NCBI GenBank assembly: GCA_038496445.1
Contig: JALMLS010000022.1
Span: 67,594 to 131,593 of the forward strand
Reading direction: 5' to 3'
DNA length: 64,000 nucleotides
Source of the DNA: Trichosphaerium sp. ATCC 40318
Lineage: Eukaryota > Protista > Tubulinea
Numbering within the stretch: the first letter of the stretch is position 1; each line of letters opens with the position of its first letter. Made by a program: the position numbers and the translations under genes. A model generated the notes under the pieces. The model saw only the letters and a program-made list of their open reading frames with translations. It was not told where the DNA came from and ran no database searches. Positions 1-64,000 of this stretch are shown one piece after another.

Positions 1-1672
1 TGCTGAAATTTCGACATTTTTAAACTGCCAATATCGTGATGCTGTGAGGCTTGGGTTCTTGTTAATTATAATAATCTTGATTTTATATAGCTTACTGAAC
101 TGTTGCTGTATTCACAAAAGAAGCGGATTGTCCATTGCACGTGGAATCTTTAGTCAAACACGATGACATATCGGCTGGTTTTTGGAAATAAGAAAAAAAC
201 ATGCCTAAAGATTCTGATGATTTTCTTAAACTTACCTGCACTGTGGCTGAATGTTATTCCATCAAACTACAACTATGTGAATGGTGATAACAAAATAGCG
301 ATAGTGGTACAGTGACATAATCTACAAATTGCTTTGAGGTCGCATCTCCCATTGATGTTAAAATCTCAGTCAAAGAAGGAAGCACAACGTTCAGTTTTGT
401 TAAGTCTTCTCCAGCATTTGCATGATAAGTAACAATATGACTGTTTCTAGCAATAAAAGCGTTACAATTATTAAAATACAAAATGTAGTTAGATGTACTT
501 GTCGAAATGGAAAGAACCAGGAGAATTAGTTAGACAAGACTTCACGTTTTCTAAAGGAAATTCATTAAGAAATACAGACTGCCAAATAAAATCAGTTATG
601 GCGATGTACCCAAGTAGAATCTATGACCACTAGCTAATCCAGTGTATGTAGCATACATAGGGTTTACTACTTTAACATTCTTTCCATCAATTGAAGATAC
701 TTGATGATATGAGGAAGTCCTTCAAAAAACAATGTTAAAAAAAAAGTGTTAAGCGTTCCTGTACCAATACTGATACACTACCATCTAAGCATAGCGGGTT
801 AGTATTGTAACGTTATTATATTATCCTTGTGTTACCTCAATTCCAGTATCTGTAGTGCTTGGAAGGTCATCTTTTGAAACTAACTCAAAAGCATGATCAC
901 CTTTACTGTTTCGTTAGTCTTGAGTTTACTAATGGTTGTTGCCTGACCAGATATAGATTCAAAGTGATCGTATGTCATGATACCGCAGTTTACACGCTTT
1001 CTTCTTTGTCCTGATAAGCAAGTTGTAAGCGAATTCGAAAGTCAGGGAAGGATTTTCGTCTTACCGTTTATCCACATTTGTCTAACATCGTTTTGTGTCA
1101 CGTGCGCTTCCCATGTGTTACTACCAACTAGTTTCCAATCTTTAACCTGGACACCACCACTCACAATTACATCACCACTACTGTCACCAACGAACGATAT
1201 TGGTGCTAGAACAAACAGTAACTCCCTAGAACTTTAACATTTTTCTTACCTTGTTCGCTTCCAGATATCGAAGAATTGAATGCTAACGGCACAGTTTGAT
1301 AATAAGCACCTGATACGATAGTATTAGAAGGAATAAAGCAAGTACATAAATGTGTGGTGACCTTTTTCAATGTTGAACGTTACGGCGGTTTTGAGAATGT
1401 TGGCCTTGTTCTTGTTCTTTAGAGATCTTGATTAAACAATGAGAAACACCGCTTTGTGCTGGTTAGGTATGCGCGTACGCTATTTGTTTCAAACATCGCG
1501 CTAGAGACGCCCAAGGTGATCCCTTAGAACCATCGTTATTGTCGTTGCCTTTTATCACGTGTTAAATAGCGAACTTTCGATGTAATTGTCAAGATGTGCC
1601 TGTTGTAGATACGTAGTACTGCTGGCATGTAGAAATACAAATTAAAGCAAGTAGGAAAAGTGTTAACCGCAT
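1..1672 (-). CDS. Secreted right-handed beta-helix glycoside hydrolase, GH141-like (multi-exon; 3' end runs off the window)
   Basis: Manual splicing gives signal peptide MRLTLFLLALICISTCQQ, then YYVSTTGNDNNDGSKGSPW, and PISFVGDSSGDVIVSGGVQVKDWKLVGSNTWEAHVTQNDVRQMWING. These motifs match the N-terminus of bacterial parallel beta-helix/GH141 proteins. Confidence 0.65.
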
Positions 1673-3049
1673 TTTGGAGTGCTTAGAAAGATTTAATGTG
1701 AATAAGGCACGATGGCTTCACAAAGTCGTACTACTAACACTGTTTGACATAACTGTACCTTCGCTTATAATTGGTTTGAGTATTCGCAATAATGTGCCCG
1801 TATTGTCCGTATTTAGAAGAAATTGTAAGGTGGCTACAATTGCATGACTGGTAGAATAAATAAGGGGTGGCTCAATTGTACCCTAACCCTACAATTGAGT
1901 ACAATAACCTATTGCATTATTTTTTTACGTCAAATTTACTTAACCTTTCAATATTAACTCTGCCGAGGGACTTCAGACTTTGTTTGTTCTTCTTCTTTGG
2001 TTCGTTCCCATTCTTTTTCCATTTCATCTTAACGTTGGGACGTTTCATTTGCTGTTATTATAGGCATGGTATGGAGTAATTTTATAGGGAGTTTATTCAG
2101 CAATTGTAGTCTCACATCAGCCTGTGTTGCATGAAGTAAATTGGCGATAAGGACGCCTTGAAATACAATCGGAGAATTATTAGACTAATGTTACCTCGCC
2201 TTGCAATACTGTAGTTTAACGATGAAGAGTATGAGTTCTCCAATATTGGCCAGTATTATGTAAGGAATATGTTTAACAACTAGACACATTATGGGGAACG
2301 GATAATTTAACATTATGAGTTTGCTCTACCCAACGAAAAAGTACCAACTGCGACCTTTTTTTATTGCTCTGCAAGGATCGTTGAGCCTCAGAATTTTGCT
2401 AAAACTTGGGAACATATTACAAAATTTTAAAGTAAATTTCCTGTAGTAAAATACAACATGTGATTTTTTCTAAAAATAACATGGTTCTTACGTATATTCA
2501 AGACTTGGACCTAACGAGATATCACAAAAGATCACGCCACAGAAATGTTGATTCAACTCCAAATAGATTCAATTATATAGACTGGTCTTGGGTGAGTTAC
2601 TACCGTTCGTAATTCCCTACCTCTTCAACATGAAAGAAACTAGCGCCTAGATTATTTTGTGAATCTCGCAACGAATTCGTTTCCATTAAATTGTCCGGGA
2701 ACTGTTTACTTTATTGGCACTATTGTACAACCTTAGGTGCGGAAAAAATAAAACCCCGTTCTCTCCAAACCATTGTATTTATTGGATACGTAAGGACGGC
2801 TCATTTCCAAGCTTCATAAGCAGAACTTTTATACTCCAGTTATTTTTACATAAAATACCACACAATAATCTGATCATCTAGATCTAACCTTTGTAGGGAC
2901 AGAGGTAATCCAAATTTTATTCTGAGGCTGCCTCGTTATATAAATTTACCCGCTGACTAATGTGATTTAAACACACACTAGCGTATGAGTAAGTTACTAG
3001 CGAATCATTCTTCTCAAGTTTTCAAACACTAAACAATACAAGCGGAAAA

Positions 3050-4049
3050 ATGGTACGAAGCAAATTTCCGCTGTTATATATCTCTTTATCTCACAGTATA
3101 CCTAGAACTGGATTATTTTATCGGTTTGTGTGGCACTCTTCCTTACGCAAGTTACAGCGCTAGACAAAAACAAAACCCCTGGACAAAACTTCGACCTCAG
3201 CAACTGGAAAATAACACTTCCTGATTCATCAGCAAGCGAAAGATCACCTTCTCAAGTACGCAACTATTTCCCCACTTTCTGCACAGTCATGCCTATGTAA
3301 CATTTCTGTTAGCTGCGCACATACACTTCCAAGTACTTTTACACAGGAGGCGATGGATCGATGACGTTCTATTGTCCTTCAAATGGCGGTACAACAAGTG
3401 GATCAAGTTACCCAAGATCTGAGTTACGTCAACTCTGTAACCCAGGTGACGATAACTACGTACACAACAACAATGTCAACCTAAAGCTAACACTCTGCCT
3501 TCTTTTTAGAATTGGCACATATCTGATAAAAACGTGATGAAAGCAAGACTCAAAGTTGATAGAGCCAAAACGGATGCCAACAAAGTTGTAGTACTTCAAA
3601 TTCACGCTTTTGATGCACCACCTCTTATCAAAATTCAATGGGAATCTAACGGGAATATCTACGCTTTGTACAAGAAAAACAGAAACGGTGACGATGCTCC
3701 AAAGGTAATTATAACAATTTATATTTTGTCTACCATGCAAGTTACAATTAACACAAACTTGAGGTTACTCTGGGCAGTGTTGGATTTGGTCGTTTTGACA
3801 TGGAGATACATGTACGTCCTTGATATTATGTAACTTGTTTTGATGTTTACCAAGGCTGACAACGGACGCCTTAAAGTGTACCTCAATGGTGCTAAAAAAC
3901 TGGACGTAAATGTGGGTGGATATTGGAGCAGCTTCACAAACTACTTCAAGGCTGGTAGCTACTTGCAAGCAAACTCTGGTGGTCAGTTCGCTACAGTCCG
4001 ATTCTATGAATTGGATATCACCAGCCAAGGACCTTGTGAAGAAGATTAA
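3050..4049 (+). CDS. Secreted polysaccharide lyase family 7 (alginate lyase)
   Basis: Spliced: M|NWIILSVCVALFLTQVTA signal peptide, PGQNFDLSNWKITLP, YPRSELRQ, LQIH and YFKAGSYLQ. These include the three conserved PL7 regions. Confidence 0.92.
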
Positions 4050-4329
4050 ATAAACTGCTCACACTTTCTGATGCCAAACAGTTTAATACAGTTTTGTTCC
4101 CGCTGTAGCGCTAGTGGACTCTGGAACTTTAATTGAGTTTTTTTTCAAGGTTTGTTTTCTTCGCTGTTATAATATGTACAATACTTAAAACGTCTGCAGA
4201 AAAAATAGAGGAGAGAGCAAAGAAGAAATTTAAGTTGAGATGACACGTGTAAATAAAATAGAAGCTTTTTTTTAGACTTTGAACATAGTTTAACAAAAAA
4301 CTTTTTTCTGGTAAGTGCATGCTGATTTT

Positions 4330-7300
4330 TTAGTCCATTGTTTGAAGAACTGTTTCACGTCTAAGAAGAAAATTATTAGATATATTAAATACCTGTGGGT
4401 ATTATACGTACGTTGTAGAAGAGTTTGGAAAGAAGACAGGGAAAGGAGGTGGTACAGATAAGCCCAAACCATCAGGAACACTAAAAGAAAAAAGTCACAA
4501 CATTGATTCGCTTTGGATGCATATAAAGATGTTCTACTTACTTGCTCTGATATATAGTGTTTGTATAATGCTTAATAGATCCTTGGAAGGATCCACGATT
4601 AGGTATATTGAAGCTACACTTTCCATCTTACAAGAGTATAAGTGAACAACGAAAACAAAGAAAAAAAGTTACCTCTTGTCCCGTTTGTCCATTTACCATT
4701 GAATGTGGTACCATTAGCAAAAGTGTATGTACCAGAACCATGGAACTATACATTATTTAAATCAATAGTTGTTCTTACAAAAAATCACGTGATTTTGTCT
4801 TACCAAATTAAAAGCAAAACCGCCTTTGTAAGAATCTCCATTTCTAAATTCTGTTGAAAACAAAAGTCAGTTTCGTGTCATGGCTTTCTACCAATATTGT
4901 TAATTACATACCTATGTATCCTTTACCATGCATGTTGCTCTATATAAGCGTTATATTAGATAAAACAAGACTCTAGTGGTTAAAAAAGCGAACCATGTTC
5001 CATTCTCCTTCGTAGAGTATAATCCAATCTTTTTGATGTCCTGTCAACCTGCCTCCTTTATGCCCTGTTTAAAAAAGTGGGTAAGAAAGTGATCGAACTA
5101 AGCTATCCTTACATTTATCGTAAAGCCAAAAACCTTCATATCTTGCACCAGACTGGTAGGTCATCGTTCCTTTACCTTTAAAAAAAAACATCAACATTTT
5201 GACAAAACTTTACTAGTTTATGATTTAGTCGTACCAGATCGGTACCCGTGTTCCCACTCTCCCTTTAACTTAGTTAGTATCTTTAAAATAATATTCAAGT
5301 ACTTTATAAGTAGAGCCATTTCGCCCGACAAATGATCCTTGACCATGACGCTAGTTGAGAGTTAATGTTGTTATATAACAAGTATGTAACACTTACTTTG
5401 TTGTGGAGCCAATCACCTTGATATTTGCATTTATTCGCATAGCACATACAACCTGAAATATTGTGTTATATATTGATTATATAGATCAAACATACCGACA
5501 CCAGAGCGTGCTCCTCTGAGCCATTGACCCTTTTTTAAAAAGTCAAGAAAATTATAAGAAAAGACAAACTTTACCTGGTATTCACTACCGTCTCTGTACT
5601 TTTGATTACCATGACCTTCTTTCATGTTGTATTGCCACTCTCCTGTGAATACTTCACCAGTAAGAGTATCAGTATATGTGCCATTACCATGACGCTAAAC
5701 AAGCCATTAATAAAAGAAACAAGCTCTTTTATAAAGCTACCAAGTCATGTTGGAAGTGCCCATAGTACACAGATCCATTAGCATACTTAACCTCTCCTTT
5801 ACCGTGTTTAACGCCATTATTCCATCCGCCACAATAAGATTGGCCGTTGATATACGTTATTGTTCCTTCACCGTGGAACTACAACCAAAAGTTAAAAACG
5901 CAGAATAAAATCAAGTATACCTTATTTTCGTTAAACTGTCCTTCATATGATGTGCCATTCGCAAGCTTTAACTTTCCTTCGCCAGTTGCTGAGTCGTTCT
6001 AAAGCGCTATTTTCAGTATTGTAAGAGTTTGTGAATAACTAATTACCGTCCAGTCGCCTTCGTAGACATCACCGTTGTTAAACTTCAGCTGACCCTAGAA
6101 CGAGAAAATAAGAAAGAATCATATGTTTTTAGGTTCGAAATCCTTACCTGACCATGACGTTTGCCGTCCAGCCAATCACCTATTTTTATTAAAAACCCAT
6201 GATTTTCCTATTAATTTGTACATACCAACGTATCGTCCACCTGTAGGTAAGGATAGCTCACCTTGTCCATTTTGCAGGTCCTAAGAAAACGAATTTAATT
6301 TGCCTTGTTTTACAATTTATAGTGTTCTTACGTCTTTCCATTCACCATTATATCTCTCTCCCGTTGGATACGTCAACTTTCCATTACCTTCTCTCCAATC
6401 TTCCTTCCATTCACCATCATATACACCTCCAAGATGAGAATACCTTCCTTTTCCATGACGCTTTAAACAAACTTTAGTTTAATTCGTTTGTTTAAAATTG
6501 ATATTCCCTCTTACTTTACCGTGTTTCCAATAACCTACGTAGATACTTCAATATATAATTATAATAAAATAAACTCGTTTGCGACAGTACAAGGTAGTTA
6601 CGGGATTTGTGTCGAGAGTTTTTTCAACAAGAAAAAAAAGGGAAAAGTCTGAAAATATACCTTCATAGATTGCAGTACTAGGATATGTATAACGACCATA
6701 TCGAGTTGTATCGTCTTTGGATATTAGCACAAAATTATAAACATCAAAGTTAAGGTGTACCATTAGTGACATTACTACAAAAAAGCGATAAGTAACAATT
6801 TTTTTACATCATAGTCAACACGTACGGAGTTTGAGAAAACAAGTTATGTTGTGCTTGCTCTATTTTCTTTACCCATTCATTATCGTTTAGTTGTATTTTC
6901 TTCCCTTCTGGACCAATCAACATCACACTCACTGCAAAAAAAATAGAATAAGTCAAAAAACAACCACAGCAAGAAATGTTCTCATTAACAAAAGTTACGA
7001 AGTCAGAAAATTTTAAGAACATGGTTTTGTGTGCTAACAAACTGTGTAGAGTATGTAAAGCACATCCAGAGCGCGAAAAAACCTTTAATTGTTTAGCGGT
7101 TAACTTGAAAGCGTTTGACATTATGAGGTTTGTTAAAGAGTTCGTACTTTCATTTCTTCTTTCTACCTTCATCAACCAAACTAAGTTCAGTGGTAATGAG
7201 TACTCAGCGAGAGCTAAATTGGCTCCGGCTAGTAGTTTAAAGGTTAGTGGTTTTATATATGAGGGAACACTAAGACATGTCATGAAGTACCTTTTAGGAA

Positions 7301-9773
7301 GGCTTGTTTGATGTGAACCAAAATATCATTAAACAAAAAGAAATGAAGTGCATCTTTTTTCTTTTCTTCAGTTTTAACAACACCTTCTGTGATAAGATAC
7401 CTGTGATTATTAGTAACAAACACCTAAATTCACTACATAGGTACCTGTGCGGAGCAATCAAACCCTAAAAAGAGGTCAGCACTTGAATCACATGAAGTTA
7501 AAAAAAGTTGTTTTGTTTTGACGAAACTTACCTCAAGGTTAGCTCCCTTGCCTAAGTTGGCTATGATTTTAGCATTATCCCACTTTCTAACACCCTCGTC
7601 TTTCTTTTGTTAGCTTAAAATTAAAAAAAGAAGATAGAGTACTAATGGAAGACGCAATCTGTCGCAAGAGCTCAAGTGCCTATTTCCAAAAAATTACATA
7701 AATATGTTTCATTGCAAACACTGTACTTTAATAAGATTCTCATGATCTGGATGAGCTTCCTCTATATTATATTTGTTAAATACGTATTGTCACAAAACCA
7801 ATAGTACCTGTATGCTTTAATAAATCAGCTATAAGCATGACGTATCTCGGAACTCTAAACTATGTTAGCAATTTCATTTTCCACAAAAACAATCAGCTTC
7901 ACTTGCCTCTGAATAGGCCTAGCACATGAAATTAGTTTAGATTAATTGACGAATGGATACACGTTATAGCAAGAACGTACATGATGAAGTAGTCAGGTAG
8001 TTCAAGTTTCATCTTACTGCTTATTTTGCTTTGCTATTAAAACAATAATGGTTAACCAACATTTTTTCTAATTGTTTATCAGTTTCTCGTACTTCTACTG
8101 TATCTCTGAATTTATCATTTTCTTTAACAATACGCTTATATTCTACTATTGCAGATTGATAATTATTAGAGTACTTGGAGTACATCTAAAGAAGAAAAAA
8201 GTAAGAAACACACAAAAGAAAATACCTCAGTTGTTTGCTCGAACCTTTAAGAAGGGTGCCATCTAGTACATGTTAGTCTATAATTAACGTAACTTATCTT
8301 CGTTATTTTACCTTTGTAAATACATCTCCTATTTTAGTTATAGGTCCCCAGTTAGGTATACGCTCTTTAAACTCTTTAAGAAGTTGAATATTAAAATTAA
8401 GAAGCAACTCAATATCATCAAACATTTTCTTTAATGCCTCGACTAAAAATCCAGCCTTGGCTAAAGGTGCTTTGTAATACTAACGAAAAGTATGAATATT
8501 AGATATTAAATGGAATAAAGTACCTGTATCATCGTCTGTAAAGACTTAACGAACGTTTCTTCTGTGGATAGAATTTCTCCGGCGATTTTCGTTCTCTTAT
8601 CTTTATAACGGTTAGTTAAACCTTTTATACTATTTCCTTACCATCAGATGATATTCTAATCGATCGTAATCGTTCTCTGAAAAAATAGATGTCACGTGAT
8701 TGGGTAGAAACCAAGAAAAAAAGAACAAAAAAAACCCACGCCAAAACCGTACCTCTTTGCAATTTTTGAAGGTTCAATGTTTTCATCTTCTGCAGCGCCT
8801 ACACCAGCAGCTACAGCGCCTTGTTCAACACCACCTGAACTTCTTCCACGCGTTATTACTGTAGTTTGTCTATTCTGTCTTCTATTCTTTGTAGGAGGAG
8901 AAAAAACAGACTTTGGAGCAATTCCAGAAACAGATGCAGACTTTTTCTTTCGTTCTTTCATTTTTTCTGAACGACCTTTCTTCTTTGATCTCTTTTCTTG
9001 TTTGTGACCAACATACTCAGAATGCCTACGATCACCTCTTTCTTTCTTTTTCCCACTTGATGGGTACATCTGAGAAGCTCTGTTTGATCCTATTTTTGGC
9101 ATATTTCTTTTTGCTGCAGGTACTTTTCGCTTTTGTTGTGCGAATACATCATGAGCAGGTAGCTGAGGTCTCTTGCTCCCATTGTTTGTCTTTGCGCGGA
9201 ATGACCATGTAACTGATCCTGATTTTGCAGTAGGAGGAGGCTTGTTTGGTTTTGTTGAATGCATTGAAGCTCGGGATACACCTGGTTTAGGTGGTGTACT
9301 GCTAGGACTAAGCAAGAGTGTTAGGAGTGGGCTTGTGCGGTATATGGAAGTTTTGTTACACACCCGTTGGAGTTTGGTTTAGGCATAGATCGTGCTTCAT
9401 TATTGGTTCCTTCTGGAGCTAACGAGGCGTCATCTAAAGCTTCCTATTGAAAACAAAAAAGTTAGAATCAACGATAAACAGAAATCTGATTGTCACTATC
9501 GAACACGTGGTAATAAATAATAAATTTATTTAGGCGTATTTAAAGCACTATGGGTGGTAGTAAAAAAGGACATGAAACGAAAACCGAAAACGTGTAATTA
9601 GCATAAAAAACAAAAAACTTAGAAAAACAAAGCGTTTTGGTTTGTACTGTTGTAAAACTATCTTTCTGCCAGAATTGAAGGCGTTTTTTAAAATCTTGAT
9701 TAGATAATTCTGTGCCCTCGACAAAGGGTTTATTTTGATTCATAGCTTGCTGTTCGCTTTTATTGCCTAACAT
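4330..9773 (-). CDS. RhoGEF (DH-PH) with C-terminal MORN repeats, alsin-like; Pro/Lys-rich N-terminus
   Basis: DH motifs RTKIAGEILSTEETFVKSL and PIQRVPRYVMLIADLLKHT; PH-like exons at about 6850-7400; many MORN repeats (YxGxWxxGxxHGxG) at about 4650-6750. Confidence 0.88.
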
Positions 9774-11016
9774 CTCCGCTCGGGCTTTTTTTGAAGCACA
9801 AAAAAAAATACAAACAGAATGTCTTTTGTTTCACGATTTTACCACAAAAAACTAAACTACGTCGCGGTAGTGCTTTAAATAGACACAATTTTTTAAATTC
9901 AACCTCAAGCGCAAAAAACTAATATCTTGTTTATCAATTTAAACTATACTGATCACGTGCCTTTCTTCTATGATGACGAACACGCTGAAAATTGGACATT
10001 TGAAGTTAAAGAGTATCTAAAACTCTCAAAGATAAGTCCCTCGCTCGTTTTATGTTTACCTTGTGCGAAAGGGTGTATTTAAGGTTTGTTACGGCTTTAA
10101 ATGATTACTTAAGTTTTGATTAAGACCACGTGTCACCAAAATGCAAAAAAACCCGTTAAAGTTTGCTTGTACAAGCATCGTAGCTCGTTATCTTGTTTGT
10201 AAATCATTTTCATACCCAATTGATTTAACGCAACAAATCTTAGTTGTACTGAAGCATCTTCAGCTAATTGCAAGTTTTCTTTTTGAGTCAAATCTCCCGC
10301 CATTTACAAAAAGCCAAGCAGGACTAAAACCGACCACACTATGATGCAGCGACACGTATTCTCATTGGTAGAATGTATCAATTGGCAGACTCTTACGTTA
10401 TTAATAAAAGACAGCTATATAAACTAGCATTCAAAAGCGGCGTGAAAGTGACTGAAGAAACTATGGCTAGCTGGGTAAGTTTGTAAGGCACCTAATGTAA
10501 AATAATGAAGAACTGTGAGATTTACGAATAAGTTGTAGTTGGGCACCAAAAAGTCCATTAACACGTGACTATAGTTTTGTGGACGGCGTTTGCCAATGGT
10601 GCCAGATGGACTGTCTTTGGGAAGAACTAAATAGCTTCCCAGCTAGTATCCCCTACTTCCCAGCGACATATCACGATAAAGTACAGTCAACCGACACTTA
10701 ACAATGTCATTAATCACAAACGTCCTTCTCTTCCGCTGGCTGGTAGTGCTTGTCACTACTCAACAGTAGCTCACTATTATATAGTACGAAAACGTTGGCA
10801 TCATACCGGTTGTACACTCAAGTCAACTATTCAGCAATGCCATATCAATACAGAAAGCCATTTTTTACTATTTTGAACTTATCCTTGGTTGTTGAAATCA
10901 GTGTTGGTAAACTGAATGGCAATGGATCAAACGGTTCAATAAACCTACATATATACTACATTACTTAACTTGACAGAATACCTTCATATATAAATATCCA
11001 ATACAAGCATAACAAC

Positions 11017-11938
11017 ATGACTGAATTAGTTAACGAACACACTTACAAACTTATCTCTGCAGAACACGATGGCTTTATCCATGGGCACCCAAGAGTGTGG
11101 TTAAAAGTAGATCAAAAAGGTACGCATAGCGTTAAAAAGAAGCTAGTTTCCACTGCTGTTTATAACGTGATAAATTCTCACTTCTCCTTTCAGGTTTGGT
11201 TCCAGACAAGAACGGATCAAAGCCAGGTAGAAAAATGGTCGTTCGTAACGCCGAGACTGGAGCTGAGCTTCCAATCTTTGGCGTAAATCACTGGGCTTGG
11301 CCTGGGTATGGCGGTATTCAAGGCACGTGACACATTTTAAAGATGATATTCTTCTCAAATCGCTAACAAAACGTTCCAGGTTGCTATATTTGGCCTGTTG
11401 ACACTGAGGCTGAGTGGACACCTGAAAAGAGTAAAGAAGTTCTCGGTTTCTTGGCTGACGGCATTACTATTAACATCGGTGCTATTCCAAACGGTACCCA
11501 CGTTTGTGTTGACGATAAATGTGTTAAAGTCGAGTACCTTGTTCCAAAGGATCTCGTAGAAAACAAGATTTACACTTGTAACGTTAGCTTCAAGAACAAG
11601 CTCTCAATTCCTATCACCAACTGTCTTGCTTATGTTGATGTCGATGAGAACTCTCCTTATCACTCCGAAGTAATGACTTGCGGTGGATCTGGAGACCTTG
11701 ATAAGCTAGCTCTTGACTTTGGTCACATTATGGCTAACGGGTACGCTCAAAGGGATACTCAAGTTTTTTTCTCATTTTTTTTTACAGATCCAAAACAATG
11801 GATTTCAAGTTCTCGTTCCCTTTGATCAACCCAGATATGCCAAGCAAGAAATTTGATGGTATTTTTCAACTCGCACCTTTCTTCAAGGCTGAATACCAGA
11901 AATGGGGAGGTGCAAAACAAGAAGTTATTGTAAATTGA
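11017..11938 (+). CDS. Uncharacterised protein (about 250 aa, 4 exons)
   Basis: Clean exon chain MTELVNEH...GCYIWPVDTEAEWTPEK...KWGGAKQEVIVN* with standard splice sites. No family recognised; start uncertain. Confidence 0.7.
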
Positions 11939-12166
11939 ACTCAAACTTTTTTCTGTAAAGTCAATCACTAAAGTCGGCCAATAATCTTGTTTGACAGTTG
12001 CTCTTCAATAAACTACAGTTCTTTTGAGTCGATAGCATTGAGTTACTGCTCTGTGTCTCAATGTTTATCTGCTTCGCTGCTCCTGATGTGCACTGAACGA
12101 AGAAAGTCGACGACCAAATTATTCTACCCACTGAGGTTTTTCTTTTTATTGACAGTTCAACAAAAT

Positions 12167-15157
12167 ATGGAGGGAACTAATGACGCCTCTATTACGGTAC
12201 AATGGAAAGGTGAAGGGAAGAAGACAGTAATTAAGATTTCCAAGCACGTCCAGATACTTTTTACGCACCAATATTAACTCTTAGGGTTAAGGGATGAATT
12301 AATCCAGTCTCTAAAGGAGAAAATACGTGATAACTTCGAAATTGAACCAAGCATGCAAAAGCTTATTTGTAATGGCAAGGTGCTGCGAAACGAGGTACAT
12401 AGGAGCGGTTTAAACGAAACAACAATACAAAAAGTGTTTTTTTCCACCAATTCAACTAAACGAATGGCACCTAGGATAAAATAGCCATGATGAAGCTGCG
12501 TGGCGGTAAAGCGCGTATTCTATTGTTAACAGCGGCGTCCAGCGAAGAAATCGCTCAAGTAGAGCAAGCTGTCATTGAAAACGAACAAGAGACGCCAGAA
12601 CCAGTAATTGTACGTATTATTAAACACGTTCACGTACTTTTTTCGTTAGCGAAATCTAAAACGCGTGTAGGAACCAGTGGAAGTGTCTGTTGAACCTGAT
12701 TTACAAGATATGTCAATAGACGAAACTCCAAGTACGATCAAGGAAGATTACACTTTTTTTTCTTCACTTTTTTTTTTGTTTGATGTTGACTTGCTTTAGA
12801 GAACACGGGTTGGGGATCTGTTAATGTATCTCCATACGAAATGATGTCAGATGATAATAATAGTGTATCTTCAAAGCCTGGTGAACCATTCAAGTGTACC
12901 TTAACTGCGTACCCATCAATTTTTAGGTTTGTTTAATACTTTTTCTTGATTGGAAAGTTTTAATTTTTTATTTGAATAGTCAAAGTCCTACAGGCCTAGA
13001 AGAAGGTGACATGAAAAGTACGTATAGATAGATTACTAAGAACGTATTTAATATTTTATAGTTGTATTACCAAGGACGATAGAAGTACAATTAAGTGCGT
13101 TTGTCATAATTTTATTTGTTCCATTTCTTTGTGTTTATGTTGTGATACTTAATGATATTCTATTAGAGGAAAAACGTATAGATATACCTACAAACTTTAT
13201 AATACGACACAATGAGGAAAAGATTTTTATGGAAGTATCAGTTCATGCATACAACGCAGACAGGTATGTACATACTACTACATCTTCATTCATGATATCT
13301 AACTGTTATTTATCTAGAAATCAAGTAGTTTATATTCCACATAGTCTAATGTCTGTTCTTGATATTTCAGAAGGTGATAGAGTCATGTTGAAATCACGTG
13401 CGTGGTTTTTAAAAGACACCAAGAATAAATTAGGAACTTCAAAACTAATTGATATTTTAGTAAACCTTTCAAAGGCAGCGCCACCAACTCCTGAGTTTAA
13501 TTCAAATGATTCTGCATATAATAAGTGAGTACCTCTTTAATGTATTTCAGCTTACAGTGGTACTCTTTAGTCAACCACTACCTCAGTTTCATAGACCTTT
13601 TCAAAGAAATACATCGCCACAAAGGAATCGAGCATCAATGTATGATATCGAAAAATTCAGCGCTCTTCTTGATACTGTTGGTGTAAATGTACCTAATTTT
13701 ACAGCATCATTCGAACATGATATATCAATGGATCATCCCACATTTAGAGGTACGAGTTAAACGTATCTAGAGACGCGGAAGTTCAGTTTTCTTTTCTTTT
13801 TTTTTTTTTTGAAAGAACTTTTCTTAACTCCAAGTAGGTGGTTCTTTTACGGATACTATAAAGCTTGCAAAGCAGACGTTCAAGTTTGTTATTATTACAA
13901 TATTAAACGATGATGTCAAGCCTTTTTGTGATATGGTTGCTAAACCAGCTCTTATTAATACATTAAAACAAGTGCGATGCTTCTTTCTTGCTTTTTTTTT
14001 TTTTGGTTTTTTCGTTGTTCTTCTGTTCCTTATTAGTGTTTTTAGAACTTTATGCTATGGATTGGTAGTATAGATGCGGTTAGTGAACCAAAACTAAAAG
14101 AACTTGTTGGTAATGGTCAGGATGTATCATACCCTGTTACGGGTAATGATGATGATGTTTTATGTTACTTTATTTATTTACCTTTTTTTTTTCTTAGTTG
14201 TTTGTGGTCATATATCTGGTAGTGCTACAGTCTTGGATGTTTTTCAAAATATCACGGACCCAGATACATTTATTATTAAATTACTCAATATAGAACAAAC
14301 ATATAGTTCATTCCTAGAAGACCAACGTGTTCGATTGTAAGTGAAGTTGTTTATTTTATTATTGGTTTATACTAACTTCTTTTGTTGTAGTCTTTCAGAT
14401 GGTAATCGCACTCTTATGGAAGGTAAGTACAATAATACACGTGTATTGATGTATTTAAGTCAAACGTTGATTCAACGCCAAGCTAAGATACAACCGTGCA
14501 TTAAAAACGCCAAAACTCTAGCGTGGTTTTTTCTCATGAGGATAAAACTTTTATGTTTCGTCCTTACTTATTGATTCTTAGAGCAAAACAAGGCATATGA
14601 AGAGTCTCTTAGGGAAGATACTATACGACAACGTAATATAGAGGAAGAAGAGAGAAAACAAAAAGAAATAGACGATGCTAAAGCAGCTAAAAAACAGAAA
14701 AATATTGAGATAATGAAAACAGCACGCCAAGAGGCGATAACAGCTTTCAAGTCACTTCCAAAGGTTGAAAAGGGTTGTAGAATAGCAGTAAGACTTCCAG
14801 ATGGAAGCAGAATTATAAGGAAATTCAATGATACAGGTTAAGTGTTTTGGGAACTCATCCAACATTTTTTTGATTTACTCTTGTTTTTTTCTTACTTTTT
14901 TCTTTACAGATACCTTCTCTTCTATCATTGTATGGATTACTGGTAGTATTGCTGAAAGGTTAACAGATGATACATTTGCTCTTACAGAAGTTGATCTTGA
15001 GACTGAGGATGTTACTGTCTGGTCTTTTGATACATACCACTTAAGACAACAATTTCCACATAATATTTTTACATCTGAAATATCTTCTTCAAATTCTTCA
15101 TTACAGGAATTAAAGTTAACACCACAAGCTATGCTTTTTTTGGAACGCCAGAAATAA
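12167..15157 (+). CDS. UBX-domain Cdc48/p97 adaptor with N-terminal ubiquitin-like, UFD1-like and UAS-like regions
   Basis: Ubl: LIQSLKEKIRDNFEIEPSMQKLICNGKVL. UFD1-like: IVLPRTIE...VYIPHSLMSVLDISEGDRVML. Coiled coil. UBX: IAVRLPDGSRIIRKF...QFPHNIF...SLQELKLTPQAMLFLE. Confidence 0.8.
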
Positions 15158-15191
15158 AATGTATTTCCACCACAAAAAAAAATACCACTTC

Positions 15192-18100
15192 TTATTGCCT
15201 CAACGCTGTCCGATATATTATTCCAATTCCATCAACAAAATATCCAAAAAGTTCTCACAGTACGTGTTCATCGTAGATTCTATAGAAGTCGGGAAGTCCT
15301 ACATAACAAGACTTACCACATGAGATGTTTGTTATAGCGAAGGGAGGCCTAATGATATCTGCCTAAGAACAGAAGGGGCAAATAATGAAAAAATAAAAAA
15401 TTTGATTTTTTTGGACTTGTGAAAGTACAACAGTTTAAAAGCCTTAAAAATTACGAAGTGCCTTTTTGGGTATAGTGTAAGTCATAGCCATATCTGTTAA
15501 ATTACTCGGGACTATATAATTTTAGACTGACTTGACTGCATTTCACAATAAACCTTACTTACAAAAAACTATTTATTTTAACAAACAGAACAATCAATCC
15601 AGTATGCTTCTTGCAGATGGTGGCGGACAGGAAGTGTTCTTGATACCATGATTATTAATTATACTCTTAGCATTATCACCAGCAGTGGCACTTATTTTAG
15701 AGGCGCTACTAGTAGATGTAAAATCTTCTTCAGAACCTAAAGTACTAACAGTTTTTTGTTCTTGTACTACCTTATCCTTCTTCTTTGTCTTTTCTCTTTT
15801 CTTACCACTACTTCTTTCTTTATGTTTATCACTACCACGTGGTTTTGGGGATGTAGTCTTAGGGACTACATCAACATCTTCTATCTTGTCGCTTTTCTGT
15901 GAAGACAAGTTGTCATCTTTAGATGAAATTGTATCATTAGATACATCACTTGACGTCATGCCTTCTTTTGGAGATGACATACTGATCGTATTTGAAGATG
16001 TATCTGTTATAGATATAGTATTATCTCTTCTACTAGACCTTGGTGATGAGCTTAGCTTTTTAAAAGTCTTTGTTAATGATGACTTGATCCTTCTTGATGT
16101 CTTCTTTCTTTCTTTTGTATATAAATCAAGGTTCAATACAACGACTTCAGAAGGTATAGTCATTGGTATATTTTTATCCTTGCTTGATCCATTCTTGGTG
16201 TATGTCATAACGAATAGAACACCATCATTGCAAACCATTGATGTTGGAACACCGTAAAGCTTAAACACTTTAAGAGGTGTTGAAGGAGAGTTTAAGCTCC
16301 AAATACAAACTGCTGATTGTTTATAGCTCCTATAGATCAACAAGTAAGTTAACAACAGCTCACTAGACACTATAGACGTACGCTATTACAAGAGCATCTA
16401 ATGTCAATACGTGGTTTATTTTACGCTCAAAAGAACCAAACAGAGATTCAGCTGAAAAAAAAAAAAGTCAGTATATATTGTTGTCTCATTGTTGTGTTTA
16501 CCTTGTATTGAACTACTACCGCTTGATGATGATGCAGTTGAATTTCTTCTTTTATCTTGGTATTCAAGGAGTGTTATTAACTCACCAGTGAATGAGTCAA
16601 TGACATAAACTTCACCACGTTGAGTGCCTGCACAAAACAAAAACTTAGTTTTCTTTTTTTCGTAAATATTTCTTACCCATGCACGTGTACGCTTCGTCAC
16701 ATGAAAGAGCTGTAAATAGCTCATCTTTGTATTTTTTCTCATACATCTTTTTACCAGATGATATTTCATATACAGTTAACACATCCTTTTGTGTAATCGC
16801 CACATAAGACAGTGACATTGCAGTAAAAGTTATACCGTTGACTGATTCAAAAGTTTCCTAAAAAAAAAAGTTGTCAACATCATTCAGAGCAAACTCTGTA
16901 ACTTCTATACCTCAACAACAAGCTTTGCTTTTGTAAGATCAAATAAGCGAATGTATGTAGTGCTTGCAAATAACACATGAGTCGAGTTGGTACGAGAAAA
17001 TACAGAAGACGCCAGAATCCCTTTCACTTTTGAAGCAATTAGTTTTTTCTCTTTTGTAATTTTTTATGGACTCACGTGCTCCCTTGAGTACTGTTTGATC
17101 AGGGCTGCTTCTACTGCATATATACAAATCATCGCCAAACCTTAACGCTATCTTATCTGACGTCATTAGAATTAATCCAAGCTTGGATAATGGCACTTTT
17201 GTTGTCCTTATTCTGTTAGATGCAACACAGTACATCTTTATAGCTGTCTTTGATTTCAGAACAACAAAAGGAAAAGTAAAGTGATGGTATTTAAACTCTT
17301 TTGGTATTTCTATTTTATATGCACGTTGAAGTGCAAGGTTGTAATGATAAAATGAACCTAGCAAACCATTAATCAATAAAATAACAAAATTGATGAAGAG
17401 TAAGTTCTGCATCATAGGAATATGAATAAAATCGCGTGGATACTCAAAAACAATTGTTTTAAAATACCACATAAAATAGAAGTAAAATAACGGTTGTGTA
17501 GGAGAACCTTCTTTGCATAAAATCGCTATTTAGTTCATTTGTTTTTTCTGGTTTTTTTTTTTCAATTTGTCTAACTACCACGTGCCAGTATTTTTGTATG
17601 TAACAAGGATATTCCCATTATTTAATAGAATAGTTTTATCATGAGAATAAAACCTTTGGCCAAGCATTATAGGTAAATCAAACTTATAAATCTGTGATTC
17701 TTTTGTAGCCTTCCTAAATGAAATATAAATTTTTGTTTTTTACAAATTGCATCAACCGTACTTCCATATCTTCAACCACTCCATCGCTATAAAACTTTGT
17801 GCTAGTGTCACACCACACTCGGGTATAGGTAGATGCTGTCCTGGTACTAACTCAGCCTCCGCCATCTCCCTATTTTAGTCTTTTAGAAACAAATGGTAAA
17901 AAACATTCGATAACTTTTAGAGTTGGAGTCCTATGCCAATAAAACCAAATATTTACCCACAAGAGTCAAAAAAGATAAGTAGCAAGACGCTTATAAATTC
18001 TTTTCCAAAAAACAGAACGTAGGACGAAGGTAAACAAAACAGCTGAGAAAAGCAAATAAAAAAAAAACTGGATAGAACTTCTGTGATGTACACGTACCGA

Positions 18101-19717
18101 GGTAGGTAATACACAAATTTAAAAAATAAAAACTCATCCTCAAAGCGTTGACCCATATCAACAACATGATCAATAACTCCCATTTCATGAAGTTCCCTTG
18201 CCCAAGCAATTGCCTTTCAGAAAAAAGTAAGAAAAAAAAAGGAACAAATTTGTAAATTTACCTCAGCTCTAGTGCTTAGATCAAGATGTTTCACAAGCCA
18301 TGTAACTGCCTCACTTGCAATAAAACAGTTCTTAAACGTCCTTAAATGCCATGTCCTGTCTTTTACTCTGACGCCTAAAAATCGCTCTAAGCTGAAAGTT
18401 GTTTTCCTTATTTGAGTACCTGTAGATTCTGATTGAAGCCCAACACAAGCGTCTTTGAGTTTAGAAAGCATATCTGCTTCTGTACTTGTCATACTTTGTA
18501 CACTATTTTCTCTAGTAACGTTATTGGTCGATTGCTTGCTGGTGAATCTATAAAACAACTCCCTAATCATCAACAAAAAACCCAGTTAGAGAAAAATACA
18601 GTACGCTAAAACAGAGCGAACCTGTTCTGGAATTGTTGTGTTTTAGCAACATGTATCAAGTATCCTTTATGCATAAGCATTTGTCCAAAATATACTGATG
18701 TAGTAACATCCCAGCCTTCGTGATCAATCAACCATGTAACAAACTCTTTGCCTGTCCAACAATTTTTGTAGACCCTAAAACCATACGTCCTACACAAAGT
18801 CATTATTATCTATTCAATAACAAATAACATAAGATAGAAGGTATATACCTGCTGCTTATTTCTAAACCAGAATCTTTCTTTGTAGCTTCACGTATGACAC
18901 GCGAATAGTCAGAAGCAGTAAAACTTTCAATAGTAGCCAATATATTCTCTTGTACTTTGACGAACTTGTAGTACAGGTTTTCGTCTAGGTAAAGCGTAAA
19001 CATAAAATTCAACATCAAGTACATCCATCTAAGCGCAACAGACAATCACAAAACAGCTTTCAAGTCCATACGAAAACCGATTTTTCAAGATAAAGAAATA
19101 TGCTTTTTTGAAAATGTTTGTCTTGTACCTTTGAATTGATGCTCTTTTAACACGTGATTAAATAAACCTCGTTGCATCATATAATTTCCTATGAGTTCAG
19201 CTTGTTCTCTTCCACATGATGGTACATTTTCTGTTATCCACGTAACCTACACAGACTTTTTTAGAAAAACTTCGTTTAAGCGGATATAAACCGGTGAAAC
19301 TTGATTTTTGTTCCGTTGACGATATACTGTATATATTGCGTACCGCCTCACTACCTACAAAGCAATCCTTGTATTTTTTGAACAGATATTTTCTATCTAC
19401 ATCGGAATACCAATTAAACGGTAGAACTATGCGTAAAGAGATCATACCTTTAACTAAAACGCCGTCAGCCTTTGTAACCATTTTTGCGCCTAAAGCTCCA
19501 ACATCAACGCCCAAGAACTCTCCACTGATCTTTGTGCTGTACAAGCGTTAAAAAGCGGGTGAAACTTATTTGAGAACCATTGAACTCTAAGCGTATTACT
19601 ACTCATCCTGCAACTTCCCAGATACGCCAACTTAGTAACTGCACCGTTCGGTGGTAAAATTAGATGTAAACATAAGCCACGCAGTTTAAGGACAAGTAAT
19701 CATCAACCATACGCCAT
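15192..19717 (-). CDS. Protein with three tandem DEP domains and a C-terminal beta-propeller-like region containing a Ser/Lys-rich insert
   Basis: DEP motifs DRKYLFKKYKDCFVGSEAV, TYGFRVYKNCWTGKEFVTWL and DRTWHLRTFKNCFIASEAVTWL. WD-like strands such as GTQRGEVYVID and AVCIWSLN. Confidence 0.8.
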
Positions 19718-19913
19718 GTAGCGTATGTTTCCAGTCGGCTGCGTAGGAAAGGGATTTAACGGATGCTGTACAACAAAAAACGTTGCAACATTTTTTATTT
19801 CAGACAATGTGGTTAAAAATGGGTAGATTGGTGTTACAGCAACTTTTTACAGTACGATCTGACAACTTGCCTTAAAAAGTCGTTTATCTTTAAAAAACTT
19901 GGTTTGAGGCAAC

Positions 19914-22900
19914 ATGAGGGCGAACAAGGTGGTCAATCGCACTGGTGGGGTACGACTTCCTTATTTACATTACAATAGGTGTTGTTTACAGTGCAATAGG
20001 TCGAAACAGAAGATGGCCGTACACTGTACGGTATGGACGCCGAACAGTACCTAAAGGTACACAATTGAACTGTGAAGGCTCCCATAACGTTGATTTACCA
20101 GGTAAAATCAAAAGAGGACCCAGAGCTCGAACTACGAACTGGTAAATGGATAGAGGAATGTATTGGAGAAAAACTCATAGATGCTGGTATTAAAAACCTC
20201 TAAAAATCATTTATCTGATATCTGTAGGCGACCTATACACCTCGTTACGCGATGGTATCGTTTTATGCAAGTACGACGGAGAAATCAACCCTTTTGTTGC
20301 AAAAAAAACTGTTTTCTGACGTTTTGTTCTCTTCTTGGTTTGTAGACTTATTAATAAGCTATACCCTGATATCATTCGAAAATTTAATACACCTAAGAGT
20401 AAAACAAGGCCTTTACATCCACTACAAGAACGTGTACGTCATTTTTTGTTCTATGACATTTTGGTTTTGACACGTGAAAATTAAAAACCAAGTTTCACTT
20501 TTGTCGCGCACATAGTGTTGATAAAAATACCGACTTGTTTACTATTGGTTTGATAAAAAACATTAGCACCCACAGCCCTATTTTGAACTTGTTGAATGGA
20601 TTTACCAACTAGATCTTTGCTTTTTTTGTCAATTTTGGTCATTTGACATGTCAAAATGACATTTTTACGACGTTCTTTGGTTTTATTGACATTTGAATGA
20701 AAGGAAAATATTACCTTGTATTTGGACGCTTGTTGGCGTATTGGTATGCCAAGTCATTCTATGTTTATTATACCTGATTTACATTCACGTCGTTATATGC
20801 CTCAAGTACGTTCTTACACATGAAAACAAAACAAACAATTATTGCCTTGCGATTTCTGATATTTCTTAAGGTTATTCACAACATAGCACTATTATCCACT
20901 ATGTCATCTGAGGGAAGCGAAATTAAACGAGCACCTATAGTAGAAACAGCTCCAAAGAAAACAGGTGCACACTTCCTGAAGCAAACTAATGACTAATGGG
21001 TTTTTATCTTAGATGTCAAGAAGTGGGATACTGTTCAAGCTTCTTACGAAAATCCACTAATAGGAGATCTCCCAGCTGATGAGCTTGAAGAAGAGCTTCT
21101 TAAAGCAAAAAAAGACCTTTTAGAAGCAAACAACAAGCTTGAAAGGTAAATCTTTGAAAGCAAGGATCTCACTCGTTTTTTTTCTCGTTTTTTCTTTCTC
21201 TTTAAAACTACGTACCTTTGGCTAAACTATGTTTTTTTCCCTAGAATGCGTGTTGCAAAGGAATACACTGAAGGAGAGTTGGAGAAATTACGAGCTGAGC
21301 TACAGAAGGAAAATGTAAGCCTTTTTTATTTGTATTAATTTTGCTTGCTTTTGCGTTTATTGTTTTCTTGGTAGGATGCCACAGAACCTTCTAAGAATGT
21401 AACAAATGTGGAAGCCCCTGTAAAAGATAGTAATGAGGACTCTTAGAGATAAAGACATACTCAATAGAGCTGCCAATAGGCAGATAAAGAGACTCAAAGA
21501 CGAGCTCGCAGATGTTAAATCTAAAAAAGAAGATCTTGAAAATAATGACACAGTGGCTAACAAACAGATTTCAGAGCTTAAATTAGAGCTTGAAATGATG
21601 AAGTCTCAACAAAAGAAGGCTGTTTTTGTAGATACAGCTGCGCAGAATGAGATAAAACAGCTAAAAGCTGAACTGGCACAGGCGAAAGCATACAACACTG
21701 AAAGCTTGCATCCAAAATCTCCTGGTAGAGCAGAGGTACTTTTACTATTCCTGTTCTGTTGACTTATGATTGTGCAGGCGTCTAGAGACCTTAGTAGTAC
21801 AAATAATAACAGTAAAGCTGCCAAGCAGATTAAACAGCTGAAAGCTGAACTTGCTAAGATGAAGTCAGATAAAGTGAAATCATCTAAGAAGATTTCAAAG
21901 CTCAAAGCTGAGCTTGCTGAGATGAAGTCTACCTCTAGAAAATCAACCAGTGCTCAACCTAGTCCTAGATCAGCTCTTGTACGTCTTATTATTATACTAT
22001 CATAGTCGCTAATGACCAACAAGCAAATGGGATTGTTAATGACAGAAAACGTTTTAAAAGAAGCAGAGATGAAATCCAAGAATAAAAACCCAAGAACTCG
22101 TCGAGTAAAGATAAAACATTCTCCTCTATTACACATGACAGTAAGACATACTCTTAACCTCCATGATATTAGACCTAGCTCATGTAATATTAGAGAAAAG
22201 CAGAATCAAGACACCAGAGAAGCAATTTGACAAAGGTAAATGGATTGATTACTTTTTGTTAGTGTGGTTTTCTTATACTCTCTGTCTAGTCCCATTTCTT
22301 CTATGATACACGACAACTTACTACAAATTCTGCAGATACATTATCCAGAGTACTGGATACTATCCTAGAAGGAGAGGAAGCTGTTCCAGAGGACTTGAAG
22401 GCTTGTATGACATATTTTGAGCGAGATGCTGGAAGGCGTACTTTCATGCAGCTCCTAAGAGAGCATTTGGACTCAGATGGAAATAGCAAGAAAGTAGAGA
22501 TGCTTAAGGAAGCATCCTTTGATCATTTATTCCAACTCTTCACTATGGCATTACAGAACATGAACTTGGGCTCAAACAACCAGTAAGTTATTATATGTTG
22601 GTTTGGGGTTTTTAAAGTGATCGTTGCTGTTTGTTTTAATGGTTTGTACTAGTGCTGATTATATCACTGCGAAGGGTATTATGGAAATGAGCTATATGTT
22701 CTGTAAAGTCAGGACAAGAGATGGCAGTAAAGTACTAATGTGTGCTTATGTAAAGAAACTAAGTGTTTGGCAAAACTGTGCGTATTTTACTTAACAAAAT
22801 ATTTAAGATGACTCACTTCTTCTTTTCTCTTAGTGACCTTCTGGGAAGAGTACTTCTTGGACATACTATCAAAGAAATTCAAAGATATTGAAGAAGATCA

Positions 22901-23423
22901 TATAGAAAGTGATCATTGGCCATCTCACTTGAAGGCGTTCACAACAAATGCTCTTTCTGAATTTGGTACATTTCAGCAAGAGAAAAAAACATCTCGTAGC
23001 TTTTTATTGTTTACCTTATTTCTAGTAATCGCCAGAATGTGGGGATGGGGTCATATACATCCTGACACTAGTACGCTATTATTTAAGGCATAAACTGTAT
23101 AAATACTAACTATGTATGATAGTAATGTCGTTCACTGAAGATGCAGCAAAACGTAACAACCTCGAGCCTAAACATATTAATATGCTCCGTGTACGTTGAT
23201 ATTTTTTTGGCGACATACCAAAAACCTATACTAGTATATATTCATGAACCTAACATGTCTTTTTTACTAGGCATTACTCGATGACAAAAAAGTAGAAGAG
23301 GAAAAAAAGAAGAAACAAAAGAAAAATGCTACAAAGGACATAAGTTCAAAAGATGGAGAAAAAAAAATTACACAAAGTGACTGGAGGAAAACAACTAGAC
23401 GAAGTACTAGAACACTTAAATAA
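19914..23423 (+). CDS. Calponin-homology, coiled-coil and SBF2-like domain protein
   Basis: CH: KWIEECIGEK...SLRDGIVLCKLINKLYP...ENITLYLDAC...DLH. Heptad repeats. SBF2-like: GRRTFMQLL...DYITAKGIM...VWQN.TFWEEYF. Confidence 0.8.
21470..21930 (+). repeat. Five degenerate coding repeats (xxKQIKQLKAELAxMKS) forming a coiled coil
   Basis: AANRQIKRLKDELA, VANKQISELKLELE, AAQNEIKQLKAELA, AAKQIKQLKAELAKMKS, SSKKISKLKAELAEMKS. Confidence 0.7.
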
Positions 23424-23489
23424 AATAATATTCACAGTACCTACAAAAAAGACACCCTTTTTATTGTAAAAATATCACTCTTCCTGTAA

Positions 23490-24170
23490 ATGGTAGACAC
23501 CAAACAGTGCCTTTATACCTACATCTGCTATGCAATATAGCGAGTTGTTTTAACCATTCGTCACTTGTATGAAGGCCAAATAAAGCCTTTATTATGCAAT
23601 TGACTCGTTTAGCCACTAAGTCAGACAAGAACGCCACTTCTATCAGAACATCGGCAGCACATACTCAAACTTTCTCCAGGAATCATCTGTTAAACAATGT
23701 TTTTATAAGCACGTCAAGAGCACATAAATTGTATTCAGTGCTGTATCACAGCTTTTAAGACTTTCATAAATGCTACAAACGCACTGACAAGAACATAGCT
23801 AATCACCTCCAAAAAATTTCAATGTTAAATGTAAATTTATTAAGTGTCTTGTATTTCAAATGCTTGGATAGAGCACATTTGTCTTAAACAGAAGTTGAGT
23901 CTTTGTTTTTAGAAGAGTAGTAGTTAGTATCAGAACTCTAACAGAAGTATCACTAAGTTCTATTCTCTTAACACCTACGATTGATTTAGTACCCTCAGTT
24001 ATCTGCTACTGAAGTGTGATTAAGGTAAATGGCATGAACACCAGCAAGTGCTTAACAACTTCGTCTGTCACTGAAGTGCCCCTAAGATCAATAGCATGAG
24101 CGCCACAAAGCTTTGACACCTTCATCTGCTACTAAAGTGTGAACACCAGTGAGATTTTGCATAGAACGCG
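23490..24170 (-). pseudogene. Decayed leucine-rich-repeat gene fragment
   Basis: Frameshifted units of about 22 aa: LTGVHTL..VADEGVK, LCGAHAIDLRGTSVTDEVVKH, AGVHAIYLNHTSVAD, IVGVKRIELSDTSV, IADVGIKALFGV. Confidence 0.6.
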
Positions 24171-24338
24171 TAGGACTTTTGTTTGTATACTCTTTCAAAT
24201 CTACTTGTAAGTTTCAAATACTTTTCACGTGTCGAAGGTCTTTCCAACCTTCTATTCCGTAAAAAGCTCTGAGAATGTTATTTTTCAGTGAACCATTTTA
24301 ACTGGCACTTTTTTATATTAGTACCAGTTTAAACGAAC

Positions 24339-27300
24339 ATGGCAACTACTCCGGTATTTCCTGTCACTAAGGTAGCTATTTACAAACACGGTGTGGCATA
24401 TTTCGAGAGGTAAGCGACGAAAGAGTTGCAACGGATAAAAACCGTTTTTCTGACAACTTTTTTAGAGAAATAGAGCTAGAACCAGGCTCAGGACAAGTTG
24501 ATCTCGTTTTTCATCATAAGGAGATTAACGATGTTCTAAAAACGCTTACTGTAGTTGATGAATCTGAAAACGGCGTGATTAAGAGTGTTTCATATGAAAC
24601 AAGCGGCAAAAAAGAGAAAACAGAAAAAAACTCCCGTAGGCACGTCATTGTACTAAATAACGCTCGTTACTAACTCACGACGCAGAAAACTGATTGGAGA
24701 CGGTGCTTATGGTATGTCAGAGTTACTATGGAATCTACGCGGCGTAAAAATCAGTTTCGACGTCAACAAAGCTGATACTAAGGTACATAAAGACAAGTTG
24801 TCACAAAAATACTTCAAAACGCACTAAACATAGTAACACTTCTCCAGACAAGGAACGTATGCGGTCTGCTTGTTGGTATAGAGAAGCAAAAGAAGTTTAT
24901 AAAAGTAGACGAAAATACGAAAGTGCCAACAGAAAATCATGTCGTTACAATGCTTGTAGATGGAGATACAGTATGTAACTTTGAAACAGTAGAAATATCA
25001 AACCTTAAAATACACGATGAAGTTATAAAAGAGGTACAAAATGCGAAAAAAGCAGAAAATTTTCTAGCAGAAAAGTTTATCAAAACCCAGAGTCATCTGA
25101 CTTGTTTTAGGAATTGAAACAATCTCTATTGAATAGTTTGGATACTAGACAACGTGAACCAGAAGATACAACAAGACAGGTTACGATCTTTGCTCATGGA
25201 GACAAAAAGAGGAAGATTAAGGTGCGTTTTGGTTTGTTTTGTAGAAGTATACTGTTCTCACATATCTGAAGGCCTCTTACGTCCTTGCAAATGCTGTGTG
25301 GAAAACCTCGTATAGAGTGAATATCTTGAACACAACAGAATCAGAATTTCTAAGCAAGAAAGGCAAGATTCAACTAGATCCTTGCGTACACCTACAAGGT
25401 ACAATTTTTTTATTTCTTTAGAATATGTTCTCTTTGATCATGTCTTCGTCTTACATCGACTCACACTTCTTTTAAAGGTTGGGCTATTGTGAATAACAGC
25501 CGCAAAGAAGATTGGAGCAATATTTCACTCGTATTGGTATCGGGTGTGCCTATTTCTTTCAGGATGGAGCTTTATACACCTCTTTGGAAGTCAAGACCAT
25601 TGTTAAGCTTGCATGAAGAAGGTGCTGTTCTACCACCTGATGAAGCATCAACCATAAGCCAAGTTGCAACTGTACGTTCTTTGGTTTTTATCACTAAACA
25701 ATTTGTGCTCACGTGGATTTGTTCTAGACGACTAACACTAACAGTAACACCTCTGGTGGTTTTTCCAATGCGTTTGGTTCTTCTGCAGGACCACCCCAAC
25801 CAGCACAACCAGCACCGCAACAAATGCCACAACAACAACAACAACCGGTTACATTTGGATTTGGTTCTTCTAGTAGTACGTTTAGTTTTGATGCTGTATT
25901 ACACAACAGAAATAGTGCTTACTCTAGTTTTCAGATAACAACAGCAACAGGCAACAGTATGGTAAAGGTGGTTCCTTTGGTTATTCTTTTGTACCTGGAA
26001 CTGCATCAGTACGCAAACAATCAGGAGGAACACGGACTATGGAACACGCAGATAACTTCTACTACCATGTTGATCATCCAGTTACTGTTAAGAAAAAGCA
26101 ATCCGCTCTTGTACCTATTTTGGCCCACGTGCTCAATGCAAAGAATATTGCAATATACAACAAGGTACGGTTTGATCTCATATTATAGAATCCAGCAAGG
26201 AGCATATAACAATCATCTAACCATTTATGTAGGAAGTTAGAGAGAAGAATCCGCTTAAGGCTCTTCTTATTAAGAACAACAGCACTATGCCTTTGACAAG
26301 TGGTCCTATCACAGTTCATAAAGACAACTTGTATCAAGGAGAAGCATTGATGCATGGTATTAAGCCTGGGGAACAAATTGTTCTTCCTTATGGTGTTGAG
26401 CTTTCTGTATCTGTTACAGATAAATCAGAGTTAAAATATAGATTCGTGCATAGCATAGCCGTTTCGGGAGCATCAGTTGCTTGCACAAGGTACTTTTTTT
26501 TTACTCTTCAAATTGCACTTAAACAAACAAACCTTCATGAATGCATTCACGTGATTTTTTTTTTGTATCTATTTTGGGTTTTTTGAAGAAATAATTATCT
26601 TTTATAACCTTTACCTAGACGTTGCTTCTATCATACTTCGTATCATTTTGATAATAAGGGAACTGCAAGTGCGAATATAATTGTAGAGCATTCAGCAAAA
26701 TGGAAAAATGTATTTGGCGGAGGTATAGATAAATCGAAACTGAAGAGTCAAGAACATCTTCTTGAAGTAACTGATAATGGATACCGGTTTGCAAGAAAGG
26801 CTACTTCAAATTCTATAACGTACGTCAGTAAGAAAAAAAGACTCACTGTCAGAGTAAACTTGAAATTCCGGCATCATTTGAACTCGCTTTACTTTTCTCA
26901 TGATTTAAGCTTTTTTTATTTATTTTTATGTTAGGAGCTTGGACATAGTGGAAGAGGGTTTTAAGACCTCAATTTTGAGAATCGATCCGAGGATTACAGA
27001 GGAGATAGTTCAAAAGCATTTTAAAGCTAAAAATATTAACAAAGAGGTTCTTGACATTCTTGAGCCTTTTGTGAAATTTGCTGAAGAGATGCGCACTCTC
27101 AATGCTTCGATACACGAGAAACGTAAGGAGCTTGAGCAGGTCTACAGAGACTTCCAAAGGGTAAGTCTTTATACCAGTGAAGTAAAAGCAATACTAATCT
27201 TTTGTTAGATTGGTCAAAGTCTTAGTGACCTTGAAGGCGCTCAAGACCATGAGTTGAGGAATAGATGGGCTACAGAGTTAATGAGCCAAGAAGACTCTTT

Positions 27301-27933
27301 TAGAGATATTCGCAAAGCTATTAAAGAGTTAACAAAGGAAGGAGAAGCGAAAGAAAAAGAGTTCAATCAAAAAGCTAATGATCTAAGCGGAAATTTTACT
27401 CTAGAAGTTGGCGAAGAACAAGACCACTTTTGTTACTTCGGCACTAGTGGATTTGGATCTAATAATAACGCTTTCTCAGGAGGATCTCTTTTCGGTGCCC
27501 ATAAACAATGTAAGTATTTCTCAAAAGAGCTGTTTGATGACGTGTAATTATATGTTAAATTTTTTTTCTAGATGTTCAAGATATGGGTAAGAACTTTGCT
27601 ATCTCTGCTGGTAAGAGATCAAGAGGTAAAAAGCCATCTGCGCCACCTCAACCTCAGCAACAGCAGCAGCAGCTTAAGAACGCGCTTGCAGTGCCTCCAC
27701 CTGGATTTGGATCGTCCAATACAGGATTTGGAGCACCTCGTCAGGGAGGATTTGGTAGAGGTTCTGGAGGATTATTTGGTACAAATTCCAATACAGGATT
27801 TGGAGCACCTCAGGGAGGATTTTCTGGAGGATTTGGATCAAATTCCAATACAGGATTTGGAGCGCCTCGTCAGGGCAGCGGTAGTCCTCCAGGAATGTTT
27901 GGAAATGAACCGTTTGGTTCAAACAACTCATGA
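24339..27933 (+). CDS. DUF4140/DUF4139-type protein with coiled coil and FG-rich C-terminal tail
   Basis: FPVTKVAIYKHGVAYFER, INDVLKTLTVVDE, SYVLANAVWKTSYRV, QGWAIVNNSRKEDWSNISLVLVSGVPISFRMELYTPLW and KKQSALVPI are typical of the bacterial DUF4139 family. Confidence 0.82.
27700..27880 (+). repeat. Three coding direct repeats TCCAATACAGGATTTGGAGC(A/G)CCTC encoding SNTGFGAP (FG repeats)
   Basis: Copies at about 27715, 27787 and 27844. Confidence 0.85.
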
Positions 27934-28515
27934 TGTTGTTAAATTATGTTTCACGAACGACTACAGAAAATAATAAAATTGACGTTTAGTAAACAGCCCT
28001 TGTAATTGTTTTAGTGTTCTTTCTGCGTTGGTTCTACCACTTCTTTGTATAAACGGAATTAATCAATGTTCCTCTTGCGAGTTACACGAGCAGAAGAGTG
28101 TATATTATAATGTAGTGCGTACAACAGAAACAATTTAGGAGCATAGCTAGAATTTTGTTTTTTATCATTTTTTCAACGCCATTTTTATTCCTTTTGCTTG
28201 AATTAGAAGGGCGAATCCGCCCACAAACTCAAAGTTCTGTTGCGTTGGCCACATAATAAAATTGAAAAAAAATGTTTTTTTTTTGGTTCACACACCACGT
28301 GGGTCATTGTAGAAACGCTTTTTATACTACTATGGTACAGTACTACGCCCTTGTATTATAAATACGCTATTTTTCGACTTAAGGAGCAACCAGTAAGCCT
28401 GAAAAAAAAAAAATTAGATAAAATAAAAAATTGTAACGAAGCACGTGCGTTCTCGATACGATTCTCAATATCAACACTTTCATACCCATACACTCATTAA
28501 ATTCAATCTTGCGCG

Positions 28516-29288
28516 ATGAATACTACCTCAGACTACGTAATTTCAGGTGGAGAAGGCGAAGAAGGTGATAGTAATGAAAACAATAACGAAATAGATGAAG
28601 AAGACGATAGAAAGGTTGATAACAAGTATAAACGTAAAAGGTACGCGTTGTTTTGACTGTTAAAAAAAACAAAGACACGCTAAGTACACACTGTATCGCT
28701 TTTGTTGACACCGCTTCGTTTTTTTTTTGTAGAAGCGACCAACCTGAGTATGCAAGACGTAAATCTCATAAGCTCGCAGAAAAGAAGCGTAGAGATCGTT
28801 TCAACGAACAAATAAAGCTTCTAGATGAGTTGGTACCTCCAGACGAGGCTGAAGGTAGACGTAGGAAGAATAAGACGCAATCTTTGGAAAGAGCAGTTGA
28901 GTATTTACGCAAGCTGCAAGATACCAACGTCCGCCTTGAGAGTGATGTAAAGGAGCTCCATGAAGAGTTACAAGCACTCAAAAGACAAAAACAGCATCAC
29001 ACACCAATGAATATGGACAGGCTTTCGGAGGGATACCATTCATGTGATGATATGCTCAGCAGTGATGCTAGAGCCGAGATTGAAAGAGCACGTAAAATGC
29101 AATTAAGTTCAGTTGACGTTCTTGTCGAAGAACAGATGTCAAATGGCATGGAAGATAACGACTCTGCGGATGCTGATAACCATATGTTGGATAGAAGTGA
29201 TAGCTCCTCTCATGGCGACATCTCTAATAACCATCGTCCTAATTACTTGATTATACCCAAAAACGTGCCGTTTTTATTCAACTTTTGA
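28516..29288 (+). CDS. bHLH-leucine zipper transcription factor (group B, CACGTG-binding type)
   Basis: RRKSHKLAEKKRRDRFNEQIKLLDELVP...KNKTQSLERAVEYLRKLQ followed by a zipper; H-E-R signature; one intron at about 28641-28732. Confidence 0.9.
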
Positions 29289-29772
29289 AGCTATTTGGGG
29301 AAAGCTATGGACGCTCAGAACTGAGTCGTTTACTATAATGTAACCTTCTTTTTTTTTTGTGATTGTGAAATAAACAACTTTTAATTTTACTGGCTTTTTG
29401 ATTCTAATCGCTCAACAGATGTGTTTAATGAGATGCACCACCCTTTATAGCTTGGCACAGAATTACGAGAAATTGTTTGCCACTGATTTTCAGAAGCACA
29501 TGCTGTGGAGCGTTAATATCTACTCAGTTGTGGAGTGTAAGCGACTTGGTATTTTCGCTTTTGTGGTACATTTGGACAAATCAGTTCCCACACTGCGATC
29601 TAAGTAGTGTCTTCAAGCCTACGATGTCCCAGAGAATCATATAGTGAACCGAGATTATTGGCATTGAGAATCTAATTCTTGTTAAATTCTGGTGAGATAT
29701 TTCGAAGGACATTTCTTTTATGACTTAGAAAGGTGTCGACTTTCCAAAAAGAATCAGTCAAATTCATTAAGA

Positions 29773-30533
29773 ATGCAACTTCTCCTCAGCCTTACTGTTT
29801 TCCTGTGCTTTGTTTGCTTCGCTGCTAGCTCTAAATCGATTCCTTTCGTATACAACATCGGTGAGTGCAAACCATCGCAAGATAACGCCACTGAATACAG
29901 GGTACGCTTTAAAAACACGCTAGCATATACGATTAACTCTCCTTCAGTTGTTTTGTCACTCTGGTCCTCAAAAAATTATTACTAGCTTCGGTACAGTATA
30001 GACTTAGTAATGTAAACTCACCTGCAAGTATAGGAGCAAAGACAGGTGTTGAAACAAAAATCGAACACCGCGGATTCGGCACTGTCGGTACGCACTAGTA
30101 GCAGTAGCAAGCGCACCTAACTCTTAATGTAGCACACACAAACATTGTTGTTGAGCGTGCAACTGACGGCTCATTCACCTTGGTAACTCCTTCAAGACGT
30201 ACGCATTAATAAAAAGCCGCTATTGCGCCAACTAACGATTATTTTGAAGTCGAGTTCGGAGTACACAGAGATAAACCACATGCCATGTTCGTACGCTCTC
30301 CAAAGGGAACCACTGCTCTCAGATTTGGCGAAGAAAACGCTGTGGTACGTTTTGGCGCTGTTTTCTTTTCGAAAGTCGAAAATCGCTAAATTCGGTTCTT
30401 TTACGTTTAGATTCCATTCGAAATCATTGGTGGTACTGGTAGCTTTGGTAAAGCAAAGGGATTCGGTTCTTTCACTATCTACAATGAAGGCGAAAAGATC
30501 ACTGGTGACGTTGCTGCTACTTACAACCTTTAA
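29773..30533 (+). CDS. Small secreted protein, dirigent/allene-oxide-cyclase-barrel-like
   Basis: Signal peptide MQLLLSLTVFLCFVCFAASS; last exon IPFEIIGGTGSFGKAKG matches the IxGGTGxFxxAxG motif. Confidence 0.55.
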
Positions 30534-30722
30534 TAAGCAATGTAAGAACAGATATGCAATAAACTCGTATCATTTCAGACGCATTTTGTCAGCTGTTTTA
30601 TGCGCAGATACCTGCATAGCCTTTCAGCTTGCGTAAAGCACCAACATTAAGATGGTCTCTTAAGTGCAGTAGCTGGGATTTTTGAGACGCTTAACAGTCT
30701 AAAAAAGCTCCAACTCTTTCAA

Positions 30723-33700
30723 ATGGCATCAAGTCACAACGCCATAGGTATTTTACTTGTAGTGATTGCTTTGTCGCTTCAAATATACGCTCAGGACAAG
30801 TGCTTTGAAGGATTACAGCCTGATAACGCCTCCAAGTTCGGAACAGCTTTTGCTGCGCTTGAATCTTTTTATGTAGTGTCAGGAGCTACAGTACAAGGTA
30901 AAAAATCCTGACAGGTTTAAAATGTCATTGGCATTGTCGTTTAAAGTTCTACAAGCCTTATTTACCGCCAAACACGTTATTCAAGTACGCACGCCTCGCT
31001 AATAAATATATTTTCAAGAGAACGCCGTTTGGGTTTTTCAGAATCGCTCAGGCGTCTGGGTTAACGCTGAGATACCTGCGCCATCAACTACCGACGATTG
31101 GGGCAAGTCTATTGCGATTTCTAATGAATATCTTGTAATAAGCGCAGATGAAGTCGTGGAGGTATGATAAGAAAAAAAAAGCCTGGAGAAAATGTCGAAG
31201 GCCTTATTGATTTTTCCGTTCCTAGGTTTTTGCTTACAATGAAGATGGATGTAAAGAGAATATAACTAAGTGCTGGCACTATGCAGAAACTCTAACAACT
31301 GAGAAATGCCCTACAAACAAAACTTGTTCTTTTGGAAACAATGTGCACGTGGAAAATAACACTATTTTTGTTGGCTTGCCTAAAGGCAATGGAGGTATGG
31401 TAGTACTGGAATTTTAGTGTAGTATTATCACACAATATCCACAGAGTTAATTTTATGAAAAGGTAATGGCGAGGTCATTGTTTATGATCGTAATCTTACA
31501 AATTCGAATATCAGTTTCGTTGAAACCGTACGATATTTTTTTGTTGTGACTTTACTTTCTTTTGACTCTTTCTTGACAGGCTACAATTACGCCTCCTGGT
31601 ACTCTTAGTGATGCAGGGTTCGGAACCGCTATAGATTCTGCAGATGGCGGTAACGTTGTTATTATTGGAGCGCCAACAACTCTTGTTGGTGTTCAAGTAC
31701 AACGTGGTGTGTCATTGGTGTATCGTAGATCAACACCGCCAAACTGGGCTCGTACGTAAAATAAATGTTACAATTTATCTCTCCTAATATATATGTAGTG
31801 GTTAAACAATTGGATTCTCTAACTGATGGAGGTTGAGCGAGAAAATGACACGTGTTTGTTTTTTTCTTATTTTTTTGTAATAGGCTTACAAGAATTCGGT
31901 TCTTCTGTACTTCTTGTCCCAAATGGTGATTCTAGTGACTTGATTGCCGCAGTTGGAACAAGTAAGAACTTATTATTACTCTGTATTATTAAGGTGTTGA
32001 TTTTATTTTCATAGACATCGTCTCTTCTCAAGGAAGGGCATATGTACTGACATCAGTTTGGGTTTTTTTTTCTGTTGACAATTTTGTTAGTTGTACTGTT
32101 GCGAAAGCACAGGTTTCAAGGAAACAATGATATTATCACCTGAGAAGTTTACTGTTCGAGCTAATTTTGGTTTTTCTCTTGCAGCAAAAGTCATTGGTTG
32201 GTCTTCAGAAAACAAATTACAAAATCAGTTAATAAATTTTTTAGGTAAAAATATACTTCTTGCCGTTGGTGGACCTTCTCTTCAAGTTACTCCAGAAGCA
32301 ATGCAAGGTACATACGTTTCAACTATTTATATGTATTTAACTGTCTACAAGGAATTGTGGCAGTGTATGTTGTGAAGAAAGACTTGACAAGTTCCAACTT
32401 GAGTATGTTTTATTATTGGTTCTCAGTTCACTAACCAGCGTTAATGTAAGTTGATATCTCATACCTAAAATTTCCTGAAGTCACTGGTCCAGCTGCATAC
32501 GGAACAGGGTTATATATAGCAGATGATTTGAGCGTTGTAGCATCTGCACCAATATACGAGTTCGTAGGTAAGCGTCAGTAACTTTTTTCCCTTTTTTTTG
32601 TATTTTTATCCCGCTTAAAAAACCAAGGTATGCTATTTATTCATGATGTCTCAACGGCTTGGCGCGTGAACAACAAAGTCATAGATGATACTCCTTTATC
32701 AGTTGCTCAGAACGGAACTTTGTGTACGTCTCAGTACTTAGTGCAGATGATGAGCTTGAACTTTATTCAATGCCAATCTTAATAACTTATTTAATAGTAA
32801 TTAATGTTTTGGACACCAGTCAAAGCTACATTGTCGAATTTACGCCAGTCGATTCTCCTCAAAACACAACGAATGCTACTGCTGTTGTGGTCGATGAATA
32901 TCAACTTAAAACTATTGGTGAGGCTAAAAAAAAATTACCAAAACAATAGTACTTATTTATTTGTTTTTTTAGTACCTGAAGACACTTTTGACGGCTTAGG
33001 TACTACCTGCTCTATTACCCTCTTCAGTGATGACGCTAATAAAAGTTATAGTAACTGTATCAATTCGTAGCAATGGAGGTAAGTTATTTTCTTGTGGTCA
33101 AGACATCAACAGAAACATTGAAGGTACATCAAAAATAGATAATCTACGTTACAACTGTTAACAATTTAATCACAAGTGTTCACACCTGTTCCTGTACCTC
33201 CTACTCCAGCCCCAACAAATCCACCTACTCTACCTCCGGTTCCACCGACTAGGGCTCCTACAACAAAGGCACCGCTTGCTCCTCAGTCTCCACAAGTACC
33301 TTCAGCATCCCCAACAAAAGCACCTAGCAAACCAGTTCCTTCTTCTCCGAGCAAGCCTGTTCCAACGCCGCCTACTATGCCTTCTGTACCTTCAGCATCC
33401 CCAACAGCAAAACATCCAACTACGCACCCTACAACTCATGCGCCACCATCCAATAACAGTACCAATTTTTTTCAAATATTATAGCTTTATTAAACGGATA
33501 TAGGCATGCCAACCTCTGCACCTACTAAACCTGTATTACTCCTATGGCAAGAAATACTAATTGGCGCTGCTGGAGGTAACGAGTTTTTTGGTTTTAGAGT
33601 TGTTTTTGTTTGTTGTTGATCGAAGAATGCTAATGGAGTTTTTTTTTTCTAGGACTTATTCTTATTGGTATTGTTATCATTGTTTTAGTTTGCTGTTGTT

Positions 33701-33792
33701 TGAAAAAATGTTGTTGCGCTGGTGAAGTAGAATATGTTGATGCTGATTATAAACCAATAATGTCTGATGAAGAGCCATATAATGTAAATTAA
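30723..33792 (+). CDS. Type I membrane protein with FG-GAP (integrin-alpha-like) propeller, Pro/Thr stalk, TM and short Cys/Tyr tail
   Basis: Signal peptide; FGTAFAA, WGKSIAI, FGNNVH...FVGLP, FGTAIDSADGGNVVIIGAP, FGFSLAA...AVGGP; PTPAPT stalk at 33180-33460; TM EILIGAAGGLILIGIVIIVLVCCC. Confidence 0.82.
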
Positions 33793-34416
33793 ATAGGAGA
33801 AAAGTAATTTTTTAATGACCTTCCGAATTCTTTCCTTCTTACGCAATCATTGATGCAATTGCACTTCTCCTCAATCTCCCAGTATCATTTGAATACTTGC
33901 ATTCCCTCATCGTTTATCATACGTACATTGTTGTCGTGTACATAGGCTGCAGGTACTGAAGTTCTGTCTCAAAGATAAACGTTATTGTCAAGCATTCTGT
34001 ACAGAACTTCAACTACTGTGCAACTTTTACAACATTCCAAAAAGCCTAAAGCGGATAGTTGTGACACTCTTGACTGCTGCAGTCTATCAACAGAAAATAG
34101 AGGTCGGGTTTGTGAAACACTTGTACTAAGCACCTCAATAACAGATTGTATTGTGGATACTTTATGTGTCATGAGTTTTCTACGTAGTTAAGAAAAGTGA
34201 AGTATGATAAGAGTGCACTTTGGTACGTGTTGTTTTTGAATTAACAATAACACAAAAAGATTCAAGTGATAAACAAGAACAAAGATGTACTTTGTTAGGT
34301 TCTTCATATTAAATACAACATACACATTTTACTACATAAATACTATACCTAAGGAAGAGTTCATTTTTGTCTCACGTGTACAAAGTCGAAGAAAGTAAAT
34401 TGAATGTGTTTTTTCT

Positions 34417-36852
34417 TTAATAGTAGTAATCAACAACAACCGGTTCTCTCATTGTATTGCCTGCTGGATCATGCAACATACTTGCAGCATTCATAAACAT
34501 AATGCTTTCTTCACTTTTTTTGCCATACTGATAAATAGCAGTACCATGCTGATCGTGATTATGTCCATACACATGTAGCTAAAGAATAAAACAATTTAAA
34601 AAACATATTGTTCATTTTTACTACGTACACGTGGTCGAACACGATCTATAACTGTGGCAAGAAGGTCCTCACACCCCATTCTGTTTCCTGAGTAACCCAA
34701 ATCTAGAACAGAATATGGCGGAGAGTGTGTCACTAAAGACGAAGGTTAGCTTGAAAAAAAAACCTTCGCTAACGTACTTAAAATGTCAACACCTGTCGGT
34801 ATTTTACTCCAATACGACCCCTGAATATCGCTTCCTTTTACCCCAAATGCATTTGCCCAATAAAACAACCAAGGTCTCAATCTATGATGAGGAGTTCCAT
34901 AAAATACACAGCCCTCAATAACAACACTTGAATCTTGTAAATAAGTCGCATTTGAAAGCAAATTCTGAATATCAGCAACACTAGTCCCTAAAAAGCACGT
35001 GTGGATAAAAACTCTTTAAACGAACAATTCTCAATGTACCTTTAAAGAATACTTCATGGTTACCAGCAATCACAAGTTTATGCTTGTGAGGTAAACTAGC
35101 CAAGAAGGCGTTGAATTCCTTAACTCCTTTTTTACTTTGTTTGTATTTACAATAATCGCCACAATGAAGAAACACCTAATATAGGATCAGTAAGGCTTCT
35201 TTTGTACAATATAACATTTTACGTACATCGCCATCAGGCACTTTGGCCATGTTGTGGAGCGTATGTGTATCAGACATTATGACGAGTCTCAATTTCTTTT
35301 TCCAGTTTGACGTCTTTTTGATAGTGATTACTTTTCCTGGTACAATCTAAACAAATTTATTGGATTGAATGAACTCTATCTTCTTGTTACCCCGTTTTCT
35401 TCTATGTCTAGTATAGGTGGTGATGTTATTTTAGTAGGTAGAGACATATGTGTCCATTTTCCATCTTGCAAATAGATTCTGAACAAAACCATGTTAGCAA
35501 TACTGCAAGTTGATTAGATAATGTACCTCAAAACATGATCTAGTTTATCAAGTAGAAACACCTCTGTTCCGTTTTTTGTACAGCCCAAAAGATTAGTACA
35601 CTCCACAATGTCTTTAGCTATAACATTGAGTGCCAAACTTTTACCTTTTCCTAAATAAAGGTAAGAAGAAAGTGAGAAAAATAAACCCGAGAACCAAATT
35701 GAATCTGTATCAATGTATTATTTTCGTCAACACAAAACAAACAAGAACTTCCTATAACTGGTCCATATTTTATAGCGTCTATCTTCAGGGCTTCAGATAT
35801 GTTCATAGCATCCCAAGTGCCATGAGAAATGCTCATTTTCACTATTTCGTAGGTACTTGATGTAAAATAAATGTCTTCATTTGATATCCTAATGACACCA
35901 TCTTGTGGTACTTGAAACTTTGCTTGCATCTTTTAAAAAGAGTGTAAGGGTTACGTGAGTTTATACCAAATAAGGTGTACCTCGCTCAAAGGTTTACTAT
36001 TTACTGAAAGCTCGCTCCATCGAAACGTAGAATCTAACATTTTTTTAGAATTCTGCTAAGTTTGTTGTATACGTACTATATTTAGGGTTCACGTGGACAG
36101 TTGCTTCTACTATTCCTCCAGATTTAGTACCATAGTACATTTTGATGAGCTTTCCCTTTACAGTTAATACAGGGTCTAGTTAAACTCGTTAGTAGGTGTT
36201 GCTTGCGAAGACATGATGCGTACCAGTGAATGCTAATGGTAGCTCAGTTGTATACAAAGACGCCTTGGTTTTATCTGTAGGCACTACAAAATGTGTTCGA
36301 TTTGTCTCAGAACCAGACCATGATACAAAATAAATATGACCATCAGTATCACGATAAGCAATATGAAATCTATCATAGAATACTCCAGAAGGAGTACCAA
36401 CACCTTTAACACCTTGATTTTTGTAAGTTTTTATTGTTATTCAGGATCACGTGTACCTGAAGTTAAGGTGTATCCTACAAAGTCACCATCGCCTTTATTC
36501 CATGATGCCGCTTGCAATTTACCTTTGGAAGTAATATAGAAGATGGAAATGGCTCCTGAAGCGTCTTGCACAGTGAGACACCCAAGCTGTCCACATTTTT
36601 TGTTTACTTTTGGGAATGCTTTACTTGGCGATTCTTTATCAAGTATCATCCGCTTGTATTTGTTTTTGCGGCCAAAAATCTACCGTTTAAACGTAATTAG
36701 AATGGTTTTTCAAATACTAACAGTTGACAGCGCTAAAAACCACGTTCTGCGCGTCTTGGAGCTCGTACCTCGTTTACTAGCGCTGTTTGGCGTGAAACAT
36801 AAAAAACATGAACGTTGGAGGATAATACATGCTTCAATGGTAATACTGACAT
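34417..36852 (-). CDS. MPPED1/2-like metallophosphoesterase with N-terminal beta-propeller (fucose-lectin-like) region
   Basis: LRLVIMSDTH, DGDVFLHCGD, HKHKLVIAGNHE, THSPP, HVYGHNHD and FMNAAS. N-terminal exons are spliced in frame (ENG|IVPGK). Confidence 0.8.
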
Positions 36853-37533
36853 GCTTCACTCTGGTTTAGAGGTACTCATTTTCATGTACAAAATCGATTA
36901 ATTGAATTCAATTAAGCTGTAACGCGGGTTTAGCGAATGTAGTAATAATACTAACAGGTGCTAATTGTGAACAACTGTACATTTGGAGGTATAAGATGCG
37001 CATTTCGCCAGTGAAAATGACTCAGCGTTTCAAATAAAACTTGCTCAGCAAGGGATTTGGACAAAAAAAAATTCTGGATAAGTACTTTGCTAAAACCAAT
37101 AATTACGCTGTTGCTTTGTATTGCTTGAATAAAATTATCAATTTTTTTTTAGAGCAATGACACTTGGGTGCTGGTCTGCTATGCTATAGAGTAGCATTGT
37201 GGGTAAACGTTTTACCCTTTTTTCACTGCATCAATCACTTTTGAGAGTGATTACACTTATACCACAATCATGAATGAAAGACAGAATACAATTTATGGAC
37301 AAATAGAGATTGCAGAAATAGGACTGAAACGAAAAAAACGGTTCATAAACGTCCAAACTTTCCAGAGTACTAGGTTTGAGTTTACATAACTTCCTTGTTT
37401 ACAGCGCTGTTTACTAACTTTTTTAATACTAACTAAGCAAATGTCTAGATTATGATGGTAGTTCGAACAAGAATGAGAAGATAATTTATTATGTGTGGAG
37501 ATATGCTCGTTGATCTTTGCTTGTGCATTGAGC

Positions 37534-40500
37534 TTACTTTACTTTTGTTACCAAAAACTCTTTGTTTATCAAGTAGAGAGTCATGTTAACATCTAAAGTG
37601 ACTTGTCCAAGATCCAACTCATGCTTGTTATTCTCCTTCTTTTCCAAGAGATCTTCAAGCTCCAACTATTAAGAAAAAAACATTAGTTCATCAACACTAC
37701 TCCATTCTTAGCTGTCTGAATTAAAACTTACCTCGAGTTTTCCAACGCTTATACCACTTATTTTTGCCTCTACAAGGAAGAATCCAGGTTGAGGTGCAGT
37801 AATAAAGAATCTAGTCTTGCCTCGGCTTTAAACAAAAAAAGGTTAACATCTTGAGAACAAAAAAACGTTACACTTACCTAATGGAAGGTACTGCAGAATG
37901 AAGGATAACACCTTGCTTGGCGAGATCACGATAGCTGTATTTTTTAGTACCGGTATTCTTCTTGAAGCTGAAGAAGCCCTGTTTCGGTTTCCTCTTCTAA
38001 ACGCGCATCAGAGGGCTTTTCGGACATTGACAATTACGCGTACCTCCTCGAAGATTGTTTTACGAAGTACTTGCAAGTATCCATCAAATTCAGTTACTTG
38101 CTTATCTAAATAAGCTGCATGTTTCTCCAAAGAACCTAAGGTAATTTTCAAACGAGTAATCTCTTTCATCTGTGCTTCACGGCGTTCTTCTCTGTGCGCA
38201 ACTTCCTAAACAGAAAAGTTATATTAAAAATCACGTGATTATTGGCGACAAAGCAACGTACCATAGCGACGTCTTTGAGCAAATCGGTGAGAGTATTATC
38301 ATCTTCTGCAATTTTACCTCCTTTCTTGAGTTTTGTAAGGTGGGAGTTGATGCTTGATACGAGCTTGACAATATCATCGTCTGTGAACAAAATTAGGTTT
38401 TGGAGTTCTAAGGTTGAGCTTTTTCAAGTACGTACTTGAAAGTTTTCCTGCCGTGTCAATGATATCTTTTAATGAACTAGCCTTCATACGCTCAATCTCC
38501 AAGCGCCTGAAAAGTTGTACAATATCTTCAACGCACATGGCATAAACTTGATCAACACTGACGGTATCTGTAAAGAAAACAGTAAGTTCATAACGAATCC
38601 AGAAAAGTAGTCATTACCTGATACTTTAGGTGCAAATCTGTTTTCCAGGTATAACTGGACTTCTTTATCATCGCTAGATGGAGGAACATCTACCGTATGT
38701 GAGATACTACGTTCGAATAACTTAATTCTTTACGCACCTAGATCGTCCATAATGACTTTGAGTGGATCACCTCCTTTCTTTGAGCAAATCTCATCCTTGT
38801 GCTTATGGAATAACGAATGAATAGTAACCAGTTCTTTGTGGCTAATAATAACGAATGGTGTTGTTTTTTGAGCCAATGCGTTAAAGCTGTTCATCTGGAG
38901 GAAGGTTTCTGGGTCTTCAACATCAATGAGATCCTAGCATCAAATGTTATGCCTTGATTTTAATGACACCTTATTATACCCTGTTGTAATTTAGTACATC
39001 TTCCCTTGTCTCTTCAATGAATTCATTGAGAACAAATAACTCATTCTTTCTTGGGAATTTGCCGAGATTGAAGACTTTTTGGAGTACTTTCGAGATCTAC
39101 AAAAGGGTGTTTTAGCAACTTTTTTGATGTTCTTTCAGCTCAATGGCACATACCTGAACGAGGTTCTTCCTGACGTTAATGCTGAGATCACGTTCGCATA
39201 CACCGTAGTTATCAGGTTGGACGATCATCAAGTTGATGAAACGGTAGAAGACGAAGTATCCGCTAACTTTCCAAACAACATTCTATAGCATGGTTAGTAA
39301 CAATAAGTAATCACACCCGTTACCTCATTTGTATCTGGGAATTTCTCAAGAGTAATATCGTGAATACGCTTACAGATAACACGTAGACCATAAGGCATAT
39401 CCTAGAAATGATAAGCCAAGCATAGACATTGAAGAAACCATGTTTTTTTTGCTTACACTCAATTTTTTTCTGATTGTGTCGAAGATTGTTTTACAAGCAG
39501 CGACGAGAGCTGTCTTTCTTTCGTCAATTATCTTCATTACATCTGGATCTTTAGCTGCCTTAAAAGTACTTTGTAAGGTACACAGAATACGAGCATAGTT
39601 CGCAATATTGAAGTACCTCCTCAGCAGATACACCTTTCTTCTTTTCTGATTTTTGTCCTGTCTTTACTTCGTATTCGCTGATCAATTGTGAGTATATCTA
39701 TACAAGTAATCAACACCCATTGGACGTATATAAGTACATACACGTAATGGATTGACTTCGAAGCTGACTGCTTCGTTCTCAAGAGTCTTTAATACAACCT
39801 CAGAGAAAGCTTTAACCAAATATTCGCGACCAAGCTTCCTGTTATTGTACGCCAACACCATACGTGGTACAGAAGACTCATGCTCTTCTGTAAACTTAGA
39901 CATATCACCTACAGAGATTGTATTAACGCCCGATCTTGTAAATAATAGGAAGCATACCGTCTTGATAATCTACCTCCAAATCAATGGCTTTTTTAAATAG
40001 TTCAAGAATAAGGAATTCTTCTCTTGGCGAGAAAGCGCTTCCAAACAGTGTTATAATCATAGTATTCTGGAACTCGCTCATTTCTTTAGATGTAATGAGA
40101 TTCGCACTATCAACACATGAGAAATGAGAAGGCAAAAAGAAAAGAGAATTAAAACGGAAGAAAAATAATCGTACAGTTTAGCGAGATAAATAGGCTTAGT
40201 TTGAAGCAAGAACAATAGTTGAGAGTATAGACGTAAATGCCTGTTCGTTATCTTTTCACCAACGTCTACTTCTTCCTTGACATTTTTCTTCAGCTTAGGC
40301 TTTTCCATGTGCTAAAAAGAGCAAAGTAAGTACTCAATAAAAGGTAATTATTTTATCACGTGGTAAGCTAGAAATATCACGTGATTTTTTTTTTTTTGTT
40401 ATCCTAAAATGCTTACCTGGATATGGTGCTTGTGGGATATCAATAACTCGATTTTCTTGTCTAGTTTCTTGTGTTTTCTCTCCTTTGTAAAGTTTGTACG

Positions 40501-40758
40501 AAGTTGTTTCATAATACCTTTACGAAGCTCCATGATTTCTAAAGAAAGAAATAGCGTCATTGATTACGTTGACATTTAATTGAATTGTTTTTACCTTTAA
40601 TAAGGTCTCTCTCCTCTGTAGCTGCGCCTGCGATACCCAAGAGGTTTTTTATCTCGGCTGGCGTCAAGTTACCCTATCGACAAAAGTTAGTTTAGTATTT
40701 TTAGTAAACGGTAGTGTACTCTGTTCATTCGGCTTTGGTAGCGTTTGTATTCAACCAT
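37534..40758 (-). CDS. IQGAP-related protein (RasGAP-related domain and RasGAP_C), Dictyostelium DGAP1/GAPA type
   Basis: YSQLLFLLQTKPIYLAKL, TLFGSAFSPREEFLILELFKKAI, FEVNP, MPYGLRVI, GYFVFYRFINL and KVTLDVNMTLYLINKEF. Confidence 0.9.
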
Positions 40759-40993
40759 TTCGCGAAGAAGCATACGGGCGTTCAAAACTAAAGAAATAAA
40801 TTGTGAGCTAATCATTCGATAACGCCATACAAAACTAAAGTTCAACGCCGTGGCGATACAAAACGGCAGTAGCGAAAGAGAAAAAAAAAATAAATTAGAA
40901 AACAGCAAATTAAAAATATTATGGCTTTGGTTTTTAGATCACTACTTCGCTATCGGTTGTTGCGAGCTCACGTGATTTAAATAAGATAAAGGT

Positions 40994-41197
40994 CTATCTT
41001 TTTTTTAATTTTTGGTACACGTGAGCGCTTACGCTTAGTATTACGAACGTAGCTAGACTATAAAGGCTTGGTAACGTACGAATTTTGATACATTCTTTCT
41101 CCTTTTCCCATACTTCCTGAGTCACTATACTAGCCGCTTCACGGGCTGCAGTTTTTGTGGATCTGAACTGTCGCGTTGTCTTACGTAGCATTGACAT
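40994..41197 (-). CDS. Possible small single-pass (mitochondrial-type) protein
   Basis: MSMLRKTTRQFRSTK is an Arg-rich, acid-free N-terminus; hydrophobic LPSLYSLATFVILSVSAHV; basic tail. Confidence 0.35.
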   Translation of the reverse strand: MSMLRKTTRQFRSTKTAAREAASIVTQEVWEKEKECIKIRTLPSLYSLATFVILSVSAHVYQKLKKR

Positions 41198-41432
41198 TGT
41201 GGTGTTGTTGAGATTAAATGTTTTTAATGTTGACTTAATACTATGTGAACGACAGTTAGAATTGCTGTAAGGCACACAAAAAGTTCGATAAAAGTTGTAC
41301 ATGACATTATTGTCTGAATTGTAGGCTCAACGTTTAATTCCTATTCTGACTATCCGAGAACGTAGGAAATAACTACAGTGCTTATTTTACCATAGTTTAT
41401 TTTGTTACAACTTACTCAAGAAGGGAAAGAAG

Positions 41433-43188
41433 TTACACGAGAATTCTTTCATAGTACACTGCCTCCTGATATGAAAAACAAATAGATACCGAAAATACGA
41501 CAGTACCAACACCGAGCAGTATACCCATCCATGCGTATGTTAAGATTAAAGCAGTAGATTCTTTCTTGGGGTTGAACTGGGACGTGTAGGAATCGAAGGT
41601 GGGTATCTGTTTATCAATTTGTGCCAAAGTTACATTAACATCAACTTTAACACTGCTGTCTCGTAACATATTCTCAATAGCTGTTTGGACTGTTGAGAGT
41701 AGCAAAGGGCTGTATGCCTATTGAATAGTTTAGCATGTATGCTAACAAAATAGGAAGACGTACTTGTGGATATCCATAAGCACCAAGACGTTCATAGCGA
41801 AGAAAAAAATCACCAGTTAATGGAAGGTTCTCCTAAGAGCCAAGGATTAATAAGAATTTGTATTTAAATCCACTTGTACAGTGCATTTTGTTATATTGTC
41901 ATTAGCGTAATCACATGATGTAGTTAATAGCATCTTTATGCTGGTTTTCGGAGTCCAATAAGAAGTTGTTATGGGAATAAGTACCATATAAGGAGTTCCC
42001 TACTATACGTTACTGTCATTCACTAATATTTTGAACTTACATCTTTTGATAAGTCTGGAGCGAATCCATAGTAGGACTTTTGTATCACAAGAGGTTGTTC
42101 GAAATGAAATACAAACTTTGAAGCATCTATTGGATCGACAAGTGATGTACTGTTGTCAAATAAAATATATCCTATGTAAAAAATAAGTAAAAATGAAGTA
42201 TCCTAAAGTTCACCTTCTGCGTAACTATGAACCCTAAGATATCTTAAATAAAACGCTACCAAAGCTCCCATGATCAGCGCAACAATCAAAACAGATCCAA
42301 TACGTAGTACAAAACACTAAAAATAGAGGCAATTAGAATGTTGTTTCAAAAAGGCATTGTACTTTGTTGCCTCTGAACTTTTTGCAACACAGAAAATGCA
42401 AAAAACCAAGATGAAACACAAGCAGTACTACAGAACACCCAATTGCAACCAGTGCGCCACCTTTAGAGATACACTGTTAGCCTCTTTTTAATAACCATTA
42501 GAGCACGTACCAAGTTGAAACGATGGCATTGTGAACCACAATGCAACAATTGATGCAATCACAATGAGCATCTGCTGAAGAAAGAGCGATGTCCTAAAGA
42601 TACAAAGCACATTAAACTAAGATTGAGGAGAACTAGTAGCCGTACATGCCAATACACCTTTTTTCTGATCCATATCTGCAACATATACATCTTCCTACTG
42701 TTTGTATCTTCCTATGCCTTCGCCTGTCTTTCTCAAAACGAAGGTTCGCGACAACAGCTTTTTGACCACAAGCAATACTATTTTCCCTTGTTTCACCAAA
42801 GTTTTTTCTCCACATAACAGAATCTCCAGACACTACATACCTGATGACTTGTGATCACGTGATTAACATTAAAAAACATGTTTCGGAAAATATTTCAAAC
42901 GTAAACAAACGACAAGAGGTCGTACATGCGCTTGGAAGCCAGTGCCGCTGCGTAAAGTGACTTCTTTCCGAGATACGACAGTACTTCAACAATAATCTAC
43001 AAAAACATGAAAATCCGTATCCTCATTCTCTTTGAAGCCGTATTCAAGTTTCTTGTACTAACCTCAGCTGATAGAACGCCAAAAGCGCTGTTGTCATGTC
43101 CAGAAGGGTATATGGCAAGTTTCTCCACCCTTGATGGGTGTAACCACATTAACCGATCAATTCTCAGCTGTTCGTCCAGTTCTTCCAT
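41433..43188 (-). CDS. F-box-containing multipass membrane protein
   Basis: Spliced FGVLSAE|IIVEVLSYLGKKSLYAAALASKRM...DSVMWR (F-box), three TM helices, a luminal loop and a C-terminal TM ALILTYAWMGILLGVGTVVFSVSICF. Confidence 0.7.
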
Positions 43189-43318
43189 TGAGGTATCTAA
43201 GAACTTACGATCGTGGTAACTGAAGCTCATTAGACACGTGAGAATATGCGAACAGACCAACAGCCAGAATTTCCTTGTCAGTACAAGTCAAGAAAAAAAA
43301 GGAAAAAATAAAGAGACT

Positions 43319-44398
43319 ATGCGCACGCTTTTCTGTGTTTGCTTGGTATTCCTGATACACGTGATACCTCTGAAAGCGATCCCATGGCGTATACAGAATC
43401 GATTGTTTATTGGTAAACCAGAAGATGCCAAATGGCCCGCAGTAACGAACGAAACGTTCACGTGCGTCCATATCAATTTTTACTAAATTAAAACATTTTG
43501 ACAAACTTTTGGGAATCTTCGCTAGGATAAACGTATTTTGTTTCGACTTATGCCTACTATAAGAGGTGTTGTCAATGTGGCTGCAGAGACGGACCCTAAC
43601 TATCCAAACGAGGCATATGATAATGGTACTCTTTCTTTTTACTACGCGAAGGCACGTTTTTGATCAAAATAAAAACAGTCATTTAAAAAAAAAATTAGTC
43701 CGCTCTTCGCAATACTGAAGTGCCTTTCATGTCTTTGGTGAGCTCTGTCAACTCCCTCAACGATGTTTTGTTGTACTTGTCAGGTTTGTTAATGCTTGTG
43801 ATTCATCGTCATCTCACTTTTTTAATCACAGGCGATGTGCTTGTTTTTGGTAGCAACGATTTAGGTGACTCATAACGGTTTTTAGTTGACTAAAATATTT
43901 AATCAGGGCGTTCAGCTGTAGTTGTGTCACTACTCTTGTTCAATAAAAAACCACAAGACTATGACAACATTGAAGACGCATTGGATAAGGTCATAACATT
44001 AATCAAAGAGCCAGTGCGTGTTGATGAAGGTATGGAAGTTTCCTGTACTCAAAGATAACAACTCACTAGGATTAAAGAATGTAATGATTAATGTTGGCAT
44101 GTACAGAATTCTTAATGCAACTTTATTTCATCCTTCACCACCTTTTGATGAGCACCCAGAGGTACTAATAAAGTACATTTTATACTGTAAGAAGCTAAGA
44201 GAGATGTATTAATAGCACGCTGTAAATGCATGGTTGACAGTTTTTCTTGTTATATTCGCGGTTGCCTTTTTTCTTTCACTTGCATACATTGTTTACACCG
44301 GGTTCAAAAAGCCAAAATTAGGTGGTCAAAGTGCGTACTAAAAATACAGTTTTAAAAGGTTTCTAATCAACTTATAAGATCGGGCTCTGTTACAATAG
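43319..44398 (+). CDS. Signal-peptide and TM-anchored dual-specificity-phosphatase-like protein lacking the catalytic Cys
   Basis: MRTLFCVCLVFLIHVIPLKA; IQNRLFIGKPEDA; TGVVNVAAE; GDVLVFGSNDLGRSAVVVSLLLF; IEDALDKV; TM WLTVFLVIFAVAFFLSLAYIVY. Confidence 0.72.
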
Positions 44399-44422
44399 GA
44401 TACCAAAAAAGATGATTTTTTT

Positions 44423-45781
44423 TTATGATGTATTGTCTTTGTAAATGTCTACTACTCTTTGTAACGTTGGTCTGTTATCAGGATTCGCACTCCAACATGA
44501 CGTCATGATGTCCTCAAAGTAAGGCATCATAGGCCTTGTTATCTGTGGTCGTTTGTTGGCAAGAGTTTGTTTGATTGCTGATTCTGTATTACATCCATCG
44601 AATACAGCACGTGCCTCCAAAACTTCGTAGAGTAGGTAACCATACATGAACACATCAGCCGCAAAAGTATAATCAGCGTTGTCCTTTGATACAACTGTTT
44701 CAGGGCTATAACGTCTAAGTGTTCTAAGGAAGGTATAAGGAGGGTGGCAGAGCAAATATTGAGCAGTACCCTCGTAACACTTTTGTTTTTTCGTGCTTGT
44801 ATTGTGATTGGCAAAAATCTGCAACAACTGCACTGTATACACCATTCTCGTCTTTATGTACCAGAACATTGTTCGTTGATATGTCTTTGTGATAACTACC
44901 ATTACTGTGCATAAATGCAAGACCTTGAAAGAAAGATTAGCAACATACTTTGCGATTCTCAAACAAGTTTTTAGTTTTTGAAAGAAACACAACCTTTTGC
45001 GATGTCTGAACAAAGTTTGTGCCAAAACGGATTAGGAAAAGGTTTGCCAGTGTCTTCAAGAAGAGATGTAGCTTCTTTGATGCTTCGTGACCTTCTTGCT
45101 TGAATGACATCTGTCAAACATCCATCAGAACAAAATCCTAATTCCAGTTAAATACTCCACGTTTTCATCCGTTGTAAGGTACCTAAAACAATGAAAAACG
45201 ATGTACTATCTTCGTTGTAACCCAGCCATAGCATTTTGGTAGATTGGGATGTTCCAGTGCTCTACGTTTTATTAGTCTTGGCGAATATGTAGCGTTGCGT
45301 ACCGCAAGAAGAGGAGTTCGCGTTTGAACGAACTAAAAGACAGGTTTTTACGTTTTTTCATTTGGTAGTTTTTTACAGCGACAGGGGTGCTGCTTTCAAC
45401 ACTTCACGCCACACTGTACCGCTCACGCCATTTCCCAACCGTTTTTGGTTATTTGATAAATCATTGACGTACATTCTATCACTAGTACGTTTGTAAACCT
45501 TTGAGCTCACTATAGTGAGCGCCGTACTTGTATGGCTCTTGCTCATTGTAAAATACTTCTACGCCCTCCTTCCACAGCCTTTCTTGTTGCTTAAAAGCCT
45601 CTCGCCGTTCTTTTTTAGTGGCTACATACGTTTTAGCCAAAATCGGAAATAGAACCTCTCTACCATACGTTTTTGTGCTATAGATGCATAACCCTTGAGT
45701 GTGATGCTTTTTACAGCGATGACCTTGCAATTTAACTGACACGTAGACCATTTTCAACAAAAAGTAAGTTAGTTTTTTCAT
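44423..45781 (-). CDS. Tyrosine-kinase-like protein kinase (two apparent 1-nt indels; start uncertain)
   Basis: LGNGVSGTV, VAVK, FKREL, HPNL, GLAFMH...YHKDISTNNVLV, VADFC, GTLRRYSPE, ADVFMYG and CWSANPDNRP. Confidence 0.82.
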
Positions 45782-45981
45782 GTTTTTTCTCGAATTTTTC
45801 TCACTTGTCAGCTGCCTGAGTTACAGAGCTAACCAAATACAAAAATAAACGTGCAAATTGCGAGAATAATATTTATGTACAAGTCCAATCATAATCTACT
45901 GTACATGTGTTTGACAACCATCAAACCTTTTGACGTCTAAAAAATTTTTTCCTAAACACCTTTTTTTTTTCGATTCACAAC

Positions 45982-48797
45982 CTACACTTTGACGACCTTC
46001 ACGTGCGTTCGTTGCACAACAGGTGTTAATTTCTCACCAGGTGGATGTATGGTCATCATAGCGTAAGTACCACCAGCATAACCACGAGCCAAACGACCAG
46101 TGTTAACGCATAAAACATCATTCAAGTTCTAAGCATAGAAAATTAGAAGTGAACGTTTAATTTTTGTAGTGCCTTTGTAAAAGGTGTCAATGCAGAGCCA
46201 AGGAGCAGAATATCTGGTGTGTACGACATTTGGTATTGCTTCCATCTACATGTATCCAATTGAGCTTCACCAGTGGCAGGTGGAGGATACAATGGATAAA
46301 AGCTTAAAAACCAAAGTCAATTAAACATGATACAAGTGTAACGAATCTAAAAAAGTGGTACCTTTGTTGTTCTACTAGATGACGAGTAACATCTCCCAAT
46401 CGATCGCGTGATTGTTGACCGTTCATAGGAGCGCTATTCGAATGTTATGTAGGTACTTACAAAGACATAACATACCGGCCAAACTCAGCACCAGCAAGAT
46501 GTCTTAGAATATCATTTGTTGTGACACCAATGGACACTCCATTAATTCTAATAATGGAGGGATTCGCTGCACAAGTGACTCTGTTGAGAAGCGATTTAGC
46601 ACTTTGGTTGAATCCTGGTTGTGGGAATACATAAGAGTGCTAGAAAAGTTAGACTTCCAGAAAAGAATAAAACGGGAAAAAGTATTTATTTCTTTTGCTG
46701 AAAAAGAAACACTAAAAACGGCGAGCTGTAGCAAGCATTAAAATTAAATGCAATAAAACATTTATGTGGGAGTAAACGTACGTGTGCATCATTTAGAGAA
46801 GGCACAAGGATGACTTGGGTGTCGAGGTTACTTAATCTCGATAATCCCTTAGGACTGTTCATTAGCTTGTCAAACACTTGCTCAAAGCTCTCTTCTAGTA
46901 TAGCGTCTTCGATATGTGGATGCTTGCTATCTACAAATGGACCCATCTAACAACAACAGTTAACACAAGGCTGGTGTATAGTGAAACTTAAAGCAAAAAT
47001 AGAGCAAAACTCACAAGCAATAGAACGTCTGGTTTCTTCTCAATAACTTTCTCCATAAGCTTGTTCCAAGGCTCGTAATCCATATCTGAGGCAATACTGT
47101 AAGCTCCAGAAGCGACCATCATAGTAAATGAAGCATCAGTGGAAGGAGAAGGGCTAACAGAAACTATCAGTAAAAGGTAGTCACAACAGTCAAAAAAGAG
47201 CAAAACAAAACACAGGTAAACGGAACGCACCATGGTGGTTCAGCAGCACTTCGGATAATCTCCTTAGCGACCAAATGTGTACCGTAGTGGTTGTATCCTT
47301 TGATAGCAACAACCTAGAGGTAGTAGAGGTGAGCACAAGTAAACTCACAACACCTTTTGTAGTTCATACCTGACCAGGAAATAGAGAAAATCGTTTTTGC
47401 TCAAGCAAGTCAACACGAACACGCATTGGGTGTCCTGTAATGGAAGAGCTTCCAACCAAAAAAGTTGATCGCATACCTAATCTGCTACTTACTTCAGCTG
47501 ATACACGGCCAACAGCAACAACAGGTTCCTAAATAAACGAATCAGCACAAGAAGAAAATGACAAACATTGAATAAAAAAAAAAACCCAGGTCAGAACATA
47601 CCTGACTGGCTGTGTCAAATTGACCGACAGCTTCTTCTGGGATATCGTGGTTATCACACAGTTTTTTACCGAAACTCTCCAGATGGTTCTCCAAGTCTAC
47701 ACGCAAGTGAGTCAACAAGGCGTGTTTGCAAGTAAAATGTTTTGGATTTTTTGTGAGTTTTTTTTTGTTTTAGACTCAGTCAGTAACGTAGATATCGACA
47801 CGGCATCAATTCCGTCCGCCCGTTCGCAATGCATCATAGTACAAACAAACAAAAAACAAGTGCAAAGCGTTTTTTACCATTCCTTTTTTGGTTAAAAATA
47901 CGTACTGGCATAACGAGTTGATGGCGCTTCATGGCAAGCCATATCAGGTCCAGAACGCTTCTTGTAGCGGTCGTCAATTTCAATTGATATAGGTACTGAG
48001 TTTTTAAGTGTCTGCGGAAGATGTGGATTGAAAGAGACCTGAAATAAACTCGATTAATAATACCCACAAAAAAAAAACTGTAAAAGATTGTAATAACAAT
48101 GAATAAAAATACCACGAATCTTGTTGTTGCATTACCTGGATTTCACCAGCGTTTTTACGGCTGACGTATTTGTTACTAACGTGTTGGGAGACAGGGCGGA
48201 TTTTTGCTTTCGGTGCGACAACTGGTGCGCGTTTAGGTGTTGGTGCGGGTCCGCTAGGAGCCAAACGTTAGAAAGTTTGAAATTTAACGGTGATAATGTA
48301 CCCAATTTGATCAAGGTCCATTATATCAATATCCATAGCCTATATAATGTGTGAGGATACTACATTTGTATTGGCGGTAACGTACATCGTCAGCAATGGA
48401 TTGCCAATTACCAGTAGACTGTACAGCTGGTGCTTTGACCCTACAGGCAATTTTAGTGCTTACAAGTGCGTTTAAAGTATTGTACATTGGTTCTCGTTTA
48501 ACATTAACCAAGTTTGATTTAACCTTGTCTTTGTAAGGTTTAGAACCTTCTAGCATGTGTATAACATCAAGAGTAAGTTTGGTGTCCTCCATAGAGGCGG
48601 AAACAATCATCCACATGTCTGCGAGGTCCTCTGCGCTAACTCGCCCATTATTTGCCAGTTCCACGGCTTTTACGAGCGTCAGCGCCTATTACATTTACAA
48701 AGTACGTTCTCGCACCTTTTTCAACCGCATTTTCAGCAATTTCAAAATCTTCAGCTTCAAAGGCGTCCTTTAGGCTAGTTCTGGTACATACACTCAT
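45982..48797 (-). CDS. POLA2: DNA polymerase alpha subunit B
   Basis: VVAVGRV, FSLFPGQVVAIKGYN, MMVASGAY, PDVLLLMGPFVDSKHP, VILVPSLNDA, FYPLYPP, TPDILLLGSALTPF and LCVNTGRL. Confidence 0.93.
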
Positions 48798-49435
48798 GTT
48801 GTAAGTTTTAGCCTTCGTTTTAAAATGGCGGGACTGGAATATTCGTGACTATCGCAGATCAAGCGGAAACAACACGGCTGCTTGATTTTCACACGTACAG
48901 GTCTACTACACAGTTAATTTGTACGTATGGGCGACAAGTTGGAAATAGCGTATAGGTGCAACTTTTTGAACTTCGTTTGGGTCCATTGTGCTTGATTGAA
49001 CGATTGTGGATTGACACGAAATCTGTAAACGTTCTTCGTACCGTATTTAACCACACAAGTTGAGTTGTAAATGTATAAATTGTTATTGTACAGCGAAATA
49101 CAATCTGCTCTTCCACGTGATAAAAGCTATTTTATGAAGTTTTTTGGATAACATAATTACACTTGCATATTGACCTTTTCTGTTCCACTCAACTAATTGT
49201 ATTCTCCTTCTTATATCATCGGCGTAAATACAGTGCTTGCACATTTGGCTTTGTATTTCTTAACAAGTGTTGCCTTTGAGACGCAAAGTTTAAAGGTTGT
49301 TTCAGTATAATCCAAAAAAAACCTTTAAGGTTTTTACTTCGACTTTTTTTTGGAGAATGTTTGATTTACATTGCCTCGGTCTTTTGGGCTCGCCTTGACC
49401 GCGTGGAGGGCACTCTATATCATTAACACACGAGC

Positions 49436-49520
49436 GCTTGGATGCCCGAGTTGGTTAAGGGGCTCGACTCAAGTTCGACTGGACATTACGTCCGCGTGGG
49501 TTCAAATCCCACTCCAAGCA
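49436..49520 (+). tRNA. tRNA-Leu(CAA), intronless
   Basis: GCTTGGA/TCCAAGC acceptor stem, D-loop GAGTTGGTTAAG, anticodon loop CTCAAGT, long variable arm GGAC-ATTAC-GTCC, T-arm GTGGGTTCAAATCCCAC. Confidence 0.93.
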
Positions 49521-49781
49521 ATTTTGCAACGCCATGCTAGCTTGAATATGATATTGCAGATTACGCAGCAAGCACGCTTCCCTATTTTTTTTTTATCGTG
49601 ACTTGCAAACTTACAATAATGAAAACACGTGCAACTTGATATTCTATCGCCACAACTTTGGACCCAACAGACTGTAAGAGCTTCTCAGATGGTAGGTCAC
49701 AAGCTCAAAGCCCTCAGTTCTGGTTTAAGGCCTGATCAAATTGTCAACGGCTTTCTGTTTTAGTCCATCTCAACACAAACA

Positions 49782-50725
49782 ATGCCCAAAGGAAGTTCAA
49801 ACCAACGTTCCAAACAAACAACCACCGCCAAAATTATATTAATAGGCGATTCAGGCACTCACTCAACCAATCATTACTATTAACGTTTCAATAGGCTCTG
49901 GTGTAGGCAAAACAGCAATACTGAGCAGATATGTACAAAACAAGTTTACTTCCCAATACAAGGCAACGATTGGTGCTGACTTTGTACGCCAGAAGTAACT
50001 TCTCATATTTTCAGTTAACACTGTTTGTAAAGCTGTCTAAAATGGTAAACGGAACACATTTTGATCTTAATATCAACCTTCAGATGTGGGAGTACGCCTG
50101 GTCTTACTACTCGTTTAACCCACTAATACGAGTTTAAGCACTGCAGGTCGCGAACGATTTGCGAGTTTAGGTTGAGAATACAAGGTTTCTGATTGTTGCT
50201 CTGATTGGTTTTTAGGTAATGCATTTTATCGTGGTGCAGATGCTGCTCTTCTCGTTTATGATGTAAAACAAAAGAAAACGTTCGAGAGTTTGAAGCTTTG
50301 GAAAGAAGGACTCGAGCAGATTTTGGGCACTGGTGCTGAAAAGGTGCAATAAACATACCTAAAGTTGTTTGTGCAATTCTAACAATGCAATGCAGTGTGT
50401 CATGGTTCTTGTTGCAAATAAGGTCGAGGATGGTGTGGATAGACAAGTATCCACGAAAGAGGGTAAAGAACTAGCCACTTTCTGGAATATGCTTTACTAT
50501 GAAGTCAGTGCCAAAGAGGTCAGTAGACGCGCTGCAGAAGTTTTCTTTTTTTTTCCTATTGCTCACTCGATAGTTCAGGGCACTGGTATCCATGAAATGT
50601 TTGCGTCTATCATCGAAAGACTAGAGACTCCATTGTTTAAGCAACAACAACAACTGCATACAAGCCTAACTGCCAATAGTAACGCTTCTCTCTTACGCAA
50701 GTTTTGTTCGTGGCTTGGTGTATGA
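49782..50725 (+). CDS. Divergent Rab7-like small GTPase
   Basis: [48 protein letters not shown] and EVSAK. Confidence 0.85.
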
Positions 50726-50801
50726 AACAAAATCCAAAAAAGGGTGTAACATTAGTTTCAGGTTGATTAATTTAGAATACATTTATTTTATGTACACACG
50801 A

Positions 50802-53800
50802 CTAGAGATATTTGTTGTTCATTACATTTAAATTTATAGAATAGCGGTGACCGCCATGCAATTGAGATAATGGAAGTAGTGAAGGCAGTGTTTGGCCTCC
50901 CTATGTTAAACAATAATTAGAAAAGAAAAAAAAACAACCTGAACATAAAAATTAAAGCGTACATCTTCTTCCCACTGTTGATAGCGACACTGATAGTTCT
51001 TGTACTCTGCAAGTGCTTTTGGCGCATAAATTTCCAGCTGTTTAGAAAATTGCTGGTCATCGCTGTTGCGCAGTTGACTCTCCACAATTTTTAGGTAGAC
51101 ATTAATCTTGGAGTGTATTTCCCTATCAAGTATTAGCTAAAAAAACTTGTCATAAAGTCACAAATCAACGTACAAATCATATTTGTCAATGTCATCCGTT
51201 GAGTCTGTTCAACCAAAAATTAGCTTTGCATCATAATAAAAAAAAGAGTTGTTGGCATACCACCGTTTTCTATAGCAGCTTGTAGCGTTGAGCGACGGGT
51301 TTTGGTCATTTTGTAAATTAATAATTGTTGGTAGTAGTTCCTCACAACATCATCCCAATGAAGGAATAATTTGAAGAAACACTCTTTAAGAAGGAAATCA
51401 CAGAATATAGCATGTCGAACCTACCAGCCTCTTGTGATTAACATCAAGAAATTGTTTAATAATAATATTCAAAGTACCTCTCCTTCAAATAGTTCGGCGT
51501 AGTTGTATATCAAGGCAACAGTACGACCAACGAGCTGATGGTGATCAGTATTTATTATGCGTTGAAGACCTTGACAGAAAAATTTATAATCAAAGCTTGG
51601 GGCAATACGAAGATCAACGCGATGTAGTGCACTAAACCAATCGCTAAGTTTATTCAACGCATCTAGGCATGGCATAAACGAGTGACACGTACAATAATAT
51701 TTGACGTACCAACTACTGCTGGAAGGTGATAAACGTTTGTCCTTGTAAATAGACATCGTACAAAGAAATTAAGATGATGTGGTCGCATAACTACCAGAGC
51801 TTTGCACGTGCGTAGTAAAGCATCAGTAAAGTGTCTTTATTTAGAAAAGGTCAGTATAAGGATGCTACTTTTCATCAAAAAAACGGACCTGGGTATACGC
51901 ATATTCCACAAAAAGGTTCTAACCATGTCATCCCAACCTGGAATTGACTCCAAATCTACATCCTCTGTAACAGCTTCTATTTCAGGGCTTAGCTCATTTG
52001 CAATGCACTGAAGTCAAGGCTATATAGTCGTACTTGTCTTAATAGCAATCTCAGTGAGCCACTCGCGCATGAACAGAAAGAAAAAAGCATGTCCAGGGCG
52101 CTATAAAGTATTGAATAAGCAAAAGAAGCAACAATGAGCTTTTTGTTACCTTGAAAGGGGTAACCCATGTAGACTTTGCCTTTTGGTGCTCTGTCTTATC
52201 AAATACAGATAAAGCATGATGAAGAATAGGCCAGTAGAACAACAATGGATATTTTTTTGTTATCTCTCGGGGAAAGTATCCAAGGTCTACAGCTAACCTT
52301 TAGACTTTGTAACAAGTAATAAAAAATATGGTACCTTTCTTCAATTGTGCAGCAATTTCTTGCTGCTTACTCTGTGGTAAGCTATTACGGTGCGATTTAT
52401 CTGGATCCGCAGTGGTCTGAACTGCAACACCTTCTAGACTAGCAGGGCGTCGGTTCGTTTTTGCAGATAAAGCATCAGGCTTTTCAGTAGTGGGTATTGT
52501 TTCTTCACTACTAGATTCGTTATGTACATTGTCTGTAACCTCTTCCTGAGTGTCAGTGCTTGTAGTTTTTTCGGCTGCCTCTTCATTGTTTTCACCGTTA
52601 GCCACAGTATTTTCTCCGGTCTCTTCTTGATTGCTATCACTTCCTGCACCAATATTAAGATCAAGGTCTTTGCTGCTATCTGTCACAACTAAATCAATAT
52701 CTTTATTACTGCCTGCGAGATCAGGGCTTGTAGAGGTAGGAGCATCGCTAGGAACTTCTTCATCCGCAGTGTCATTTGAACTGGTCTCAGATTTAACGAC
52801 TTCTTCCGTATCAGGTTTTGACTCTGGTTTCTCCTCTTCCTTATCCTCTTTCTCATCTGTTGGAGGCACATATTTTGGACGCTTTCTCCGTATAAACGCG
52901 ATAGAACCAGTAGGTTTGGCTTATACAGGTCAACATTCACTATTTGTGAGAAAAAAAGCCACAAATGACGTCAAGTGTCATGATTTTTTTTTGTGTGAAA
53001 CAAATTAATCGTACCAATTGGAACTGGGTGAGTAAAGTCATTTATTACTTCCCAAGTGGCTTCCTCAGGCGCCATAATAGCGTCGCGTAGTTCCTTACCA
53101 CACGTTGGATAATAAAAATACAATCGAGCTGTCATGCGTGCGTATGCTTGATAGAGCTCCTAAACTAAAGTTAACCAAAAAAAATGGTGTAGCGAACTTT
53201 AAAGCTTATTCTTTTTGTATTGCGGTGAGAAACAAACTAACCATACTGTGCGGTACACCGCTACTATAAGAGCTACGGTCACCATACAACGATAACTGGA
53301 AGGATAATATGACATGTGTACGAATTAGTAAATTTCTAGGACGTTCTGTAAGCGACGATATGATTATTTCAAATAGATAGAGTGTTGTTCAGCGTAATTT
53401 TCAAATATTTTGATAGTGACAAACGGAAAAATTAAAAGTTTGTTTACCTGTAATTTCTGAATAGTATGTATACGTCCTTTGTGCAGTGAGGCGTAGGCAC
53501 CCCTGCACTTGTTTGATGAATAAGTAGATACTGTGGGTCAAATTCGCGACGCCCTATTATTCTATGCGAAGGCGTTAGATAAAATGCGATTAGCCTATTC
53601 TTCAGGGTTTTCTTTTTTTCCTTCCTTGTACAAAAAGGAGTGATAGTTTTGAAAAAAGCATTTAGAATTTAGTACGGAGAACGCTGAAACGCTAGTTGGC
53701 CTTCATACTTACTTGTGCATTGTATTAATAAATAGAGCAATGTCATGTGGCGCTTTTATGACGTCTATCATGAGTAACAATCTACCCCATAGCTCCAGCA

Positions 53801-54138
53801 AGTGCCTTCTTACAATTTGTACAAGTGGCAACATTCTTTCATCGTCCTCGTGGTTTAAAGTTAGCTATAAAATCAATATAAAATGTCCTCACTAATTTAA
53901 ACGCGTCCTGGTCCAGAAATTCGTGAAGTGAAAGCAAAGCCTCAGTAATCCGTTTGATTTGCTGCTTGCTCTGACTTTCGCGATCGGCAGCGTTCATAAG
54001 AGCATCTAGCATCAGAATTGCACCGTTGATCTTCTTTTCAAAGCGTTGCGTCCAGTCTGGATAGTTTTCTCGATCCAACACCAACGCAGTGCGCAGGCTC
54101 TCGAATCTTTGAAATACGCTCGAAAAGAATCCTGCCAT
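50802..54138 (-). CDS. DUF1765-family protein with acidic low-complexity insert
   Basis: FFCQGLQRIINTDHHQLVGRTVALIYN and FFKLFLHWDDVVRNYYQQLLIYK; acidic insert at 52330-52870. Confidence 0.7.
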
Positions 54139-54330
54139 TTTGGTTTAAAGGTTGTTTTCGTAAAATGTCGTGTTGACAGTCCGAAAGTAACAGAAAAATA
54201 TATAAATAGCCTGGAGCAGAGCTCCCAAAGGTCGCGCTCCTTTACAATCAAGTGCGTCGGTTGTGTTTGACAAAGCTTGACAAAAAAAAAAAAAGCAGCC
54301 TGTCATTTCATTCTTAGCATACAGAAAACC

Positions 54331-56615
54331 ATGACAACAAAAGCATCTGCCGATCAAATCATGTACGTCACCTCCAAGCTTGCATATCCACTAGCTCCCT
54401 GAGCGTAAAAAGGAGAAATGTCATCCTAACAAAAATAACGAACTAACATTTAGACGCAATACTTACGCATAAATAGTGTCTCTATCAAAAACGAGCAGCT
54501 CACTGCATTTTTAAAGGATGAAGACTTGAAGGCTCTACTAGGCGCGATTGAGAACAAAGACGTCAAGAAAGGAACTGTGCTCATCAAGCAAGGTGCGTAA
54601 CAACCCTCTTTGGCGCATTATTCGCTATTTGGGTTTTCGTTCCCACTTTTCTCAAGAAACGAGCTAGGTGAACCACAAACAGCTTGTTTCTTCGTATTGG
54701 CTGGTGAATTGCACAAGACATTACAAGAGACTGAGGAAGGTAGTCACACTGTTTTGAAGACTGGTGAGGTTACCGGGCTCTTGCACTTTTACGCCAACGA
54801 TCCTGCACACGCTACGGTTACAGTACGTGCTCGTACAACGTAATACCGGAATAACTTTTATCAAGGTAGCTGTAGACTCCAAAATAGGCGTCCTTACGCG
54901 TGAAAACTTCCAAAAGCTCCTTGCTAGCCGTCCATCCTTGAACCAAAGCTTTATTCAATTCTTATCAAAACAAGTCCGCGAGTCTCTTAATCACGTGAAA
55001 GCGCTCAAGGTATGTACATTCTTACACTTAGCAATTAGCAACAAACTTGATTTTATTTTCTGTACTTATGATGTGGATGTGAATCATCATGACAGATGGG
55101 AATTTTATGAAAAATATTGTTTTTGATTGGTTTTTTTTCTTGATCGTGCAATATTAATTGTTCGTTTAGGAGATTGTAACTGGAAAGGCCGCTGGTCTTC
55201 CTGTCGCATTTTTTGATGCCAAGTCGTACATGAGAGAAGCCTTTGAGAGCGAAATGAAGAGCAAGGGATACACATTTTCCATCACGTGGTATGCTGACAG
55301 ACTTACCTCTGAAACTGCGCACATGGCAGCGGGCCATAAGGTACATTAGTGAAATGCGCTAGAATTACCTCTCACTGGTAAATATTAGGTCGTTTGTTGT
55401 TTCGTGTCTGATATTGTTGATGAAGATGCCATCAACCAACTCGGTGCTGTTGGTGTTGAAATGATTGCTATGAGATGTGCTGGATACGACAACGTTGTAT
55501 TGAAGGCATGTGCTGCCAACAACATTAGGCGCGTGTTATCTTCATATGACGTAACGCTGATTTTTAACATTCTTTGAAGTGTAACACGTGTTCCTGCATA
55601 TTCTCCTTATGCTGTAGCTGAGTTTGCATTGTTATTGATGCTCTCCTTGAACCGCAAAATCGTTACTGCATCAAACCGCGTCAGCGCATTGAACTTTTCA
55701 TTGGACGGACTTGTAGGCTTTGACATGAGGTACGACAAACACCCTTTTTTTTCGAACTACAGGTTTGTCTTACTTGCGCTGTTTAGAGGTAAAACCGTTG
55801 GTATTATCGGCACAGGAAAAATCGGATGCATCACTGCCCAGGTACACATTATTTTCCAACGCAACGCACTCATTTGTGTAGATTTGTCTTGGTCTTGGAT
55901 GCAAAATTTTGTGCTTTGACATTTACCAAAACAAAGAGTTACTCGCTAATCCAAGTACGTCACAGTGCAAAGTAGCAGTTTAGTAACAGGTTGTTCTTTG
56001 TAGATGTAAAATACGTATCAAAGGAAGAGCTCTTCAAAAACTCTCACATCATCTCCCTCCATGCTCCTCTACTTAAAGCCACACACCACACGTACTACTG
56101 AAGATTGTTTTTAATTCTGTTGTTGTACTAATTCCTGTGTGAAACTAGTATCAACAAGGAAGCTCTCGATATGATGAAGCCTGGTGTTATAATTATCAAT
56201 ACTTCTAGAGGACCTCTCATCGATACAGAAGCTCTTCTAGCAGCTGTGTTGAGCGGCAAGGTCGGTGGAGCAGGTATGTGCACTTCTTTTAAACAAACAA
56301 CAACTTAGTTTGCAAATTCAAGGTTTGGACGTTGTTGAAGGTGAAAAAGGATTCTTCTACGAGGATATGTCTAACGCACCTGGTATCCAACATAACGCAC
56401 TATCTCAGCTCATCACATGTACCAATGTTATTGTTACATCCCATCAAGTACGCGTATAGTTTTTACTAACATTTGTACTCAACTTTCCTGCCTAGGCTTT
56501 CTTGTCTCGTGAGGCACTCTCTAATATCTCTGAGTCTACTTTGGGCAGCATTAAAGAATATGAAGAAGGTAAGAGAGGAGCTGAGCTCACCAACTTTGTA
56601 AAACAAGAGTACTAA
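54331..56615 (+). CDS. cNMP-binding (CRP-like) domain fused to D-lactate / D-2-hydroxyacid dehydrogenase
   Basis: N-terminal KKGTVLIKQGEPQTACFFVLAGEL...GEVTG...ATV..ENFQKLL. C-terminal LdhA-type motifs MRCAGYDNV, RVPAYSPYAVAE, GLVGFDM, GIIGTGKIG, SLHAPL, INTSRG, GLDVVEGE and VTSHQAFL. All exons join in frame. Confidence 0.93.
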
Positions 56616-56817
56616 AAAGAGACAAAAAACAATTGATATAAACAGTTACCCAAAACTATCAAAATGCGTTTCAAGATTTTATGTTGCACTCACTCCAGAT
56701 TAATATACAAAGAATAGTAAACCCGAAAATGAATTAATGATACAAGTCAGCTTTTATTTACATTTTTTCTTATTTGACACTTTTTGTTTTGGGGATTTTT
56801 GGGTTTTTTACATTTCT

Positions 56818-57369
56818 TTACCAATAAAGAGCATCATTGGGTGTTGTGTTGATGAATCGATTTAATATGTTCCTCATCCACGTGGACTTGTTATTAGTAG
56901 AACAAGGCTGATCTAGAGCGACACGTAAACGGCTGAAAGGTTTAGGTTCTCTTGACATCAGTTCTTTGTAAGCTCTTTGTAGACGATTTCGCATTGCGTA
57001 GTCACTGCATTTACGAGCTGTTCTCTTTGGCATGTCGCGAAGCGCGCATAGTAGAAGTTGATGCAACTCCATGAACCCATGAGTTAAAGCGACATCAAGA
57101 AGTTCAGTAAAATGTGCCGGTGTAAATCCATTTGCTCTAGATGCGTGCTCCAGGCACAGATCTTCTACAACACATCTTGGAAAGTTGTGCCCATCAAATT
57201 TATGATTTTTTAGCATGTGCAGCAAGTTTGACAAGATGACCTCCTTTGCGTGTAGTCGCAGTTGTCTGTTGCCTTCAAAATTTGCTATTTGATATATTTC
57301 GGCGCAATTACAAGCGTCTACTGTTTGTTGCTTGGTGGATTCAGTTGTAGTGGTCTCAAAGTCAGTCAT
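56818..57369 (-). CDS. Intronless protein with BACK-like (BTB-associated) helical domain
   Basis: 183-aa ORF; DACNCAEIYQIANFEGNRQLRLHAKEVILSNL resembles the BACK start. Confidence 0.55.
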   Translation of the reverse strand: MTDFETTTTESTKQQTVDACNCAEIYQIANFEGNRQLRLHAKEVILSNLLHMLKNHKFDGHNFPRCVVEDLCLEHASRANGFTPAHFTELLDVALTHGFMELHQLLLCALRDMPKRTARKCSDYAMRNRLQRAYKELMSREPKPFSRLRVALDQPCSTNNKSTWMRNILNRFINTTPNDALYW

Positions 57370-59794
57370 GATTGGTTGTGTTGCTTCTACGTATTAGGTA
57401 CTGTATAAATGAATAAACAAGAAGTTTGTGCAGCACAAAAGAAACTCAGGAAAACAAAAAAAGTGTTTATTGTTCACTGATCGTCAGAAAAGCAAATAAC
57501 AGGCCTCAAAACAAACGCCAGTTCTCTTCGGTTCTCGAATATAAGGTTTAGACGCTAATTGTTTTTGTACAAATGAGTTCAAAGTCGCAGTGCATACTTA
57601 GCCCACCAACAAAATCCAAATAACGCTGAAACTAATCGAAAATTTGCGTTGTACCACTTTGTAGGTCTGAATGCAGCACTTCTAAAACTTAACAGCTTTA
57701 TGCGTTTTATTCGTGGAGCTTAGGGTGTTTTCCAAAAATAAGCTATTGCAGTTTTTCTTCGCTCATTGCTAGCATAAAGCAAGCGCATTGTAATTTTGGA
57801 CTGTCAGTGAACAACCGCTTGTTTCCGGTGGCAATTATCAAACAAGAACAGTTTCGCCAAACAGTGCTTTGCCTAAAATACCAAAACGTGTACAATGGGC
57901 ACCACACTGGACCTAACCAAAGAGGAACACAGAGAAAAAAAAAAAAACGACCCATTGACTTTTACCCATTATTTTTTTTTAGGAGAGATTAAAAACGCAA
58001 CGCTATCATCAGCATGAATTCTGGTGGTCAGCGCAAACGAAAACGCACCACTACGGTGAGTCATGCTTGTGCAGCATGTAGAAGCAAGCATTTGAAATGC
58101 GATGGAAACCACCCTACTTGTGGTCGTTGTGCTCAAAAGGGTATAAGCTGTGATTGGACAAGAAAACGAAGGAAACGAGGGCCAGTTGCGGGTAAATTAC
58201 TTTTCGATCCACTAGAAGTGTTCACAGTGCTGTATATTATATATTATATATGTATATGGCGTGACAAAACGCTCCTGGGATTATCGTTATCAAGTTTTGC
58301 CGATGTACTAATTACTGACCACCCATATTATTAGGTAAAGCAGCGAAGCTTGAAACCGAAGTAGAAAGCCTGCACAATGAAATTAAGAGAAACGCCAACG
58401 AAGCGGCTCACTGGAAACACTTATATGAAGCTATTAAGCGTGGAACGCATTCTAAATCATCCAACAAACCCAAAAAGGTATAACATCGAATCTCTTTTTT
58501 TTTTTTGCAAACAAAAAACTCCAAAACACGGGCGAATTCATATTTTCTTTTCTGTACCGTTGATGACTGCGAGTAACGGAATTTTGTGTATTTTTTGAAA
58601 GTTGAGGTTTGTTTTTTTGACCTTTATTGTTTGTTTTTCCTTTTTGTTTTGGCCGCTTTTAATCATTAGTCCGCTTCTTTTTTGTGTTACTATGCTCACT
58701 CGCCTTTCCAGGCCAAGCAACTGCAATCTCAAGAGCTTGACATTTCTACTTTAACAACTACAGTGTACGCGCAATTCGCGCAAGTATACTTGAACCACGT
58801 AAATCCTATCCTTGGTCTAGATGTCAGCGCATACCTTGAACCTGCCAACATAAGCAAGATGCTCACAGACGAAACTAAGGCTTCTTCGCCCGCCATGCTC
58901 GTTTTATATGGTGTATTGGCAGTCGGAGCACAAAGGAGAGCAGGAAACGCGGACTTAGCGTTCACTTTGGCTGGAAAATGCAGACTTTTACTATGCGACT
59001 TTTTTGACCTCAACCATCCAGAAGTTGCAAGTACGTTATTTTTTTTGCGGTAGATTTACGCTTTGGAAGGATCCAATACTTTTTACGAAGGTCTTCTTTT
59101 TTTAGCAATAAAAGTGGAGAAATTCTTGCCAGAAAAAACAAAAAAAAAAACAATTTACCGAAACGGAGAAATTTATTAATTTCTCTGTTACTGATTGTCT
59201 AACTCGTTTCTCTTTTAGCTGGCCTTTGTCTATTGTCCCAGTACCATCAAACTGCTGGAGAAGCTACTAAAGCGGTTTATTACTACTCGATGGCGGTAAA
59301 TATGTGCAAGAATCTTCTTAAAAATAACGTTCAAAACGTACCAGATAGCGAAGCTGTACGTTAATTATTGCCTTACTTGTAATATTTAGAACCTTTTTCT
59401 TTGTTTTAGAAGGGAGAAATTAACGACATCTTTTTTTTTTTTTTTTTTGGTGACAAACTTTTACGTGCTGGTTCAACGCACTCTAATTGAGTCAACTATT
59501 ACATTCTGCAGTAGTTCCATATTTTTTTTTGCCCTTTTCAGTGTTTTTCCTTTTCTACGTGGAATTGTACCGCAACTAATGCTTATTGTAGTTGGGTGAC
59601 GTATACCGTGTATGCACATTGTCTCTAGGTGAACACGCAGAAACTAGGTGCGCTTGTCTACTAAAACAATCGAAATTTGATTTTTCTGATTATATTGTAG
59701 AAAGGAGGCACTCGATACTTTCAGCGATCTTGCTTGCTGGTTGCAAGAGAACTTTATGGTTAATGGTAACTTTGAGGAGACCACAATTACACTT
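57213..59794 (+). repeat. Left arm of >=2.58 kb inverted duplication
   Basis: Near-identical reverse complement of 61417-64000; mirrored ORFs in the track. Confidence 0.95.
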
Positions 59795-60954
59795 CAATAT
59801 CTTCACGCCAAGTTTTTGTACACATGGTACAGCATTGGTCACTGTAAACTCCTCTCGCAACGTTGGAATGAAAACGAAGACCCTACATTGCATTTGGTGC
59901 GTTCGTCAATCTTTTTTATTTTGTTATTGCTGCTATTTGTCATTTTCACGAGTAAAAACACCAAACACTCTACATTTGTAGTTTTTGTACTAACAGTTTG
60001 CTTTGCATAGACATTAGCACGACTTGATAAGCTCCTTCGCACTGTTAACGATGCCTTGCGCATGCTATCACAACTCACTACTTGTCCGTTATGGAAGGAG
60101 AGTGGAACGAAACTCGCAAACATTTTGAAGGCTCAAATCTTATTGCTGCTTGGTAGAAATGCCGAGTGTGAGAGTTTGGCTTCCATTGTCAACGAAGAGG
60201 TCCACCGTGCTGCTGAGGAGCATGCTAACGCTTGGTCTATTCAATCTTTGTTCATCCTCGCCATTGTACACCTCCGTCTAGGTGATAGCCACCGTTATGC
60301 AAGGGTACGCTAGATTTCTTTTTCTTGTTGTTTGCTTCTTTTTTTTTTTTTCTCTTCTAACGCTATGATTTAGGATTGCCGAATCTTGAAGAGTGCTGCT
60401 TCTGTGTATCCAGAAACACAAATCTTGGTAAAATCATTGTATGAAGAACCAAGCTCAGAAATGGACCCTGAGACAATGTCAATTACAAGAGGTATAACGT
60501 CTACACAGTTTCCTGGTAAATACCTTGTACCTGTACATCAAGGCAACAAGAAGACAGTTTACGATGCTGATTGGAGTGGTCACTTGATGACTAACCAGCC
60601 GGTCCTTGCCCTACAAAAAGGTGCTTGTACGTAAAAAATGATTTGTGTGTTTTTTTTTTTTTTGTTTTGTCACAACAACTGCTTACTGTCTATTTTGTAG
60701 ATCAAAAGTATGGTGGTGTTGACTATGAGCAAGAAACTGTGCACACAGGGCAAATGCACAACACATTAACTCCAATGAGCTCTGCACAGATGATGGACGA
60801 TAATGTAACTCCAGGCAACTGTCATGCTGTACTTGACCAGCGCTTTGCAGCGATGGGCAACCCAATGGTTCAAACAGCAGCCTCCACTACCCCTCTCTAT
60901 GGTTGTACATACAATACCAACCCTGGAGCTCTGTTCCCTGGTATTGTCCAGTAA
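58014..60954 (+). CDS. Zn(II)2Cys6 transcription factor with fungal-type middle homology region
   Basis: ACAACRSKHLKCDGNHPTCGRCAQKGISC; coiled coil; VYLNHVNPIL...MLVLYGVLAVGA. Confidence 0.9.
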
Positions 60955-61353
60955 TACTAGGCGCTTGCATGCCTATATTGGCACCTTAGGTAGATACAAG
61001 AAAGTATTAATTTTGCTGTATTTTAAATAAATAATGTTGTTATTTTTTGATGTATAATTGCAATATTATAACAACCTGATGTTTGTGATGACGTCAAATG
61101 TGCTTGAGGTTGTTTGTAAAAGTGTTTGAAGGTAAACAAGTAAGTATAAAGTGCAAAATAAATAAAGATTCCAATTTTGTCTTTATAGTTTATGTTTTGT
61201 TGTAGTCTTCACTGAGTTACCCAGTTCATAATACGTTAAGCCAATATTTAGTAAATATAAAATGAAGTAATAAAAGTTTGTTAACAATTAAAAATAAGTG
61301 TAAAACAAAAAATGCATATATGTGAGCAAATGCCAGCATATATCAGTACAAAG

Positions 61354-63199
61354 TTAATTTAGTAGTGCTAATATAATTACAGTACAAACAACTGTAGTGT
61401 AAATTCCTAAAAAAGCAAGTGTAATAGTGGTCTCCTCAAAGTTACCATTAACCATAAAGTTCTCTTGCAACCAGCAAGCAAGATCGCTGAAAGTATCGAG
61501 TGCCTCCTTTCTACAATATAATCAGAAAAATCAAATTTCGATTGTTTTTGTAGACAAGCGCACCTAGTTTCTGCGTGTTCACCTAGAGACAATGTGCATA
61601 CACGGTATACGTCACCCAACTACAATAAGCATTAGTTGCGGTACAATTCCACGTTAGAAAAGGAAAAACACTGAAAAGGGCAAAAAAAAATATGGAACTA
61701 CTGCAGAATGTAATAGTTGACTCAATTAGAGTGCGTTGAACCAGCACGTAAAAGTTTGTCACCAAAAAAAAAAAAAAAAAAAAGATGTCGTTAATTTCTC
61801 CCTTCTAAAACAAAGAAAAAGGTTCTAAATATTACAAGTAAGGCAATAATTAACGTACAGCTTCGCTATCTGGTACGTTTTGAACGTTATTTTAAGAAGA
61901 TTCTTGCACATATTTACCGCCATCGAGTAGTAATAAACCGCTTTAGTAGCTTCTCCAGCAGTTTGATGGTACTGGGACAATAGACAAAGGCCAGCTAAAA
62001 GAGAAACGAGTTTAGACAATCAGTAACAGAGAAATTAATAAATTTTCTCCGTTTCGGTAAATTGTTTTTTTTTTTGTTTTTTCTGGCAAGAATTTCTCCA
62101 CTTTTATTGCTAAAAAAAGAAGACCTTCGTAAAAGTATTGGATCCTTCCAAAGCGTAAATCTACCGCAAAAAAAATAACGTACTTGCAACTTCTGGATGG
62201 TTGAGGTCAAAAAAGTCGATAGTAAAAGTCTGCATTTTCCAGCCAAAGTGAACGCTAAGTCCGCGTTTCCTGCTCTCCTTTGTGCTCCGACTGCCAATAC
62301 ACCATATAAAACGAGCATGGCGGGCGAAGAAGCCTTAGTTTCGTCTGTGAGCATCTTGCTTATGTTGGCAGGTTCAAGGTATGCGCTGACATCTAGACCA
62401 AGGATAGGATTTACGTGGTTCAAGTATACTTGCGCGAATTGCGCGTACACTGTAGTTGTTAAAGTAGAAATGTCAAGCTCTTGAGATTGCAGTTGCTTGG
62501 CCTGGAAAGGCGAGTGAGCATAGTAACACAAAAAAGAAGCGGACTAATGATTAAAAGCGGCCAAAACAAAAAGGAAAAACAAACAATAAAGGTCAAAAAA
62601 ACAAACCTCAACTTTCAAAAAATACACAAAATTCCGTTACTCGCAGTCATCAACGGTACAGAAAAGAAAATATGAATTCGCCCGTGTTTTGGAGTTTTTT
62701 GTTTGCAAAAAAAAAAAAGAGATTCGATGTTATACCTTTTTGGGTTTGTTGGATGATTTAGAATGCGTTCCACGCTTAATAGCTTCATATAAGTGTTTCC
62801 AGTGAGCCGCTTCGTTGGCGTTTCTCTTAATTTCATTGTGCAGGCTTTCTACTTCGGTTTCAAGCTTCGCTGCTTTACCTAATAATATGGGTGGTCAGTA
62901 ATTAGTACATCGGCAAAACTTGATAACGATAATCCCAGGAGCGTTTTGTCACGCCATATACATATATAATATATAATATACAGCACTGTGAACACTTCTA
63001 GTGGATCGAAAAGTAATTTACCCGCAACTGGCCCTCGTTTCCTTCGTTTTCTTGTCCAATCACAGCTTATACCCTTTTGAGCACAACGACCACAAGTAGG
63101 GTGGTTTCCATCGCATTTCAAATGCTTGCTTCTACATGCTGCACAAGCATGACTCACCGTAGTGGTGCGTTTTCGTTTGCGCTGACCACCAGAATTCAT
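61354..63199 (-). pseudogene. 3'-truncated, frameshifted second copy of the Zn2Cys6 gene
   Basis: Identical Zn-cluster exon; 1-nt deletions at about 62220 and 61890; homology ends at 61417. Confidence 0.7.
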
Positions 63200-64000
63200 G
63201 CTGATGATAGCGTTGCGTTTTTAATCTCTCCTAAAAAAAAATAATGGGTAAAAGTCAATGGGTCGTTTTTTTTTTTTCTCTGTGTTCCTCTTTGGTTAGG
63301 TCCAGTGTGGTGCCCATTGTACACGTTTTGGTATTTTAGGCAAAGCACTGTTTGGCGAAACTGTTCTTGTTTGATAATTGCCACCGGAAACAAGCGGTTG
63401 TTCACTGACAGTCCAAAATTACAATGCGCTTGCTTTATGCTAGCAATGAGCGAAGAAAAACTGCAATAGCTTATTTTTGGAAAACACCCTAAGCTCCACG
63501 AATAAAACGCATAAAGCTGTTAAGTTTTAGAAGTGCTGCATTCAGACCTACAAAGTGGTACAACGCAAATTTTCGATTAGTTTCAGCGTTATTTGGATTT
63601 TGTTGGTGGGCTAAGTATGCACTGCGACTTTGAACTCATTTGTACAAAAACAATTAGCGTCTAAACCTTATATTCGAGAACCGAAGAGAACTGGCGTTTG
63701 TTTTGAGGCCTGTTATTTGCTTTTCTGACGATCAGTGAACAATAAACACTTTTTTTGTTTTCCTGAGTTTCTTTTGTGCTGCACAAACTTCTTGTTTATT
63801 CATTTATACAGTACCTAATACGTAGAAGCAACACAACCAATCATGACTGACTTTGAGACCACTACAACTGAATCCACCAAGCAACAAACAGTAGACGCTT
63901 GTAATTGCGCCGAAATATATCAAATAGCAAATTTTGAAGGCAACAGACAACTGCGACTACACGCAAAGGAGGTCATCTTGTCAAACTATGCTGCACATGC
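61417..64000 (-). repeat. Right arm of the inverted duplication (continues past the window end)
   Basis: Differs from the left arm only by a few indels and substitutions. Confidence 0.95.
63843..64000 (+). CDS. Partial second copy of the BACK-like gene
   Basis: ATGACTGACTTTGAG... identical to the 57369 copy; one inserted base near 63988; runs off the window. Confidence 0.55.
   Translation, partial: MTDFETTTTESTKQQTVDACNCAEIYQIANFEGNRQLRLHAKEVILSNYAAH

Follow-up and report, generated by a model that had tools for sequence, protein, structure and literature searches.

Does the locus at 54331–56615 of our window (the whole stretch of Trichosphaerium sp. DNA analyzed here, 64,000 nucleotides long) encode a single protein in which a sensor of the CNB fold is attached to a D-lactate dehydrogenase and, if so, to what kind of signal might that sensor respond? 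A preliminary description made from the nucleotide sequence had proposed that the exons of this locus splice into one open reading frame, and indeed 13 exons, all on the forward strand, close in one frame to yield a coding sequence of 1,494 nt (497 codons plus the stop codon TAA at 56613–56615). Exon 1 (54331–54362) carries the start codon, the first ten codons (MTTKASADQI), and two bases of a split codon, and is followed by the donor GTACGT. The others are exons 2 (54477–54592), 3 (54668–54822), 4 (54866–55009), 5 (55170–55340), 6 (55389–55528), 7 (55580–55729), 8 (55787–55841), 9 (55882–55954), 10 (56004–56091), 11 (56149–56273), 12 (56323–56447), and 13 (56496–56615). An upstream start exon is required because exon 2 lacks a Met and is preceded by an in-frame TAG, at 54451; in the family alignment, the start occupies a similar position relative to the first helix in this gene and in its relatives. 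The 12 introns measure 40–160 nt each, 11 of them with GT-AG borders and one, intron 6 (55529–55579), with a non-canonical GC donor (GCGCGT, at 55529) and an AG acceptor. This donor was chosen because no other reproduces the motif S(I/V)TRVPAYSP, its Ser encoded by AG|T, which is found at the matching joint in all three relatives used for comparison (P0011, P0003, and P0004). An alternative GT donor at 55535 was rejected, as it would add two residues that the relatives lack.

The protein consists of a CNB-homology domain (54477–55009, exons 2–4 with introns 2 and 3), comprising N-terminal helices, the beta-roll, the cassette, alphaB, and most of alphaC, and of a complete LdhA-type NAD-dependent D-lactate dehydrogenase (55170–56615, exons 5–13 with introns 5–12). 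The two halves meet at KALK|EIVTG (55009|55170), exactly as the preliminary description had it, inside a predicted long alphaC helix and linker (SLNQSFIQFLSKQVRESLNHVKALK / EIVTG, 54935–55184) that spans intron 4. In tblastn comparisons, exons 2–13 are collinear with P0011, a 494-aa protein known from a Nematostelium transcript, up to its residue 493, and the exons are likewise collinear with P0003 and P0004, all three relatives being so over exons 2–4; exons 2–5 also fit the amoebozoan clade alignment, which is gap-free at the junction. In the AF2 model of P0011 (mean pLDDT 93, pTM 0.76), helix 123–152, to which exon 4 aligns, leads directly into the dehydrogenase strand 157–161, to which exon 5 aligns, although the rigidity of this helical link is suggestive only, because the AF2 output contains no inter-domain error estimates. 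Intron 4 (55010–55169), with 160 nt the longest of the gene, is where one might look for two genes, or for a dehydrogenase made mainly from an internal promoter, so that the CNB and dehydrogenase exons would end up in separate products and their join would be an artefact of modelling. Besides exceeding all the other introns in length, it contains a short open exon (55089–55118, MTDGNFMKNI) that could in principle be spliced in-frame to exon 5. Nevertheless, that exon would have to use a GTTTTT donor, unlike the 12 donors of the gene, an in-frame TAG (55167–55169) lies immediately 5' of exon 5, and the first Met of this exon falls past strand 1 of the dehydrogenase. Moreover, amoebozoan, fungal, ichthyosporean, and bacterial relatives are all single chains with equal spacing of the two halves, and the junction sits within a single helix in the P0011 model. 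We thus regard separate products as highly improbable, and the sequence comparisons support one spliced gene that encodes the CNB-homology domain and the complete D-lactate dehydrogenase in one chain.

The dehydrogenase half was recognizable exon by exon. Exon 6 matched the Pfam family 2-Hacid_dh (PF00389) with 32.1 bits, and exons 10 and 11 matched 2-Hacid_dh_C (PF02826) with 21.7 and 48.3 bits, respectively, exon 11 being also picked up in the scan of the organism's own genome. The family alignment locates the NAD-binding GxGxxG motif (GTGKIG, 55809–55826), the NAD-ribose Asp responsible for NAD(H) selectivity (55918–55920), and the catalytic Arg (56207–56209), Glu (56343–56345), and His (56442–56444), which occupy the invariant columns R392, E421, and H453. 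Identity extends to 78 of the 85 columns conserved at ≥90%, the cofactor and catalytic residues included. Exon 5 alone gave a weak solved-structure match to the Fusobacterium nucleatum D-lactate dehydrogenase (5z21), its residue 11 onwards corresponding to the first strand. The dehydrogenase half of P0011 was closest to the same F. nucleatum enzyme (316 bits), followed by those of Pseudomonas aeruginosa and Escherichia coli, and its ten best solved matches were all of the D-lactate dehydrogenase type (280–316 bits) vs. at most 170 bits for HicDH, GRHPR, and PHGDH. No NCBIfam model, equivalogs included, reached its cut-off. Both Pfam domains, the GxGxxG motif, the Asp, and the Arg-Glu-His set support the earlier proposal of a complete LdhA-type D-lactate dehydrogenase, with predicted activity on pyruvate and D-lactate. 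The C-terminal ~340 aa share fold and family with the Gram-negative LdhA-type enzymes (F. nucleatum 5z21, P. aeruginosa 5z20, and E. coli 3wx0/5z1z; 303–316 bits for P0011). These are stand-alone enzymes of ~330 aa, whereas the Trichosphaerium protein adds a CNB-type domain of ~155 aa and a long helix reaching strand 1. The Gram-negative enzymes are allosteric tetramers.

The sensor half is more divergent. Exon 3, scored as a single exon against Pfam cNMP_binding (PF00027), reached 19.7 bits (cut-off 27.5 bits), no individual exon of the N-domain passed that threshold, a genome-wide PF00027 profile scan gave no match at this locus, and a solved-structure search with exon 3 alone gave none either. 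The relatives that align column for column with the exons of this gene score 53.1 (P0011), 60.3 (P0003), and 31.9 bits (P0004) against the same profile. The P0011 model places strands within residues 38–111, with pLDDT >90 over the roll, and helices at 112–121 and 123–152; exons 2–4 align to this beta-roll and to the B/C hinge helices, so that the Trichosphaerium domain is predicted to have the eight-stranded roll. The CRP-type label initially given to it does not hold, the domain being PKA-R/PKG-like. The best solved relatives of the P0011 N-domain are CNB domains of PKA-R and PKG (E-values from 2e-16 for yeast Bcy1 to 5e-16), whereas CRP-family structures match weakly (3.8e-4 to 9e-3). A transcription factor of the CRP/FNR kind was also rejected, since the C-helix enters the dehydrogenase and there is no HTH DNA-binding domain.

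In the canonical phosphate-binding cassette, a Glu contacts the ribose 2'-OH and an Arg contacts the cyclic phosphate. The cassette of the Trichosphaerium protein (GEVTGLLHFYANDPAHATV, 54763–54819), aligned to PKA-R and to the family, is degenerate. The absence of both residues, already noticed in the preliminary description, is confirmed by an ungapped alignment to PKA-R via P0011, in which Leu (54778–54780) stands at the Glu position and Ala (54805–54807) at the Arg position. Because these two residues are replaced, the protein should be filed as a CNB-fold homologue and not as a cyclic-nucleotide binder. The cassette His (54784–54786) and Asp-Pro (54799–54804) are conserved, clade-specific residues.

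The architecture is far from unique to this amoeba. It occurs in dozens of database proteins of ~480–515 aa from Amoebozoa, chytrids, Rozella, and ichthyosporeans, in single-frame fusions in the genomes of at least 27 prokaryotic species, and in two ESM Atlas clusters (111 and 74 members), and the fused proteins of other organisms carry PF00027 together with PF00389/PF02826 on a continuous chain. Some members derive from transcript assemblies, one lies on a short Logan contig that resembles an mRNA, and the bacterial ones are single open reading frames on dense, bacterial-type contigs. A full-length P0011 query was needed to reveal the family, since a word-indexed search with the P0003 N-domain returned two proteins only; P0001, the top match when exon 5 was used in a representative search, was discarded as a repetitive, unrelated protein. 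In view of the database relatives and the 27 prokaryotic genomes, we reject a lineage-specific origin of the fusion in Trichosphaerium. The fusion proteins are an old and widespread family and, because databases already annotate its members automatically, the novelty is much smaller than the preliminary description implied. We found no curated family model or solved structure of this architecture and, in the open-access literature, neither a description of it nor experimental binding or kinetic work on its members.

The cassette differs between the clades of this family. The Arg is kept in all 27 prokaryotic loci (27/27), in some together with the Glu, and the prokaryotic members are therefore probably gated by cAMP or cGMP, as far as their sequences indicate. 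The Chloroflexota protein P0046 and the Mycobacterium attenuatum locus L021 are examples of prokaryotic members whose cassette is canonical. By contrast, both residues are absent from every labelled amoebozoan relative in the family alignments, a pattern that agrees with the earlier view of a classical cyclic nucleotide as an improbable ligand. In their place, the amoebozoan clade has the motif G-x-L-H-[FLI]...D-P-x-x-A-T, part of a wider LH-type signature (EGxPQ ... G-x-L-H-[FLI] ... D-P-x-x-A-T ... LSKxxR) that the Trichosphaerium gene shares (KQGEPQ, GLLHF, DPAHAT, and LSKQVR). Its best exon-wise matches, P0016–P0019, belong to the same clade. The LH...DP..AT signature was present in 28 collected sequences, and the amoebozoan-type clade spans three labelled genera; one partial amoebozoan sequence, from Flabellula (P0029), lacks the clade His. 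The N-terminal part is tightly conserved in length within the amoebozoan clade (146–168 aa).

Each half of the protein has counterparts in known systems. The CNB domains of PKA-R and PKG (yeast Bcy1, 3of1; Plasmodium PKG, 5ezr/4rz7) correspond to the Trichosphaerium domain in beta-roll, cassette position, and B/C helices, but they regulate a kinase and form a tandem pair, whereas the Trichosphaerium protein has a single CNB domain, with Glu and Arg replaced, on a metabolic enzyme. Trypanosomatid PKA regulatory subunits (6ftf and relatives), also among the solved relatives of the P0011 N-domain, have lost the cassette Arg, keep the ribose-binding Glu, and bind nucleosides instead of cAMP. They regulate a kinase, unlike our dehydrogenase fusion, and offer a precedent for re-tuned ligand specificity, although nothing in the present analysis points to nucleosides. 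Another enzyme of the 2-hydroxyacid dehydrogenase superfamily, D-3-phosphoglycerate dehydrogenase with ACT/ASB domains (1ygy and 3ddn), also bears an appended regulatory domain that binds a small molecule; this one, however, is C-terminal, of the ACT type, and binds serine. The mycobacterial cAMP-regulated protein lysine acetyltransferase Pat (4ava and 4orf), whose sequence proved to be related to that of the N-domain, likewise has a fused N-terminal CNB domain that serves as the allosteric switch of the enzyme, but its effector is a GNAT acetyltransferase and its cassette is a canonical, cAMP-binding one. In the Bact_Pyrredox family, CNB domains are attached to a pyridine-nucleotide-disulphide oxidoreductase (Kannan et al. 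2007, PMC2246266). This is again a CNB module on a redox enzyme with a nicotinamide cofactor, but with tandem CNB domains, another oxidoreductase fold, a canonical cassette, and a distribution restricted to prokaryotes (PMC2246266). That survey of 30 CNB families contains no fusion with a lactate or 2-hydroxyacid dehydrogenase (PMC2246266).

On balance, we favor the reading that the gene encodes an allosterically gated fermentative enzyme of ~497 aa whose amoebozoan form probably no longer senses cAMP or cGMP. The protein carries its CNB-fold sensor of ~150 aa at one end of a single long C-helix and an intact NAD-dependent D-lactate dehydrogenase at the other. In Amoebozoa, this sensor would most likely still regulate the reduction of pyruvate to D-lactate allosterically, its signal reaching the substrate-binding domain by way of the C-helix, and it would respond not to cAMP or cGMP but to some other ligand or signal. 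The sequences show how the gene is built, which domains it encodes, that the catalytic residues are intact, that the fusion is conserved, and how the cassette residues vary across clades; that the enzyme is regulated, in which direction, and by what kind of ligand is inferred. Alternatively, the N-domain of the amoebozoan proteins might be blind to ligands, as a relic or as a module of purely structural use, on an enzyme that no small molecule gates, with a role perhaps in oligomerization, constitutive autoinhibition, localization, or partner binding. Such a domain would be expected to show what we see, the loss of the cassette residues for both the cyclic phosphate and the ribose, and within the amoebozoan clade the N-domain does evolve faster than the dehydrogenase half (33% vs. 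56% mean pairwise identity). However, the resulting ratio of 0.59 is similar to those of two Arg-keeping clades (0.68 and 0.61), and throughout the amoebozoan-type clade the domain keeps its length and, where the ligand would once have bound, the LH...DP..AT motif, so that we consider a ligand-blind module rather unlikely.

A non-canonical mode of cAMP or cGMP binding would make the enzyme a classical second-messenger target but appears very unlikely. The domain still has the CNB fold and its structural glycines, cAMP and cGMP are genuine ligands of its closest solved relatives, the prokaryotic members of the family keep the Arg, and the PF00027 scan detected other CNB domains in the genome. 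Against this stand the replacements of Glu by Leu and of Arg by Ala, both positions being non-canonical throughout the amoebozoan-type clade, as well as the class III cyclase matches found by an exon-wise scan of the genome, which are three, identical, and weak, and represent a lower bound. This cyclase scan is too sparse to argue in either direction. Within the favored reading of a gated enzyme that has left cAMP and cGMP behind, we tentatively suggest, as one possible history, that an ancestral cyclic-nucleotide-gated D-lactate dehydrogenase may have been re-tuned in Amoebozoa and likewise, but separately, in chytrids and ichthyosporeans. The His/Asp-Pro pocket might then sense another signal, for which a pyruvate-node metabolite, a nucleoside, a redox cue, or one of the haem type are candidates, and could switch fermentative NADH recycling on or off directly, with neither a kinase nor a transcription factor in between. 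If this re-tuning is true, the prokaryotic members would provide the first case of a lactate dehydrogenase gated by a second messenger.

No signalling circuit is simpler than a sensor domain fused to an enzyme, and the value of the present finding lies in a sizeable family of such fusions on which the open-access literature yielded no published study. Because prokaryotic cassettes are canonical or Arg-only and those of the eukaryotic clades have been rewritten, this family makes ligand specificity and allosteric coupling comparable on one scaffold. If a CNB-type sensor gates this NAD+-regenerating enzyme, fermentation flux would be set post-translationally by a small-molecule signal. A genome search found no second LdhA-type locus and, since this gene thus appears to be the sole LdhA-type D-lactate dehydrogenase found in the genome, its regulation would bear on the response of the amoeba to low oxygen.

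The fused gene occupies positions 54331-56615 (+) of the window (G000:C175:67594-131593, from an assembly of 70.3 Mb and 642 contigs). The region 53800-57200 was read for exon modelling, and the resulting 13-exon, plus-strand model was checked by script: its coding exons (E1-E13) total 1,494 nt, that is, 497 codons followed by a TAA stop at 56613-56615. Introns measure 40-160 nt, and the GC content is 43.7% in exons vs 36.3% in introns (window, 37.3%). The assembly size, the window GC content and the 12 short introns of this gene are consistent with the published Trichosphaerium draft genome (70.87 Mb, 37.69% GC, mean intron length of 75 bp, and ~8.7 introns per gene; PMC10521059). Eleven introns are GT-AG, the exception being intron 6 (55529-55579, +), a GC-AG intron with donor GCGCGT. 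Comparison with relatives supports this predicted donor: the segment S(I/V)TRVPAYSP at the E6/E7 joint, found in the Nematostelium protein P0011 and in the fused relatives P0003 and P0004, is reproduced by the GC donor only (AG|T encoding Ser). Elsewhere in the window, two opposite-strand ORFs, at 58682-59053 (+) and 61995-62531 (-), start with the same ~100-residue peptide (MCYYAHSPFQAKQLQSQELDISTL...), which points to a gene segment duplicated in inverted orientation, with the copies about 3 kb apart.

The preliminary description had joined a cyclic-nucleotide-binding (CNB) domain to a D-lactate dehydrogenase (D-LDH) at KALK|EIVTG, which corresponds to our E4/E5 junction (55009|55170). Exons were searched singly, and whole-protein searches and folding were carried out on natural database relatives. 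In tblastn searches against the window, P0011 was collinear from E2 to E13 (residues 15-493 covered), and P0003 and P0004 behaved in the same way. Entered as separate fragments, E2-E5 match the alignment of the amoebozoan-type clade column for column across the junction, with the motifs EGxPQ, G-x-L-H, D-P-x-x-A-T, and LSKxxR in common. A TAG (55167-55169) lies directly 5' of E5, whose first Met is downstream of LDH strand 1, while E2 lacks a Met and is preceded by an in-frame TAG. The sole open alternative exon inside intron 4 that could be spliced to E5 was rejected, as it would depend on the donor GTTTTT, which resembles none of the gene's 12 donors. In an AlphaFold2 model of P0011 built from a 75-sequence alignment (mean pLDDT 93, pTM 0.76), a beta-roll (residues 38-111) is followed by helix B (112-121) and a single long helix C (123-152) that stops four residues short of LDH strand 1 (157-161), and the E4/E5 junction of the studied gene falls within this long helix. 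Because of the collinear relatives, the gap-free alignment across the junction, the positions of stops and Met, the poor alternative donor, and the placement of the junction inside a helix, we hold the fusion noticed earlier to be very probably real, and a spurious join of the two halves to be very unlikely.

The enzyme half is, judging from its sequence, intact. Single-exon searches matched E6 to Pfam 2-Hacid_dh (32.1 bits) and E10 and E11 to 2-Hacid_dh_C (21.7 and 48.3 bits, respectively), E11 being also picked up by a six-frame whole-genome scan with PF02826. From its residue 11, E5 aligns to the very first strand of the F. nucleatum D-LDH, so that the ten residues before that point belong to the linker. 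The C-terminal half of P0011 scores 316 bits against this enzyme, 313 against that of P. aeruginosa, and 303-304 against E. coli LdhA, with other 2-hydroxyacid dehydrogenases far below. The exons of the studied gene carry the conserved residue at 78 of the 85 family columns conserved at ≥90%, among them those of the GxGxxG motif, of the NAD-ribose Asp, and of the catalytic Arg-Glu-His triad. An exon-wise scan of the genome, in which the LdhA count is a lower bound, found no second LdhA-type locus.

The sensor half is divergent, since a whole-genome scan with PF00027 (E ≤ 0.001) did not pick up the locus; E3 alone reached 19.7 bits against Pfam cNMP_binding (cut-off 27.5). A second copy of the N-domain was not found with that of P0011 in an exon-wise genome scan (likewise a lower bound). 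The best solved relatives of the N-domain are eukaryotic PKA-R/PKG CNB domains (yeast Bcy1, E = 2e-16; Plasmodium PKG, 5e-16), a further match is the mycobacterial acetyltransferase Pat, and CRP-family structures match weakly, so that the initial "CRP-type" label was wrong. The degenerate phosphate-binding cassette had been read correctly: without gaps, the canonical G-E-L-A-L...P-R-A-A-T-V corresponds to G-L-L-H-F...D-P-A-H-A-T-V in E3, with Glu replaced by Leu and Arg by Ala. A genome scan for class III cyclases (PF00211) returned only three identical 32-bit partial matches, each with an internal stop (G000:C338:14387-14638, C83:4334-4585, and C250:57477-57728), which seem to be copies of a single repetitive fragment.

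The fusion is not unique to this genome, contrary to the novelty first implied. We reached its relatives by an exhaustive search with E5, a cluster look-up, and a full-length search with P0011. The E5 search returned fragments extending N-terminally beyond the LDH start; in two of these, P0003 (60.3 bits) and P0004 (31.9 bits), a single chain has a cNMP_binding match exceeding the cut-off and, C-terminal to it, 2-Hacid_dh. The cluster look-up provided P0011 (494 aa, Nematostelium gracile transcriptome), with cNMP_binding (53.1 bits, residues 40-122), 2-Hacid_dh, and 2-Hacid_dh_C (173 bits), and its full-length search gave dozens of ~480-515-aa proteins with PF00027, PF00389, and PF02826. The N-domain is present in 73 of the 130 stored proteins. 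According to database labels, the fused protein occurs in Amoebozoa (Nematostelium, Soliformovum, and Flabellula), ichthyosporeans (Sphaeroforma and Creolimax), chytrids (Boothiomyces, Rhizophlyctis, Globomyces, Terramyces, and Physocladia), and Rozella. A scan of species-representative genomes added at least 27 prokaryotic loci with both halves in one open frame, assigned by record title to Planctomycetota, Verrucomicrobiota, Omnitrophota, many Myxococcota/Polyangia, Leptospirales, Spirochaetales, Lentisphaeria, Gemmatimonadota, Desulfobulbaceae, the cultured Mycobacterium attenuatum MK41, and a Thorarchaeota MAG. Bacterial members are single ORFs on dense contigs, next to genes of typical bacterial families, and the LDH is complete (330-412 bits) in 26 of the 27 prokaryotic loci listed, the exception being the Thorarchaeota locus, which is truncated by a contig end. 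Two ESM Atlas clusters (111 and 74 members) share the architecture, Bacillariophyta and Myxococcota being the commonest labelled phyla named for them.

The partial Thorarchaeota protein (JBHLRC010000156.1), which has an Arg-containing cassette, owes its Asgard-archaeal assignment to binning and may reflect a binning error. P0042 (XP_063901676.1, 241-kb contig), labelled as the beetle Zophobas morio, joins the Sphaeroforma and Creolimax proteins in the LDH tree (SH-aLRT 92, unstarred) and could be gut-protist contamination or a transfer. Two intron-free JGI contigs with closely spaced genes encode an identical 493-aa fused protein (P0016), downstream of a leishmanolysin-type peptidase in one and of an ATP-sulfurylase/APS-kinase in the other; they could be chimeric transcript assemblies or come from an intron-poor eukaryote. 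LdhA-type D-LDHs carry other N-terminal fusions in P0013/P0014 (Amphidinium massartii, 820-823 aa), P0020 (677 aa), and P0087 (558 aa), with partners including a GFO_IDH_MocA-type oxidoreductase (dinoflagellate protein) and F_bP_aldolase (metagenomic protein).

None of the 27 prokaryotic loci listed has lost the cassette Arg (R-S/T-A), and about five of them have the Glu as well. Database proteins include an E+R group (with Chloroflexota MAG proteins), an R-only group, an opisthokont group often with His at the Arg position, and the amoebozoan group of the studied gene, which has lost both residues. A quick maximum-likelihood tree built from 116 LDH domains places the fused proteins in three groups matching the cassette types, all separate from a cluster (SH-aLRT 97) of stand-alone bacterial LdhA enzymes of ~330 aa. 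As this tree is unrooted and its sampling biased towards fused proteins, we claim no single origin or direction of transfer.

In CNB-regulated proteins such as PKA, Epac, and Pat, the B/C helices change position when a ligand occupies the cassette, and the activity of D-LDH-type enzymes depends on domain closure and quaternary state. In the fused protein studied here, the predicted C-helix is a direct, nearly linker-free link to the LDH substrate-binding domain. In the simplest model, the N-domain would gate pyruvate reduction allosterically, prokaryotic members responding to cAMP or cGMP and the amoebozoan clade to something else, or to nothing. With both cassette residues lost, retention of cyclic nucleotide binding in that clade seems very unlikely. 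A ligand-blind N-domain with a structural role is a less remote alternative, though still doubtful: the N-domain does evolve faster than the LDH half (mean pairwise identity 32.7% vs 55.9%), but the resulting ratio of 0.59 is near those of the Arg-keeping clades (0.68 and 0.61; opisthokont group, 0.44), the N-terminal part keeps a length of 146-168 aa, and the LH...DP..AT signature is carried by 28 stored sequences (its His is absent from one partial Flabellula sequence). This pattern speaks for the former ligand site having stayed functional rather than decayed, but falls short of proving ligand binding. We favour, as the more probable reading, a regulatory role of the amoebozoan N-domain other than cyclic nucleotide sensing.

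Full-text searches of the open-access literature yielded no description of this architecture, a 2007 survey of 30 CNB families (PMC2246266) does not contain it, NCBIfam has no model at its cut-off, and no solved chain has both halves; database names are generic ("D-lactate dehydrogenase family protein" or "Cyclic nucleotide-binding domain-containing protein"). The gene thus adds a member to a family that databases already list and for which we found no characterisation. Of the preliminary description, the observation stands and the interpretation holds in part. The finding itself holds up and makes biological sense, but it is not confined to this genome and does not represent a novel type of system. 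The family is a new sensor-effector combination among the known CNB-regulated enzymes.
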